NCBI GenBank assembly: GCA_913041175.1
Contig: CAJWGW010000001.1
Coordinates: 1-49,914, forward strand
Source of the DNA: an uncultured bacterium
Lineage (GTDB): Bacteria; Patescibacteriota; Minisyncoccia; Phycocordibacterales; UBA2163
Direction: 5' to 3'
Length of the DNA stretch: 49,914 nt
Below the pieces are notes generated by a model. It searched no databases, was not told the DNA's origin, and saw only the letters and a program-made list of their open reading frames with translations. Both the position numbers and the translations under genes were made by a program. Positions 1-49,914 of this stretch are shown here, in pieces. Position 1 is the stretch's first letter; each line of letters begins with the position of its first letter.

Positions 1-2
1 AA

Positions 3-815
3 TTGATACCAGGTATATTGCCTTATAATGAGCAATTTAATGAGCTTAAAAATCTATCTAAAAAGCCATTTTTAAGTATTGAATCTAAAACTCTTGAGAA
101 TATAGGCCCAGTACTTGAAGATGTTGTGTCAGTATTTACTAATCCTGAAGTATCCCAACCGTTAAGTACTACAGGGCTTATTACAGTTGAACAGCAAGTT
201 TTTGATATACTTTATCCCGACTATTTTACAGACGGTCTTGCTTTTACACAAAGTGTCTTTGTTGAACAAGGATTTCTTAGTGGAGATTATAAAAAGATTG
301 AAAATTTTGATTCAGAAGAGAAAATCTTTGTTTTCGTTAACACAAATATAAACGTATTTGAAGAAATAGGTTTTATTACAAAATCTGAAGCTGATAAATT
401 TAGAGTAGGTGCTAATAAAATCTGGAAAAATATTTTGGAAGGAGAAAAATTGGAATTAAAAAAACAATTAATAGGGTCTGAGTTTTATAAAAGAATTCTT
501 ACGAATAGAATATATTACATCAGTAAGTCAGTTAATAAAAAAATTGCAAAAATCTTAAAAGAATTAAAAGACAAGGCCTTTGTTAAAACATATGCAGCTG
601 ACTGTTATCGTGGCGGAGCTGCAACACCCGGTGGATCAAATGTATGGGCACCATGTTGTAATTGTGGATTAAAGTGTAGTAGCAATGGATGTGTATATAT
701 ACAAGACTGTGGTAGTGGCGGTAGTAGCTGTAATGTACAGCTTGGATGTAAAAACTTATACGGTAAGGGAAGGGCTGTGATATGGGACCCCAGCGGTATT
801 TGCGGAGTCGGATAA
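3..815 (+). CDS. hypothetical protein, 5'-truncated by the window edge, with a cysteine-rich C-terminal module
   Basis: The ORF runs off the left edge, so the TTG in the track is probably internal. No family recognised. The last 73 aa (nt 594-815) hold 10 Cys, including PCCNCG and GICG. Convergent with rsmA. Confidence 0.5.
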   Translation: MIPGILPYNEQFNELKNLSKKPFLSIESKTLENIGPVLEDVVSVFTNPEVSQPLSTTGLITVEQQVFDILYPDYFTDGLAFTQSVFVEQGFLSGDYKKIENFDSEEKIFVFVNTNINVFEEIGFITKSEADKFRVGANKIWKNILEGEKLELKKQLIGSEFYKRILTNRIYYISKSVNKKIAKILKELKDKAFVKTYAADCYRGGAATPGGSNVWAPCCNCGLKCSSNGCVYIQDCGSGGSSCNVQLGCKNLYGKGRAVIWDPSGICGVG

Positions 816-829
816 GAAGAAATAAATTT

Positions 830-1627
830 TCAATTATCAATTTCAAAAAACTTTATAAATTTTTTCCACTGCTCTAAAGACACCTCTTCAGCACGAACTT
901 TTTCGCTTATATCTACTTGATTAAAAACTTTTTTTAATTTTTCTTTGTTTCCAAAAGGTTTTAAATTACTGATTAAAAACTTTCTTTTATGAATAAAGCC
1001 AGTTTTTACAATTTTAAAAAACTTTTTCTCATTTATTTTATCAAAAAAATCTTTTGAAATATTTTCTATAGAGAGAACTGCGGAATCCACTTTTGGAGTA
1101 GGGCTGAAACTACCTGCTTTTATTGTTTGTATATATTTTGGCTCACCGTACGCCTTGACGCTTATTGAAAGAATGCTTTCTTTCTTACTTCTTGCAATTC
1201 TTTCTGCAACTTCCTTTTGTACAAGTAAAACCATTCTAGATGGTTTGATATCAGATGAAAGTATTTTGCGAAGAAATTCTCCTGTTATGTAATATGGAAT
1301 ATTTGCAACAATCTTATAATCATTGTTTCTTAATTCGTACTTTTCAAAATCAAAAGTTAAAATATCTCCATGTACAAGAATTAATTTCCCATTTTTAATC
1401 TCATCTTTAAATTTTTCTTGCAGATACGAGATTAGCTCGTCATCTTTCTCAATAGAAATGACTTTTTTCGCTTTTTCAAGTAAACTTTTTGTTAAAATTC
1501 CTTTTCCTGTCCCAATTTCAAGAACAATGTCTTTTGAATCAAGTTTTGCAGTTTCAATAATTTTATCTACAACTGATTGTGCTGTAAGAAAATTTTGTCC
1601 AAGACTTTTTTTAGGTTTTTTTATCAT
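830..1627 (-). CDS. rsmA: 16S rRNA adenine dimethyltransferase RsmA/KsgA
   Basis: SLGQNFL, EIGTGKGILT (SAM-binding loop) and NIPYYIT motifs. The ATG at 1627 is preferred over the TTG at 1642 because it lies just downstream of the pcrA stop codon (1629-1631). Confidence 0.9.
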   Translation of the reverse strand: MIKKPKKSLGQNFLTAQSVVDKIIETAKLDSKDIVLEIGTGKGILTKSLLEKAKKVISIEKDDELISYLQEKFKDEIKNGKLILVHGDILTFDFEKYELRNNDYKIVANIPYYITGEFLRKILSSDIKPSRMVLLVQKEVAERIARSKKESILSISVKAYGEPKYIQTIKAGSFSPTPKVDSAVLSIENISKDFFDKINEKKFFKIVKTGFIHKRKFLISNLKPFGNKEKLKKVFNQVDISEKVRAEEVSLEQWKKFIKFFEIDN

Positions 1628-1628
1628 T

Positions 1629-3557
1629 TTAATTAAAATCAATTATTTCTTCTCCTAAATTTTCAAGTTCAGCTTCTTCAAGAAGTTCTTCATTAATATC
1701 CATGATAAATTCTGATGGCATATTTACACTTTGTGAACCAAAGATTGTTCTTACTGATGCATAAGAGAGAAATACTTTTTTCTTTGCACGAGTGAGTGCA
1801 ACATAAAACAATCTTCGCTCTTCTTCATCATCTTTTTTCTCATCAGAAAGTCCACTATGTGGAAATAGTCCATCTTCAAGTCCTGCTATGAATACATATT
1901 CAAATTCCAAACCTTTTGATGCGTGCACTGTCATAAGTCGCACCGCGTTTTTCTCTTCTTTGAGTTCATCTTGCTCTGATGCAAGTGCGGCGTCCTCTAA
2001 AAGTTTTCCAACACCTTCATTTGGTTCAAGTACATCATACCTTGATGCAAGCGTTACAAGCTCTTTTATGTTTTCAAGTCGCTCCTGTTCTTCTTCAGCT
2101 CCATTTTTAAGAGTATCTTCAATTCCTGTGTTTTTAAGTATGAATTTAATTGTCTCGCTTGGTTTTAAACTCAAGGCAATATCTGAAATCTGCTTTAGTA
2201 GAGCTCTGAAATCCGCAACTTTCGCTCTTGCGGAAGTACTTAATTCACCCTCTCTTCCCTCTACAATCTTCATAAATGTTACCTTTCCTATACCCCTTGC
2301 AGGTACATTTATGATTCTTTTCGTAGCGGTTATACTTTCAGGATTAAGGGCTACCTGAAGATATGCAAGAATGTCTTTCACTTCTTTTCTCTCAAAAAAA
2401 CGGACGCCAAGTACTTGATAAGGCACATCAAACGAGAGAAAAACTTCCTCTAAAATCCTTGACTGAAAGTTTGCACGATAAAGCACTGCTATCTCTTTGG
2501 GCTCTACGCCAGATTCAATAAGTTCTTTTGACTTAAGTGTGATGAACTGCGCTTCATGATTCTCATTGAGCGCGCAGAAGAGAGAAAGTTTTTCTCCGTC
2601 TTCATTTTTGGTAAATAGATTTTTCTCTTTTCGCTTTTTATTTTTCTTTATTACAGAATTTGATGCCTCAAGAATATTTTTTGTGGAACGATAATTCTCT
2701 TCAAGAAGAAGTGTTTTTGTATTTTTGTATTTATTTTCAAAATCTAAAAGATTTTCTATATCTGCACCACGCCAACTGTAAATGTTTTGGTCTACATCAC
2801 CAACAACACAAATATTATTATCATTACCTGTAAGTAAGTTCACAAGTTTGCATTGAACTTTGTTCGTATCTTGATATTCGTCTATATGAATGTACTTCCA
2901 AATGTTTTTATATCTCTCTAAAACATTTTCATTTGTCTCTAAAAGAATTACCGTTTTTAAAAGCAAGTCATCAAAGTCGTACGTATTTTCTCTTTTTAAA
3001 ATTCTCTCATACTCTCTCCATACTTGTGCGACAATTCTTGGGAAAAATGAGTTACCTGCACTTTCTTCATATTTATTTAGTGTAATTGTATTTCCTTTCT
3101 GTTTTGAGATTACACTTAATATTTTCCTCGGCTCAAACTGCTTCGGGTCAAGGTCTGCCTTTTTAAGCGCATCTTTGATTGCAGATAGAGAGTCATTTCT
3201 ATCAAAGATTTTAAAATGCCGTGTAATACCCGCTAGTTGCGCATTTTCTTTCAAAATATGGACGCCAAGTGCGTGAAATGTGGCAACATATGGACGACGT
3301 TGCTCTGAAACTGGTAGGTTTATCTCTTTGTCTTTACTAATTAAGTCCCTGACACGCTCTTTCATTTCTTTTGCGGCTTTGTTTGTGAAAGTAACCGCAA
3401 GTATGTTCTGTGGTGCAACCCCTGTTTTTATAAGATTAAGTATCCTGTGTGTGATTGTTTTGGTTTTTCCAGCGCCTGCTCCTGCAATAATCAAAAGAGG
3501 GCCGTTTTTGTGTAAAACCGCTTGTTTCTGCTCTGAATTAAGTCCTTTTAAGTGCAT
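1629..3557 (-). CDS. pcrA: ATP-dependent DNA helicase, UvrD/PcrA family
   Basis: Full SF1 motif set: Walker A AGAGAGKTKT, DEYQDTN, VGDVDQNIYSWRGA, EENYRST, VHASKGLEF, VALTRAKK. Confidence 0.92.
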   Translation of the reverse strand: MHLKGLNSEQKQAVLHKNGPLLIIAGAGAGKTKTITHRILNLIKTGVAPQNILAVTFTNKAAKEMKERVRDLISKDKEINLPVSEQRRPYVATFHALGVHILKENAQLAGITRHFKIFDRNDSLSAIKDALKKADLDPKQFEPRKILSVISKQKGNTITLNKYEESAGNSFFPRIVAQVWREYERILKRENTYDFDDLLLKTVILLETNENVLERYKNIWKYIHIDEYQDTNKVQCKLVNLLTGNDNNICVVGDVDQNIYSWRGADIENLLDFENKYKNTKTLLLEENYRSTKNILEASNSVIKKNKKRKEKNLFTKNEDGEKLSLFCALNENHEAQFITLKSKELIESGVEPKEIAVLYRANFQSRILEEVFLSFDVPYQVLGVRFFERKEVKDILAYLQVALNPESITATKRIINVPARGIGKVTFMKIVEGREGELSTSARAKVADFRALLKQISDIALSLKPSETIKFILKNTGIEDTLKNGAEEEQERLENIKELVTLASRYDVLEPNEGVGKLLEDAALASEQDELKEEKNAVRLMTVHASKGLEFEYVFIAGLEDGLFPHSGLSDEKKDDEEERRLFYVALTRAKKKVFLSYASVRTIFGSQSVNMPSEFIMDINEELLEEAELENLGEEIIDFN

Positions 3558-3589
3558 TTATGTAATATAACATACATTTGGTGTGGTTT

Positions 3590-3630
3590 ACCCCGCCATA
3601 AATTGCTTTTTTAGCAATTTATGGCGGGGT
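3590..3630. repeat. perfect 17-bp-stem palindrome between the divergent pcrA and M23 peptidase genes
   Basis: ACCCCGCCATAAATTGC - TTTTTTA - GCAATTTATGGCGGGGT. There is no T-run after either arm, so it is not a classical terminator. Confidence 0.85.
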
Positions 3631-3641
3631 GGATAACCTCG

Positions 3642-3669
3642 TTGACTTTCAATTTCAGGCGAGTATAGT
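3642..3669 (+). promoter_or_regulatory. candidate sigma70-type promoter for the LysM-M23 gene
   Basis: TTGACT (3642-3647), 16-nt spacer, TATAGT (3664-3669). This would give a leader of about 190 nt before the ATG at 3866. Confidence 0.4.
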
Positions 3670-3865
3670 GAGAGAATACTGATTGGTAGCAATTTTCTTT
3701 GTGGCTCAACAAAGCCATATATTCCGTAAAGTACAGCTTGGTCGCAATAAAACAACATATATCACACCTATAAACCAAGACCTTGACCCTAGCCATAAAA
3801 CCGCTAAAAATCAGGCTAAAATAACAAATTCTTGTACTCTTTTTACAGTAAAAGTGCTATTTATT

Positions 3866-4855
3866 ATGGCCTTACTAATTGCTGTATCTACTCCAAACTC
3901 CGCTAATGCTGGAGTATTTTCTTTTATATCAGACCTGTTTAAATCATTGAAAGTTGAATTCTCACAAACTGCGAGTGTTTATAATTCTCAAACAATACCT
4001 GTCTTGCGTGCAGCACTAAACATTGACCCAAATCCTTCAAAAGGTGGTGGAGACATAATTATAGTTGATGACGAAGCACTTCTTTCTGAGATCGGTCCAT
4101 CAGGAACAATTGCTGAGATTGAAGAACGGCCTGCATCATCTGACCAAATAAGTGTTTATGTTGTGCGTGAAAGAGATTCACTTTCACAAATTGCAAAAAT
4201 GTTTAGTGTTTCAACGAATACTATTATTTGGGCAAATGATATTAAAAGAGGGTCATTCATAACTCCTGGACAAACACTTATCATCTTACCTATTACCGGA
4301 GTGCGACACACTGTGGTCAAAGGTGAGACAGTAAAAAGTATTACCAAAAAATATGATGGCAACTACGAAGAGATACTTCAGTATAATGACCTTACTTTGG
4401 AATCCACAATTGCCGTGGGAGATATTATTGTCGTTCCAGATGGAGAAATCGCGGCGCCAAAGTATACTGGTACAAGTATAATTGTAAAAGGAGTAGGAGG
4501 TCCTACATATAGCGGATATTATATTCTACCTCTGACTGCAGGCCGTCGCTCACAAGGTCTTCATGGATATAATGCGGTTGATTACGCAGCGCCTGCGGGA
4601 ACTCCTATTGTTGCATCTGCGGCAGGAGATGTAATTATAAGCAGAAGTTCTGGATGGAATGGTGGCTATGGAAAATATATTGTAATAAAGCATAACAATG
4701 GCACTCAGACCCTCTATGCACATAACTCAAGCAACATAGTGTACTCTGGTCAGTATGTAGTGCAGGGGCAGGTTATCGGTTATGTCGGCTCAACAGGACG
4801 CTCAACAGGACCTCATATGCATTTTGAAATCCGCGGAGCCAAAAATCCTTTCTAA
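3866..4855 (+). CDS. secreted LysM-repeat M23 family metallopeptidase
   Basis: Signal-like N-terminus (MALLIAVSTPNSANA). Two LysM-like repeats (DSLSQIAKMFSVSTNTIIWAN; GETVKSITKKYDGNYEEILQYN). M23 motifs HGYNAVDYAAPAGTPI and STGPHMHFEIR. The start is uncertain: GTG 3854 and TTG 3683 are also in frame. Confidence 0.85.
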   Translation: MALLIAVSTPNSANAGVFSFISDLFKSLKVEFSQTASVYNSQTIPVLRAALNIDPNPSKGGGDIIIVDDEALLSEIGPSGTIAEIEERPASSDQISVYVVRERDSLSQIAKMFSVSTNTIIWANDIKRGSFITPGQTLIILPITGVRHTVVKGETVKSITKKYDGNYEEILQYNDLTLESTIAVGDIIVVPDGEIAAPKYTGTSIIVKGVGGPTYSGYYILPLTAGRRSQGLHGYNAVDYAAPAGTPIVASAAGDVIISRSSGWNGGYGKYIVIKHNNGTQTLYAHNSSNIVYSGQYVVQGQVIGYVGSTGRSTGPHMHFEIRGAKNPF

Positions 4856-4867
4856 ATAAAAATTATT

Positions 4868-4903
4868 AAACCCCCGATGAACAAAATGTTCATCGGGGGT
4901 TTT
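4868..4903. terminator. bidirectional rho-independent terminator
   Basis: AAACCCCCGATGAAC-AAAA-TGTTCATCGGGGGTTT with an A-run on one side and a T-run on the other. It lies between convergent genes. Confidence 0.8.
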
Positions 4904-4920
4904 TATTAAAAAGGGCTAAA

Positions 4921-5157
4921 TTAAGGCCAAATTACCTGAAGATACTCTTCTCTTGTTACTATATCTTCACCATCGTAGTATGTTCTCACTCCGTGTTTCT
5001 TTGTAGAATGAAATCCTTCATCATAAGAAATTTCTATGATTTTCCCAAGTACACTTTCGTTTACCCACCTGGAAAACTTGTACATATATAACTCTGTGTA
5101 TCCTAAAAGAACCCCTACACCACCTAATGTCATTGTCGTTGCAGCTAAAGCTTCCAT
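4921..5157 (-). CDS. small hypothetical protein with an N-terminal hydrophobic segment
   Basis: 78-aa ORF preceded by a strong SD (AGGGAGGAGAGAAGT ATG) and followed by the 4868-4903 terminator. No family recognised. Confidence 0.55.
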   Translation of the reverse strand: MEALAATTMTLGGVGVLLGYTELYMYKFSRWVNESVLGKIIEISYDEGFHSTKKHGVRTYYDGEDIVTREEYLQVIWP

Positions 5158-5224
5158 ACTTCTCTCCTCCCTTTAAAAGTTTGAAATCCTATACAACACT
5201 ATCATATTCAGAAAATATGTCACT

Positions 5225-6775
5225 TTATTGATTACCCTGCTTCGGTCTGTATTGAAGTGCTTCTAAGATGTGATTTTCTTCCACATTTTCGTTCTCATCT
5301 AGATCCGCAATGGTACGCGCGAGTTTTATAACTCTGTGGTACGCGCGCGGGGACAAATCTATGGAACGCGCGGCGGAGTTTAGTGACCCGCGCGCGACGC
5401 CACCAAGCTCTACAAGCTTGGTTAAGTCTCTGCTGTTCATCTCACTATTTGTTTTTACTCTTCCTTTTGTATCTATAAAACGTTTTTCTTGAATACTACG
5501 CGCTTTTAAAATATTTTCTTTTATTTTTTCACTTTCTTTACTTTCAGTAGGTTTCTCTGAAAGTTTTTCATGTGAAATATTTGAAACCTCAATCCACATA
5601 TCAATACGGTCAATTATCGGCCCTGAGATTTTCCTTTGATAACGGGCAAGCGCCGTCGGCAAACATACGCACCTGCGCTGAGAACCAAAATTACCACACG
5701 GACAAGGATTCATCGCCGCAACTAATATAAAACTCGCTGGAAATATTGCCGAACCCTTAGCGCGTGAGATACTTATCACTCTGTCTTCAAGTGGCTGACG
5801 AAGCGCTTCCACTACCCTCCGCTCAAACTCCGGAAACTCATCTAAGAAAAGCACTCCGCGGTGCGCAAGTGTTATCTCACCTGGTTTTGGAATAGTTCCA
5901 CCACCTACAATCGCGACATGCGAAGAAGTGTGATGGGGAGTCCTAAAGGGAGGATTCGTCATAAGTGTTTCGTTCAAAATTCCTGCAATAGAATGGATTG
6001 ATGTCGTCTCAAGCGCATCATCAAATGAAAGCGGTGGAAGTATGTGACAAAATGCTTTTGCGAGCATCGTCTTTCCAGTGCCGGGTGGACCAAACATTGC
6101 AATGTTGTGCCCGCCTGCAGCGGCAATCTCAAGTCCTCTTTTTGCTCTCTCTTGCCCTTTAATATCCCCAAAATCAATAGAGTAACCCGCTTTTTTATTT
6201 TCAACTTCTGTCTTCTTTTCTGGCTCAATCAGTTTGTTCTCACCTTTCTTTTTGTCTAAATGGTCAATGACTTCCCGTAAACTCTTCACACCATATATTT
6301 TGATGCCATCTATAAGCGCACCTTCTTCTGCATTTTCGCAAGGTAAAAAAACTTCTTCAAATCCTCGTTTTTTGGCTTCAAGAACAATTGGTAATGTACC
6401 ATTTATCTTTCGCAGATATCCGTCAAGAGAAAGTTCTCCAAGGAAAAGTTTTTTCTCTGGGTCAAATCTTATTTCATCGCACGATAACAGATATGCAAGC
6501 GCAATCCCTAAGTCAAACACAGGACCTTCTTTCTTGAGGTCCGCAGGAGCGAGTGATATTATAATTTTTTGGTTTTTGGACTTAGGTGATTTGAATCCAG
6601 AGTTTTTTATCGCTGCTGACACACGATCGCGTGATTCTTCAACTGCTTTATCTGGAAGTCCTACGACTGCAAAAGAGTGCAGTCCTTTTGAAAGGTCAAC
6701 TTCAATATCAATAATACAAGCAGACAAGAGTGTTGTCTGTGCACTGTAAACTTTTGCAAAATTTTTCGTAGTCAC
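5225..6775 (-). CDS. yifB: YifB/ComM family Mg-chelatase-like ATPase
   Basis: N-terminal Lon-protease-like domain (VVGLPDKAVEESRDRV). AAA+ Walker A GPPGTGKTM and Walker B LFLDEFPEF. CPCG Cys cluster and C-terminal RAYHRVIKLARTIADL. Confidence 0.9.
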   Translation of the reverse strand: MTTKNFAKVYSAQTTLLSACIIDIEVDLSKGLHSFAVVGLPDKAVEESRDRVSAAIKNSGFKSPKSKNQKIIISLAPADLKKEGPVFDLGIALAYLLSCDEIRFDPEKKLFLGELSLDGYLRKINGTLPIVLEAKKRGFEEVFLPCENAEEGALIDGIKIYGVKSLREVIDHLDKKKGENKLIEPEKKTEVENKKAGYSIDFGDIKGQERAKRGLEIAAAGGHNIAMFGPPGTGKTMLAKAFCHILPPLSFDDALETTSIHSIAGILNETLMTNPPFRTPHHTSSHVAIVGGGTIPKPGEITLAHRGVLFLDEFPEFERRVVEALRQPLEDRVISISRAKGSAIFPASFILVAAMNPCPCGNFGSQRRCVCLPTALARYQRKISGPIIDRIDMWIEVSNISHEKLSEKPTESKESEKIKENILKARSIQEKRFIDTKGRVKTNSEMNSRDLTKLVELGGVARGSLNSAARSIDLSPRAYHRVIKLARTIADLDENENVEENHILEALQYRPKQGNQ

Positions 6776-6946
6776 TGACTATAAGTATAGACTAATTTTC
6801 TTTTTTATACCAAAGCCAATTAACTCTTGAGTATAAATGGATTTCAAAATTTTGAGCGAAACGAAGTCAAAAATTATGAGGTGTATCTAGAGATACGTCA
6901 AGAAGTTTTTGATGAGTTGCAGCCGAAATTTTGGAAAACATACTCA

Positions 6947-7321
6947 TTAGTTACTTGGTTTTGGTTTGACGTCAGCACATGTACGCGCTGCCGGATTTGC
7001 TTCAAGTCGTGCGAGAGGAATCTGTTCTCCTGTGTCTTCACAGGTTCCGTATTTTCCTTCATCAATTTTCTTTAACGCACGTTTTATATTGTTGTAACGA
7101 ATTTCGAGTTCTTTAACGAGTGCTGTGTTTTTCTCAAATGCTTCAATCCTGTCTGCAACTTCGTTTTTATCCGTTTCAAGCGTGTCCATTTTAGCGGGAA
7201 TCGGTTCCCAATCATTAGGGTTTGACGGGTTAATCCTTGCAATTTTTTGAAGCTCTTCAGTCAAGATATTAAGCTCGCTTTCAAGTTTTTCTTTAAAATG
7301 TTGTGTGTCTATTTTTTCCAT
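6947..7321 (-). CDS. DksA/TraR family protein with a degenerate zinc finger
   Basis: Coiled-coil N-terminus followed by GKYGTCEDTGEQIPLARLEANPAARTC, matching the DksA/TraR C-terminal signature with only two Cys retained. Confidence 0.7.
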   Translation of the reverse strand: MEKIDTQHFKEKLESELNILTEELQKIARINPSNPNDWEPIPAKMDTLETDKNEVADRIEAFEKNTALVKELEIRYNNIKRALKKIDEGKYGTCEDTGEQIPLARLEANPAARTCADVKPKPSN

Positions 7322-7352
7322 AACCTTATATTAGCAGAAAATTAGGAACATC

Positions 7353-8582
7353 TCAACGTAGAGTTCTTGATGAGGTCATGCGTGTAAACACTTCGCTGAA
7401 AGTATTTTCGTTTGTAGTTATGACAATCGTGTTTTTATCTATGAATGAATACATAAGGACTATTTCTCCAGAATTATCTTTCAAAATTCTCGCATCTTTA
7501 TTTTTTATAACAAAATCACTAAATGTTGGAACTATAATAGATGGAGTATTTGTCTCAGAATCATTACCAGAAACTACATCAAACTCCGCAGGACCAAAGA
7601 GCGGAGCAAGGTCTTCTTTTATATCTCTCTCCCAAGAGAGCATCCCTGCAAAAGTATTTTCATAAAAACTATTTTTTAAAATCAAAAACGGCCGGTTTCC
7701 ATCAAAATGATAAACACCAAACATAAAAAGTGGCTCGAGGGAGCGTAAAAATGATGTCGGTAACTGCGCATTTATAGCATTTAAGAAATCGCTCGCGCCA
7801 ACAAGTTCTCTTGTCTCTATCCCCTCTTCGTCAACAAAAGACTGTGTGATAAATACATTCTTGGTCCTACCTATTGAAAGACGCGAGTGGTCTTTGAGGG
7901 TTGTAAGTCCGTTTAAAATCTGTCTTCTTGATAAATCTGTGATTTCAAACTCCTCTTCTTCGTCTGAGAATATTACTGATGGTATTGATGAATCTGGTTT
8001 AACAGTTTCAGTACCACTTTTTCCATAAAAATAAAATACTGAACCGGCTCCAAGTACAAAGAGAGTTGCGCTTAAAATAATAATACCAATTTTTTTGAGA
8101 CGCTGTTTCTTTGATACTTCATCTTCAATACTATCAAGAGGTTCTCCATTTTTAACACGACGTTCATTTTCAGCTGTTGCAATACTGACAAGCGACTCTT
8201 TTTTCTTTCCCACTACTTGAGCAAGGTCGTCTTTGTATGTGCGTATTGTCCTAAGAGGTACTTCTTCTTTCTCATTTTGACTCTCTTCTTTATTCGGCGA
8301 AGCAGGTGCGTCCTTAGGGGGCCAATCTTTAAGCTGTGTTGTATGCCCCAAGTCAACTTTCGGTTTGCCTTGAACTTTGTTTTTAGGTTCAGGTGTGGGT
8401 GTGGGTGTGATTTCTGGGGTAGGAGTTGATTTTGGAATAGGCTCTGGTTCTGGAGTAGACACTGGAGCTGGAGTAAGTGGTGGAGGAGTATCACCTTGCA
8501 TCAGTCTATCTTTTGCTGAAACGTTTTGCTGTGGTTTAGGAACTATATTATCTTGTGGTTTTTGTAAATTTTCTTCTGCCAT
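7353..8582 (-). CDS. hypothetical single-pass membrane protein with a Pro/Thr-rich N-terminal region
   Basis: 409-aa ORF. TPEPEPIPKSTPTPEITPTPTPEP low-complexity tract, one TM segment (IGIIILSATLFVLGAGSVFYFY) and a C-terminal globular part of unknown family. Confidence 0.6.
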   Translation of the reverse strand: MAEENLQKPQDNIVPKPQQNVSAKDRLMQGDTPPPLTPAPVSTPEPEPIPKSTPTPEITPTPTPEPKNKVQGKPKVDLGHTTQLKDWPPKDAPASPNKEESQNEKEEVPLRTIRTYKDDLAQVVGKKKESLVSIATAENERRVKNGEPLDSIEDEVSKKQRLKKIGIIILSATLFVLGAGSVFYFYGKSGTETVKPDSSIPSVIFSDEEEEFEITDLSRRQILNGLTTLKDHSRLSIGRTKNVFITQSFVDEEGIETRELVGASDFLNAINAQLPTSFLRSLEPLFMFGVYHFDGNRPFLILKNSFYENTFAGMLSWERDIKEDLAPLFGPAEFDVVSGNDSETNTPSIIVPTFSDFVIKNKDARILKDNSGEIVLMYSFIDKNTIVITTNENTFSEVFTRMTSSRTLR

Positions 8583-8611
8583 TAAATTAATAATAACAAA
8601 TTTTAGATATT

Positions 8612-9130
8612 TTATCGTCCCCTATACCCTATCAAGTATCTTCTTGGGTTGTCACACATATCAATAAAATCATCCGCTACTTCGCGCAATTTACTTGAAG
8701 AAGAACGTCCAAACGAAATAACTTCCACCTGACATCCTTCTTTCATTTTTAGATATTCAACTAAAGGAATGAAGTCCCCGTCTCCCGTTGCAAGGATAAC
8801 AGTATCAAGTTTAGGTGCCATCGTAACAGCGTCAATCGCTATCCCGACATCCCAGTCGGCTTTCTTTGCGCCACCAAAAAATACCTGCAATTCTTTGCTT
8901 TTTATTTCAATACCAAGTTTTCCAAGAGCTTCAAAGAAATTGTTTTCTTCCCCTGACTCCGTAGTAACAACATATGCGCTTGCGCGGATTAGGTTGCGCC
9001 CTGCGAGAGCGTCTTTGATAACGTTCCCAAAACTTACTTTTGATTTATATAAATTTTTAGCGCTGTGGTAGAGATTTTGTGTATCTATAAAAATTCCAAC
9101 ACGCTGATTCTTATGTTTTATAACAGACAT
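8612..9130 (-). CDS. NYN (LabA-like) domain protein
   Basis: VGIFIDTQNLYHS, DVGIAIDAV and ILATGDGDFIPLV acidic motifs typical of NYN/LabA nuclease-like domains. Confidence 0.8.
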   Translation of the reverse strand: MSVIKHKNQRVGIFIDTQNLYHSAKNLYKSKVSFGNVIKDALAGRNLIRASAYVVTTESGEENNFFEALGKLGIEIKSKELQVFFGGAKKADWDVGIAIDAVTMAPKLDTVILATGDGDFIPLVEYLKMKEGCQVEVISFGRSSSSKLREVADDFIDMCDNPRRYLIGYRGR

Positions 9131-9218
9131 AAATATATTTTGTTAATTATTAAAATATGAACGAATAATCGTTCAAAACTATGCTTACATATTAAATATT
9201 TAAAGAGCGTAAATCTTT

Positions 9219-9485
9219 CTACTTCTTGAGACCAAGCTTTTTGATAAGAGCATTATACTGCTTCTTATTCTTTTTTTCTAAGTATTTTAAATGTTTGCGA
9301 CGATCTGCAACCATACTTAAAAGTCCTCGACGTGGATGCTTATCTTTGGTGTTTTTCTTGAGATGTTTTGTAAGCTCAGTGATTCTTTTTGTTAATATTG
9401 AAACCTGTACCTCAGGAGAACCAGTGTCTTTATCGTGAACCCGTGTCTCTTTTATTGATTTCGCCTTCTTTTTCGCTGTAAGCAT
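9219..9485 (-). CDS. rpsO: 30S ribosomal protein S15
   Basis: [35 protein letters not shown]...RRKHLKYL. A hairpin terminator (GAACGA-ATAA-TCGTTC) lies downstream. Confidence 0.95.
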
Positions 9486-9554
9486 AGTGTCAATATCATA
9501 CCAAAAATCTAACCTTTTTGCAAGTATTCTCTATTTTCTGCTACAATATATTAT

Positions 9555-10481
9555 ATGTCGCAAAATATCGAGAAGTTAAAAAGAGAGTTCTTAGAATACC
9601 TTGAAATCGAGAAAGGGAGGAGTTTAAAAACTGTTGAGAATTACGACAGATACCTCTCTCGCTTCATTGACTCCACTGGTGTAAAAAAACCTTCCGGCAT
9701 CACCGACGAAGTAGTCCGCAAGTTTCGTCTGTGGCTCAACCGCCAAGAAAGCGGTGTAGCAACAGATGGTGTACAAAACACTCTCAAAAAGAAAACTCAA
9801 AATTATTATTTGATAGCGCTCCGCGCATTCTTGAAGTTCTTACGTAAGCGTGAGATTGACTCCCTCTCTCCCGAGCGTATAGAACTTGCAAAAGTTGGAG
9901 AACGTGGGCTTGACCTTATCTCCTCTGGCGACCTTGAACGACTACTCTTGGCGCCAGATGGGACTGATGTGAAAAGCTTACGCGACAAAGCAATCCTTGA
10001 GCTACTTTTCTCCACTGGTCTTCGTGTATCAGAGCTTTGTTCACTCAACAACGACCTTGATATCTCAAGAGACGAGTTTTCTGTCCGTGGAAAAGGAGAG
10101 AAAATCCGAGTCGTGTTCCTCTCCCAAGGTGCGCGGGAAGCATTGAGGAATTATTTAGACAAAAGACAAGATATGGACGAGGCGATGTTCGTGCAGTTCG
10201 GCAAAAACGCATCTCGAGCAGACTCTCTTCGTCTTACCTCTCGTTCTATTGAGAGAATTGTAAAATTCTACGCAATCAAAGCTGGAATTTCTAAAAAAGT
10301 TACCCCACACGTTGTTCGTCACAGTTTTGCGACAGACCTACTCCAAAACGGCGCGGACTTGCGCTCTGTACAAGCACTTCTCGGGCACGCAAACATCGCC
10401 ACAACGCAAATCTACACACACGTCACAGACAAACACCTCCGCGAAATTCATAAAACATTTCATAATAAAAAAAGAAAATGA
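9555..10481 (+). CDS. xerC: tyrosine recombinase, XerC/XerD family
   Basis: N-terminal SAM-like domain. Catalytic-domain motifs GLRVSELCSL and HVVRHSFATDLLQNGADLRSVQALLGHANIATTQIYTHV. XerC versus XerD cannot be decided. Confidence 0.88.
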   Translation: MSQNIEKLKREFLEYLEIEKGRSLKTVENYDRYLSRFIDSTGVKKPSGITDEVVRKFRLWLNRQESGVATDGVQNTLKKKTQNYYLIALRAFLKFLRKREIDSLSPERIELAKVGERGLDLISSGDLERLLLAPDGTDVKSLRDKAILELLFSTGLRVSELCSLNNDLDISRDEFSVRGKGEKIRVVFLSQGAREALRNYLDKRQDMDEAMFVQFGKNASRADSLRLTSRSIERIVKFYAIKAGISKKVTPHVVRHSFATDLLQNGADLRSVQALLGHANIATTQIYTHVTDKHLREIHKTFHNKKRK

Positions 10482-11245
10482 AAATACTCTCTTGGAATGT
10501 AAACGGCCTGCGGGCCGTCCATAAAAAAGATTCTTGGGACGATTTTCTTATGCAAAATCCTGATATTTTCTGCCTTCAGGAGACAAAAGCCCACCCCGAG
10601 CAACTTCCCGAAGAACTACGTGAAATAGAAGGTTATTTTTCATTCTTCGCTTCATCAGAAATCAAAAAAGGATACAGTGGAGTAGCTATATACACCAAGA
10701 TTGAGCCAGAAAAAGTAAAGTACGGTATGGGGATCAAGAAATTTGACGAAGAAGGACGACTTTTGGCTTTATATTTCAAAAACTTTGTACTACTAAGTGT
10801 GTACTTCCCTAACGGTGGACAAGGACCGGAACGACTGCAGTACAAACTTGATTTTTATGATGCATTTTTAAACTATATTGAAAAGATAAAAAAAGAAGGA
10901 CATAAAGTTATTTTCTGCGGAGACATAAACACCGCACATGAAGAAATAGACCTCGCGCGCCCAAAAGAAAATGAAGAAAGCACCGGCTTTCTTCCAGAGG
11001 AGCGCGCGTGGATAGACGAAGTAGTGCGTCACGGTTACATAGACACATTTAGACATCTAAATCCTAACAAAAAAGATTCATATAGTTACTGGGATATGAA
11101 AACAAGAGCGCGCGACCGCAACGTAGGTTGGCGGTTGGACTACTTTTTCATAAGCTCAAATCTACAAACGAGCCTCCAAAAAGCGTTTATTTTAACTGAT
11201 ATATTTGGTTCTGACCATGCACCAGTAGGTATTGAATTATCTTAA
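10478..11245 (+). CDS. xth: exodeoxyribonuclease III
   Basis: MKILSWNVNGLRA, FCLQETK, GDINTAH, WRLDYF, SDHAPV. The ATGA junction overlaps the xer stop. Confidence 0.93.
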   Translation: MKILSWNVNGLRAVHKKDSWDDFLMQNPDIFCLQETKAHPEQLPEELREIEGYFSFFASSEIKKGYSGVAIYTKIEPEKVKYGMGIKKFDEEGRLLALYFKNFVLLSVYFPNGGQGPERLQYKLDFYDAFLNYIEKIKKEGHKVIFCGDINTAHEEIDLARPKENEESTGFLPEERAWIDEVVRHGYIDTFRHLNPNKKDSYSYWDMKTRARDRNVGWRLDYFFISSNLQTSLQKAFILTDIFGSDHAPVGIELS

Positions 11246-11552
11246 AGGACACCTCTTTAGTTATCCACATGAGTGTCCTTTACATGTCCTTTAGAGGAGT
11301 TATACTAGGAAGTGGACCCTCAGTTCCTTCAACAATTTGGTAGCTTGTTGGATTTTATGATGTGGCTGTTTGTATTTTTATTTGCAACTTTTTTTAACTA
11401 TTTTTGTAAAAGAGATATTTAATACACCCGCAATGTATATAGGAATCAATGGGCTCATTTTTTACGGCTCTTCTCGTCCCCCTCGGTCCCCCTAAAATCG
11501 TCATTGCGATCTTTTTCTCCACTCTAACAATCGCCATGGCGATTTTTTTATT

Positions 11553-13028
11553 CTATTTTACGTAATGTTTCCCTCTTACTTTTTCAATTTCTTTGCCTTC
11601 CGTCTCATTTTTCTTTAATTTCCCCTTTTCTCCGAGTTTTTTAAGTTCATTTTCGCTCAATTTTATAAATTCTTTAGCTTTTTCTTCCAAATACTTCGCC
11701 GTATTTAATTTAGGGTCATCTAAAACCTCTTCCAAAAGAGCATGCAATATAAAACCTATTTTAGGCCCAGGTGTTTCACGAGTAACATCCATAATCTTTT
11801 TACCATCAATCTTGAGCATCGTTACAGATATAGGAGACCTCAAAGCCTCCTCAACCATTGATTTGTATTTGCGTAAGCGATATGGGTGTGCTTTTGGCCT
11901 TCCTGTTCCAATCCTATCACTAACACGTAGATTCATAAGGTCCCAAATGTTCTCTTCCCCCACATTCCTCACCATCCTACGTACTGCAGAGAGTGTTATC
12001 AAGTCAGTATCAGAGAAAAACAAGTGCCAACGAACTAGTTTTGTTATTTTATCTATTTGTTTGTTTGGAAACTTCAAGTTGGTCAAGATTTTACGAGTCA
12101 TTCTACCCCCAACTACATCATGCCCGTGAAACGTCCAGTCTTTCTTTTCGGGAGACCACTTGGCTGTCGCTGGTTTGCCAATATCGTGAAGCAAAGCCGC
12201 TAGTCGTATCTCAAGAGACCACTTATTTTTAGCTGAATGCTGGATTGAACGTAAAAGATGCTCCCAAACCGTATAAGAATGGGCTTGATTCTGTTTCACG
12301 TCGAACCCTTCTTCAAGTTCTGGTATAATAAACTGTAAAACCCCCAATTCATGGGCTAATTCAAGGCCTTCCATAGGTCTATCTGACATAATAATCCTTA
12401 TAAACTCGTCTCTAATTCGCTCTTTTGCTATTTTCTCAAGCATTTTAGCGTCGTTTTTAATAGCTTTTTTGGTTTTTTCCTCTATTTTGAAGTCTAATTC
12501 CGCTGAAATCCTTATAGCACGTAGTACTCTCAAGGCATCTTCACTAAATCTCACATCTGGGTCCCCAACTGCACGTATAATCCCCTTTTCTATATCTTCT
12601 TGTCCTTTATAAGTATCAACAATATGTCCTTTAGAGATACTATAAGCAATAGCATTAATTGAAAAATCCCTCCTGTGTAAATCATGCTCCAAGGAATCGC
12701 TAAACTCCACAGAATCCGGCCTTCTAGCGTCTGAATATTCTGATTCAAGCCTGAAAGGCGTAACTTCAACAACTTTAAGTGTTTCGTCCTGTGTATCCTC
12801 ATTTACAACACCTACTGTTCCATAATCATTATTATAAAATGTGTTCTCAAACAGCTTTTCTATCTCCTCTGGTTTTGCATTTGTCGTTACATCCCAGTCC
12901 TTAGGTACTTTATTTATTATTAGATCTCTTACACAACCGCCGACAATATACGCCTCAAAACCAGCGTTTTCTAGCGCTTCTGTTACTTGTGAAACCTCTT
13001 TTGGGATGTTGAACTTAGACTCTTTCAT
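11553..13028 (-). CDS. cca: CCA-adding enzyme / poly(A) polymerase family nucleotidyltransferase with HD domain
   Basis: GGCVRDLIINKVPKDWDVTT head domain, RRDFSINA, and HD-domain LHDIGKP...HGHDVVG. Confidence 0.85.
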   Translation of the reverse strand: MKESKFNIPKEVSQVTEALENAGFEAYIVGGCVRDLIINKVPKDWDVTTNAKPEEIEKLFENTFYNNDYGTVGVVNEDTQDETLKVVEVTPFRLESEYSDARRPDSVEFSDSLEHDLHRRDFSINAIAYSISKGHIVDTYKGQEDIEKGIIRAVGDPDVRFSEDALRVLRAIRISAELDFKIEEKTKKAIKNDAKMLEKIAKERIRDEFIRIIMSDRPMEGLELAHELGVLQFIIPELEEGFDVKQNQAHSYTVWEHLLRSIQHSAKNKWSLEIRLAALLHDIGKPATAKWSPEKKDWTFHGHDVVGGRMTRKILTNLKFPNKQIDKITKLVRWHLFFSDTDLITLSAVRRMVRNVGEENIWDLMNLRVSDRIGTGRPKAHPYRLRKYKSMVEEALRSPISVTMLKIDGKKIMDVTRETPGPKIGFILHALLEEVLDDPKLNTAKYLEEKAKEFIKLSENELKKLGEKGKLKKNETEGKEIEKVRGKHYVK

Positions 13029-13096
13029 TGTTTATATTTATTCTACTGTATGTTTTGTATTTATGCCAATAAAACTGTATAATATGTTTTGTAAAT

Positions 13097-13168
13097 GCGC
13101 CCGTGGTGAAATGGATATCATGACTGACTTCGGATCAGTTGTTCTGGGTTCGAATCCTGGCGGGCGCG
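13097..13168 (+). tRNA. tRNA-Arg(UCG)
   Basis: 72-nt cloverleaf read by hand. Acceptor GCGCCCG/CGGGCGC, anticodon arm ACTGA-CTTCGGA-TCAGT, T-loop TTCGAAT. No encoded CCA. Confidence 0.85.
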
Positions 13169-13209
13169 TAGCGGAGCGCCCGCTAGGATTCGAGTAAGTG
13201 GGCGTGTAT

Positions 13210-13280
13210 GCGGGTATAGTTTAGTGGTAGAACACGTCCTTGCCAAGGATGAAACGAGAGTTCGATTCTCTCTATCCGCA
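13210..13280 (+). tRNA. tRNA-Gly(GCC)
   Basis: 71-nt cloverleaf. Acceptor GCGGGTA/TATCCGC, anticodon arm CGTCC-TTGCCAA-GGATG, T-arm GAGAG-TTCGATT-CTCTC. Followed by a hairpin plus T-run at about 13293-13320. Confidence 0.9.
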
Positions 13281-13436
13281 CAAAATACAAAAACACTAGG
13301 TTTCTTCTGGTGTTTTTGTGTTTATGTGTGAAATATTGACGAGAATTGAAAGGCGGAAGCCCGCGTCTGGGAGACGATTAAGGGCTGAGCTGGGGTCGAG
13401 AACACTTATGAGCGTAGTGAATTAGTGATTCGTGAC

Positions 13437-13456
13437 CGATTCTCTCTATCCGCACA
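13437..13456 (+). repeat. orphan copy of the 3' end of tRNA-Gly(GCC), an att-like direct repeat
   Basis: CGATTCTCTCTATCCGCACA is identical to 13263-13282. No 5' part of a tRNA precedes it. Confidence 0.9.
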
Positions 13457-13745
13457 CTTCGACCTTGTTCAGTACAAGCATGTTGTTAATAACTTTTACG
13501 AATTTATTTTTAATTTCCATTTAAAACTATAGAAACTAAGGATATTTTCATATAAAACTGGGGATAAACCTGTGAATATGTGCATAAAAGACATTTTTTA
13601 TAACCAATTAATCAAAGTGTCCTTTTCAAAAATATGGCTTACACTGGTGAATTTAGCCCAAATAGCCCAGCGATTGGGTGGAATACTTACTAAGTATTAA
13701 GATTTCACGTGAAACATCTACTTAATTGTTTCACAAGTAACATTT

Positions 13746-14147
13746 ATGACCAAATCTAAAACAGCTAAGCAAAAAGTGGGAGAAATTGGTGAAAATGTAG
13801 CTTGTAGGTTTCTTGTGAAACAGGGATTTGAGATAATTGAGAGAAATTATTGGAAAAAATGGGGTGAAATTGATGTTATAGCCAAAAAAGAGGGTATCTT
13901 GCACTTCATAGAAGTTAAAACTGTTTCTTGTGAAAACTTAGATAGTGTTACTCGTGAAATAGATGCATATAAACCAGAGGACAATGTGCATCCTTGGAAA
14001 TTAAAGCGTTTATCTAGAACTATTCAGACATATTTACTTGAAAAAGAGAACGATGATACAGATTGGCAGTTTGATGTACTTGCGATTTATCTTGATATGG
14101 CAAATAGAAAAGCAAAGGTAAGTTTTTTAGAAGATATAGTTATATAA
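13746..14147 (+). CDS. yraN: YraN family (UPF0102) endonuclease-like protein
   Basis: GEIGENVACRFLVKQGFEIIERNYWKKWGEIDVIAKKEGILHFIEVKT matches the YraN signature. Confidence 0.85.
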   Translation: MTKSKTAKQKVGEIGENVACRFLVKQGFEIIERNYWKKWGEIDVIAKKEGILHFIEVKTVSCENLDSVTREIDAYKPEDNVHPWKLKRLSRTIQTYLLEKENDDTDWQFDVLAIYLDMANRKAKVSFLEDIVI

Positions 14148-14150
14148 AAT

Positions 14151-14221
14151 TCGGGGAGCCGAGAATCGAACTCGGGCCGCTCGGTCCCAAACCGAGTACA
14201 CTACCACTATGCTACACCCCG
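14151..14221 (-). tRNA. tRNA-Pro(UGG)
   Basis: Minus-strand cloverleaf CGGGGTG..CTCGG-TTTGGGA-CCGAG..CCGAG-TTCGATT-CTCGG-CTCCCCG-A, with one T:T mismatch in the acceptor stem. Confidence 0.85.
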
Positions 14222-14236
14222 ATTGACTTACTATAC

Positions 14237-14270
14237 AATAAAAACCCCCGAAACCAAAGGTTTTGGGGGT
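14237..14270 (-). terminator. rho-independent terminator for the 14343-14852 gene
   Basis: 12-bp stem ACCCCCGAAACC/GGTTTTGGGGGT. On the minus strand it is followed by TTTTT. Confidence 0.75.
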
Positions 14271-14342
14271 ATACCAACTACATAGCTTAGCCACAAGCCT
14301 TTAAATTAATTAGTTTTTACTTTTACTGCATCTGAATTAGGA

Positions 14343-14852
14343 CTAGGAAGTCAGAAATGCTGCTTTTTTTACATCTTCTGTTTTCCCGACCGAATCTTCT
14401 TTTACTAATGTAATATTCTCAATCACCGTACTGAATAAAGCTTTTAAATCTTTGTTTGTACTAATATCTAATGCGGTAATCCTCTCCACATTCCTGATAC
14501 TTTCCAAATCCTTCAGGTTTTGAACAACAGATTTTTTGCCATATTCCGGATGGGCAATACCTATAAACATACCGTCTTCGATTGCTGTTATTAGAAGCTT
14601 AGGTATCTCTGACATTTGCCGGAGGAGATCTCTACCATCTATAGCACTTCTACCTTCTATAGCAGGCCATGCTCCGTCCTTTACAAATAGAGCATCAAAC
14701 ACGGTCGCGTTTGAGATGCTCTCCAGGCCGTCTTTTGTATTACTCTCGTGAGTAATATCAAACCTACCGGCATTGGAAGTGTCTAATACTTGCTTTTCAT
14801 TGTCGGAAAACCCGACAGTTAAAATCTTTTTTTTATCTGTTTGTGAAGTCAT
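14343..14852 (-). CDS. hypothetical protein, possibly a degenerate receiver-like fold
   Basis: 169-aa ORF. KKILTVGFSDNE...FDALFV resembles the beta1/beta3 pattern of CheY-like domains, but no clean phospho-acceptor motif set is visible. Bracketed by imperfect inverted repeats. Confidence 0.5.
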   Translation of the reverse strand: MTSQTDKKKILTVGFSDNEKQVLDTSNAGRFDITHESNTKDGLESISNATVFDALFVKDGAWPAIEGRSAIDGRDLLRQMSEIPKLLITAIEDGMFIGIAHPEYGKKSVVQNLKDLESIRNVERITALDISTNKDLKALFSTVIENITLVKEDSVGKTEDVKKAAFLTS

Positions 14853-15022
14853 TCAAAACCCCTTTCATTGTAAAAAAGTTAAATGTGGCTGTGGCTAGCC
14901 GTATGTAGCTAAAAAGAACAACAAGGCCATATCATAACAAACCTGAAATATCCTGTCAAGCTTTTAAGCGCTATTCTTTATATTTAGTTGCAATAAAAGG
15001 CAATATAATATAGAATGTGTCA

Positions 15023-16081
15023 ATGACTAAATTTATAGAAAGTATCAATTTTGGTGCCGAATACTTCGGTAATTCCGTGCTTGATTACTTAAAGGCTGTG
15101 GTGGTCTTTATTGCTCTTTTTGCCACTTTCAAGCTCGTCCAATACATCATTTTAAGACGGCTTGGGAAGCTCGCAGAAAAGACCAAGACCGACATTGACG
15201 ACACATTTATCTCAATCGTAAGAAGTTTGAAACCAGCGTTTTACTGGTTTGTTGCTTTTTACTTTGCAATAAAGTTTTTGGACTTTAGTGCACTCACAGT
15301 GAAACTCATAAATGGTATTCTTGTCGTGTGGGTAGTGTATCAAGTTATAGTAGCGATTCAGATTCTGATTAATTATATACTTAGCAAAAGATTTGCTAAA
15401 GAAGATGATGCAAGCGCAAAGGCAGCTATCGGCTATGTGAACATGATTGCGAAGTTCTTACTTTGGATAATTGGTCTTCTTTTAATATTCTCAAATTTAG
15501 GTATTGATGTTACTTCACTCATAGCAGGTCTTGGTATTGGTGGTATTGCAGTTGCTTTTGCACTACAAAACATTCTCTCTGATTTGTTTAGTTCGTTTGC
15601 AATCTATTTTGACAAACCGTTTTCAGTAGGGGACTTTATAATCGCCGGTGAGCATATGGGAACAGTTGAGAAAATCGGCATCAAGACAACTCGTATAAGA
15701 GCACTTCAAGGAGAAGAAATCATAATCTCAAACAACGAGCTCACCGGCGCACGCATCCAGAACTTCAAGAAGATGAAAAAAAGGAGAATCGTTTCTTCTT
15801 TTGGAATCCTTTACGAAACTCCAGTTGAGAAAGTTAAAAAAGTAAAAGAAATTGTAAAAAATATTTTCAAAACACTTGAAAACGCAGAATTAAGTAGAAT
15901 TCATTTCAAAGAGCTTGGCGACTTCTCACTCAACTTTGAAATTGTCTATAGTATAACAACAGGGGACTACAACGCATACATGGACACTCGCGAGAAGTTC
16001 AATCTCTCACTTATGGAAGCATTTGAAAAAGAAAAGATTGAATTTGCTTACCCTACTCAGAAACTTTTCGTAGCGAAGTAA
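15023..16081 (+). CDS. mscS: small-conductance mechanosensitive channel (MscS family)
   Basis: Several N-terminal TM helices followed by GDFIIAGEHMGTVEKIGIKTTRIRALQGEEIIISNNEL, the MscS beta-domain signature. A GTG at 15017 is also possible. Confidence 0.88.
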   Translation: MTKFIESINFGAEYFGNSVLDYLKAVVVFIALFATFKLVQYIILRRLGKLAEKTKTDIDDTFISIVRSLKPAFYWFVAFYFAIKFLDFSALTVKLINGILVVWVVYQVIVAIQILINYILSKRFAKEDDASAKAAIGYVNMIAKFLLWIIGLLLIFSNLGIDVTSLIAGLGIGGIAVAFALQNILSDLFSSFAIYFDKPFSVGDFIIAGEHMGTVEKIGIKTTRIRALQGEEIIISNNELTGARIQNFKKMKKRRIVSSFGILYETPVEKVKKVKEIVKNIFKTLENAELSRIHFKELGDFSLNFEIVYSITTGDYNAYMDTREKFNLSLMEAFEKEKIEFAYPTQKLFVAK

Positions 16082-16115
16082 GTTAAAAAACATTGTCGGA
16101 ATGTAGTAAGTTCTG

Positions 16116-16220
16116 CTCAAAGGGCTTCGTAGGCCGAGCGGGCATGGTTTGAGCGTAGCGAGAGAGCGAGGGCGAGACTGAGCGCGCGCCTACGCTGGAG
16201 GTGCGACGCGTGCCTTTGAG
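16116..16220. ncRNA. candidate GC-rich structured element between convergent genes, family unknown
   Basis: Nested long-range pairings: CTCAAAGG(G)C (16116-16125) with GCCTTTGAG (16212-16220), and CGTAGGC (16128-16134) with GCCTACG (16188-16194). By eye the composition is far more GC-rich than the flanks. Strand undetermined. Confidence 0.3.
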
Positions 16221-16280
16221 AAGAAGCTTGCGGAGTGGAGTTTATGTGTGTTTTCTGAAAAGTTGTATACCGAGTGCCCT

Positions 16281-17477
16281 TTATTTCTCCAACTCATCTA
16301 CCAGAAGTTGTGTCAGCTCTGGTGCGATGTTTTCGTTAAAAGCATTTGCTTCTGCGGTAATGTTACCAGAGAAAAGCGTCTGCAAATCAAACCCTATGTC
16401 TTTCATAAAACTTCTGTTTATATGTGAGATTGTAATAGCCCTAAGGTCGCGGTCTTCTGTGCTTTCTGCCACAGAGCTCGTAACGATAACCCCAAGCATC
16501 TTAAAGTCATCGCTTACCACAGCACCACCAGATGACCCTTGTTGAGCGACAACGCTCCCGCCGATTGAAAACGAATCAAGCGTACCACTTCCAAAAGTAA
16601 ACAGTTTCACAACATTTGTGACAGCAGAGCTTACATATAAATCTTTTTGTATTGATATACCACCCAGAAACCCTGCTGGGTATGCCGCAAGCAAAATCTC
16701 ATCATTCACTTCAATATTGCCACTATTGTACTCTGGAGGAATAAAAGAAAATGTCTCCGGAAGAGTCTTTTCAGGATTTACATGTTCAGTAATAAGAAGA
16801 AGTGCATAATCATTCTCACCTGTGCCTTTTGGAGATGACTTCGTTATCCCGTCTGCGTTTTCTTCAATCCACGATGGGGAGATAAAAATAGGAGTCGCTT
16901 TATATTTTGGTTTTGCGGGGCTTTCAGTGCGGATTGTGCATCCAACAAAGTCCTCTACAAGATAATCTTTCAATAAAAAGTACTGCGCTACATGTGCATT
17001 TGTAAGAATAACTCCTCGTTCGTCTATTATGATCCCACTTCCAGTAATCGGCTTGAAAGATCCTCCACTTTTTGTTGTACAAAAAATATTTACAAGTGCC
17101 CCTCTTGTGATTGTGTTAATTTCAGAAAGTGAAATTTTCGGTTCTTCTTCAATAACAACTGGTGGTTCAACAATAACCTCATCTTCAGTTTCTACAACCA
17201 TTTCTCCCGCTTGTGCAGGTGGATCTACTGGCGCAGGTGGAAGTTTTTCTTCTCCGTCAGCTGGCGGATCAGATTCTGGTGAAGTTTCTTGTGAATCAAA
17301 TATATTTTCTTCATCAAAAACAGTTATGTTAGATTCATCAAACACATGTATTGGTTCTTCCTCAAGTTCCACAACTTCCTGTCCTGGAATTGTTGATATT
17401 GCGAGAAAAGCAATGACGCCTATAAGTACTAGTAGAATAAATGCTCTCATGTTGGCATTATAGCACCTGATTGACAA
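16281..17477 (-). CDS. secreted trypsin-like (S1 family) serine protease
   Basis: Signal/TM N-terminus and an acidic Pro-rich linker. Catalytic triad contexts TNAHV, NDYALLLI and GSSGGAV. Confidence 0.8.
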   Translation of the reverse strand: MSIRCYNANMRAFILLVLIGVIAFLAISTIPGQEVVELEEEPIHVFDESNITVFDEENIFDSQETSPESDPPADGEEKLPPAPVDPPAQAGEMVVETEDEVIVEPPVVIEEEPKISLSEINTITRGALVNIFCTTKSGGSFKPITGSGIIIDERGVILTNAHVAQYFLLKDYLVEDFVGCTIRTESPAKPKYKATPIFISPSWIEENADGITKSSPKGTGENDYALLLITEHVNPEKTLPETFSFIPPEYNSGNIEVNDEILLAAYPAGFLGGISIQKDLYVSSAVTNVVKLFTFGSGTLDSFSIGGSVVAQQGSSGGAVVSDDFKMLGVIVTSSVAESTEDRDLRAITISHINRSFMKDIGFDLQTLFSGNITAEANAFNENIAPELTQLLVDELEK

Positions 17478-17498
17478 AAATTGCCCTTCGTGTATACT
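17471..17498 (+). promoter_or_regulatory. candidate sigma70-type promoter for the small acidic ORF
   Basis: TTGACA (17471-17476), 16-nt spacer, TATACT (17493-17498). Confidence 0.45.
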
Positions 17499-17602
17499 AT
17501 AGGTAATAGAAGCTTGGGTTTAACCCGAGTTTTTGTTTGATTATAAGCAAGCTTAAATTAGCTCTTTGGGGCAAATCCAAGCTTTAAATAAAATAAAACA
17601 TC

Positions 17603-17734
17603 ATGGAAGAAAACATGAATGCAAATGTTGAAGGAGAAACTCCTGCAGAAGGAGCTCCTGAAGCTACTCCTGAAGCAGCCCCAGAGGCAGCTCCAGAAGC
17701 TCCAGCAGAAACTATTGACGAAGCATCTGCATAG
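17603..17734 (+). CDS. 43-aa acidic Pro-Glu-Ala repeat peptide (hypothetical)
   Basis: Not in the ORF track because it is shorter than 60 aa. Sequence MEENMNANVEGETPAEGAPEATPEAAPEAAPEAPAETIDEASA. It has a consensus promoter upstream and a strong terminator immediately downstream. No obvious SD. Confidence 0.4.
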   Translation: MEENMNANVEGETPAEGAPEATPEAAPEAAPEAPAETIDEASA

Positions 17735-17739
17735 TTAGT

Positions 17740-17777
17740 AACAAACCCCATCGCTTTGCGATGGGGTTTGTTTTTTG
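17740..17777 (+). terminator. rho-independent terminator
   Basis: AACAAACCCCATCGC-TTT-GCGATGGGGTTTGTT followed by TTTT. Confidence 0.85.
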
Positions 17778-17782
17778 TTCTG

Positions 17783-17838
17783 TGCGGGTAGGGGTAATCG
17801 AAACCCGTGAAAAGGTGTATAAACACCTTTTCACCTGC
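17783..17838 (-). pseudogene. tRNA-like 3' half: anticodon-stem 3' strand, long hairpin, T-arm and acceptor 3' strand
   Basis: Minus strand reads GCAGG-T-GAAAAGGTGT TTAT ACACCTTTTC-A-CGGGT-TTCGATT-ACCCC-TACCCGC-A. TACCCGC is the exact complement of the GCGGGTA at 17973-17979. Confidence 0.55.
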
Positions 17839-17859
17839 TTGCCTGCTCGATATGCTTTG

Positions 17860-17930
17860 TGCGGGATGGGAGAATCGAACTCCCAACCTCAGTTTGGAAA
17901 ACTGATATTATACCATTTAACTAATCCCGC
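17860..17930 (-). tRNA. tRNA-Gly(UCC)
   Basis: 71-nt cloverleaf GCGGGAT..TCAGT-TTTCCAA-ACTGA..GGGAG-TTCGATT-CTCCC-ATCCCGC-A. Confidence 0.9.
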
Positions 17931-17942
17931 ATATACAAGCAG

Positions 17943-17979
17943 TGCGAAGGCAGTCATTCTACCACTAAACTATACCCGC
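17943..17979 (-). pseudogene. tRNA-like 5' half: acceptor 5' strand, D-arm, anticodon-stem 5' strand and loop
   Basis: GCGGGTATAGTTTAGTGGTAGAATGACTGCCTTCGCA. The first 23 nt are identical to the tRNA-Gly(GCC) gene at 13210. No T-arm follows; the tRNA-Gly(UCC) gene starts 12 nt later. Confidence 0.55.
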
Positions 17980-18024
17980 ATTAGTTTGCATAGTAACAGA
18001 TTTTCTTTTTTAAAACCACAAAAC

Positions 18025-18060
18025 CACAAAACCCACGCGCCTAGGCGCGTGGGTTTTGTG
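18025..18060. terminator. strong bidirectional terminator hairpin downstream of hup
   Basis: Perfect 17-bp stem CACAAAACCCACGCGCC-TA-GGCGCGTGGGTTTTGTG, preceded by AAAACCAC tandem copies. Confidence 0.8.
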
Positions 18061-18103
18061 TCATTTCTCCCCCGGAGAAATTGACTCCCCATAGAGAAAA
18101 ATA

Positions 18104-18376
18104 TTATTTAACTGCGTCCTTAAGAGCCTTTGCCGCTCGGAACTTAGGAATTCTCATTGCCTGAATCTGAATGCTCTCACCTGTGCGAGGGTTTCTGCCC
18201 TGCCTAGCTGCGCGCATTTTTGTTGAAAAAATTCCAAGTCCTGCGATTGACACTTCATCTCCACCCTTAAGTCCACCAATTATTGAGTCAACAACAAGGT
18301 CAACCGCTCTTTCTGCTTGGGCTTTTGTACCGCCAAGCATTTCATGAACTTTATCTGCAATAGATGCTTTATTCAT
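18104..18376 (-). CDS. hup: DNA-binding protein HU
   Basis: MNKASIADKV...GLGIFSTKMRAARQGRNPRTGESIQIQAMRIPKFRAAKALKDAV, a canonical HU/IHF fold signature. Confidence 0.95.
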   Translation of the reverse strand: MNKASIADKVHEMLGGTKAQAERAVDLVVDSIIGGLKGGDEVSIAGLGIFSTKMRAARQGRNPRTGESIQIQAMRIPKFRAAKALKDAVK

Positions 18377-18498
18377 AATTTGTTTATGTCGTTAGTTTAC
18401 TAAACCTCGACCTTAATTGCTTATCCGATTATTATATAGTAAGCCATTATTTACGCAATACCCCTGTGTATAAGTCAGTATGGGTATAAGTATGAGTA

Positions 18499-20028
18499 TT
18501 ATCGCGCATACTCTACAGCTCGTGCCTCTCTTATAACATTAACTTTAATCTCCCCGGGGTATTTAAGTTCGTTTTCTATCTGAAGCGCTATGTTCCTTGC
18601 CATATTTTTAGCTTCAATGTCGGTTATCTTCTCTGGTGTGACGAACACACGCACCTCTCTGCCTGCAGCGATTGCGTATGACTTCTCAACCCCATCGTGC
18701 GCGTTTGCTATTGCCTCAAGTTCTTCAAGTCGCTTTAAGTAGTTCTCCGCAGAGTCCCTTCTGGCGCCGGGCCTTGACCCTGAGATACTGTCTGCAACCT
18801 GTACAATGATTGATTCAATTGTTTCATAAGGATACTCTTCGTGGTGCGACTGCATCGCCTTTACAATATCCTCACTCACTCCAAACTTCTGTAGGATTCT
18901 TCTTCCTATCTCCACATGTGTACCCTGCACCTCGTGGTCAACAGCTTTACCAATGTCGTGCAAGAGCGCCCCTGCTTTTGCGACTGCGACATCCGCGCCA
19001 AGTTCCTGTGCAAGTATCCCTGCAATGTGCGACATCTCTATAGAATGTTGCAAAACATTCTGCCCGTAACTTGTTCTGAAGAACAATCTCCCTAAAATAG
19101 AAACTACTCGTGGGTCAAGGTTAAACACACCGCATTCATAGACGGACTGCTCCCCTTTTTCTTTTATAATCTTATTTACTTCTTTTTTCGCCTTCTCTAC
19201 AACTTCTTCTATCTTCGCTGGCTGTATCCTCCCGTCAATTATCAAAGTCTCAAGCGCGACGCGCGCTACTTGTCTCCTGACTGGGTCAAAGGACGATAGG
19301 GTAATAGCCCCTGGCGTATCGTCAATGATTACATCAACACCTGTTGCTTTCTCAAAAGCTTTAATGTTTCTTCCTTCTTTACCGATTATCTTCCCCTTTA
19401 TCTCGTCAGACGGCAGATTAATATTAGTTGACATCACATCAGAGGGAACTGCGTTACCAAGGCGCTGTATTGCCGCTCCAAGCATCTCTTGCGCCTGTCG
19501 TTCTATTTTCTCTTGTCCTCCAACCTCAAGTTTTCGCATCCTTGAGATAACATCCTCTTCGTACTGCTTCTCTGCGAGCTTCATAAGCTCTTCTTTTGCC
19601 TCAACACTCGTGAACTTTGACACCTTTTCAAGCTCAGTTTGCCTTTTTACACCAAGTTCGTCCACCTTTTCTTTGAAAGCTTTTACTTCTTCTATTTTTT
19701 TCTTGATTTCTTCTGCTTCTTTATCAACATCAAGTTGTCTTTTGTCCAAAAACTCTTCTTTTTTGATAAACCTGTCTTCGTTCTTTTTTATTTGGTTTTC
19801 TTTTTCTTTAAGTTCTACTCCAATCTCTTTCACTATCTCTTTTGCTTTGGTTTCTGCGTTTGAGGTGATGTGTTTGGCTTCTTCTTTTGCTTCAAGCATC
19901 TTTTGCTTGATCTCAAGTTCCATTGAACCTCGTTTCCCGAGAGAAACAATCCAACGCAAGAAATACCCAAACGCAATCCCAACCACAACCGCGATTGCAA
20001 GTAGTACAAATACTATTGTTAATGACAT
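18499..20028 (-). CDS. rny: ribonuclease Y
   Basis: N-terminal TM segment, long Lys/Glu coiled coil, KH domain (GKIIGKEGRNIKAFEKATGVDVIIDD) and HD domain (LLHDIGKAVDHE). Confidence 0.95.
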   Translation of the reverse strand: MSLTIVFVLLAIAVVVGIAFGYFLRWIVSLGKRGSMELEIKQKMLEAKEEAKHITSNAETKAKEIVKEIGVELKEKENQIKKNEDRFIKKEEFLDKRQLDVDKEAEEIKKKIEEVKAFKEKVDELGVKRQTELEKVSKFTSVEAKEELMKLAEKQYEEDVISRMRKLEVGGQEKIERQAQEMLGAAIQRLGNAVPSDVMSTNINLPSDEIKGKIIGKEGRNIKAFEKATGVDVIIDDTPGAITLSSFDPVRRQVARVALETLIIDGRIQPAKIEEVVEKAKKEVNKIIKEKGEQSVYECGVFNLDPRVVSILGRLFFRTSYGQNVLQHSIEMSHIAGILAQELGADVAVAKAGALLHDIGKAVDHEVQGTHVEIGRRILQKFGVSEDIVKAMQSHHEEYPYETIESIIVQVADSISGSRPGARRDSAENYLKRLEELEAIANAHDGVEKSYAIAAGREVRVFVTPEKITDIEAKNMARNIALQIENELKYPGEIKVNVIREARAVEYAR

Positions 20029-20221
20029 ATAAGCGGAAATTCCCGCTTCTCAACGTTTAAAGTGCTCGAGTTTTCAAAAACTGCGAGATATTAATGTAAT
20101 GTGATTTTTCTAACAAAATTTCTGATAGAATTGATTGCCTTAAATCCCCCATAAAAGCTGAAAAACGAAATTTCAAAATTAAATTTAAATAAATGTGTAT
20201 TTTTATACTACCACAAAGCGC

Positions 20222-20262
20222 AAAAAAAGGCAAATTGGCAGATACGACGCCAATTTGCCTTT
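20222..20262 (-). terminator. rho-independent terminator for the 20281-20799 gene
   Basis: AGGCAAATTGGC / GCCAATTTGCCT stem. On the minus strand it is followed by a T-run. Confidence 0.75.
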
Positions 20263-20280
20263 ATGTTCTACTTAAATTTA

Positions 20281-20799
20281 CTAAGATGGAACGAGTTCTT
20301 TCTCCACTGCTTTCTTTTTTTGTGTCTTAACAAAAAGGTCTGCTGTTGCATCATCACGCGTATTGGTTAATTCAGCGATTTCAGAATTAATTTTTTGAAG
20401 TTTGTTATAGTCTTCCATCCACTTCTTTAGTGCTTCAATTTGTCCGGACTCTTTTGCCACATAGATTAGATTTTCTAAAAAAACTTCTTGTTTTTCGTCA
20501 GTTGCTGGGAGAATCTTTTCTGCTTCGTCTATTACATATTCCGGAAGATCTTTTTCTTGATCTGATGTAATTAAAAAAAATATAAAAGAAGAAATTACTA
20601 TTCCTATTACCGCTCTTACAAATTCGTATAGTGCATATGTGTTGTTTTCAACAAAAAAGTAATTAAATCCAGATATTAGGCCACAACCAAAACATACACC
20701 TGTCACCATCAAAGATATTATTACTATAAATAGTAACAATGGTTTTCTATTCCAAAATAACCTCGCAAAAAACATCTTCGCTGGATATACATAAGTCAT
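20281..20799 (-). CDS. hypothetical membrane protein
   Basis: 172-aa ORF with two or three TM segments and an acidic/coiled C-terminal half. No family recognised. Confidence 0.55.
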   Translation of the reverse strand: MTYVYPAKMFFARLFWNRKPLLLFIVIISLMVTGVCFGCGLISGFNYFFVENNTYALYEFVRAVIGIVISSFIFFLITSDQEKDLPEYVIDEAEKILPATDEKQEVFLENLIYVAKESGQIEALKKWMEDYNKLQKINSEIAELTNTRDDATADLFVKTQKKKAVEKELVPS

Positions 20800-20838
20800 A
20801 CTTCACCACCTTTCTTTAAATTTCAACGTTCTAAAATT

Positions 20839-20870
20839 CTATAATGCTATAATGCTATAATGCTATAGAA
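20839..20870. repeat. 8-bp tandem repeat, CTATAATG x3 plus a degenerate copy
   Basis: CTATAATG CTATAATG CTATAATG CTATAGAA, between the clpP stop and the start of the next minus-strand gene. Confidence 0.9.
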
Positions 20871-20908
20871 TAGCATATCAGATAAATCCCAAAAGTCAAG
20901 TGAGAGAT

Positions 20909-21490
20909 TTACGCCTTTGTTTTGTATACCTCGTCAATGAGTCCATACTTCTTCGCCTCATCTGCTCCCATAAAGTAGTCCCTGTCCACATCTTTCTCAA
21001 CTTTCTTTAGGTCTTGTCCTGTGTTTTTGGCAAGTATTTTGTTTAGCTTGTCGCGAAGACCCAAGATGTGCCTTGCGGTAATCTCAATGTCAGTTGCTTG
21101 CCCTTGTGCGCCACCCCACGGCTGGTGAATCATCACTTCTGCGTTTGGAAGCGCAAATCTTTTGCCTTTCTTGCCGGCAGAGAGTAATATCGCACCCCCT
21201 GAAGCTGCAACCCCGATACAAACCGTAGAAACATCCGCCTTGATGTGGTTAATGGTATCAAGCATAGCAAGTGTCGCTGTCACAGAGCCCCCAGGAGAGT
21301 TGATGTAAAGTGAGATATCCTTCTTTGGGTCTTCTGACTCAAGGAAAAGTAGTTGGGCGATAACGATGTTTGCAGTATTGTCATCAATAGGCCCACCAAG
21401 GAAGATTATCCTCTCTTTAAGTAGGCGGGAGTAGATATCAAAAGCCCTCTCCCCAAACTGTGATTTTTCTATAACTGTTGGTATAAGCAT
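20909..21490 (-). CDS. clpP: ATP-dependent Clp protease proteolytic subunit
   Basis: [37 protein letters not shown] and the catalytic Ser context [11 protein letters not shown]. Confidence 0.95.
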
Positions 21491-21539
21491 AGTTTTTATT
21501 AATTAATCTTTAATTGAGCTCATAGTACCACATATTATC

Positions 21540-21869
21540 TTATTTTGCAAGGAGTTTGGCTTTTTGCAATAGATCAAGCACTTCTGTTTTAAACTTATCG
21601 TATTCAAGCGTACCGGCGCCTTTTTTCGCAAAAAAGGCGCCTACGTATCCAGGCTTCACCCCAGAGGACTTCGCAATAGAGCGTCCTCGGCGCTTAAAGA
21701 GGTTTCTTTTTACTGCCTTTTTGATGACCTTCCCCGAGACGACGAAGTAGAAGCTACTTTTCCCAATACTGGGCATATGAAGCATTTTGAAAGAGACGTG
21801 AGGGGAGTGGTAGGACTTTCCCTTCTTCAAAACCTCACTAAAAAGCTCTTTTACAGTTTTATTTTCCAC
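21540..21869 (-). CDS. rnpA: ribonuclease P protein component
   Basis: Basic 109-aa protein with KKAVKRNLFKRRGRSI (RNR-like motif), immediately downstream of rpmH as in most bacteria. Confidence 0.8.
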   Translation of the reverse strand: MENKTVKELFSEVLKKGKSYHSPHVSFKMLHMPSIGKSSFYFVVSGKVIKKAVKRNLFKRRGRSIAKSSGVKPGYVGAFFAKKGAGTLEYDKFKTEVLDLLQKAKLLAK

Positions 21870-21872
21870 TTT

Positions 21873-22010
21873 TTATACAGTAGTAAGTTTGGTTCTTCCT
21901 TTAATTCTCCTTCTTTTTACAGTTTTTCTCCCACCAGCAGATTTCTTCCGCACTAAAAATCCATGCGTCTTCGCTCTTTTTCTTCTTTTGGGTTGATATG
22001 TTTTTGACAT
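21873..22010 (-). CDS. rpmH: 50S ribosomal protein L34
   Basis: Not in the ORF track (45 aa). [45 protein letters not shown] is a canonical L34 sequence, divergent from dnaA. Confidence 0.92.
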
Positions 22011-22138
22011 GGTTTTGTATTTTGTGGTCTCGTCTTATCCCCACCTTACTAACATCTTATTAACATATATATTCTTTTTGCGCAAGTTTGCAATTTTTCT
22101 TATCCGTATATAATGTATCTAATTAACCAATCAACAAG

Positions 22139-23527
22139 ATGAGTAAAACCATAAATGAAAATGTAATAGACGAAATAAATGTAAAAGAATTATGGGAGAA
22201 TACACTTGTCGACATCGAACTTTCCATCTCCAAAGCAAACTTCAGCACATGGTTTAAAGACACTCACATTATAAAAGTAGAAAACGGTATCGCTTATCTA
22301 AGTGTGCAGAACGAATTTGTAAAAGATTGGCTCTCAAACAAGTACCACAAGTTAATTTTAAAGATCTTAAGAGACTTTATTGGAAGTATTCGTGGTGTCG
22401 AGTACACAATCAAGAAAGATATAGGGAAAGAAGTAGTCGCCGAAGAAGAACACAAGATAGGTGTGAACATAAACAAAGAACTTCCTCTTACTGATTTCTA
22501 TATCAACAAAGACGACAACCTAAACCCGCGTTACACTTTTGAAAACTTCGTAGTCGGGCCGTTCAACGAGCTTGCGCACGCCGCAGCACAAGCAGTAGTG
22601 GGGAAGCCCGGTATAGTGTACAACCCACTTTTCATTTATGGTGGCACTGGTCACGGCAAGACCCACCTTATCCAATCAGTAGGCAACCAACTCAAGAAAA
22701 GAAACCCTGACACAAAAGTTTTCTACACAACATCGGAGAAGTTTGCTATAGATTATATAAACGCAGTCAGAAGTAACAAAGTAAACACACTCTTCAAAGA
22801 AAAGTATAGAAAGTACGACGTACTTATCATCGACGACATACAATTCCTCTCTAATATGGAAAAGACTCGTGAAGAGCTCTTTCACCTTTTCAATGCTCTC
22901 TACGACAACAACAAACAAATCATCTTTTCTTCAGACACACATCCAAATATGATACCGAACCTAGAAGACCGCTTAAAATCAAGGTTTTCTGCTGGTATGA
23001 TTATTGATGTTCCGACTCCAGACCACGAATCAAGGATGGCTATTATCAAGTCCAAATCACTCCAGAATAAATTCATTATAGACGACGAGGTTGTTGATTA
23101 TCTTGCACTCACTATTAAAGGAAATATTCGTGAACTTGAGGGTATTTTAAACTCAATAATTTGCCAATCACAACTAAAAGATAAGGCTCTTACACTAAAT
23201 GATGTTAAAGCACTTATAAAGAATAATATAAAACCAAAGAAATCAATTTCAGTAAAAGATGTTATAAAACAAGTCGCAGACTTTTATCAAATAGATGAAA
23301 GTGTGATTTATAAAAAAACAAGAGTTACAGAAGTTGTTAAACCTCGACAACTTATTATGTATATCCTCCGAGAAGACTTCCATGTGTCCTATCCAACGAT
23401 AGGGCAGAAGCTTGGAGGTCGAGACCATACGACTGTTATACATTCATGTGAGAAAATCAAGAAAGATTTGAAAGTTGATAGTGGACTTGTAAAGGAAGTT
23501 GATCAAATACGGGCGATGTTAAGTTAG
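22139..23527 (+). CDS. dnaA: chromosomal replication initiator protein DnaA
   Basis: AAA+ Walker A GGTGHGKTHL and Walker B LIIDDIQF. C-terminal DNA-binding domain (VKPRQLIMYILRE...GGRDHTTVIHSCEKI). Confidence 0.95.
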   Translation: MSKTINENVIDEINVKELWENTLVDIELSISKANFSTWFKDTHIIKVENGIAYLSVQNEFVKDWLSNKYHKLILKILRDFIGSIRGVEYTIKKDIGKEVVAEEEHKIGVNINKELPLTDFYINKDDNLNPRYTFENFVVGPFNELAHAAAQAVVGKPGIVYNPLFIYGGTGHGKTHLIQSVGNQLKKRNPDTKVFYTTSEKFAIDYINAVRSNKVNTLFKEKYRKYDVLIIDDIQFLSNMEKTREELFHLFNALYDNNKQIIFSSDTHPNMIPNLEDRLKSRFSAGMIIDVPTPDHESRMAIIKSKSLQNKFIIDDEVVDYLALTIKGNIRELEGILNSIICQSQLKDKALTLNDVKALIKNNIKPKKSISVKDVIKQVADFYQIDESVIYKKTRVTEVVKPRQLIMYILREDFHVSYPTIGQKLGGRDHTTVIHSCEKIKKDLKVDSGLVKEVDQIRAMLS

Positions 23528-23740
23528 TGGGGATAAGTTTTGATAAAAAGTAATAAAATATTAAAATTTAATATTTTATTAACAGTATTAGACTTTAATA
23601 CATAACTTATTAACAATTTAATTAGAGATAAAACTTAATTTATATGTATTAAAATATATATAAATTAAGTTATTAAGTTACTAACATAGTTAATAGTAGT
23701 AATAATAAATTTTATATATAAAACTAATTAAACTTATTAT
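23528..23740. promoter_or_regulatory. candidate oriC: DnaA-box-like sites plus an AT-rich unwinding region
   Basis: TGGGGATAA (23528-23536, one mismatch to the reversed DnaA box). Two TTATTAACA copies (23576-23584, 23607-23615). A 14-bp inverted repeat AACTTAATTTATAT/ATATAAATTAAGTT (23632-23645 / 23658-23671). Almost pure A+T, located between dnaA and dnaN. Confidence 0.65.
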
Positions 23741-24844
23741 ATGAAAGTAGAATGTACAAAAGAAAATCTTACAGAGAGTATCTCCATCGCCGAGAAGATC
23801 AGTGGGCGCAATTTAACTCTTCCAGTTTTAAATAATTTACTTCTAATTGCGGAGAATAATAAATTCCTCATACGCTCCACAAACTTAGATCTTGGTGTAG
23901 AGATCGAAGTCCCCGCAAAAATCGTCTCAGAGGGGACTGTCGCAATCTCAGGAGCAGTTTTACATGGACTTGTCTCTACGATTTATAGTAATGATAAAAT
24001 TATTCTCGAAACCATCTCTCAAAACTTAACTGTTTCTACAAAATCAAATAAAGCTCTTATAAAATCAGTTCCTCATGATGATTTTCCAACACTCCCTAAA
24101 GTTAAAGATGGAAAATCAATAAATATTAAATCCCAAGAGTTCATAAATGGCTTAAAATCAGTGTGGTACAGCGCTTCTGTGTCAGCTATCAAACAAGAGC
24201 TTTCAAGTGTTTATATCTACAACGACAGTGGAAAGCTCGTCTTTGTCTCCACAGACTCCTTCAGATTAGCAGAAAAGACCATCGCAGTTGACGAAAAAGT
24301 GAAAGACTTTAAGCCAATCCTTATCCCACTTTCAAATATTTCAGAGATTATCAGGGTACTTGAGTATGTTGGTGGAGAGGTTGAAGTAAATATAGGTGGA
24401 AGTCAAATTTCCTTCGTTTCAGATAAGCTTTACCTCACCTCTCGTCTCATAAATGGAGTTTTCCCCGACTATAAACAGATTATCCCCAAGAAGCAAACTA
24501 CAGAGGTTGTCGTCCTAAAACAAGACATAGTTAACACTCTCAAAAACACAAACGTCTTCTCCGATAAGTTCAATCAAGTGAGTATTTCTATCGACCCAAG
24601 CGCCAAATTGTTCACTATAAGTGCTCGGGATGAACATGTAGGGGAGGTGACAAGTAGTGTAGACTCGGCTATCAAAGGCGAAGCGCTTGATATCAACTTC
24701 AACCACAAATATATCTCAGATTCGTTCCAATCAATTTACTCGGATAGTGTGGGTCTGGAGTTTGCGGGTCTGAGTAAGCCGATGATTGTGAGGGGGGTGG
24801 GGGATGCATCATTTTTTTATCTAGTGATGCCTATGAATAAATAA
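23741..24844 (+). CDS. dnaN: DNA polymerase III subunit beta (sliding clamp)
   Basis: 367 aa, position after dnaA, three-domain clamp pattern (LLIRSTNLDLGVEIEV, VSTDSFRLAEK, YLVMPMN). Confidence 0.92.
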   Translation: MKVECTKENLTESISIAEKISGRNLTLPVLNNLLLIAENNKFLIRSTNLDLGVEIEVPAKIVSEGTVAISGAVLHGLVSTIYSNDKIILETISQNLTVSTKSNKALIKSVPHDDFPTLPKVKDGKSINIKSQEFINGLKSVWYSASVSAIKQELSSVYIYNDSGKLVFVSTDSFRLAEKTIAVDEKVKDFKPILIPLSNISEIIRVLEYVGGEVEVNIGGSQISFVSDKLYLTSRLINGVFPDYKQIIPKKQTTEVVVLKQDIVNTLKNTNVFSDKFNQVSISIDPSAKLFTISARDEHVGEVTSSVDSAIKGEALDINFNHKYISDSFQSIYSDSVGLEFAGLSKPMIVRGVGDASFFYLVMPMNK

Positions 24845-24883
24845 AAACCGCCAAAGAAATTCTTTGACGGTAAAAATAAGTTG

Positions 24884-24974
24884 GCACGAGTTGGGTTGAC
24901 GTAGCCATTCTTAGATGGCGCCTCTCGGAAAGGAGGTTACACATTTCAAAAAAAGAGGTTTCCTCAACTCGTGC
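24884..24974 (+). ncRNA. candidate structured RNA element downstream of dnaN, family unknown
   Basis: 10-bp closing stem GCACGAGTTG (24884-24893) / CAACTCGTGC (24965-24974). It encloses the hairpins GCCAT-TCTTAG-ATGGC and CCTCT-CGGAAA-GGAGG. Strand assignment is tentative. Confidence 0.3.
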
Positions 24975-25180
24975 AATTTACTACCCATCAGTTTAATTAT
25001 AAGGAAGAATCCAATTATTGGAAACTGAATAACTATTTCATGTTTTCCACTGTGAGCAAAATGGTTTTTAGGTGTGTTTGACAAATGGTATAGGCATGAT
25101 ATACTTTCCAACAGAAGTACGATAAAAACCATAGTTAATTTTATCTCATTTAATCTTATTTTGAAGAGGAGAAAGAATAA

Positions 25181-25345
25181 ATGTCCAGGGGTATACATAA
25201 TCTTATAAAAAAAGACCTTGAGTGTACAAAATGTGGAAAAGTGCAAAGTATTCAAAGGCTTAAAAACAGAAACAGAGGAAAAGGCCATACTAAGCATTTA
25301 TGGTGTATAAAATGTAAAGAAAAAACGGCACACATAGAGCTGTAA
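25181..25345 (+). CDS. 54-aa CxxC...CxxC zinc-ribbon protein (hypothetical)
   Basis: Not in the track. The SD GAGGAGAAAG lies 6 nt upstream. MSRGIHNLIKKDLECTKCGKVQSIQRLKNRNRGKGHTKHLWCIKCKEKTAHIEL. Confidence 0.55.
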   Translation: MSRGIHNLIKKDLECTKCGKVQSIQRLKNRNRGKGHTKHLWCIKCKEKTAHIEL

Positions 25346-25396
25346 AAAAACATTACTTTTGTATTAGAAAGAAAGGTGTTTGTGGGGGAACAGGCC

Positions 25397-25534
25397 ATGG
25401 ATAAAAAAAAGAAGGTGATTAAACTTGCCAAAGTTTTTAAACGCTGTATAAGTTGTGGAGAGAGAATACGTGACGACAATTGGTGTTGTACTTGTAACGA
25501 ATTTGTAAAAGAACGAGATGTATATCCAGAATAA
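25397..25534 (+). CDS. 45-aa CxxC...CCxC zinc-ribbon protein (hypothetical)
   Basis: Not in the track. MDKKKKVIKLAKVFKRCISCGERIRDDNWCCTCNEFVKERDVYPE, followed by a terminator. A GTG at 25376 is also in frame. Confidence 0.45.
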   Translation: MDKKKKVIKLAKVFKRCISCGERIRDDNWCCTCNEFVKERDVYPE

Positions 25535-25541
25535 TAATAAA

Positions 25542-25572
25542 TCCCGAAGTGCTTGCGCTTCGGGAGTTTTTT
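25542..25572 (+). terminator. rho-independent terminator
   Basis: TCCCGAAG-TGCTTGCG-CTTCGGGA followed by GTTTTTT. Confidence 0.8.
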
Positions 25573-25652
25573 ATCCCATTAGAAATAGAGGTGCTGCACG
25601 ACCTCGCGATTTCTAACAGGATTTATTTTTAAAACCATAGTATCCTTTAGCT

Positions 25653-25916
25653 ATGTTCAACATCAGCAATTTCTTAGAGAAGTTTAAGAACATTACTCCA
25701 CCAGACAAATTCGTCAAAGATGTGCTTATTGGTGTCGTCAAAGAGGTGGCAAATATTGATATTGAAAAAGAAAATTTAGATGTCAGAAACGAAACTATCT
25801 TTATTACCATTGACCCGATTATAAAAAACGAAATTTTCTTAAGAAAAAGCGATATTATGCAAAATCTCACAGAGAAACTCAAAAAATATAAAAAGACGAT
25901 AAAAGAGATTCGTTAA
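25653..25916 (+). CDS. small protein, possibly DUF721/DciA-like
   Basis: 87-aa ORF near dnaN. Its hydrophobic periodicity (VKDVLIGVVKEV...LDVRNETIFITIDPIIKNEIFLRKSDIMQNL) resembles DUF721 members. Assignment is from memory only. Confidence 0.4.
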   Translation: MFNISNFLEKFKNITPPDKFVKDVLIGVVKEVANIDIEKENLDVRNETIFITIDPIIKNEIFLRKSDIMQNLTEKLKKYKKTIKEIR

Positions 25917-28432
25917 ATACTCACGTTAAACACTGTTTCTGCTTCACCTTTATTTTTCACAGCATCATAACCGATAATTTTTAATCTGTTTTGTACTTCA
26001 AGCACATCCAAGTCATTCGGAGTAAATGACAAAGAGAACGGCGCCCTTTTAGATGAACCGATGAATATATCATTTACGAATATATCAACTTCAGTCAAGG
26101 GGTACTTTCCACTTGTGTCTATATTGACTGTGATTTTGCTATTCCTACTGTACTGTGTGGCTGAAGACGGGCTTTTAATTGTTATTTTAGGCGCAAACTC
26201 TGGCTTATGAACATCGTCAATTTCCCTCGGAATATCAGCAATACTTGTTGAGGCAAAACCGTTTTCTTCTCTCCACTTATCTACAGAGTATTCCCAAAAT
26301 CTAAACTGTGGATTATTCTCCGGCTTCTCCGGAACCTGCCCGTTCGGGTTTTCTTTGTCCACCCAGTAGAGTATTGAGTGTATATCCGTAAGCACTTTGT
26401 TTTCTTTTGTCTCCTCTGGTGTAAATTCTGTTGCAAGTTTTCCTGAAATCGTATCAACAGAATACTCAACCCCTCCCTGCCACACACCTTTCAAAATTGG
26501 TTTTAGTTTTGATTCATCTATTTCAGCAGGTTTTTTAAATTTCTCCTCGTCAATTGCCACAAGAGCTTCTTGCATAAACGCATTCCACATCGGAGCGACT
26601 ATAAAACCGGCAACTCTCTTCTCCATTGAAGTATTGTCGTTGTTTCCCGCCCATGTACCGACTGAGATGTTCGGTGTGTAACCTATAATCCACGCATCAC
26701 GATAATCATTTGTAGTACCGGTCTTTACAGCTACGTCTCTTCCACCAAAGTATAAGTAAGAGCCTCTTCCAAAAGCTGGCACGCGTGCTTCCTCATCACT
26801 TAAGATGTCTGATATCGTAAGGGCGATGTTCTCCGGAAGCACACGCTCGTTTCTTTGGCTAAACTCTTCAATAACATTTCCATTACCATCTTCAATCTTC
26901 AAAATCCCGACTGGCTCGTTTCTAACACCTTTATTTGAAAAGACTCCATATGCGCTTGTCATATCAAGAAGTGACACTTCACCACCTCCAAGCACAAGAG
27001 TAAGTCCGTAGCGGTTTACATCAGTCAAACTTTTAATACCCATATCTTTTGCTGTGCGAAGTGAATCGCGAAGTCCTGCAAGGTAAAGCACTTTGACTGC
27101 CGGCACGTTCACAGATTGCGCAAGTGCGTTTCTAAATGTAATAGGTCCACTAAACACCCCATCATAATTAACCGGCGAATAACAATCTTCCTTTCCTTCT
27201 ACATCTTCAGTGTCCAGATCATCCGGCTCGCATGTTGTTTGGAATTGAGTTTTCAAGTTAAACACAGTTGTTTCTGGTGTATACCCTTTATTAAACGCAG
27301 TTGCATAAACAAATGGCTTAAATGCTGAGCCTGGTTGGCGATTCGGATTAATAGCGACATTGAAGTTTCCGTCTATATCCTCGTCAAAGTAGTCGCGCGA
27401 GCCGACCATCACAAGTATTTGTCCGGTCTTTGGATCAACCGCAACGAGCCCTGCGTTTTTTGCATTAAACTTCTCTTCATTTTCGTGGGCAAACTTGAAT
27501 ATTATCTCTTCTGCTTTTTTCTGAAGCTCAAAATCAAGAGTCGTAATGATTTTATATCCTTTCTCCTCTACTGCGCGCTTGCCATATTTGCTCTCCATAT
27601 ATTCTCGTATAAAAAATACAAAATGAGGAGCGTTTATTCCTGTGTCGCGCTGTGGTTTGAACTCAACAATCTCTTGTGAAGCTAAAAGATGTTCCTCATC
27701 TGTTATAAATCCGTTCTGGAGCATTCTATCTAATACAAGGTTCTTCCTTATCTCAAGTTTATCCGTATTATTTCCGTACGGGGAATAAAAAGTTGGAGCC
27801 TGCGGAAGTGCTGCCAAGTATGCGGACTCGGCAAGTGTGAGGTCAGACGCGCTTTTTGCAAAAAACATTCCACTTGCTTCTTCTATACCGTAAATATTTC
27901 CACCATAAGGCGATTCATTTAAATACAGTTCCAAAATTTCTTCTTTGGAGAGTACTTTCTCAACCTTAAGCGCTAAAATCCACTCTTTAAGTTTTCTTGA
28001 AATCTTTTTCTCTGATGTGAGTATAGAGTTTTTTACAACTTGCTGGGTTATAGTTGACCCTCCTTGTCCGTAGTATCCACTTCGAAGTCCTAAGTTCACA
28101 AGTACTGCTCGCAAAATAGCTCTTGGCTCGATACCGTTGTGATTGTAGAACTCTGCGTCTTCTATTGCAACCGCCGCGTTTTTAATATGCCGCGATACAC
28201 CAGAGAGTGGCATTACAGTTCTCTGAATGTTTTCATGAATGTCGTAGAGAAGTATTTCTCCAGTTCGGTCGTAGATTTTTGTGGACTGGCGGACTTTGCG
28301 TTTTTCAAAGGAGTCAAGCTCGGGGATTGAGAGCGAGGAGCCCCATAGAATAAACCCCCCTGCCAAAAATAGCCCAGCTATCACAACAAGCTTTATAACT
28401 GTACCCAATTTAATTCTTTTTATTCTCGACAT
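25913..28432 (-). CDS. bifunctional class A penicillin-binding protein (PBP1A type)
   Basis: GT51 motifs EDAEFYNHNGI and GGSTITQQVVKN. Transpeptidase motifs SAFKPF (SxxK), SVN and KTGTT. Extra C-terminal beta-rich domain. Confidence 0.93.
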   Translation of the reverse strand: MSRIKRIKLGTVIKLVVIAGLFLAGGFILWGSSLSIPELDSFEKRKVRQSTKIYDRTGEILLYDIHENIQRTVMPLSGVSRHIKNAAVAIEDAEFYNHNGIEPRAILRAVLVNLGLRSGYYGQGGSTITQQVVKNSILTSEKKISRKLKEWILALKVEKVLSKEEILELYLNESPYGGNIYGIEEASGMFFAKSASDLTLAESAYLAALPQAPTFYSPYGNNTDKLEIRKNLVLDRMLQNGFITDEEHLLASQEIVEFKPQRDTGINAPHFVFFIREYMESKYGKRAVEEKGYKIITTLDFELQKKAEEIIFKFAHENEEKFNAKNAGLVAVDPKTGQILVMVGSRDYFDEDIDGNFNVAINPNRQPGSAFKPFVYATAFNKGYTPETTVFNLKTQFQTTCEPDDLDTEDVEGKEDCYSPVNYDGVFSGPITFRNALAQSVNVPAVKVLYLAGLRDSLRTAKDMGIKSLTDVNRYGLTLVLGGGEVSLLDMTSAYGVFSNKGVRNEPVGILKIEDGNGNVIEEFSQRNERVLPENIALTISDILSDEEARVPAFGRGSYLYFGGRDVAVKTGTTNDYRDAWIIGYTPNISVGTWAGNNDNTSMEKRVAGFIVAPMWNAFMQEALVAIDEEKFKKPAEIDESKLKPILKGVWQGGVEYSVDTISGKLATEFTPEETKENKVLTDIHSILYWVDKENPNGQVPEKPENNPQFRFWEYSVDKWREENGFASTSIADIPREIDDVHKPEFAPKITIKSPSSATQYSRNSKITVNIDTSGKYPLTEVDIFVNDIFIGSSKRAPFSLSFTPNDLDVLEVQNRLKIIGYDAVKNKGEAETVFNVSI

Positions 28433-28476
28433 AATTTATTCCATAATAGCACAACATTTGTGTTAAAATACACTAT

Positions 28477-29697
28477 ATGTTTTGGAATTCAAAAAACGAT
28501 ACTAAAACCTCAAACCCAGAGAGTATAAATGATTTTCTTGACAAAGGTGTTGAGAATATTTATCCGAGCCGAGAGTTTGTAGAAAGTAAACTAAAAAGTG
28601 GTGAGAAACTCACAATGTATCTTGGGATTGATCCAACAGGCCCCACGCTCCACTTAGGACACGCTATTGTCCTAAAAAAACTCCGTGAGTTCCAAGAACT
28701 TGGGCACAAAGTAATTTTGTTAATTGGGGATTTTACGGCAATGGTGGGAGACCCGACAGACAAAACAGCAATGCGCAAAAAACTCTCAAGGCAGGAAGCG
28801 CTTGAGAACGCAAAACTATATAAAAAGCAGGCGTCTATATTTTTAAATTTTAGCGGAGAGAATTACGCTGAAATAAAACATAATTCCGAATGGTTATCTA
28901 AAATGACATTTGAAGAAGTTCTTGATCTTGCATCAAATATGACAGTAGAGCAGATGTTGAAGCGTGACATGTTTGAAGAACGAAAAAAACAAGACAAACC
29001 GATTTATATACACGAGTTTCTCTACCCTCTTATGCAAGGATATGACTCGGTCATGATGGAAGTAGATGGCGAAATAGGCGGGAACGACCAGACATTTAAT
29101 ATGCTTGCTGGCAGAACTCTAATGAAACAGATGCTCGGTAAGGAAAAATTTGTAATAACAACAAAACTCCTTGAAGACAATCTGGGTGCCAAGATGGGTA
29201 AAACAGAAGGTAATATGATAAAACTTACTGACAGCGCAAACGAGATGTTTGGGAAAGTGATGAGTTGGACTGACAAGATGACAACCCCCGGATTTGAGCT
29301 CGCGACAAATGTACCAAGTAATGAAACCGCTCAAATTAAAACAGAGCTTGAAAGTGGTGCAAATCCGAAAGATATTAAGGCGAGATTAGCAGGGGAGATA
29401 GTGTCTATTTATCATGGAAAGAATTCAGCGCAAAAAGCAAAAGAGAATTTTGAAAATACATTTGCTAGTGGTGGAGTATCTGAAGATGCTCAGGAAGTAA
29501 CTGTCGCAAAAGGCACACCGCTTTACGATGTTGTTTCAGGACTTGTTGAATCAAAAACAGAATTAAGAAGATTAGTTGAAAGTGGGGCGGTGTCTGAAAT
29601 GGATGGTAATAAAATAACTGACATAAATTTCAAAATAGGGAAAGACACTACACTCAAAATAGGCAAACGCAGATTTCTAAAAATAAAAGTTAAGTAA
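28477..29697 (+). CDS. tyrS: tyrosine--tRNA ligase
   Basis: GIDPTGPTLHLGH (HIGH), GDFTAMVGDPTDK, KMGKT (KMSKS variant) and a C-terminal S4-like domain (ELRRLVESGAV). Confidence 0.9.
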   Translation: MFWNSKNDTKTSNPESINDFLDKGVENIYPSREFVESKLKSGEKLTMYLGIDPTGPTLHLGHAIVLKKLREFQELGHKVILLIGDFTAMVGDPTDKTAMRKKLSRQEALENAKLYKKQASIFLNFSGENYAEIKHNSEWLSKMTFEEVLDLASNMTVEQMLKRDMFEERKKQDKPIYIHEFLYPLMQGYDSVMMEVDGEIGGNDQTFNMLAGRTLMKQMLGKEKFVITTKLLEDNLGAKMGKTEGNMIKLTDSANEMFGKVMSWTDKMTTPGFELATNVPSNETAQIKTELESGANPKDIKARLAGEIVSIYHGKNSAQKAKENFENTFASGGVSEDAQEVTVAKGTPLYDVVSGLVESKTELRRLVESGAVSEMDGNKITDINFKIGKDTTLKIGKRRFLKIKVK

Positions 29698-30169
29698 GAT
29701 TTCTCTCTGATGCAAAGCAGGTGAGCCCAATAGCGATAGCGTCATACTCGTCGTCGTTATTTATTTCCTTTTCTATTTGTATTAAGTTTTTTACCATCGC
29801 GATGATTTGGTCTTTGTTGCCGTGTCCGTCTCCACAGACGGCTGATTTTATCTGAAGTGGTGTGTATTCATATACAGTAAGTTTATTTTTAAGTGCGATG
29901 TAGATGAGTGCTCCGCGTACCTCAGAAACATTCATTGCGGTTTTCTGATTAGTATTGAAAAAAAGTTTTTCAATAGCAAAAGCTTTTGGTTTATGTTTTT
30001 TTATAATTTTCTCAACTTCTTTTCCAATTAGCTCAAGCCTTTCTGTAAAGGGAAGTTTAGGTGATGTTTTAAAGCAGTCAGAGTAAATAAGTTTCTCCTC
30101 ATCACTGGTTTTTTCTATAACAGCAATCCCAACTCGCTCATACCCCGGATCTATAGATAAAATTCTCAT
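29690..30169 (-). CDS. ruvC: crossover junction endodeoxyribonuclease RuvC
   Basis: MRILSIDPGYERVGIAVIE, with later catalytic acidic residues (FAIEKLFF, DDEYDAIAIG). Confidence 0.9.
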   Translation of the reverse strand: MRILSIDPGYERVGIAVIEKTSDEEKLIYSDCFKTSPKLPFTERLELIGKEVEKIIKKHKPKAFAIEKLFFNTNQKTAMNVSEVRGALIYIALKNKLTVYEYTPLQIKSAVCGDGHGNKDQIIAMVKNLIQIEKEINNDDEYDAIAIGLTCFASERNLT

Positions 30170-30171
30170 AT

Positions 30172-30699
30172 TTATACATTTGTATATACTCCCTGCACAT
30201 CATCATGCTCTTCTAACTCTTCAATTAACTCTTCAAGTTTTTCAAGGTCCTCAGTAGATATTTTATGAGGTGTTTTTGCTTGCCACTCTCCATCTACTTT
30301 TTCAAATGCCCAAGTGACAGAGTGAGGAGTTGCAAGATGGAGACCTCTTCTTGTAAGTATGTGTTTTATTTCTGGTGCTGTGCGTTTGTTGTTATCTGTT
30401 AGCCCTTCTATTATTATCGCAGACCCTCCAGGGCCATACGTTTCATAAAGTAAATGTTCCATATCAGCACTTGTGTCAGTCTTTCCTTTAGCTATTGCAC
30501 GCTCTATGTTGTTCGAGGGCATATTCTCCGCCTTTGCCTTTTCAATTGCCGTGCGAAGGCCAGGAGAGTCAACATTACCCCCTGCTTTTTTTGACTCAAC
30601 TTGAATAAGCTTCACAAACTTTGAAAACACTTTGCTTTTCTTAGCATCAGTGAGTGCTTTCTTGTGTTTTATTTTTGACCATTTATTATGACCTGACAT
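30172..30699 (-). CDS. yebC: YebC/PmpR family transcriptional regulator (compact form)
   Basis: MSGHNKWSKIKHKK, NMPSNNIERAIAKG, YETYGPGGSAIIIEGLTDNNKRT, HDDVQGVYTN. At 175 aa it is about 60 aa shorter than typical members. Confidence 0.85.
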   Translation of the reverse strand: MSGHNKWSKIKHKKALTDAKKSKVFSKFVKLIQVESKKAGGNVDSPGLRTAIEKAKAENMPSNNIERAIAKGKTDTSADMEHLLYETYGPGGSAIIIEGLTDNNKRTAPEIKHILTRRGLHLATPHSVTWAFEKVDGEWQAKTPHKISTEDLEKLEELIEELEEHDDVQGVYTNV

Positions 30700-30702
30700 A
30701 GT

Positions 30703-31740
30703 TTATAACAATTTCTCCTGCATATTCTCCGGTACCTCATATCCCAAATGTTTGTATGCGTGCTCTGTAGCAATACGTCCGCGTGGAGTTCTCTGAAGTA
30801 ACCCGAGCTGTATAAGGTATGGCTCGTTAACTTCTTCAATAGTTGCCGTCTCTTCCGATGTTGCGGCGGAAAGAGTGGAAAGCCCGACAGGCTCTCCGCC
30901 AAATTTGATTATTATTGTCTCAAGAATCTTTTTATCAGATGCGTTTAGTCCCAATTCATCAATCTCAAGTAGTTCTAACGCCTTGTTTACCTGCTCTTTT
31001 GAGAGAGTTTTTCTGTTTACTTGTGCAAAATCGCGACATCGCTTCAATAAATAATTTGCAACTCTAGGTGTGAAACGACTACGCTTTGAAATCTCAGTAA
31101 TTGCCACATCACCCACCTCAACCCCCAGAATTTTAGAGGAGCGTTTCAGTATTTCCTCTATCTCGTTTTGGTTATAGAAGTTAAGGCGAAATGTTCCACC
31201 AGAGAATCTTGAACGAAGAGGCGATGAGAGAAGTGCAATACGTGTTGTTGCGGCAATGAGTGTAAATGCCGGAAGTTCAAGTTGGATAGTGCGCGCAGAA
31301 GGACCCTTCCCTATTATTATATCTATCACTCCAGATTCCATTGCAGGATAAAGCACTTCCTCAATCGTTTTGTTGAGACGATGAACTTCATCAATAAACA
31401 ATATATCTCCTTCACCAAGGTTTGTAAGGATTGCGGCGAGGTCTCCAACCTTCTCAATAGCAGGACCGGAGGTTACACGCACTTGAGCGGTAAGTTCTTT
31501 TGAAATCAGGTGCGCAAGAGTGGTTTTTCCAAGCCCTGGCGGACCATAAAACAATATATGCTCCGGTGGGTGATTACGCTCTTTAGCCGCAGTTAAGAGA
31601 ATCCTTAAGTTTTCTTTCACATTTACTTGCCCAACATACTCATCCCAGCTTTTTGGACGCAAAGTATTATCAAGAGAAGCTTTAAGGCCATTTTCAGGTG
31701 CTTTTACCTCAGTTTCTTTTTTGGTTTTTGGGCTTGACAT
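30703..31740 (-). CDS. ruvB: Holliday junction branch migration ATPase RuvB
   Basis: LRPKSWDEYVGQ, GPPGLGKTTLA, LFIDEVHRL, TRIALLSSPLRSRF, RTPRGR. Confidence 0.95.
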   Translation of the reverse strand: MSSPKTKKETEVKAPENGLKASLDNTLRPKSWDEYVGQVNVKENLRILLTAAKERNHPPEHILFYGPPGLGKTTLAHLISKELTAQVRVTSGPAIEKVGDLAAILTNLGEGDILFIDEVHRLNKTIEEVLYPAMESGVIDIIIGKGPSARTIQLELPAFTLIAATTRIALLSSPLRSRFSGGTFRLNFYNQNEIEEILKRSSKILGVEVGDVAITEISKRSRFTPRVANYLLKRCRDFAQVNRKTLSKEQVNKALELLEIDELGLNASDKKILETIIIKFGGEPVGLSTLSAATSEETATIEEVNEPYLIQLGLLQRTPRGRIATEHAYKHLGYEVPENMQEKLL

Positions 31741-31778
31741 AAGCTATTTTTTATGCTACATTATATACATTCAAGAGC

Positions 31779-31910
31779 ATGAATCTCTAAGCAACCCGAT
31801 GCCCTTATTAAGGACGTTTTGGTACCACTTCGGTGGGTTCGCTCGAGCTATCCTCAAATGAGGCGCTCAACTTTTAGTATCACTATTAAAAGCATTGCTT
31901 AGAGATTCAT
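31779..31910. ncRNA. candidate 132-nt structured element or MITE-like inverted-repeat unit, family unknown
   Basis: Perfect 16-bp terminal inverted repeat ATGAATCTCTAAGCAA / TTGCTTAGAGATTCAT. It encloses about 100 nt with four local hairpins, including a C(UUCG)G tetraloop hairpin and a 9-bp CTTTTAGTA/TATTAAAAG hairpin. Confidence 0.35.
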
Positions 31911-31932
31911 ATTCTGGAATTTAAAAAGAACT

Positions 31933-33648
31933 TTACAACTCTACAACTCTCCGCAGTTCATCAAACGAAGTCATACCTTTCAATACCTTCAATATTCCGT
32001 CTTGCTTTATTGTAAGCAATCCTTGACTTATTGATGCATCACTTATCTCTCTTTCACTTGCACTTTTCTTTACTAACGCTTCTATACTTTCATCCATTAT
32101 TATTGCTTCAAATATTCCAATCCTCCCTTTATACCCTGTGCCGTTGCATTCACTACAGCCTTTCGCTTCCCACATTTTGAGAGCATCTCCCTGAATATTT
32201 TTCTTATCAACAATTGAGCTCAAAATATCATCAATTATTTTTTTCTTATCTGCATCGGGACTTATCTCACTCTTACATGCCTCACAGAGCTTTCTTACAA
32301 GTCTTTGGGCGAGGGTAATGTTTATTGCAGAGCTTATGACTTTAGGGTTCACTCCCAAATCAACAAGACGGGGGAATGAACCTGCTGCATTGTTTGTATG
32401 AAGTGTTGAGAAAACCAAGTGTCCGGTGAGCGCTGCGTTTATCGCGGTTGACGCTACGTCCTCGTCTCTTATTTCCCCGACCATTATAATGTCGGGGTCC
32501 TGTCGAAGCGCGGAGCGCAATCCATTTCCAAAAGTATATTTTTTCTCATCAACTTGTGTTTGAACAATCCCTGTAAGGTGGTATTCAATAGGGTCTTCAA
32601 TAGTTATTATTTTTTTCTCAGGTGTTTGTATTTTTCTTAAAAACCCATAAAGTGTCGTTGTCTTTCCAGAGCCGGTAGGACCAGTAGTCAATATCATCCC
32701 ATTTGGCTTTTTTATTTCTTTTTCAAGAACATTGAAAAGTTTTTTCTCAATACCAAGTTCCTCCATCCCAAGTGCTATTGTCTTAGGATTAAGAATCCTA
32801 AGTACAATTGACTCCCCATAAGCACCGGGGAGCATTGATGTTCTTATCTCAACATCATTCTCATCAATACGCACAGAAAACCTTCCGTCTTGCGCTTTAT
32901 CTTTAATATTTATTTTAAGTCCTGAAGTGAGCTTTATCCTTGAGAGCAAAAGATCATAAGTTGCAGTGTCAAACTCTGTGATGTCAATAAGCACCCCATC
33001 AAGACGATAACGCAAACGTACTGATTTTTCTCCTGGCTCAATATGTACATCCGATGCTTCAGAGGAGAGCCCACCTGCAAGCATTACTTCAAGTATTCGG
33101 GAGATTTTGTGAGATTTCGTCATTCCAAGTGTTTCCGTAATAAGTTTTTTTATATCATCTATGGTTTTTAATCCACTTAAGATATTTCTTATTTCATCTC
33201 CAGATATATCAAGAACACCTGATTTTGTTTCTGTTGCAAATGATATATCAGCGTAACGCTTAATAGCACGATCCAAACTTACCGATGATGCCATGAAAAC
33301 TGTCGTCTTATAACCTCTTTCTTCAAGATCTTTCAATGTTTCTTTTACCTTTTCGTTATTTGGAGAGCGTACAGCGATAGAGATTTTTTTGCCGATTTTG
33401 TTGAATACGGCAATTTCTGCAACCTCTGCTACTTCTTTGCTTATAAGCTGAAGAGCGTCTGTGTTTATAGGCACACGAGAAAGGTCAATGTACTGCAGGC
33501 CATACTTGTTTGAGAGAATACTTGCCAATTCCTCTTCCTCTTTCTTGTGAAGCTCCTCTATCTTCTTATTTACCTTTGTTTCGTCAAACGTTACCATTTC
33601 TTTCATAGTAGCGTCTTTTTCAGTGGGCGACAATGTTGCTTTATGCAT
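31933..33648 (-). CDS. pilB: type IV pilus / type II secretion ATPase (PilB/GspE family)
   Basis: Walker A GPTGSGKTTT, Asp box, Walker B IIMVGEIRD, His box and tetracysteine CEACK...CSECNGTGYKGR. The start is uncertain (33648, 33606 or the ORF limit 33717). Confidence 0.9.
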   Translation of the reverse strand: MHKATLSPTEKDATMKEMVTFDETKVNKKIEELHKKEEEELASILSNKYGLQYIDLSRVPINTDALQLISKEVAEVAEIAVFNKIGKKISIAVRSPNNEKVKETLKDLEERGYKTTVFMASSVSLDRAIKRYADISFATETKSGVLDISGDEIRNILSGLKTIDDIKKLITETLGMTKSHKISRILEVMLAGGLSSEASDVHIEPGEKSVRLRYRLDGVLIDITEFDTATYDLLLSRIKLTSGLKINIKDKAQDGRFSVRIDENDVEIRTSMLPGAYGESIVLRILNPKTIALGMEELGIEKKLFNVLEKEIKKPNGMILTTGPTGSGKTTTLYGFLRKIQTPEKKIITIEDPIEYHLTGIVQTQVDEKKYTFGNGLRSALRQDPDIIMVGEIRDEDVASTAINAALTGHLVFSTLHTNNAAGSFPRLVDLGVNPKVISSAINITLAQRLVRKLCEACKSEISPDADKKKIIDDILSSIVDKKNIQGDALKMWEAKGCSECNGTGYKGRIGIFEAIIMDESIEALVKKSASEREISDASISQGLLTIKQDGILKVLKGMTSFDELRRVVEL

Positions 33649-33727
33649 AAATCGTGTGGTTATCCTTATAAACAAAACAATAGGTCTAGATATTTTTATA
33701 GCTAGACCGTATGGCACACTAATTATT

Positions 33728-34144
33728 TTATTCTAAAGAAAGTATTTTATTTTCAACTAAATCTTCATCTTCTTTGAGAAACTCTTCCAACTCCTTCTCA
33801 ATATCAGTTTGAATCTTCTCAATACTCTTCTCTTTTCTATTACTGCCACTGGCGATTTTACCAAAACCATCTACTATTTTTATTGTCATTTTAAGTGGAG
33901 AGATTACAACCCCACCAAAAAAACCCAATAAACCATATTTTTTTGCCCCCTTTGCTGGAGTTGTAACTATTTCTGTCCAACCGAACAACACATCCACAAC
34001 ACCTTCAATTCTATTTTCAATAGAACTCTTTTTTTGTTTCTGAATATTAATATTTATTTTATCTGAAGCTTGAGTTGTGTATGAAAATACTGTAAAAATG
34101 AAAATAATAAATATGTAATACAAAGCTCGTTTCATTGTTCTCAC
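33728..34144 (-). CDS. small secreted protein, divergent paralog of the next gene (GWTE motif)
   Basis: Signal peptide, then GVVDVLFGWTEIVTTPAKGAKKYGLLGFFGG...IVDGFGKI and an acidic C-terminal tail. Confidence 0.6.
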   Translation of the reverse strand: MRTMKRALYYIFIIFIFTVFSYTTQASDKININIQKQKKSSIENRIEGVVDVLFGWTEIVTTPAKGAKKYGLLGFFGGVVISPLKMTIKIVDGFGKIASGSNRKEKSIEKIQTDIEKELEEFLKEDEDLVENKILSLE

Positions 34145-34282
34145 CCCCTTCCTTCTAGATTTTAAAAAGATCTCTTTATCTTAATTTAAATAATATCATT
34201 TTTTTTTAAAATATAAAATAAGCCCAATCCATAAAGATTAGGCTTATGAGTGCTCAAACTGTTTGTTTTAAAATAATTTTTA

Positions 34283-34603
34283 CTATAAATCTTCTCCCGG
34301 CCAGCTGTCCACAATGTTCTTCTCTTTGAAAAATGTTACGAAATCAATAGCACCTATACCTGTACGTACGGCCGCTTTTGCCGCTCCAACACCAACATTA
34401 ATCGGAAACAACACTTTGCCGGCCCATCCGGGTTTTGCTGCTTGTTGCATCGGGTAAATTGCCGTTTCCGTCCAGCCAGCGACTACGCCAACCGACGATT
34501 TTGCTAAATTATCTTTAGGGTCCGCAGAAGCTATCTGCTGCATACTTGTAAGACCAACAATAAATACTGATAATATTGCTACAAATAGGATTTTTTTGAA
34601 CAT
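34283..34603 (-). CDS. small secreted protein resembling the exosortase-associated TIGR04073 family
   Basis: Signal peptide, then SVGVVAGWTETAIYP...VGVGAAKAAVRTGIGAIDFVTFF. This matches my recollection of the TIGR04073 pattern (G-W-x-E-x-P ... R-T-G-x-G-x-x-E/D-x-x-T-F). Confidence 0.5.
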   Translation of the reverse strand: MFKKILFVAILSVFIVGLTSMQQIASADPKDNLAKSSVGVVAGWTETAIYPMQQAAKPGWAGKVLFPINVGVGAAKAAVRTGIGAIDFVTFFKEKNIVDSWPGEDL

Positions 34604-34705
34604 AACATTTGCCTCCTTTTTTATAACAAATTCCGAAAATCTAAAAAGAGCACTCCATAATTAGAATATGTTGATTCAGTCAAGAAGTCAATAATACGGT
34701 ATATA

Positions 34706-34733
34706 TTGACAAAATTGATAGATATGATATAAT
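34706..34733 (+). promoter_or_regulatory. candidate sigma70-type promoter for the lipoprotein gene
   Basis: TTGACA (34706-34711), 16-nt spacer, TATAAT (34728-34733). Confidence 0.5.
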
Positions 34734-34784
34734 GAACATAGACTTGAAACCTTATTTACACTTTATCTTTCTTTAAAGGAGGAC

Positions 34785-35198
34785 GTGATGAAAGTTAAAT
34801 TTTTAGTTTTAGTTTTGTCAATGCTTTTAGTAGTTGTGTTCGGGATGAGTGGGTGTGTATATAATCCATCAAGTACGAGCACAGTAAGTTATTCATGGCC
34901 CGTAAGACCTTTTATTTATCCATACACAGAAGTTACTGTAAGTAACAATATGGAAGATGCTTACGTGGACATCAACTCCAGTGTAAGCAAAAGGTCAAAT
35001 TTAGGCCCAGGGGATTATCACACTTTTGTTTTTCCTGGGAGCTCAACTCGTAGAGTTGAGTATTCTGTAATTATTACAATCAAAAGAAAAGGAAAAGCGC
35101 CAAAGTCATACACGGAGAGAGTTCGAGTATCTAGGCGCGACAATGATGTAATTTCTTTTGAAGTAAGAGATTATGGAAGAATAAGGAAAAGAGGATAA
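34785..35198 (+). CDS. putative lipoprotein
   Basis: Strong SD (AAGGAGGA), signal peptide ending in the lipobox-like GMSGC, and a 137-aa basic C-terminus. Confidence 0.65.
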   Translation: MMKVKFLVLVLSMLLVVVFGMSGCVYNPSSTSTVSYSWPVRPFIYPYTEVTVSNNMEDAYVDINSSVSKRSNLGPGDYHTFVFPGSSTRRVEYSVIITIKRKGKAPKSYTERVRVSRRDNDVISFEVRDYGRIRKRG

Positions 35199-35268
35199 AA
35201 AAGAGAATGATGTACAAAAGGGGAGAGTCCAAAAAGACCTCCCCTTTTTTTATGTTAAAATTGTATTT

Positions 35269-35697
35269 ATGACAGCAAAAAGTTTAAAGGAAACTGAAAA
35301 AATTGCAAAAGAATTTATTAAAAATCTTATACCTAACAAAGATACTGCTTTAGTCATTACTCTTTATGGGGAGCTTGGTTCAGGGAAAACAACATTTGTG
35401 AAATATATTGCCAAAACATTCGGACTTGAGAAAACCATTACAAGTCCGACTTTTGTTATTGAAAAGATATATAAAATAGAGGATAAAAATTTTGATTACC
35501 TTATTCATATAGATGCATATCGCTTAAAGGAAGGAGAAGAGTTAAAGCAATTAGGTTGGAAAGAAATCTTAGAGAATCCAAAGAATCTAATTTTCATAGA
35601 ATGGCCGGAAAATGTGAAAGATATATTACCTGAAAACAAACAGGAAATACACTTTAAATTCATAGACGAAAATACAAGAGAGATTAAGGTTAAATAA
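35269..35697 (+). CDS. tsaE: tRNA threonylcarbamoyladenosine biosynthesis protein TsaE
   Basis: LYGELGSGKTTFVK P-loop, SPTFVI, HIDAYRL. Confidence 0.88.
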   Translation: MTAKSLKETEKIAKEFIKNLIPNKDTALVITLYGELGSGKTTFVKYIAKTFGLEKTITSPTFVIEKIYKIEDKNFDYLIHIDAYRLKEGEELKQLGWKEILENPKNLIFIEWPENVKDILPENKQEIHFKFIDENTREIKVK

Positions 35698-35700
35698 GGA

Positions 35701-35741
35701 TAAGTAAAGTACTTGACAAATATATCTGAATATGCTATACT
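35701..35741 (+). promoter_or_regulatory. consensus promoter, copy 1 of a duplicated 38-bp block
   Basis: TAAGTAAAGTACTTGACAAATATATCTGAATATGCTAT. -35 TTGACA at 35713-35718, 17-nt spacer, -10 TATACT at 35736-35741. Confidence 0.7.
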
Positions 35742-35823
35742 ATTCATAGTTAATTAAGTTCTTTTTATTTTAATTCTTTATTTTATTCTTTTTCACATTT
35801 AATCTCTTGAAAGGAGATCAAAA

Positions 35824-36264
35824 ATGAAAAATATTTTGTTGGTTGTTATGTTGGTTGCAGTTACTTCTTTCTCTGCCTCTGCTAATTCATTTGCAGAGGA
35901 GAATTCAGAAACAACGCTTGTTTCCTATATAGTGTCAGGAAATGAGTACGTTTTGAATTATGAAATAGTAGAACGTAATGACAAAACATTACTTCGTGCA
36001 GAAGTTAAACAATTCATCGATTTGAATAATGGTGACAAGGCGTCTGGGGAAATGGTTGCTGTAATAGCATTAAACTCAGAAATGATGAAATTAGTGTTGA
36101 GACCAGAAATCAAAAAATCTGGTGATGTTGTAGAAGCAAATTGGTCTGCAATGATGAGAAACGGCGCTCGAATAGATGGAGATTATGCTGTTATAGATCT
36201 GGATGAAGTAAGAATCACCGGTCTTCAGTTTACTCCGGATGATTTAATAAAAATGAGGAAGTAA
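35824..36264 (+). CDS. small secreted protein (hypothetical)
   Basis: SD AAAGGAGA, signal peptide MKNILLVVMLVAVTSFSASANSFAEE, own terminator at about 36280-36320. Confidence 0.7.
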   Translation: MKNILLVVMLVAVTSFSASANSFAEENSETTLVSYIVSGNEYVLNYEIVERNDKTLLRAEVKQFIDLNNGDKASGEMVAVIALNSEMMKLVLRPEIKKSGDVVEANWSAMMRNGARIDGDYAVIDLDEVRITGLQFTPDDLIKMRK

Positions 36265-36345
36265 TAAAGATTTCTAACTGGTCCAAGTATGTAGATGTTA
36301 TATGCTTGGACCTTTTTTACATCAAAATATGATTTAAAATAAAGC

Positions 36346-36386
36346 TAAGTAAAGTACTTGACAAATATATCTGAATATGCTATTAT
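36346..36386 (+). promoter_or_regulatory. consensus promoter, copy 2 of the duplicated 38-bp block
   Basis: Identical 38 bp to 35701-35738. -35 TTGACA at 36358-36363, -10 TATTAT at 36381-36386. Confidence 0.7.
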
Positions 36387-36441
36387 ATCAACAGATTACT
36401 GCATTTTATTTTTTTAGATTTTTAGCCGAAAGGGGTTAAAA

Positions 36442-36825
36442 ATGAAAATCAGACCAGTTTTATTGATTTTGTTGTTTGTAGTAGTAACCTCTTTCTCTGC
36501 TAATTCATTTGCAGAGGGAGAAAGTAGGAAGGAGCAAATAGCTGAGCAAATAACGAAAGAGCCGTGGGAAGAACTTTCCAGAGAACAGCTAATGAAGAAG
36601 ATAATCTTGTTATTAACGGCGTACGAGTTATTACAAGGTGAAGTAATTGTAGTGAATTTAAAGTTGTTAATGTCAGAAATTAACAACCAAGAATTTACCG
36701 GTACAATAACTCCCCAGCAAGCTGATGAATTTAGGGCGACGACAAAAGAGGCTCTCGTGGCAGCTGAAGTACAAGAGGCGGCAACAAAGAAATCCTTCGA
36801 AAGAATGATGAAGTTAAAAATCTAA
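36442..36825 (+). CDS. small secreted protein (hypothetical, helical)
   Basis: Signal peptide MKIRPVLLILLFVVVTSFSANSFAEGE shares its C-region with the preceding gene. The mature part appears unrelated. Own terminator. Confidence 0.7.
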   Translation: MKIRPVLLILLFVVVTSFSANSFAEGESRKEQIAEQITKEPWEELSREQLMKKIILLLTAYELLQGEVIVVNLKLLMSEINNQEFTGTITPQQADEFRATTKEALVAAEVQEAATKKSFERMMKLKI

Positions 36826-36932
36826 ACTCATTCAAAGTTGTAGGATTTACAAAGACCCGAACGTATCTATTTATACGGGAGGGTCTTTTTTTATGCAGAA
36901 TTTTTTACTGAAATTTGTGGTAAAATTGGTAT

Positions 36933-39314
36933 ATGGTTAAGAAAAAGAAAAAAAGATTAGTGCTTTTGGATGCCCATGCAATTCTCCATAGGGCATACCA
37001 CGCACTACCTGATTTTACGTCAGACAAAGGCGAACCAACTGGCGCACTTTATGGCTTGTCTTCAATGCTTATGAAAATTATTGCCGACCTGAAGCCTGAC
37101 TACTTGGCTGCATGTTATGATTTACAGGAACCTACATATAGACATGAAGTTTACGAAGACTATAAAGCAGGACGCCCCAAAACAGATGATGAACTCATAG
37201 CACAAATGGACCGCTCAAGAGATATTTTTGAATCATTTGGTATTCCTATTTACGAGAAGGTGGGCTTTGAAGCAGATGATGTACTGGGAACTATAGTAGA
37301 GCAGGTTAAAGACAAGAAAGATATTGATACTATAATCGCCTCTGGCGACATGGATACGCTTCAGTTGGTGAATAATAAAAAGGTGTGCGTCTATACGCTC
37401 AAAAAAGGAATTAAAGAAACAATTGTCTATGACGAAGAGGGTGTTGAAGAGAGATTTGGCTTTAAACCCGAGTTTTTAATTGACTATAAAGGTCTTCGCG
37501 GAGATCCTTCTGACAATATTCCTGGAGTTGCCGGAATTGGAGAAAAGACCGCAACGGAGTTGATACAGAAATTCGGCACCATTGAAGATATTTATAAAAT
37601 ACTCAAGAAAGATAAGAAAAAGTTTGAAAAAGCTGGTATAAAACCTCGCATTGTAGGTATTTTAGAGGAAAATGAAGAAGAGGCTCAGTTCTCAAAAATG
37701 CTTGCAACAATCCGCCTTGATGTACCTATAAAATTTGAAATACCGAAGGAAAAATGGGAAGAAGCACTTGAGATTGAAAATATATTAGCTCTTTTTCAAG
37801 AGCTTGGTTTCAGAACTCTTTCACAGAGAGTTCGTGATACTTTTGGTGGCTCAGATAATGATACAACAGAGGAAAAAGAAGTTGAAAGTTCTGAGGAACC
37901 ACTAGAGGTAGATGAAAAGGAACTAAAAAAAATCGCAGTTGCTGTCTGGCTTTTGAAATCAGATATCACAAATCCAGAACTTGAGGAAATTCTCGAGTTT
38001 GCAAATACAGACTCATATGATGAAGCAAAAGAAACAATACTTGCTGAAATAAAAAAACAAAAACTTGAAAAAGTTTATGAAGAAATAGAGCTACCACTTA
38101 TTCCTGTAGTTGAGAAGATGAAAGAAGTTGGTATAAAAATTGACGCTAAGTATCTTAAAAATCTCTCAAACGATTATCATAAAAAACTCTCAGCGCTTGA
38201 AAAGAAAATCTACAAACACGCAAACGGTGAGTTTAATGTAAATTCACCAAAGCAGTTAGGAGAAGTACTTTTTGACAAACTAGGGCTCGCTCCAAAGAAT
38301 CAAAAAAAGACAGGCACTGGTGCGCGCTCCACTCGTGAGTCAGAACTTGAAAAAATGAAAGACATGCACCCGATTATTAAGGAAATTTTTTCACATCGTG
38401 AATTACAAAAACTTCTATCAACTTATATAGACAATATTCCGCAACTTTTAGATAAAAAAAATCGTTTGCATGCTACATTTCTACAAGCTGGAACCACAAC
38501 AGGAAGAATGGCATCACAAAATCCTAATTTACAAAACATTCCGATACGAACAGAACTCGGAAGAAAAATAAGAAATGCATTTGTCGCAAGTAGTGGATAT
38601 AAATTAGTAGCACTTGATTATTCTCAGATCGAACTTCGAGTTGCGGCGTTTCTATCGGGAGATGAAAAACTGATTGAAAATTTCAAAGAAGGAGGAGACA
38701 TTCACGCGAAGATGGCATCGGAAGTTTTTGATGTACCGATTGATATGGTGGATGCCGAGATGAGACGAGAAGCAAAAGTAATTAACTTTGGTATTCAATA
38801 CGGAATGGGGGTTAACTCCTTGAAAGAGAATCTCGGCACTACACGAGCCGAAGCGCAGAAATATTATAATGAATATTTCAAAATTTTCTCCGGACTTGCA
38901 CATTATTTACATGAAATCAAAGCTGATGCGGCAAGAGAGGGCTTTACAAAGACCTATTTTGGTCGAAAAAGGCATTTTGAGGGGATTAATTCAAGAATTC
39001 CATATATCAGGGCAATGGCAGAGAGGATGGCGATAAATGCCCCTATTCAGGGCACGCAGTCAGATATTATAAAGATTGCAATGTCGCAAGTTGATGATTA
39101 TCTTATTAAAGAAAATATAATAGAAGATGCACACCTTTTACTTCAAGTTCATGATGAACTTGTATATGAGATAAAGAATGATAAAGTGGAAGAGATTTCA
39201 AAAGAAATTAAAAATATTATGGAATCCGTAATTGAACCTAAAGACATTTACGACATTGAACTTAAAGTTGATGTCTCTACTGGAGATAATTGGGGAGAGA
39301 TGAAAAAATTATGA
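36933..39314 (+). CDS. polA: DNA polymerase I
   Basis: 5' nuclease domain (LLDAHAILHRAYH, GDPSDNIPGVAGIGEKTA). Family A polymerase motifs A (DYSQIELRV), B (RREAKVINFGIQYGM) and C (QVHDELV). Confidence 0.95.
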   Translation: MVKKKKKRLVLLDAHAILHRAYHALPDFTSDKGEPTGALYGLSSMLMKIIADLKPDYLAACYDLQEPTYRHEVYEDYKAGRPKTDDELIAQMDRSRDIFESFGIPIYEKVGFEADDVLGTIVEQVKDKKDIDTIIASGDMDTLQLVNNKKVCVYTLKKGIKETIVYDEEGVEERFGFKPEFLIDYKGLRGDPSDNIPGVAGIGEKTATELIQKFGTIEDIYKILKKDKKKFEKAGIKPRIVGILEENEEEAQFSKMLATIRLDVPIKFEIPKEKWEEALEIENILALFQELGFRTLSQRVRDTFGGSDNDTTEEKEVESSEEPLEVDEKELKKIAVAVWLLKSDITNPELEEILEFANTDSYDEAKETILAEIKKQKLEKVYEEIELPLIPVVEKMKEVGIKIDAKYLKNLSNDYHKKLSALEKKIYKHANGEFNVNSPKQLGEVLFDKLGLAPKNQKKTGTGARSTRESELEKMKDMHPIIKEIFSHRELQKLLSTYIDNIPQLLDKKNRLHATFLQAGTTTGRMASQNPNLQNIPIRTELGRKIRNAFVASSGYKLVALDYSQIELRVAAFLSGDEKLIENFKEGGDIHAKMASEVFDVPIDMVDAEMRREAKVINFGIQYGMGVNSLKENLGTTRAEAQKYYNEYFKIFSGLAHYLHEIKADAAREGFTKTYFGRKRHFEGINSRIPYIRAMAERMAINAPIQGTQSDIIKIAMSQVDDYLIKENIIEDAHLLLQVHDELVYEIKNDKVEEISKEIKNIMESVIEPKDIYDIELKVDVSTGDNWGEMKKL

Positions 39315-40027
39315 TTTACCTACTTTATGGAACAGATACAATAAAGTCGCGGAAGAAGCTCCACACGCTTTTGGACAGTTTGTTTTTAAAAAAACCAGAT
39401 GCGTCCTTCGTGCGTGCCTCTGCAGAGAATTTTGATGAAAGTAGAATAGATGAGTTTGTAGGAGGGCAGGGACTTTTTGAAAATAAATACATAATTGTTT
39501 TTGATAATTTATTTGAAGATAAAGAAACTAAAAATGCGATTTTGAAAAAATTAAAAGAGATTTCAAAATCGCAGAATATTTTCATCTTCCTTGAAGAGAA
39601 ATTAAACAAAACAGAGCTTAATAGATTTGAAAAATATGCAGAGAAAATCCAAAAGATTGACATTGAAGGTCAAACGCAAAAGAAAAAGTTTGATATATTC
39701 TCACTCACAGATGCATTTGGTAGGAGAGACAAAAAAGGACTTTGGGTTTTGTATCAAAAGGCAAAACTGAATAATGTTTCTGATGAAGAAGTGCATGGGA
39801 TATTATTTTGGCAAGTTAAAAGCATGATACTCTCGCTTAATGCCAAAGATGCGAAGGAGTCAGGACTCAATCCATTTGTGTTTAGAAAATCACTCGGGTT
39901 TCTCAAAAATTATTCGGAGAGTGAGTTAAAGAAAATTTCATCCACACTCGTATCTCTCTATCACGACACACGTCGCGGAATTCACGAAATGGACACCGCG
40001 CTTGAGAGGTTTATTTTAGGGATATAA
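39311..40027 (+). CDS. holA: DNA polymerase III subunit delta (HolA-like)
   Basis: MIYLLYGTDTIKSRKKL N-terminus, size and helical C-terminal domain typical of the delta subunit. The ATGA junction overlaps the polA stop. Confidence 0.7.
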   Translation: MIYLLYGTDTIKSRKKLHTLLDSLFLKKPDASFVRASAENFDESRIDEFVGGQGLFENKYIIVFDNLFEDKETKNAILKKLKEISKSQNIFIFLEEKLNKTELNRFEKYAEKIQKIDIEGQTQKKKFDIFSLTDAFGRRDKKGLWVLYQKAKLNNVSDEEVHGILFWQVKSMILSLNAKDAKESGLNPFVFRKSLGFLKNYSESELKKISSTLVSLYHDTRRGIHEMDTALERFILGI

Positions 40028-40070
40028 ATTTGAATAAAAGCTCAATATATTGTATAGTTTTGTTTGTATA

Positions 40071-40144
40071 CCGCCCATAGCTCAGTTTGGTAGAGCACCT
40101 GCCTTTTAAGCAGAGGGTCGTAGGTTCGAGTCCTACTGGGCGGA
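40071..40144 (+). tRNA. tRNA-Lys(UUU)
   Basis: 74-nt cloverleaf CCGCCCA..CCTGC-CTTTTAA-GCAGA..GTAGG-TTCGAGT-CCTAC-TGGGCGG-A. It has an unusual C1:G72 pair and a C27/A43 mismatch. Confidence 0.85.
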
Positions 40145-40147
40145 CTT

Positions 40148-40561
40148 TTATAGCGGTAAATCAAACGCAAAGGCGCCTGCGCCGGAGAAAAGAAGAGATA
40201 AAGATGCAACAAGTATAAGAATGTAAAACATTTTACTGTATTTTGCCACCTTATTCAGATCTTTGTACAGCCACTTTACAAACAGTGCGTCAATTGCAAT
40301 CAAGATTCCTGCGATTGCGGCAATCTGCGTCAGAAATCCTGCTATAAGAAAAAAACCAGTGATAATTTCAAGTATTCCGCCGAACCATACAATGGATATT
40401 GCCAATTTAGGCCATCTGTTTGAAACTTGATTTGTAGCTGTAACTCTATCTTTGAATAAATAAGAATATCCTATCCAAAGAAACATTAGGCCGACTGTGA
40501 TGCGGATTAAAAATGGCGAGAGAAGCCCTAAAAACAATAGATTTGGAAAGGTATTTAACAT
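40148..40561 (-). CDS. DoxX-like membrane protein
   Basis: 137 aa with four TM helices and a DoxX-like N-terminal helix (LIRITVGLMFLWIGYSYLF). Confidence 0.55.
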   Translation of the reverse strand: MLNTFPNLLFLGLLSPFLIRITVGLMFLWIGYSYLFKDRVTATNQVSNRWPKLAISIVWFGGILEIITGFFLIAGFLTQIAAIAGILIAIDALFVKWLYKDLNKVAKYSKMFYILILVASLSLLFSGAGAFAFDLPL

Positions 40562-40596
40562 TAGTAATATTGTAGCATTTGTATATAATATTTTCT

Positions 40597-41067
40597 ATGG
40601 CTAAAGCTTGTTTAATACTTCATAACATTAGAAGCGTTCATAATATCGGCGCTATTTTTAGAACTGCAGATGCTGCAGGTATTTCAAAAATTTATCTAAC
40701 TGGCTATACACCTACGCCCGTGGACCGTTTTGGGAGAGCAAGGAAGGATTTAGCAAAGACTGCGCTTGGCGCGGAAAAATCTGTAGAGTGGGAACATATT
40801 AAATCAATAGATTCTCTTATAAAAAAAATCAAAAAAGATGAATTTAAAATAATCGCAGTTGAACAGAGAGAAAATGCAGTTGACTACAAGAAACTTAAAA
40901 TAAAATTTCCTACAGCATTTATTTTCGGAAATGAAGTAAAAGGACTCTCAAAATTAATTTTAAAAAAGTGTGATCAAATTGTGCAAATTAAAATGCTTGG
41001 CAGAAAAGAATCACTCAATGTTTCTGTTGCCGCAGGAATTTTCCTTTTCAGAGTTCTTAATAGGTAA
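40597..41067 (+). CDS. SpoU/TrmH family RNA 2'-O-methyltransferase
   Basis: NIGAIFRTADAAG, FGNEVKGLS, SLNVSVAAGIFLF. TATAAT lies just upstream of the ATG at 40597. Confidence 0.88.
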   Translation: MAKACLILHNIRSVHNIGAIFRTADAAGISKIYLTGYTPTPVDRFGRARKDLAKTALGAEKSVEWEHIKSIDSLIKKIKKDEFKIIAVEQRENAVDYKKLKIKFPTAFIFGNEVKGLSKLILKKCDQIVQIKMLGRKESLNVSVAAGIFLFRVLNR

Positions 41068-41983
41068 ATGTATCTACGACTTTTCCTTCATTATCTAAGA
41101 GTCGTATAACCTCGCGTTTTTCTCTCCAAAGTTCCTCACTTCTCCCAAGAAACACACGCCACTCACTACCTATAAAATCCAAATCATTTCTATGATTTTT
41201 CACACATCCTGTGTAATTGATAGTATTTGAAATGAACTCACTACATTGGTTCGATGTTCCAATAGGAAAAGAGTCAAGAGTCATCTCGCACTTTCTAATA
41301 TCGTCTACAAAATCTTCACATACATCATCTGTTATAGGGATATTTGCAAATCTATCAAATTCATCATTGGACCTTGGGCAATCTTTTACAAGAGTTGGTT
41401 TAAAATTTTGGAATTGCTCAAAGTAGCCCGTGCATTTGTTTATTTTAAAAGATGCTCCAATGGGGGAGAGTCCTGTGGAGATGATCATTTTTTCCTTAGG
41501 TGCAAGAGAGACTGCGGGTTCAGAGTTTATAACACCAGAGATGAAAAGAGGTGTTGCTCCACCAATAGCAATTTTCTTTTTTGAAATCATACTTTCAAGT
41601 TGCCATCCAGCAATTGAAATATTTTCGTTATTTCTTCGTGAAGCAGAGATGATAACGTATTCTTCATCCACAGAATCTTTTTTTGGACCAGTTGTTTTCT
41701 TTTCAATCACTATTTTGTCTTCGTATTTTGAAAATTCTCCACTTACTCGCTCTTCTTCAAGCTCACTGGATACTTTATCAAGTCCACTTTGGATTTTACT
41801 TACTTCAGTTTTAATTCCAATACCAAACTCTCCGTATTTTTCACCTGAGTCAAGAGGTGCTGGAGGTTTCAAAAATGCTCCACGATCCATTCTTGCACGT
41901 TCAGGTCCACCTGTAACAAGCCACGCTATTCCAAGCCCAAACACTATAAGTATTAATAATATTAAATCTCCTTTTGCTCCCAT
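41057..41983 (-). CDS. membrane-anchored lamin tail domain (LTD) protein
   Basis: N-terminal TM segment. DEEYVIISASRRNNENISIAGWQLES matches the LTD core motif (EYVel.N....v.LsGW.L). Confidence 0.65.
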   Translation of the reverse strand: MGAKGDLILLILIVFGLGIAWLVTGGPERARMDRGAFLKPPAPLDSGEKYGEFGIGIKTEVSKIQSGLDKVSSELEEERVSGEFSKYEDKIVIEKKTTGPKKDSVDEEYVIISASRRNNENISIAGWQLESMISKKKIAIGGATPLFISGVINSEPAVSLAPKEKMIISTGLSPIGASFKINKCTGYFEQFQNFKPTLVKDCPRSNDEFDRFANIPITDDVCEDFVDDIRKCEMTLDSFPIGTSNQCSEFISNTINYTGCVKNHRNDLDFIGSEWRVFLGRSEELWREKREVIRLLDNEGKVVDTFTY

Positions 41984-41987
41984 TATT

Positions 41988-43253
41988 TTATTTGTTAGTA
42001 AGTAATTTAAGTTCCTCTTTTACCACATCTCTATCATCCCATAACGTTTTCTTATTATTTGCTTCCATAATATACGGGTCAGTTCCTTTTCCTGTTATCA
42101 ATACTATATCGTTTTCTTTTGCTAATGTTAATGCTTTTCGTATAGCATCTCTTCTTTCAATTATTATCTTTGGACTTTGTTTAGTTATTCCTTGTGCCAC
42201 ATCTTCTATAATCTGCATAGGGTTTTCATCATAAGGGTCTTCATTTGTAAGGATTATATGTTTGCAGTAAGTATCGGCGACTTTACCCATATCTGGTCTT
42301 TTCCATTTATCCCTTCCTCCACCAGTGTTTCCGAGTACGCAGATTTTATCTGATTTGCCAAATGCTTTATAAAGCTCCTCCAAAGATTCTTTTGTGTGTG
42401 CATAGTCAACTATTACAGTAAAGTTTTGACCTCCCTCAATCCTTTCAACTCTTCCAGCTACTCCTCCAAATTCTTCAAGAGCATTTTTTATAATATCAAA
42501 ATTTATATTCCTGTGTTTTGCAAAAGTTATCCCAGCGAGTATGTTGTATATATTAAATTCTCCAACTAACTTTGTTTTAATTTTTTTTCCGTCAATAGTC
42601 AGAATAGTATCTTTCTCTGTGGCAGTGTATGGTTTTGCATCAGCTAGAGAAAAGGCGAGTTTCTTATCAACCTTTATATCTAAAAATTTCGGTGCATATT
42701 TATCATCAATATTTACTATCATTGTTCTGTTTTTTTTAAGTGAGCTCTCAAGTGTCTTGGCAATTTTTAATTTTGCGTTTAGATAGTTTTCAAACGAACC
42801 GTGCGCTTCAATATGCTCTGGCGCAATGTTGGTGAATATAAGTGTATCAAGTGAAATGAATTTGTGTCTAAATTGTTTGGCACCTTCCGACGTCATTTCT
42901 AAAATTGCATATTTACAATTTGCTTTTATGGCACTACGCAAGAATCTTTGTATGAAAAACCGCCCGGGCATTGTCATCTTGAAAAGATTTCTAGTATATT
43001 TGTCACCAACTTTGAAATGAATTGTGTTTAAAAGTGCGGTTTTCTCTCCTGTTTCTTCTAAGATTTTATTTATAATCTCTGTGACAGTAGTTTTACCTTT
43101 AGTGCCGGTAACCGCAACAACAAAAATTTTCCGTGAGGGGAATCCGTAATATACTGCTCCAGCAAATGCCAATAGATAGTGATACACAGGCTGTGCCATG
43201 TGGAAAATTTTTGTTGGTATTATTTTTCTTCCTATTTCTAGTATCTTTTCCAT
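41988..43253 (-). CDS. Mur ligase family protein (MurE-like)
   Basis: VAVTGTKGKTT P-loop, FTNIAPEHIEAHGS, DYAHT, GGGRDKWKRPDMG. The substrate cannot be called from sequence alone. Its start overlaps the ruvA stop (TAATG). Confidence 0.82.
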   Translation of the reverse strand: MEKILEIGRKIIPTKIFHMAQPVYHYLLAFAGAVYYGFPSRKIFVVAVTGTKGKTTVTEIINKILEETGEKTALLNTIHFKVGDKYTRNLFKMTMPGRFFIQRFLRSAIKANCKYAILEMTSEGAKQFRHKFISLDTLIFTNIAPEHIEAHGSFENYLNAKLKIAKTLESSLKKNRTMIVNIDDKYAPKFLDIKVDKKLAFSLADAKPYTATEKDTILTIDGKKIKTKLVGEFNIYNILAGITFAKHRNINFDIIKNALEEFGGVAGRVERIEGGQNFTVIVDYAHTKESLEELYKAFGKSDKICVLGNTGGGRDKWKRPDMGKVADTYCKHIILTNEDPYDENPMQIIEDVAQGITKQSPKIIIERRDAIRKALTLAKENDIVLITGKGTDPYIMEANNKKTLWDDRDVVKEELKLLTNK

Positions 43254-43837
43254 TATTCTTGTTTGCCAAGTATTTTGAGTGCTTCTTTTATACGCTCTCC
43301 AGAGTTCGTGGCAGTTTTACTTATTTTCTTCATAGCTTCACGTGCTTCTCTTGTTGAGTAGCCGAGTGCTTGAAGTGCTTCAAGTGTTTCGATCTCATCT
43401 CGCATTAGTGCGCTATCGGATTTACTGTCAATTGCGCCGAGTTTATCTTTCAGTTCAAGGATAATCTTCCCAGCGCTTTTGCGTCCGATGCCAGAGACTT
43501 TTGTAAGGTAAGAACTGTCGCCTGAGGACACAGCGGTTTTGAGAGTACTTACATCTGCAACAGAGAGGATGGCAAGTCCTGACTTGGGGCCAATACCTGA
43601 TATTGAAATAAGCATCTCAAAAAACTCAAGCTCGTCAGCGTTTAAGAATCCATAAAGGTCTAACGATGTCTCACGTACAGCCAAGTGCGTCTTTAAGCTA
43701 ATCACTTTATTTCCGGATTTCCGAATCTCTTCTATTGTCTCTGGCATTACGTTTACTCTATACCCGACTCCACCAACCATAAGCACGACAGAATTGCCGG
43801 ATATTTCAGCTACTTCTCCTTTGAGTTGAGCTATCAT
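43253..43837 (-). CDS. ruvA: Holliday junction DNA helicase subunit RuvA
   Basis: MIAQLKGEV...GVGYRV OB fold and two HhH motifs (ISGIGPKSGLAIL, VSGIGRKSAGKII). An upstream ATG at 43852 is also possible. Confidence 0.9.
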   Translation of the reverse strand: MIAQLKGEVAEISGNSVVLMVGGVGYRVNVMPETIEEIRKSGNKVISLKTHLAVRETSLDLYGFLNADELEFFEMLISISGIGPKSGLAILSVADVSTLKTAVSSGDSSYLTKVSGIGRKSAGKIILELKDKLGAIDSKSDSALMRDEIETLEALQALGYSTREAREAMKKISKTATNSGERIKEALKILGKQE

Positions 43838-43928
43838 ATTGGCATTATACATTATTGTACCTACGTATTCGAGGTCTTGTGTTTTACGATTATTCGTGCT
43901 ATTTTATCGAGAATTGAATATATAAATT

Positions 43929-44186
43929 ATGGCGATAACAAAATCAGCAAAAAAGGCAATAAGAAACTCAGCGCGGAAGCGTGTTTTTAATCTGCGCAGA
44001 ATGGCTGACACAAAAAACGCAGTAAAAGAAATCAAAAAATTAACTTTAGATAAAAAGAAAAATGAAGCAGTCGCACTTCTCCCAAAAGCATATAAAGCGA
44101 TAGACAAAATGGCAAAACGCGGAATCATAAAGAAAAACACCGCAGCTCGCAAAAAATCCCGCCTAACAAAGTTCGTAACTAAATAA
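43929..44186 (+). CDS. rpsT: 30S ribosomal protein S20
   Basis: MAITKSAKKAIRNSARKRVFNLRR...AYKAIDKMAKRGIIKKNTAARKKSRL. Confidence 0.92.
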   Translation: MAITKSAKKAIRNSARKRVFNLRRMADTKNAVKEIKKLTLDKKKNEAVALLPKAYKAIDKMAKRGIIKKNTAARKKSRLTKFVTK

Positions 44187-44188
44187 TT

Positions 44189-44260
44189 TGCTCTCAGTAG
44201 GAATCGAACCTACACCACATCCTCCGCAAGGATGAATTCTATCCATTAAACTATAAGAGC
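44189..44260 (-). tRNA. tRNA-Arg(GCG)
   Basis: 72-nt cloverleaf GCTCTTA..CATCC-TTGCGGA-GGATG..GTAGG-TTCGATT-CCTAC-TGAGAGC-A. Anticodon read by hand as 5'-GCG-3'. Confidence 0.8.
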
Positions 44261-44280
44261 TTGTTTAAAGGAGAATAACA

Positions 44281-44748
44281 CTAAAAGCCAAAGAATTCCA
44301 CGATTTTCTGCGCAAGTGATTCACTATCTTCCTCTTCGGCCAAATACTCTAAAAGGTAATCGCGTATATCATTTGGAGATGCATTTTCTATTGGGATAAT
44401 GATATGTGGAGCAAGAAGTTTTTTTGATTTTATTAAAAGTTTTGGAGATGTTTGTTCACTTTCGTCTTCCACCCAGAAGGATTCAAGGGACGAGTATGGG
44501 TGCAGAGTATTGTCAATAATTATACCACGTTCACTTATTTTGAAGTTTACAAGATTTGGTTTTTTTACTGCATGTACACTAAGAGTAAATGCTCCAACTA
44601 AAATTATAATTGCAAACAATATATTGTTGAAAATAATCGCCGTCACAGCACCTGCGATTGCAATAATACCAAGCGCCCAAAACCAATCAGAGCTCTTGTG
44701 AATATGCTCATGTTCAAATGCCCTCCATTCTAATTGAGATTGCTGCAT
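44281..44748 (-). CDS. hypothetical two-TM membrane protein
   Basis: 155 aa. EWRAFEHEHIHKSSDWFW, then two TM helices and an acidic C-terminus. No family recognised. Confidence 0.6.
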   Translation of the reverse strand: MQQSQLEWRAFEHEHIHKSSDWFWALGIIAIAGAVTAIIFNNILFAIIILVGAFTLSVHAVKKPNLVNFKISERGIIIDNTLHPYSSLESFWVEDESEQTSPKLLIKSKKLLAPHIIIPIENASPNDIRDYLLEYLAEEEDSESLAQKIVEFFGF

Positions 44749-44752
44749 GTTG

Positions 44753-45172
44753 CTATGGCGTTAGCGTGTTTCCACATCCTTGTGAGTAGTTTTCTATAGT
44801 ATTTGTTTCAAGACAGAAAGATACTATATAAGTATCACCGTTTGAACTTGATTGATATGTATATACAGTTGTAGGATGAGTTGGATCTGTAGGAGTTTCA
44901 GATATTGCTCCCTCAGCTTCAAGCGCTGTCGATACTGCATCATCACTTGTAATTGTTATAGCTGTTGTTTCAATCGGGAAACTACCTGTGTCAACTGTAT
45001 AGAGAGCAAGAGCTTTGGATATCTCACGCACGTCAGACATTCTTTGTGAGTCACGAGCTTTTTGTCTCGCATCTCCTGTTAGGGCAAGTACTGCTGAAAA
45101 CAGCATTGCTATAATTGCAAGTGAGACAAGTAACTCTACAATTGTAAAACCTCTTATTTTTTGTATTTTCAT
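44753..45172 (-). CDS. type IV pilin-like protein (prepilin N-terminal cleavage/methylation domain)
   Basis: MKIQKIRG/FTIVELLVSLAIIAMLF, the class III signal peptide with invariant Glu5. Confidence 0.88.
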   Translation of the reverse strand: MKIQKIRGFTIVELLVSLAIIAMLFSAVLALTGDARQKARDSQRMSDVREISKALALYTVDTGSFPIETTAITITSDDAVSTALEAEGAISETPTDPTHPTTVYTYQSSSNGDTYIVSFCLETNTIENYSQGCGNTLTP

Positions 45173-45250
45173 ATATATATTTTATCACAGGGTATTTTGA
45201 GCACAACTTTATTTTGTGGAATTCTTGTGCGTATGATATAAAGTATAAAT

Positions 45251-46414
45251 ATGGGCAAAATTGAGAGAAAAAAAGACATACTTCTTACTATTCCATTTTT
45301 CATAATTCTTATTTTCGGGGCTTTAATGGGGTATTTTTCTTTCGTTGAAGCGTTTGAAAAAGCAAGAGCTATTGGTATAGATGAGATATCAAGGCGAGCG
45401 GATGATCTTCCATCGCCGATTACAAGAGATTATAAAGAGCGGGTCAAAGTAGAACTTGAGGTTGTCTCAAGTATAGCGGAATTTGACGAAGGAAAAACAT
45501 TTGAATATTGGACATTTAACAGGCAAATTCCAGGACCATTTGTTCGTGTAAGACAGGGGGATACAGTTGAAGTTCAATTGACGCATATTCACAAAGATTC
45601 ACCTATGAAAGGCCACTCACATGATCTTTCCCGCATCCGATCAAATCCACAAGATGTTCACATAAAAGCTGGTCATGGGGAACACTCAGTTGATTTTCAT
45701 GCAGTGCTTGGTTTTATGGGTGGTGCAGATTTAATAAAGGTTGCACCAGGGGAGACGAAGTCATTTGAGTTTAAAACAACACGCCCTGGTATTTATATTT
45801 ATCACTGCGGAAGTTCTCATGTCCCAACACATCTTGCGCGTGGAATGTACGGTATGATTTTAGTTGAACCAGAAGGGGGACTGTCGAAAGTAGACAAAGA
45901 ATATTATGTAATGCAGGGAGAACTTTATACAGAAGGTGATTTAGGAGATATGGGATTTCAAAAATTAAGTAAGAAAAAATTATTAAAAGAACAGCCAGAA
46001 TATTATATCTTTAACGGAAGAGTTGGAGCACTTACTGGAGACAATGCACTTACTTCAAATATTGGAGAAACTGTAAGAATATTTTTTGGCAATAGCGGGC
46101 AAAATATTTCAAGTTTTCATATAATAGGAGGAATTTTTGACAAGGTATATTCACAGGGCGATATTACATCACCTCCTCTTAAAAATGTGCAAACCACACT
46201 TGTTCCTGCAGGAGGCGCTGTTGTAGTTGAAACAAAGACGGAGGTTCCGGGGATACTACGCTTAGTTGACCATGCTCTTACAAGAGCAATTGATAGAGGT
46301 GCAATAGGCGAGCTTATAGTTTCGGGAGAAGACAGGCCGGATCTTATAAAAGCTTTAGAATCAAGGGATAATATGAATATGAATATGAATATGGATATGG
46401 ATATGCCACAATAG
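45251..46414 (+). CDS. nirK: copper-containing nitrite reductase (NirK-like two-domain cupredoxin), membrane-anchored
   Basis: N-terminal TM segment. HSVDFH (T1/T2 Cu His residues plus catalytic Asp), YHCGSSHVPTHLARGM (Cys-His-Met T1 ligands) and FHIIGGIFDKVY (T2 His). Also carries a His-rich insert and an NM/DM repeat tail. Confidence 0.8.
   Translation: MGKIERKKDILLTIPFFIILIFGALMGYFSFVEAFEKARAIGIDEISRRADDLPSPITRDYKERVKVELEVVSSIAEFDEGKTFEYWTFNRQIPGPFVRVRQGDTVEVQLTHIHKDSPMKGHSHDLSRIRSNPQDVHIKAGHGEHSVDFHAVLGFMGGADLIKVAPGETKSFEFKTTRPGIYIYHCGSSHVPTHLARGMYGMILVEPEGGLSKVDKEYYVMQGELYTEGDLGDMGFQKLSKKKLLKEQPEYYIFNGRVGALTGDNALTSNIGETVRIFFGNSGQNISSFHIIGGIFDKVYSQGDITSPPLKNVQTTLVPAGGAVVVETKTEVPGILRLVDHALTRAIDRGAIGELIVSGEDRPDLIKALESRDNMNMNMNMDMDMPQ
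46370..46405 (+). repeat. hexanucleotide microsatellite (AATATG)4(GATATG)2 inside the nirK 3' end
   Basis: Encodes NMNMNMNMDMDM just before the stop. Confidence 0.95.
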
Positions 46415-46510
46415 GATAACTTTATTGCCCCGATTGATAACAGTATGAGATAATCTATATAATACTTGGGTCGAAAATAATTGTTAAGTAATATTCAAAG
46501 TTTTGTATTT

Positions 46511-46966
46511 ATGAATAGTATTTCAAAATTAAAATCAATTGTTATCGCTGTTATTATTATCGACTTGATTTTAGTATTTCCGGTAATGCTTTCTTATGAG
46601 AAAGTTGGTACATTTTTTAATGTAAGCTCAAACGGAATACCTGAAGTGTTCGTAACTCTTTTAGTAGAGATTACACTTCTTGTTATAACAGCATTAGTGG
46701 CATATTTGGTAGCACGCATATTTAAAGGAACCGCATTTCAGTCAGCGTTTTACTTTATAGCATGGGGAGTATTGCTATATGGTATAGGTGACACACACAT
46801 TCTTATCTGGATGTACACAGGAGTAGAATCATTTCCTTCATTCTTAGGACCAGCAGGGTCATCAATTGCACACGCACTTGGTGTAGGATTTGGGTTTATC
46901 CTTGTAATCCTAGGATTGTATAAACTTGCGAAAGCTCGCAATAAAATAAGTGGGAGAGCAGTGTAA
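46511..46966 (+). CDS. hypothetical polytopic membrane protein
   Basis: Four to five TM helices. Own promoter (TTGATA 46434-46439, TATAAT 46458-46463) and a terminator at about 46992-47025. A TTG at 46481 is also in frame. Confidence 0.6.
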   Translation: MNSISKLKSIVIAVIIIDLILVFPVMLSYEKVGTFFNVSSNGIPEVFVTLLVEITLLVITALVAYLVARIFKGTAFQSAFYFIAWGVLLYGIGDTHILIWMYTGVESFPSFLGPAGSSIAHALGVGFGFILVILGLYKLAKARNKISGRAV

Positions 46967-47065
46967 TTTACTTCTAGTTTTAAATGTTCAAAATACACAC
47001 AACGATATGTTGTGTGTATTTTGTTTCGGAAAAGTGTCTTTTTATGATAGATTTAATATATCAAC

Positions 47066-48307
47066 ATGAGAAAAAATAATATTTATTTAATAATAGTAGG
47101 AGTATTTGCATTTGGAATTATAAATGGGGCAGTGTTTTATTTTTATCCCGGTAATTTTTCAACGATTGCTTACATAAGTTTTCTAGTAATACCGCTTGTT
47201 GTTGCAATTATAATTATATTTACAAAATTCTCCTTTCTATTTACCTCGCGGATTTCAGAACAAGAAGATGAAAAAAAACTACTTCGCGAACGCCAAAGGG
47301 AAATAGTTGAGAATATGGTGGAAGGGCTTGTTGTTCATGATAAATTAGGGAAAATCCTTACAGTCAACAGCACAGCAGAGAAATTCTTGAAGGTACCTAG
47401 CTCTGAGATTCTATATAGAAATTTCACTGAAATATCAAAGAAATCCTCTTTACTTAAGGCTATATTTGAGGAATTTGATTCTAATGATGAGATGGAACAT
47501 TCGTTTAAAGACAAATATGGAAAAGAGTATGTGTTTAAAATAATAAGTGTAAAGTTGAGTGAAGAAAGAGGTGAAATACTGAAAATAATACGAAATATTT
47601 CAAGAGAGAAATATTTGGACAGAATGAAATCGGAATATTTGACGATAATGTCACATAAATTTTTGACGCCTCTGAATGAAATAAAATGGACAGCCCCAAG
47701 TCTTTTGGAAGGTGGTATTAAAGATGACGATAAGAATAGATTTATCAAAAACATAATAAACAGCACTGATAAACTGATAGAGCTTACGTCGCTTCTTCTA
47801 CGTATTACTGAAATGGAGGAAGGAAGTTTTGGATATAAATTAGGGCCTGTTAATATACAAACGATTGTTGAGAGTGCAGTTAAGGACAGGAAAGATGATG
47901 CTAAAGAAAAGAAAATATCAATGGTGTTTCATAAACCAGATACTTCAGTCCCAAATATTACAGCAGACAAAGACAGAATAAAAGTTGTTGTTGATAATTT
48001 TATAGATAATGCAATAAAATATACTCTGGCTGGAGGTGAAATAAACATTCAATTAGAAAAAGATGACAAAGATATAAAATTCAGTGTTAAAGACAATGGT
48101 ATTGGAATTTCAAAGAAAGTGCAGTCAGATATATTTTCAAAATTTACCAGAGACAAGAGAGCTAAAGAAATGTACACAGAAGGTTCCGGACTAGGCCTTT
48201 TCATAGCAAAAAATATAATTGAAGAACATAGAGGTAAAATTGGATTTACAAGTGCAGATACAGGTGGTTCAACATTTTTCTTCACGCTTCCCAAAACTCA
48301 AAAGTAG
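47066..48307 (+). CDS. sensor histidine kinase (2 TM, PAS-like, HisKA, HATPase_c)
   Basis: H-box MSHKFLTPLNEI, N-box DNFIDNAIKYT, G1 VKDNGIGI, G2 GSGLGLFIAKNI. Confidence 0.9.
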   Translation: MRKNNIYLIIVGVFAFGIINGAVFYFYPGNFSTIAYISFLVIPLVVAIIIIFTKFSFLFTSRISEQEDEKKLLRERQREIVENMVEGLVVHDKLGKILTVNSTAEKFLKVPSSEILYRNFTEISKKSSLLKAIFEEFDSNDEMEHSFKDKYGKEYVFKIISVKLSEERGEILKIIRNISREKYLDRMKSEYLTIMSHKFLTPLNEIKWTAPSLLEGGIKDDDKNRFIKNIINSTDKLIELTSLLLRITEMEEGSFGYKLGPVNIQTIVESAVKDRKDDAKEKKISMVFHKPDTSVPNITADKDRIKVVVDNFIDNAIKYTLAGGEINIQLEKDDKDIKFSVKDNGIGISKKVQSDIFSKFTRDKRAKEMYTEGSGLGLFIAKNIIEEHRGKIGFTSADTGGSTFFFTLPKTQK

Positions 48308-48329
48308 GAAGTAAAAATTGTTTAATTTT

Positions 48330-48689
48330 TTATGACAAAAAAGTTAAAACTTTTTCAATAATATTTTCAGGTGTACTTTGCGCTTTCACTATATAATCTT
48401 TTGCACCGAGTGATTTTGCTTTATCAACACTTTCTTTATCGTAAAGATTTGAAACAACAATTATTGGCGGAGCATTTGTATCATCTTTTATTTTTTCCAA
48501 AAGTTCAAACCCATGAAGTTCAGGTAATACAAGATCAAGTAATACAAGATCAAAAGCTCCAGTTTTTATTTTTTTAAGAGCATTCTCTCCGTTGGTTGAT
48601 ATGTCGATATCAAAACCTTTTTTCTTACATTCTTTTGCAAGCATCTCCAGAAGAAAATTGTCGTCTTCTACTATTAATATTTTAGCCAT
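48330..48689 (-). CDS. stand-alone response regulator receiver protein
   Basis: KILIVEDD, FDLVLLDLVLPELHG (phospho-acceptor Asp), VVSN, K at AKDYIVK. No output domain. Confidence 0.9.
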   Translation of the reverse strand: MAKILIVEDDNFLLEMLAKECKKKGFDIDISTNGENALKKIKTGAFDLVLLDLVLPELHGFELLEKIKDDTNAPPIIVVSNLYDKESVDKAKSLGAKDYIVKAQSTPENIIEKVLTFLS

Positions 48690-48856
48690 GCTTTTATTGT
48701 AGTTTATTTTTGTGAGGGTGGCAATTACCTATTTTTTAGATCTGAATTTTTTTAAGAAATCATCAGAACTTCCCATTTTGTATGCTATCGTGCCCCATAT
48801 ATCCAAAATTAAAAACGAAGCGGCAACTACAATAAACAATATTATATTATGTAAAT

Positions 48857-48904
48857 AAAAAATACAACCGTGAGATCTAAATTAGCATCTCACGGCTGTT
48901 TTTT
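48857..48904. terminator. bidirectional terminator downstream of the gam-like gene
   Basis: CAACCGTGAGAT / ATCTCACGGCTG stem (one mismatch), flanked by an A-run and a T-run. Confidence 0.75.
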
Positions 48905-48913
48905 GATTGTCCA

Positions 48914-49462
48914 CTATTTTACTTTAGTGGATTTTTTGAGTTTCTTGGTGTTTGTTACAATCTCCAACTCCAACTCATTGGGCTTTGCCAAAAACTCTTC
49001 ATGTTGACCAATTGATACACCCTTGATCGTCTCCGCCATGTCAGATTCCTTGAGCATCGCCTCTTTGTCCACTTCTTCCTTTATTCTAATGAAACGCTTT
49101 AACTTGAGTGATTTCAATTCTTCCAAAATCGATTTCACATTACGAAGTGAAACAGATTTTGGTGTCATACGCCACCCAAAACTACCGGTAGGCACTTTCA
49201 CTGTTTTAATTTTGCCATCGTTTGTTAGCTCCTTGCGATGAGCTTCAGCAAAAGCGAAAAGTCCACTGATAAGATCTGAGACTTTCTCCTGGGGCAGTTT
49301 TACTTTAGCCATTGCTGATGTTTTCAGCTTATCAACATCATTGTTTAGATCTAATGCGATCGCATCAACTTTACGCTGTTCTTCCCCGATTTTAGCTAAA
49401 AACTTAGCTGCCTCTTGCAAATTATGCGGAACAGGTATTACATCTTTCTTAACTCTAACCAT
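48914..49462 (-). CDS. gam: bacteriophage Mu Gam-like host-nuclease inhibitor protein
   Basis: The coiled N-terminal half, then KTVKVPTGSFGWRMTPKSVSL...FIRIKEEVDKEAM, matches the Mu Gam family pattern as I remember it. Strong SD upstream. Confidence 0.75.
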   Translation of the reverse strand: MVRVKKDVIPVPHNLQEAAKFLAKIGEEQRKVDAIALDLNNDVDKLKTSAMAKVKLPQEKVSDLISGLFAFAEAHRKELTNDGKIKTVKVPTGSFGWRMTPKSVSLRNVKSILEELKSLKLKRFIRIKEEVDKEAMLKESDMAETIKGVSIGQHEEFLAKPNELELEIVTNTKKLKKSTKVK

Positions 49463-49581
49463 TGTTAATCTCCTTTCAGAATAAAAAATTAAAGAACAAT
49501 CTATAAAAAGGGAACTGTTTTCCCTTTCAGAAACTTGAATAAATTCAAATCTCTGAAAGAGAGGCTACAAGAAAGTAGGTT

Positions 49582-49914
49582 TTAAACACTCTCTTTCCTG
49601 TAACCTAAAATTGCAATCATTTCTTCATTTGTTGCAAAAGATCCGGGACCACTGCAACCTACAACCCTGATATGGTGTCTGCCGGTAGGTAAGATTCTAT
49701 ATTCTAATGACTTATTAAGAACTTTCCATCCATTAGTGGTGTATTCAGAGTTATTCTTTGTTCTATTGCCACTATTACCATTTGCAACCCTATTAACTAA
49801 ATAATACCTTTCACCATGATAAACAAAACAATAGGTGCTGAGATTGCTTTTTTTCGCTGAATTCTTTAATGATTTTCTCAGCTCTGTCCTAATACTTCCA
49901 TTTTTCTGTTCAAT
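49582..49914 (-). CDS. hypothetical protein, 5'-truncated by the window edge
   Basis: Absent from the ORF track because it has no start in the window. An open minus-strand frame runs from the last base to the TAA at 49582-49584 (..YCFVYHGERYYLVNRVANGNSGN..GRHHIRVVGCSGPGSFATNEEMIAILGYRKESV). Two hairpins follow it. Confidence 0.5.
   Translation of the reverse strand: MEQKNGSIRTELRKSLKNSAKKSNLSTYCFVYHGERYYLVNRVANGNSGNRTKNNSEYTTNGWKVLNKSLEYRILPTGRHHIRVVGCSGPGSFATNEEMIAILGYRKESV

Follow-up and report, generated by a model that had tools for sequence, protein, structure and literature searches.

In a marine ultra-small bacterium of the Paceibacteria (Patescibacteria) the resident tRNA-Gly(UCC) gene is cut exactly between anticodon nucleotides 35 and 36 by a 104-bp insert, which carries between complementary arms a second, intact tRNA-Gly(UCC) that is about 32% different from the resident one. 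Comparison with related genomes and with metagenomic loci indicated that the same arrangement recurs in other Patescibacteria and in about 20 Omnitrophota loci, and that it looks like an undescribed way of replacing tRNA genes. The window analysed was a stretch of 49,914 nucleotides (contig CAJWGW010000001.1 of assembly GCA_913041175.1), and the loci used for comparison, from relatives and from metagenomes, are referred to by L numbers.

Anatomy of the nested locus

The observation made in the initial annotation, i.e., a complete tRNA-Gly(UCC) lying on the minus strand between the two halves of a second tRNA-like gene (17979-17783), was confirmed, and the sequence, coordinates and pairings were as it described. 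The first 23 nt of the outer 5' half were identical to the tRNA-Gly(GCC) at 13210, as it had noted. Its description required correction at the junctions, since the 5' half ends after CTTC (17946) and not after CTTCGCA, the GCA belonging to the insert rather than to the anticodon loop, and the 3' half starts at CAAGCAGG (17841). The anticodon, which had been considered unassignable, can therefore be assigned: it is UCC, broken between C35 and C36 by a 104-nt insert (17945-17842) with no target duplication or loss. The features of the locus are compiled in Table 1.

Table 1. Features of the nested tRNA-Gly(UCC) locus in window coordinates.
Position	Strand	Feature	Supporting observations
18025..18060	-	Terminator hairpin of the upstream HU gene, setting the upstream limit of the tRNA unit	16-bp stem followed by a T run; HU ORF at 18104-18376(-)
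17990..17995	-	TACTAT box 10 nt upstream of the outer 5' end; putative -10 element of the single transcription unit (inferred)	Similar box (TACTAT, TATTAT or TAGTAT) at about the same distance before the tRNA-Gly(UCC) in L001, L002, L003, L004, L086, L087 and L094, moving with the tRNA when the segment is inverted; no promoter found here by a sigma-70 consensus scan
17946..17979	-	Outer 5' half: nt 1-35 of the resident (type A) tRNA-Gly(UCC), comprising the acceptor 5' strand, D arm, anticodon-stem 5' strand and loop CTTC	34/34 identical to the intact tRNA-Gly(UCC) of L014 and L086; intact type A gene at the same locus in L003, L004, L086 and L087
17931..17945	-	Left arm and leader of the insert (GCACTGCTTGTATAT)	Pairs with 17842-17852 in the minimum-free-energy fold (G-C, C-G, then CUGCUUG/CGAGCAG, then AUA/UAU), stacking on the inner acceptor stem; no similarity to other loci
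17860..17930	-	Inner, intact tRNA-Gly(UCC) (type B); the presumed functional gene	Rfam tRNA (RF00005) 69.6 bits (gathering score 29), full-length model match; called tRNA-Gly(tcc) by ARAGORN; identical to the sole tRNA-Gly(UCC) at this locus in L001; 68% identical to type A
17842..17859	-	Trailer and right arm of the insert (CAAAGCATATCGAGCAGG)	Complementary to the left arm; CAAA.. start typical of native tRNA-Gly trailers in relatives
17783..17841	-	Outer 3' half: C36 A37 A38, anticodon-stem 3' strand GCAGG, palindrome in place of the variable loop, T arm, acceptor 3' strand TACCCGC and discriminator A	CAAGCAGG matches CAAGCAGT of intact type A genes; T arm and acceptor strand 23/24 identical to L058; A27.G43 and C49.C65 mismatches in the ARAGORN drawing of the spliced form
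17807..17834	-	28-nt perfect palindrome (GTGAAAAGGTGT TTAT ACACCTTTTCAC) replacing about 6 nt (T43 to G49) of the outer variable region; second lesion in the outer gene	Inverted repeat of 12 nt, 100% complementary, 4-nt loop; absent from intact type A genes, which have AAAC or AGAC there; no other copy in the window or in the loci
17740..17772		Terminator hairpin directly after the outer 3' end, shared with the convergent 43-aa ORF (17603-17734, +)	15-bp stem called on the + strand; conserved after the tRNA in L001, L003, L004 and L087

The identity of the outer halves to tRNA-Gly(UCC) genes of relatives, functional in L014 and L086, showed that their tRNA-like character is not due to chance. 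The whole 203-nt stretch folded at -79.4 kcal/mol (z = -6.8, with 0 of 200 shuffles as stable), and the predicted fold contained the outer acceptor stem, a long helix holding the inner tRNA, a 12-bp hairpin and the outer T arm.

An assembly chimera or strain mixture joining two tRNA-Gly alleles was considered, because nested near-repeats can break or mis-join metagenome assemblies and several contigs end at such loci (L095, L045). The 197-nt element and its flanks (404-411 nt) were, however, base-for-base identical in 11 further independent assemblies from JGI, NCBI, ENA and Tara, made by different groups and assemblers from different samples, so that twelve assemblies of the species carry the identical nest, and the inner and outer copies are too dissimilar to provide a long repeat to mis-join. 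We therefore regard an artefact as extremely unlikely. Since background diversity among these assemblies was only about 9 SNPs in 4.8 kb, the absence of SNPs in the 197 nt is uninformative with regard to covariation within the lineage.

Detection of the outer gene and search for splicing signals

The outer gene as it stands in the genome was not reported by ARAGORN in standard mode, in intron mode up to 300 nt, or at relaxed thresholds, where the only hits were spurious antisense calls. An Rfam search of 17500-18300 at E <= 10 returned the inner tRNA as the only significant hit and no second non-overlapping tRNA match, the remaining hits (PyrR, NrrF, leaders) being terminator hairpins below threshold. 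All known tRNA-Gly have a class I variable loop; after in silico removal of 17945-17842, which joins ...GACTGCCTTC to CAAGCAGG..., ARAGORN called a 93-nt tRNA-Gly(tcc) at its default threshold, with a 26-nt extra arm and the two mismatches given in Table 1, while with the palindrome also removed nothing was called.

No group I core (RF00028) was detected in 17500-18300 at E <= 10, as opposed to 104.7 bits for a positive control, a genuine self-splicing group I intron found in tRNA-Tyr(GUA) of the Omnitrophota locus L119. The 5' exon of the window ends in C and not U, and the insert is shorter than the approximately 200 nt or more of such introns; only its terminal G fits. A bulge-helix-bulge (BHB) motif was likewise absent from the minimum-free-energy fold, in which the 5' junction lies between an unpaired UUC and the first pair of a continuous 13-bp helix and the 3' junction lies inside that helix, one pair in, with no 3-nt bulges separated by 4 bp. 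Pfam scans of 44 ORFs of at least 110 aa in the window revealed no splicing endonuclease (EndA) or RtcB domain, which is weak evidence because only 50 kb was examined. The arrangement is also not that of a split or permuted tRNA gene, as the halves are collinear, on the same strand, 104 nt apart, and lie between one terminator and the next with no promoter-like box between them.

The same locus in related genomes

Relatives were ordered by the identity of their RNase Y to that of the window. At this locus L094 (90.6%) carries type B alone in inverted orientation, L086 (88.3%) type A alone in inverted orientation, L001 (87.3%) type B alone with flanks that align to the flanks of the window's outer gene, and L087 (86.5%) type A alone, whereas L002 carries B and L003 and L004 carry A. 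None of 80 species representatives has this nest. In an attempt to find closer relatives among RNase Y cluster members, L094 was found to lack the nest, the contigs of L095 and L195 ended before the locus, and L194 belonged to the same species. No empty/filled polymorphism within the species was found.

The promoter-plus-tRNA segment flips orientation between two palindromic terminators in close relatives, and types A and B alternate at least three times on the RNase Y tree. These observations would be compatible with a local rearrangement without any mobile cassette, in which both types were resident at a recombination-prone locus and the nest arose by illegitimate recombination, template switching at the palindromic anticodon stem, or inversion and duplication. 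In favor of this possibility, the arms partly repeat the outer anticodon stem (ACTGC and GCAGG each occur twice), and tandem and serial partial duplications are common at such loci (L111, L130). No relative, however, shows A and B side by side as intact neighbors, and the precision and recurrence of the break, the completeness of the inner tRNA and the complementary arms that bound it, described below, also argue against it. We consider this alternative unlikely, although more probable than splicing of the outer gene.

Recurrence of the architecture

We define a tRNA-in-tRNA nest by four features: a host tRNA gene broken between nt 35 and 36 with no loss or gain, a complete isoacceptor tRNA inside, complementary arms bounding the insert, and a single orientation within one unit. 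The window has all four. They were also seen in L062 for tRNA-Gly (direct repeats of the halves 97% identical, complementary arms, break between TTTTC and CAAAC) and for tRNA-Pro(CGG) (break between CTCG and GGT), in the Omnitrophota loci, and, except for the arms, which were not detectable there, in L088, where the roles are reversed with a decayed B-like outer copy and an intact A inner copy. The fold z-score of L088 was only -0.74, and its apparent compensatory acceptor pairs (ACAGGAT/AGCCTGT) could be due to chance and were not used as evidence for selection. The break falls at exactly 35/36 in at least five independent nests, involving different tRNAs (Gly and Pro), different sequences and two phyla; the metagenome pattern could, however, only detect breaks at or after nt 35, and L121 is a nest broken in the variable loop. 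The metagenome hits L096, L100, L102-104, L109, L110, L113, L118, L120, L123, L128 and L131 were false positives of the pattern.

In 14 Omnitrophota nests the two helices were 84% paired and 12 of 22 pairs showed changes on both sides, with a covariation score of 0.332 against 0.130 in shuffles (0 of 500 reached it) and 0.05-0.12 in slid controls, which indicates that the arms are an intrinsic feature. In these helices G.T cells outnumbered A.C cells 13 to 4 on the tRNA-sense strand, which hints at a constraint at the RNA level. The insert termini of the window (GCAC..CAGG) differ from the TCCC(G/A).. ..(C)GGGA termini of the Omnitrophota and L062 nests, and the second hairpin that these have before the 3' exon is absent from the junction in the window, where the only extra hairpin lies 7 nt further on in the variable region. 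Common ancestry of the mechanism is hence inferred from architecture only.

The outer copies appeared dispensable, being degenerate in L062 and L088, lacking the 3' half in L105, L119 and L126, serially truncated in L130 and L106, and in some cases carrying extra hairpin insertions in the D and T loops, while every locus keeps exactly one intact copy. Only 4 of the 9 in silico spliced outer copies tested were called as tRNA at default stringency.

With regard to the origin of the insert, no second copy was found in the 50-kb window, in 80 related genomes or in IMG/VR, and no associated enzyme was found in the searches performed; the nearest tyrosine recombinase ORF (9555-10481) is 7.5 kb away and looks like a Xer-type gene. 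A phage origin of the cargo was examined, but the type B D-arm motif, although common in IMG/VR, occurred mostly in tRNA-Gln of phage tRNA arrays, and no viral contig carried the window's junction or the Omnitrophota junction. Tyrosine-recombinase, IS200/IS605, IS91 and integron models could not be supported, because there is no shared core between target and insert, no target-site duplication is present, the hairpins start at the very ends of the insert, and the flanking tetranucleotides differ (CTTC, TTTC, CTCG).

Proposed interpretation

The interpretation offered in the initial annotation was supported in part. Of its two readings, a tRNA gene destroyed by insertion is essentially right but needs extending, in that the insertion is intron-like in its precision, carries a complete isoacceptor tRNA between complementary arms and is one instance of a recurrent architecture in two phyla, whereas a tRNA-containing intron or cis-split tRNA is not supported, though also not refuted. 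With fair confidence we propose that the resident type A gene was inactivated by a self-rescuing tRNA cassette, as an intermediate in tRNA gene replacement. In this view the cassette consists of the complete type B tRNA with a few nucleotides of its own leader and trailer, bounded by the complementary arms, and the insertion is tolerated because the cargo tRNA replaces the function of the gene it destroys. The unit would be read from the resident promoter to the resident terminator, with RNase P and 3' processing releasing the inner tRNA; the TACTAT-type box seen 10-11 nt before normal genes is absent before the inner tRNA. The outer halves would now act only as a structured leader and trailer and would have begun to decay, as judged by the palindrome and the two broken stem pairs. 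Later deletions between the short direct repeats shared by the inner and outer copies would remove the outer halves and give the simple replaced state seen in sister genomes. Derivatives predicted by this scheme exist, namely an intact tRNA plus a 3' fragment (window 13436-13454, and L130 Pro) and a 5' fragment plus an intact tRNA (L129, L105 and L119).

The analysis itself demonstrates the anatomy, the homology of the halves, the exact break point, the recurrence of the architecture and the decay series, whereas the arrival of the insert as a mobile or transferable cassette by a structure-guided step at 35/36, the transcription and processing scheme and the deletion pathway are our inferences. 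The outer 5' half shows no decay at all, so that either the event is recent or the outer gene is maintained, and both expansions, the arms and the palindrome, are near-perfect helices, which is unusual for junk.

These latter points leave room for the outer gene still being expressed as a tRNA, with RNase P/Z or another nuclease removing the inner tRNA and its arms and the outer halves being ligated or remaining paired, so that one transcript would yield two tRNA-Gly(UCC) species, the outer one with a giant extra arm. The precision of the insertion, whose removal restores a perfect CUUCCAA loop, the ARAGORN call of the spliced form, the helices abutting both junctions, the covariation and G.U over A.C bias of the Omnitrophota arms and the group I intron at the same 35/36 position in L119 are consistent with this possibility. 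Apart from the missing splicing signals, it is weakened by the fact that RNase P/Z cuts would leave 15- and 18-nt tails on the halves and not the exact junction, that the product would have the extra arm and two broken stem pairs and be redundant with the inner tRNA, which already supplies the UCC decoder, that the nearest relatives have a single un-nested gene of one type or the other, and that outer copies elsewhere are truncated or degenerate next to an intact copy. We consider it very unlikely. If true, it would represent a bacterial tRNA whose intervening sequence is itself a tRNA and a new kind of protein- or RNase P/Z-dependent tRNA splicing in Bacteria, with the conserved helices in Patescibacteria and Omnitrophota as its recognition elements.

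If the cassette reading is right, it shows how an essential single-copy tRNA gene can be swapped for a foreign allele without ever losing function, which would explain the patchwork of tRNA-Gly alleles and orientations among close relatives. It would also point to an unidentified activity that recognizes a position in the tRNA fold rather than a sequence, and it would imply that half-tRNA relics and nests break assemblies and are invisible to tRNA finders.

Comparison with known systems

To our knowledge, interrupted tRNA genes in Bacteria contain self-splicing group I introns, and tRNA-targeting mobile elements are large, integrase-bearing islands, whereas here a bare tRNA gene with short complementary arms sits within its own isoacceptor in two phyla of ultra-small bacteria. 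Literature searches on nested tRNA, bacterial non-group-I tRNA introns, and CPR or Omnitrophota tRNA introns found no description of this arrangement.

Archaeal tRNA introns at non-canonical positions, transposing introns, and split or tri-split tRNA genes (Thermoproteales, Nanoarchaeum, Caldivirga; PMC10714607, PMC4090602) likewise interrupt a tRNA gene precisely in a loop, occur as similar intervening sequences in several loops or tRNAs, form helices at the junctions, and include tRNA-Gly(UCC) among the tri-split cases. A second functional RNA can sit inside the intervening sequence, as does the C/D-box sRNA inside the archaeal tRNA-Trp intron. The present case differs in being bacterial, in lacking a BHB motif, in its position at 35/36 and not 37/38, in the absence of a splicing endonuclease in the 50 kb read, in the embedded RNA being a complete isoacceptor tRNA that makes the host gene redundant, and in the decay of outer copies in relatives.

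Bacterial group I introns in tRNA anticodon loops (tRNA-Leu(UAA), tRNA-fMet, tRNA-Arg and tRNA-Ile) share the precise, duplication-free interruption, in L119 at the very same position, but the window's insert is 104 nt with no detectable catalytic core, follows a 5' exon ending in C, and contains a tRNA.

Integrase-type genomic islands and prophages reportedly integrate into tRNA genes at the anticodon-loop or T-loop sublocations and carry a copy of the tRNA 3' segment (Williams, 2002, NAR). The target is in both cases a tRNA gene loop flanked by the stem's inverted repeat, the incoming DNA brings tRNA sequence that keeps the function intact, and leftover tRNA fragments remain nearby, as at window 13436-13454. 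The present insert, however, is 104 bp, non-coding and without an integrase gene, carries a whole tRNA rather than the 3' segment, has no direct-repeat core, the only direct repeats being the 81-82% similar homologous parts of the inner and outer genes, and leaves both a 5' and a 3' relic.

Small non-autonomous palindromic elements and cassettes, such as MITEs, REP and PATE elements and integron cassettes with attC hairpins, resemble the insert in their small size, in complementary termini that can fold, in cargo lying between the termini, in site-specific insertion as with integron cassettes, and in the serial arrays seen in Omnitrophota. The insert differs from them in having no target-site duplication, no other copy in the 50-kb window, no attC R/L-box consensus and no identified cognate transposase or integrase, and in that the target is a position in a tRNA fold rather than a sequence.

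Free-standing homing endonuclease genes beside tRNA genes are represented in our dataset by L060, where a GIY-YIG pseudogene lies between a tRNA-Pro fragment and an intact tRNA-Pro. L060 is broken in the T loop and has no 3' relic, and no endonuclease gene lies in or next to the window's insert, but in both cases a broken resident tRNA copy sits next to an intact replacement copy that arrived with foreign DNA (in the window, on the cassette reading), and homing would explain duplication-free insertion and why the cargo and target alleles differ.

Gene order and predicted structure of the nested tRNA locus

The region was first examined on the minus strand for its gene order, tRNA genes and predicted folding (see the table of features below). 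The nested element occupies 197 nt between a strong terminator hairpin following the HU gene and a second terminator hairpin that is shared with a convergent 43-aa ORF, and it is preceded by a conserved TACTAT box. The surrounding window is a housekeeping stretch near dnaA/dnaN of a Patescibacteria (Paceibacteria) genome from marine metagenomes. Using ARAGORN and Rfam, only the inner tRNA-Gly(UCC) was recognized (69.6 bits), and the intron modes of ARAGORN did not call an outer gene. The pairings listed in the initial annotation, which had described a complete tRNA-Gly(UCC) lying between complementary halves of a second tRNA-like gene, are real. The stretch was predicted to fold at -79.4 kcal/mol (z = -6.8) into an outer acceptor stem, a 13-bp helix that stacks on the acceptor stem of the inner tRNA, a perfect 12-bp hairpin, and a 4-bp T stem. 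The initial observation was confirmed, with corrected boundaries.

The convergent 43-aa ORF encodes a conserved acidic Ala/Pro/Glu-rich product (MEENMNANVEGETPAEGAPEATPEAAPEAAPEAPAETIDEASA) without a Pfam match; it was noted in the window and in locus L081, it is present in the relatives, and the only SNPs near the nest lie in it. Elsewhere in the window an ORF of the UPF0102/YraN family of predicted nucleases (Pfam 74.1 bits) was found between a tRNA-Gly(GCC) relic and tRNA-Pro(UGG), and a tyrosine recombinase ORF (Phage_integrase plus an N-terminal SAM-like domain), probably a Xer-type gene, was found 3 kb from the tRNA cluster and 7.5 kb from the nest.

Coordinates of the features identified in the window and in related or metagenomic loci (L numbers denote fetched loci; positions are those of each locus)
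Sequence	Feature	Position	Strand
Window	RNase Y	20028-18499	minus
Window	HU	18376-18104	minus
Window	Terminator hairpin after HU	18060-18025	minus
Window	TACTAT box	17995-17990	minus
Window	197-nt nested element	17979-17783	minus
Window	Inner tRNA-Gly(UCC)	17930-17860	minus
Window	Second terminator hairpin	17772-17740	
Window	43-aa ORF	17603-17734	plus
Window	UPF0102/YraN family ORF	13746-14147	plus
Window	3' fragment of tRNA-Gly(GCC)	13436-13454	plus
Window	tRNA-Gly(GCC)	13210-13281	
Window	Tyrosine recombinase ORF	9555-10481	plus
L081	43-aa ORF	3643-3774	
L004	Inverted tRNA-Gly(UCC) segment	7052-7123	
L086	Inverted tRNA-Gly(UCC) segment	4660-4730	
L094	Inverted tRNA-Gly(UCC) segment	about 75-150 nt after HU	
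L119	Group I intron in tRNA-Tyr(GUA)	3200-3461	minus
L060	Broken tRNA-Pro, GIY-YIG ORF, intact tRNA-Pro(UGG)	6830-7130	minus
L130	Serial stack of tRNA-Gly 5' halves	2840-3325	
L106	Serial stack of tRNA-Gly 5' halves	7180-7600	
L111	Tandem repeat with tRNA-Gly 5' fragments	3314-3534	minus
L121	Nest broken in the variable loop	3950-4290	plus
L114	Hairpins inside putative tRNA-Thr 5' fragment	11394-11556	plus
L027	93-nt 'tRNA-Lys(ttt)'	4020-4112	minus
L045	Contig start, exactly at C36	1	

Identity of the outer halves

To determine the identity of the outer halves, relatives were fetched through RNase Y. The relatives L003 and L087 carry an intact tRNA-Gly(UCC), hereafter type A, at the same place between the HU terminator and the next terminator, and L004 and L086 carry it inverted; its sequence begins GCGGGTATAGTTTAGTGGTAGA.. 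and continues ..GACTGCCTTCCAAGCAGT... The outer 5' half in the window is 34/34 identical to this gene in L014 and L086, up to and including CTTC, while the outer 3' half starts with CAAGCAGG and its T arm and acceptor strand match L058 and L088. The outer gene is therefore a resident tRNA-Gly(UCC) broken exactly between C35 and C36, and the 104-nt insert consists of GCACTGCTTGTATAT, the inner tRNA, and CAAAGCATATCGAGCAGG, with nothing duplicated and nothing lost. The loop CTTCGCA assigned to the 5' half in the initial annotation is made up of the first four loop bases plus three bases of the insert. The inner tRNA, hereafter type B, is only 68% identical to type A.

The outer gene carries further damage, in that a 28-nt perfect palindrome replaces about 6 nt of the variable region, A27:U43 has become A.G, and the first T-stem pair is C.C.

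The D-arm motif of the inner tRNA (GGGATTAGTTAAATGGTATAA) was found in 62 viral contigs of IMG/VR (L132-L193), most of which are tRNA-Gln in phage tRNA arrays and a few of which are tRNA-Gly(UCC), the best being 62/71 identical to type B.

State of the locus in the population and in close relatives

Eleven other assemblies of the same species, from different projects, are identical across the element, which rules out an artefact. With only about 9 SNPs in 4.8 kb of flanks, however, this identity says nothing about constraint. Several other contigs end at or next to the tRNA-Gly locus (L045 starts inside the gene, L074 ends inside the tRNA, and L095 ends at the upstream HU terminator), which fits assembly breaks caused by nested near-repeats.

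On the RNase Y tree the state of the locus changes repeatedly, as listed below.

State of the tRNA-Gly(UCC) locus in the window and its relatives, with RNase Y identity to the window
Locus	RNase Y identity to window	State at the locus
Window		A[B] (B nested in A)
L094	90.6%	B alone, inverted
L086	88.3%	A alone, inverted
L001	87.3%	B alone
L087	86.5%	A alone
L088	84.2%	Decayed B-like gene enclosing an intact A
L002	79.7%	B
L003	79.3%	A
L004	79.5%	A (inverted)

In L001 the B gene sits with flanks that align to the flanks of the window's outer gene, which is what two deletions between the short repeats GCGGG..GCGGG and CCCGCA..CCCGCA would leave. The segment comprising the putative promoter and the tRNA is inverted between the two terminators in L004, L086 and L094 compared with the window, L001, L003 and L087. 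These flanking terminators are similar palindromes (AACAAAACCC..GGGTTTTGTT) that could mediate the flip.

Recurrence of the architecture in Patescibacteria and Omnitrophota

A search for tRNA halves around intact tRNAs in the fetched loci identified two more nests in L062, a Vogelbacteria genome. The first is a tRNA-Gly(UCC) nest broken TTTTC|..|CAAAC, in which the 5' and 3' halves are repeated at 97% identity, the arms are complementary (12 nt at 100%), and the outer D arm carries a 5-nt insertion. The second is a tRNA-Pro(CGG) nest broken CTCG|..|GGT with decayed outer halves. Both inserts start TCCCA, and the Gly insert ends CGGGA. L088 is a fourth case, with spacers of only 3 and 4 nt. In addition, ARAGORN called a 93-nt 'tRNA-Lys(ttt)' in L027, a Paceibacteria relative, which may be another tRNA with an insertion.

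Metagenomes were then scanned using a pattern that required a tRNA-Gly 5' half through YTTC, followed within 32 nt by a new tRNA-Gly 5' end, with the window's own G excluded. The scan returned 36 loci, of which about 20 form one family from Candidatus Omnitrophota. Since the pattern could only find breaks at or after nt 35 and the Omnitrophota loci are related to one another, the independent evidence for a break at 35|36 consists of the window, L062 Gly, L062 Pro, L088, and the Omnitrophota family counted as one case. Other break points were also encountered. L121 is a nest in a GC-richer organism that is broken in the variable loop rather than at 35|36, and its outer T loop carries a twin hairpin with different termini (TCCGCCC..GGGCGGA and CCCGCTCG..CGAGCGGG); L129 is a 5' fragment ending at nt 40; and L111 contains a tandem repeat with a 156-nt period, each unit holding a tRNA-Gly 5' fragment (nt 1 to about 31) plus about 125 nt, that ends in an intact tRNA-Gly(UCC).

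The Omnitrophota nests all lie at a syntenic site after tRNA-Thr and tRNA-Tyr. From 5' to 3' each consists of an outer 5' half ending ..CCTTC, a left arm TCCCGCC(n) followed by an AT-rich spacer, the intact tRNA, a spacer followed by the right arm (n')GGCGGGA, a hairpin B (TCCCG....CGGGA), and an outer 3' half starting CAAGC... On 14 of these loci 84% of the cells of the two helices are paired and 12 of 22 pairs show changes on both sides. The covariation score was 0.332, compared to 0.130 in shuffles (0 of 500 reached it) and 0.05-0.12 with slid partners.

Decay of the outer copies and derivative forms

The outer copies in Omnitrophota are heterogeneous and behave as relics. Many have a non-complementary 3' strand of the anticodon stem (CAAGCACAACAAT), some lack the 3' half altogether (L105, L119, and L126), and some form serial stacks in which two (L106) to three (L130) tRNA-Gly 5' halves precede the one intact gene. 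In L130 the last two of these are a near-identical repeat of 5' half, twin hairpin, CAAGC, and leader, and the first 5' half also has a twin hairpin in its D loop. Many outer copies carry extra cargo-less twin hairpins with the same TCCCG..CGGGA ends in the D loop (AGTT|..|CAGTGG) or the T loop (GTTC|..|GATTC). Such hairpins were seen only in copies that have an intact copy next to them, and every locus keeps exactly one intact gene. Among the nine in silico spliced outer copies tested (excluding two derived control constructs) only four were called tRNA at default stringency. In L114, TCCCG..CGGGA hairpins lie inside what looks like a tRNA-Thr 5' fragment upstream of the intact tRNA-Thr, which suggests that the phenomenon is not limited to Gly and Pro.

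Two derivative forms are expected from deletions between the inner and outer direct repeats, and both exist. An intact tRNA plus a 3' fragment was found after tRNA-Pro(GGG) in L130 and in the window itself, where a duplicated 3' fragment of tRNA-Gly(GCC), GATTCTCTCTATCCGCA, lies 155 nt downstream of that gene. This fragment starts inside the T loop (break TTC|GATTC), the same T-loop position at which hairpin units are inserted in the Omnitrophota outer copies, and similar 18-nt 3' fragments lie near tRNAs in the loci L012, L016, L028, L036, L037, L054, L069, L070, and L071. A 5' fragment plus an intact tRNA was found in L105, L119, and L129.

We also considered whether the outer gene could be a bacterial tRNA with an intron or a split tRNA, and regard this as unlikely. 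The precision of the insertion, the undecayed outer 5' half, the covariation of the arms, and the ARAGORN call of the in silico spliced form speak in favor of it. No group I core was detected in the window's element, whereas a genuine group I intron in tRNA-Tyr(GUA) of the Omnitrophota contig L119, which lies between anticodon nt 35 and 36 (..ACTGT|intron..G|AAATCTG) directly upstream of the tRNA-Gly nest, scored 104.7 bits in Rfam. The 5' exon of the window's outer gene ends in C, no bulge-helix-bulge motif is present, and no splicing-enzyme domain was found in the 44 ORFs scanned. Cuts by RNase P/Z would not produce the exact junction, the product would be a redundant tRNA-Gly with a 26-nt extra arm, and the nearest relatives lack the nest.

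Putative origin and processing of the nest

The sequence comparisons show that a resident tRNA-Gly(UCC) gene is interrupted at 35|36 by a short, arm-bounded DNA carrying a whole, different tRNA-Gly(UCC), that this design is recurrent, that the host genes decay, and that sister lineages end up with a simple replacement. The remainder of the scheme is inferred from these data. In this view the insert arrives as a transferable cassette through a step that recognizes the position in the tRNA or cloverleaf fold rather than a sequence, as the flanking bases differ (CTTC|C, TTTC|C, and CTCG|G), and because the cargo is an isoacceptor the insertion would be neutral and could fix. Transcription would run from the resident TACTAT box to the resident terminator, the inner gene having no box at the usual 10-11 nt spacing, and RNase P and 3' processing would release the inner tRNA. 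The arms may be kept because they insulate the inner cloverleaf from its near-identical shell, which would fit the excess of G.T (13) over A.C (4) on the sense strand in Omnitrophota.

Inner and outer copies usually differ in their acceptor pairs and swap roles between genomes, for example A[B] in the window against B'[A] in L088, and the locus L101 against L098. This could reflect survivorship of diverged repeats, folding orthogonality, or immunity of the cargo to a nuclease that cuts the resident allele. A homing-type route, in which a double-strand break in the resident allele is repaired from a nest-bearing allele, is plausible but unproven. In the locus L060 the first two-thirds of a tRNA-Pro, broken in the T loop and with an odd anticodon arm, are followed by a GIY-YIG ORF with an internal stop (Pfam 53.7 bits) and then by an intact tRNA-Pro(UGG), and the same leader (tttaatat) precedes both tRNA copies.

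The initial annotation, which had weighed a tRNA with an intervening sequence or a cis-split tRNA against a tRNA gene destroyed by insertion or duplication, was partly supported in its interpretation, since the element is an insertion into a tRNA gene, and one of a specific, recurrent, and self-rescuing kind. We hold the reading of a relic plus a cassette with fairly good, but not full, confidence. The window's element alone is a curiosity, whereas the recurrence at 35|36 across Patescibacteria and Omnitrophota, with covarying arms in the latter, would not be expected by a tRNA or mobile-element specialist and is amenable to testing with public data.

Comparison with known systems

Full-text literature searches found no description of a tRNA gene nested in the anticodon loop of another tRNA gene in Bacteria. 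The nearest analogues are archaeal non-canonical and transposing tRNA introns and split tRNAs (PMC10714607, PMC4090602), bacterial group I tRNA introns, integrase islands that target tRNA loops and bring replacement tRNA sequence, and small palindromic or cassette-type elements. The window's element fails the defining tests of the first three, and when compared to small palindromic or cassette-type elements it has complementary arms but no duplication at the insertion site. We therefore place it among disrupted tRNA genes and tRNA-targeting insertions, of which kinds are already known, and from which it differs in that a whole isoacceptor tRNA bounded by short complementary arms lies in the anticodon loop of the gene that it interrupts.
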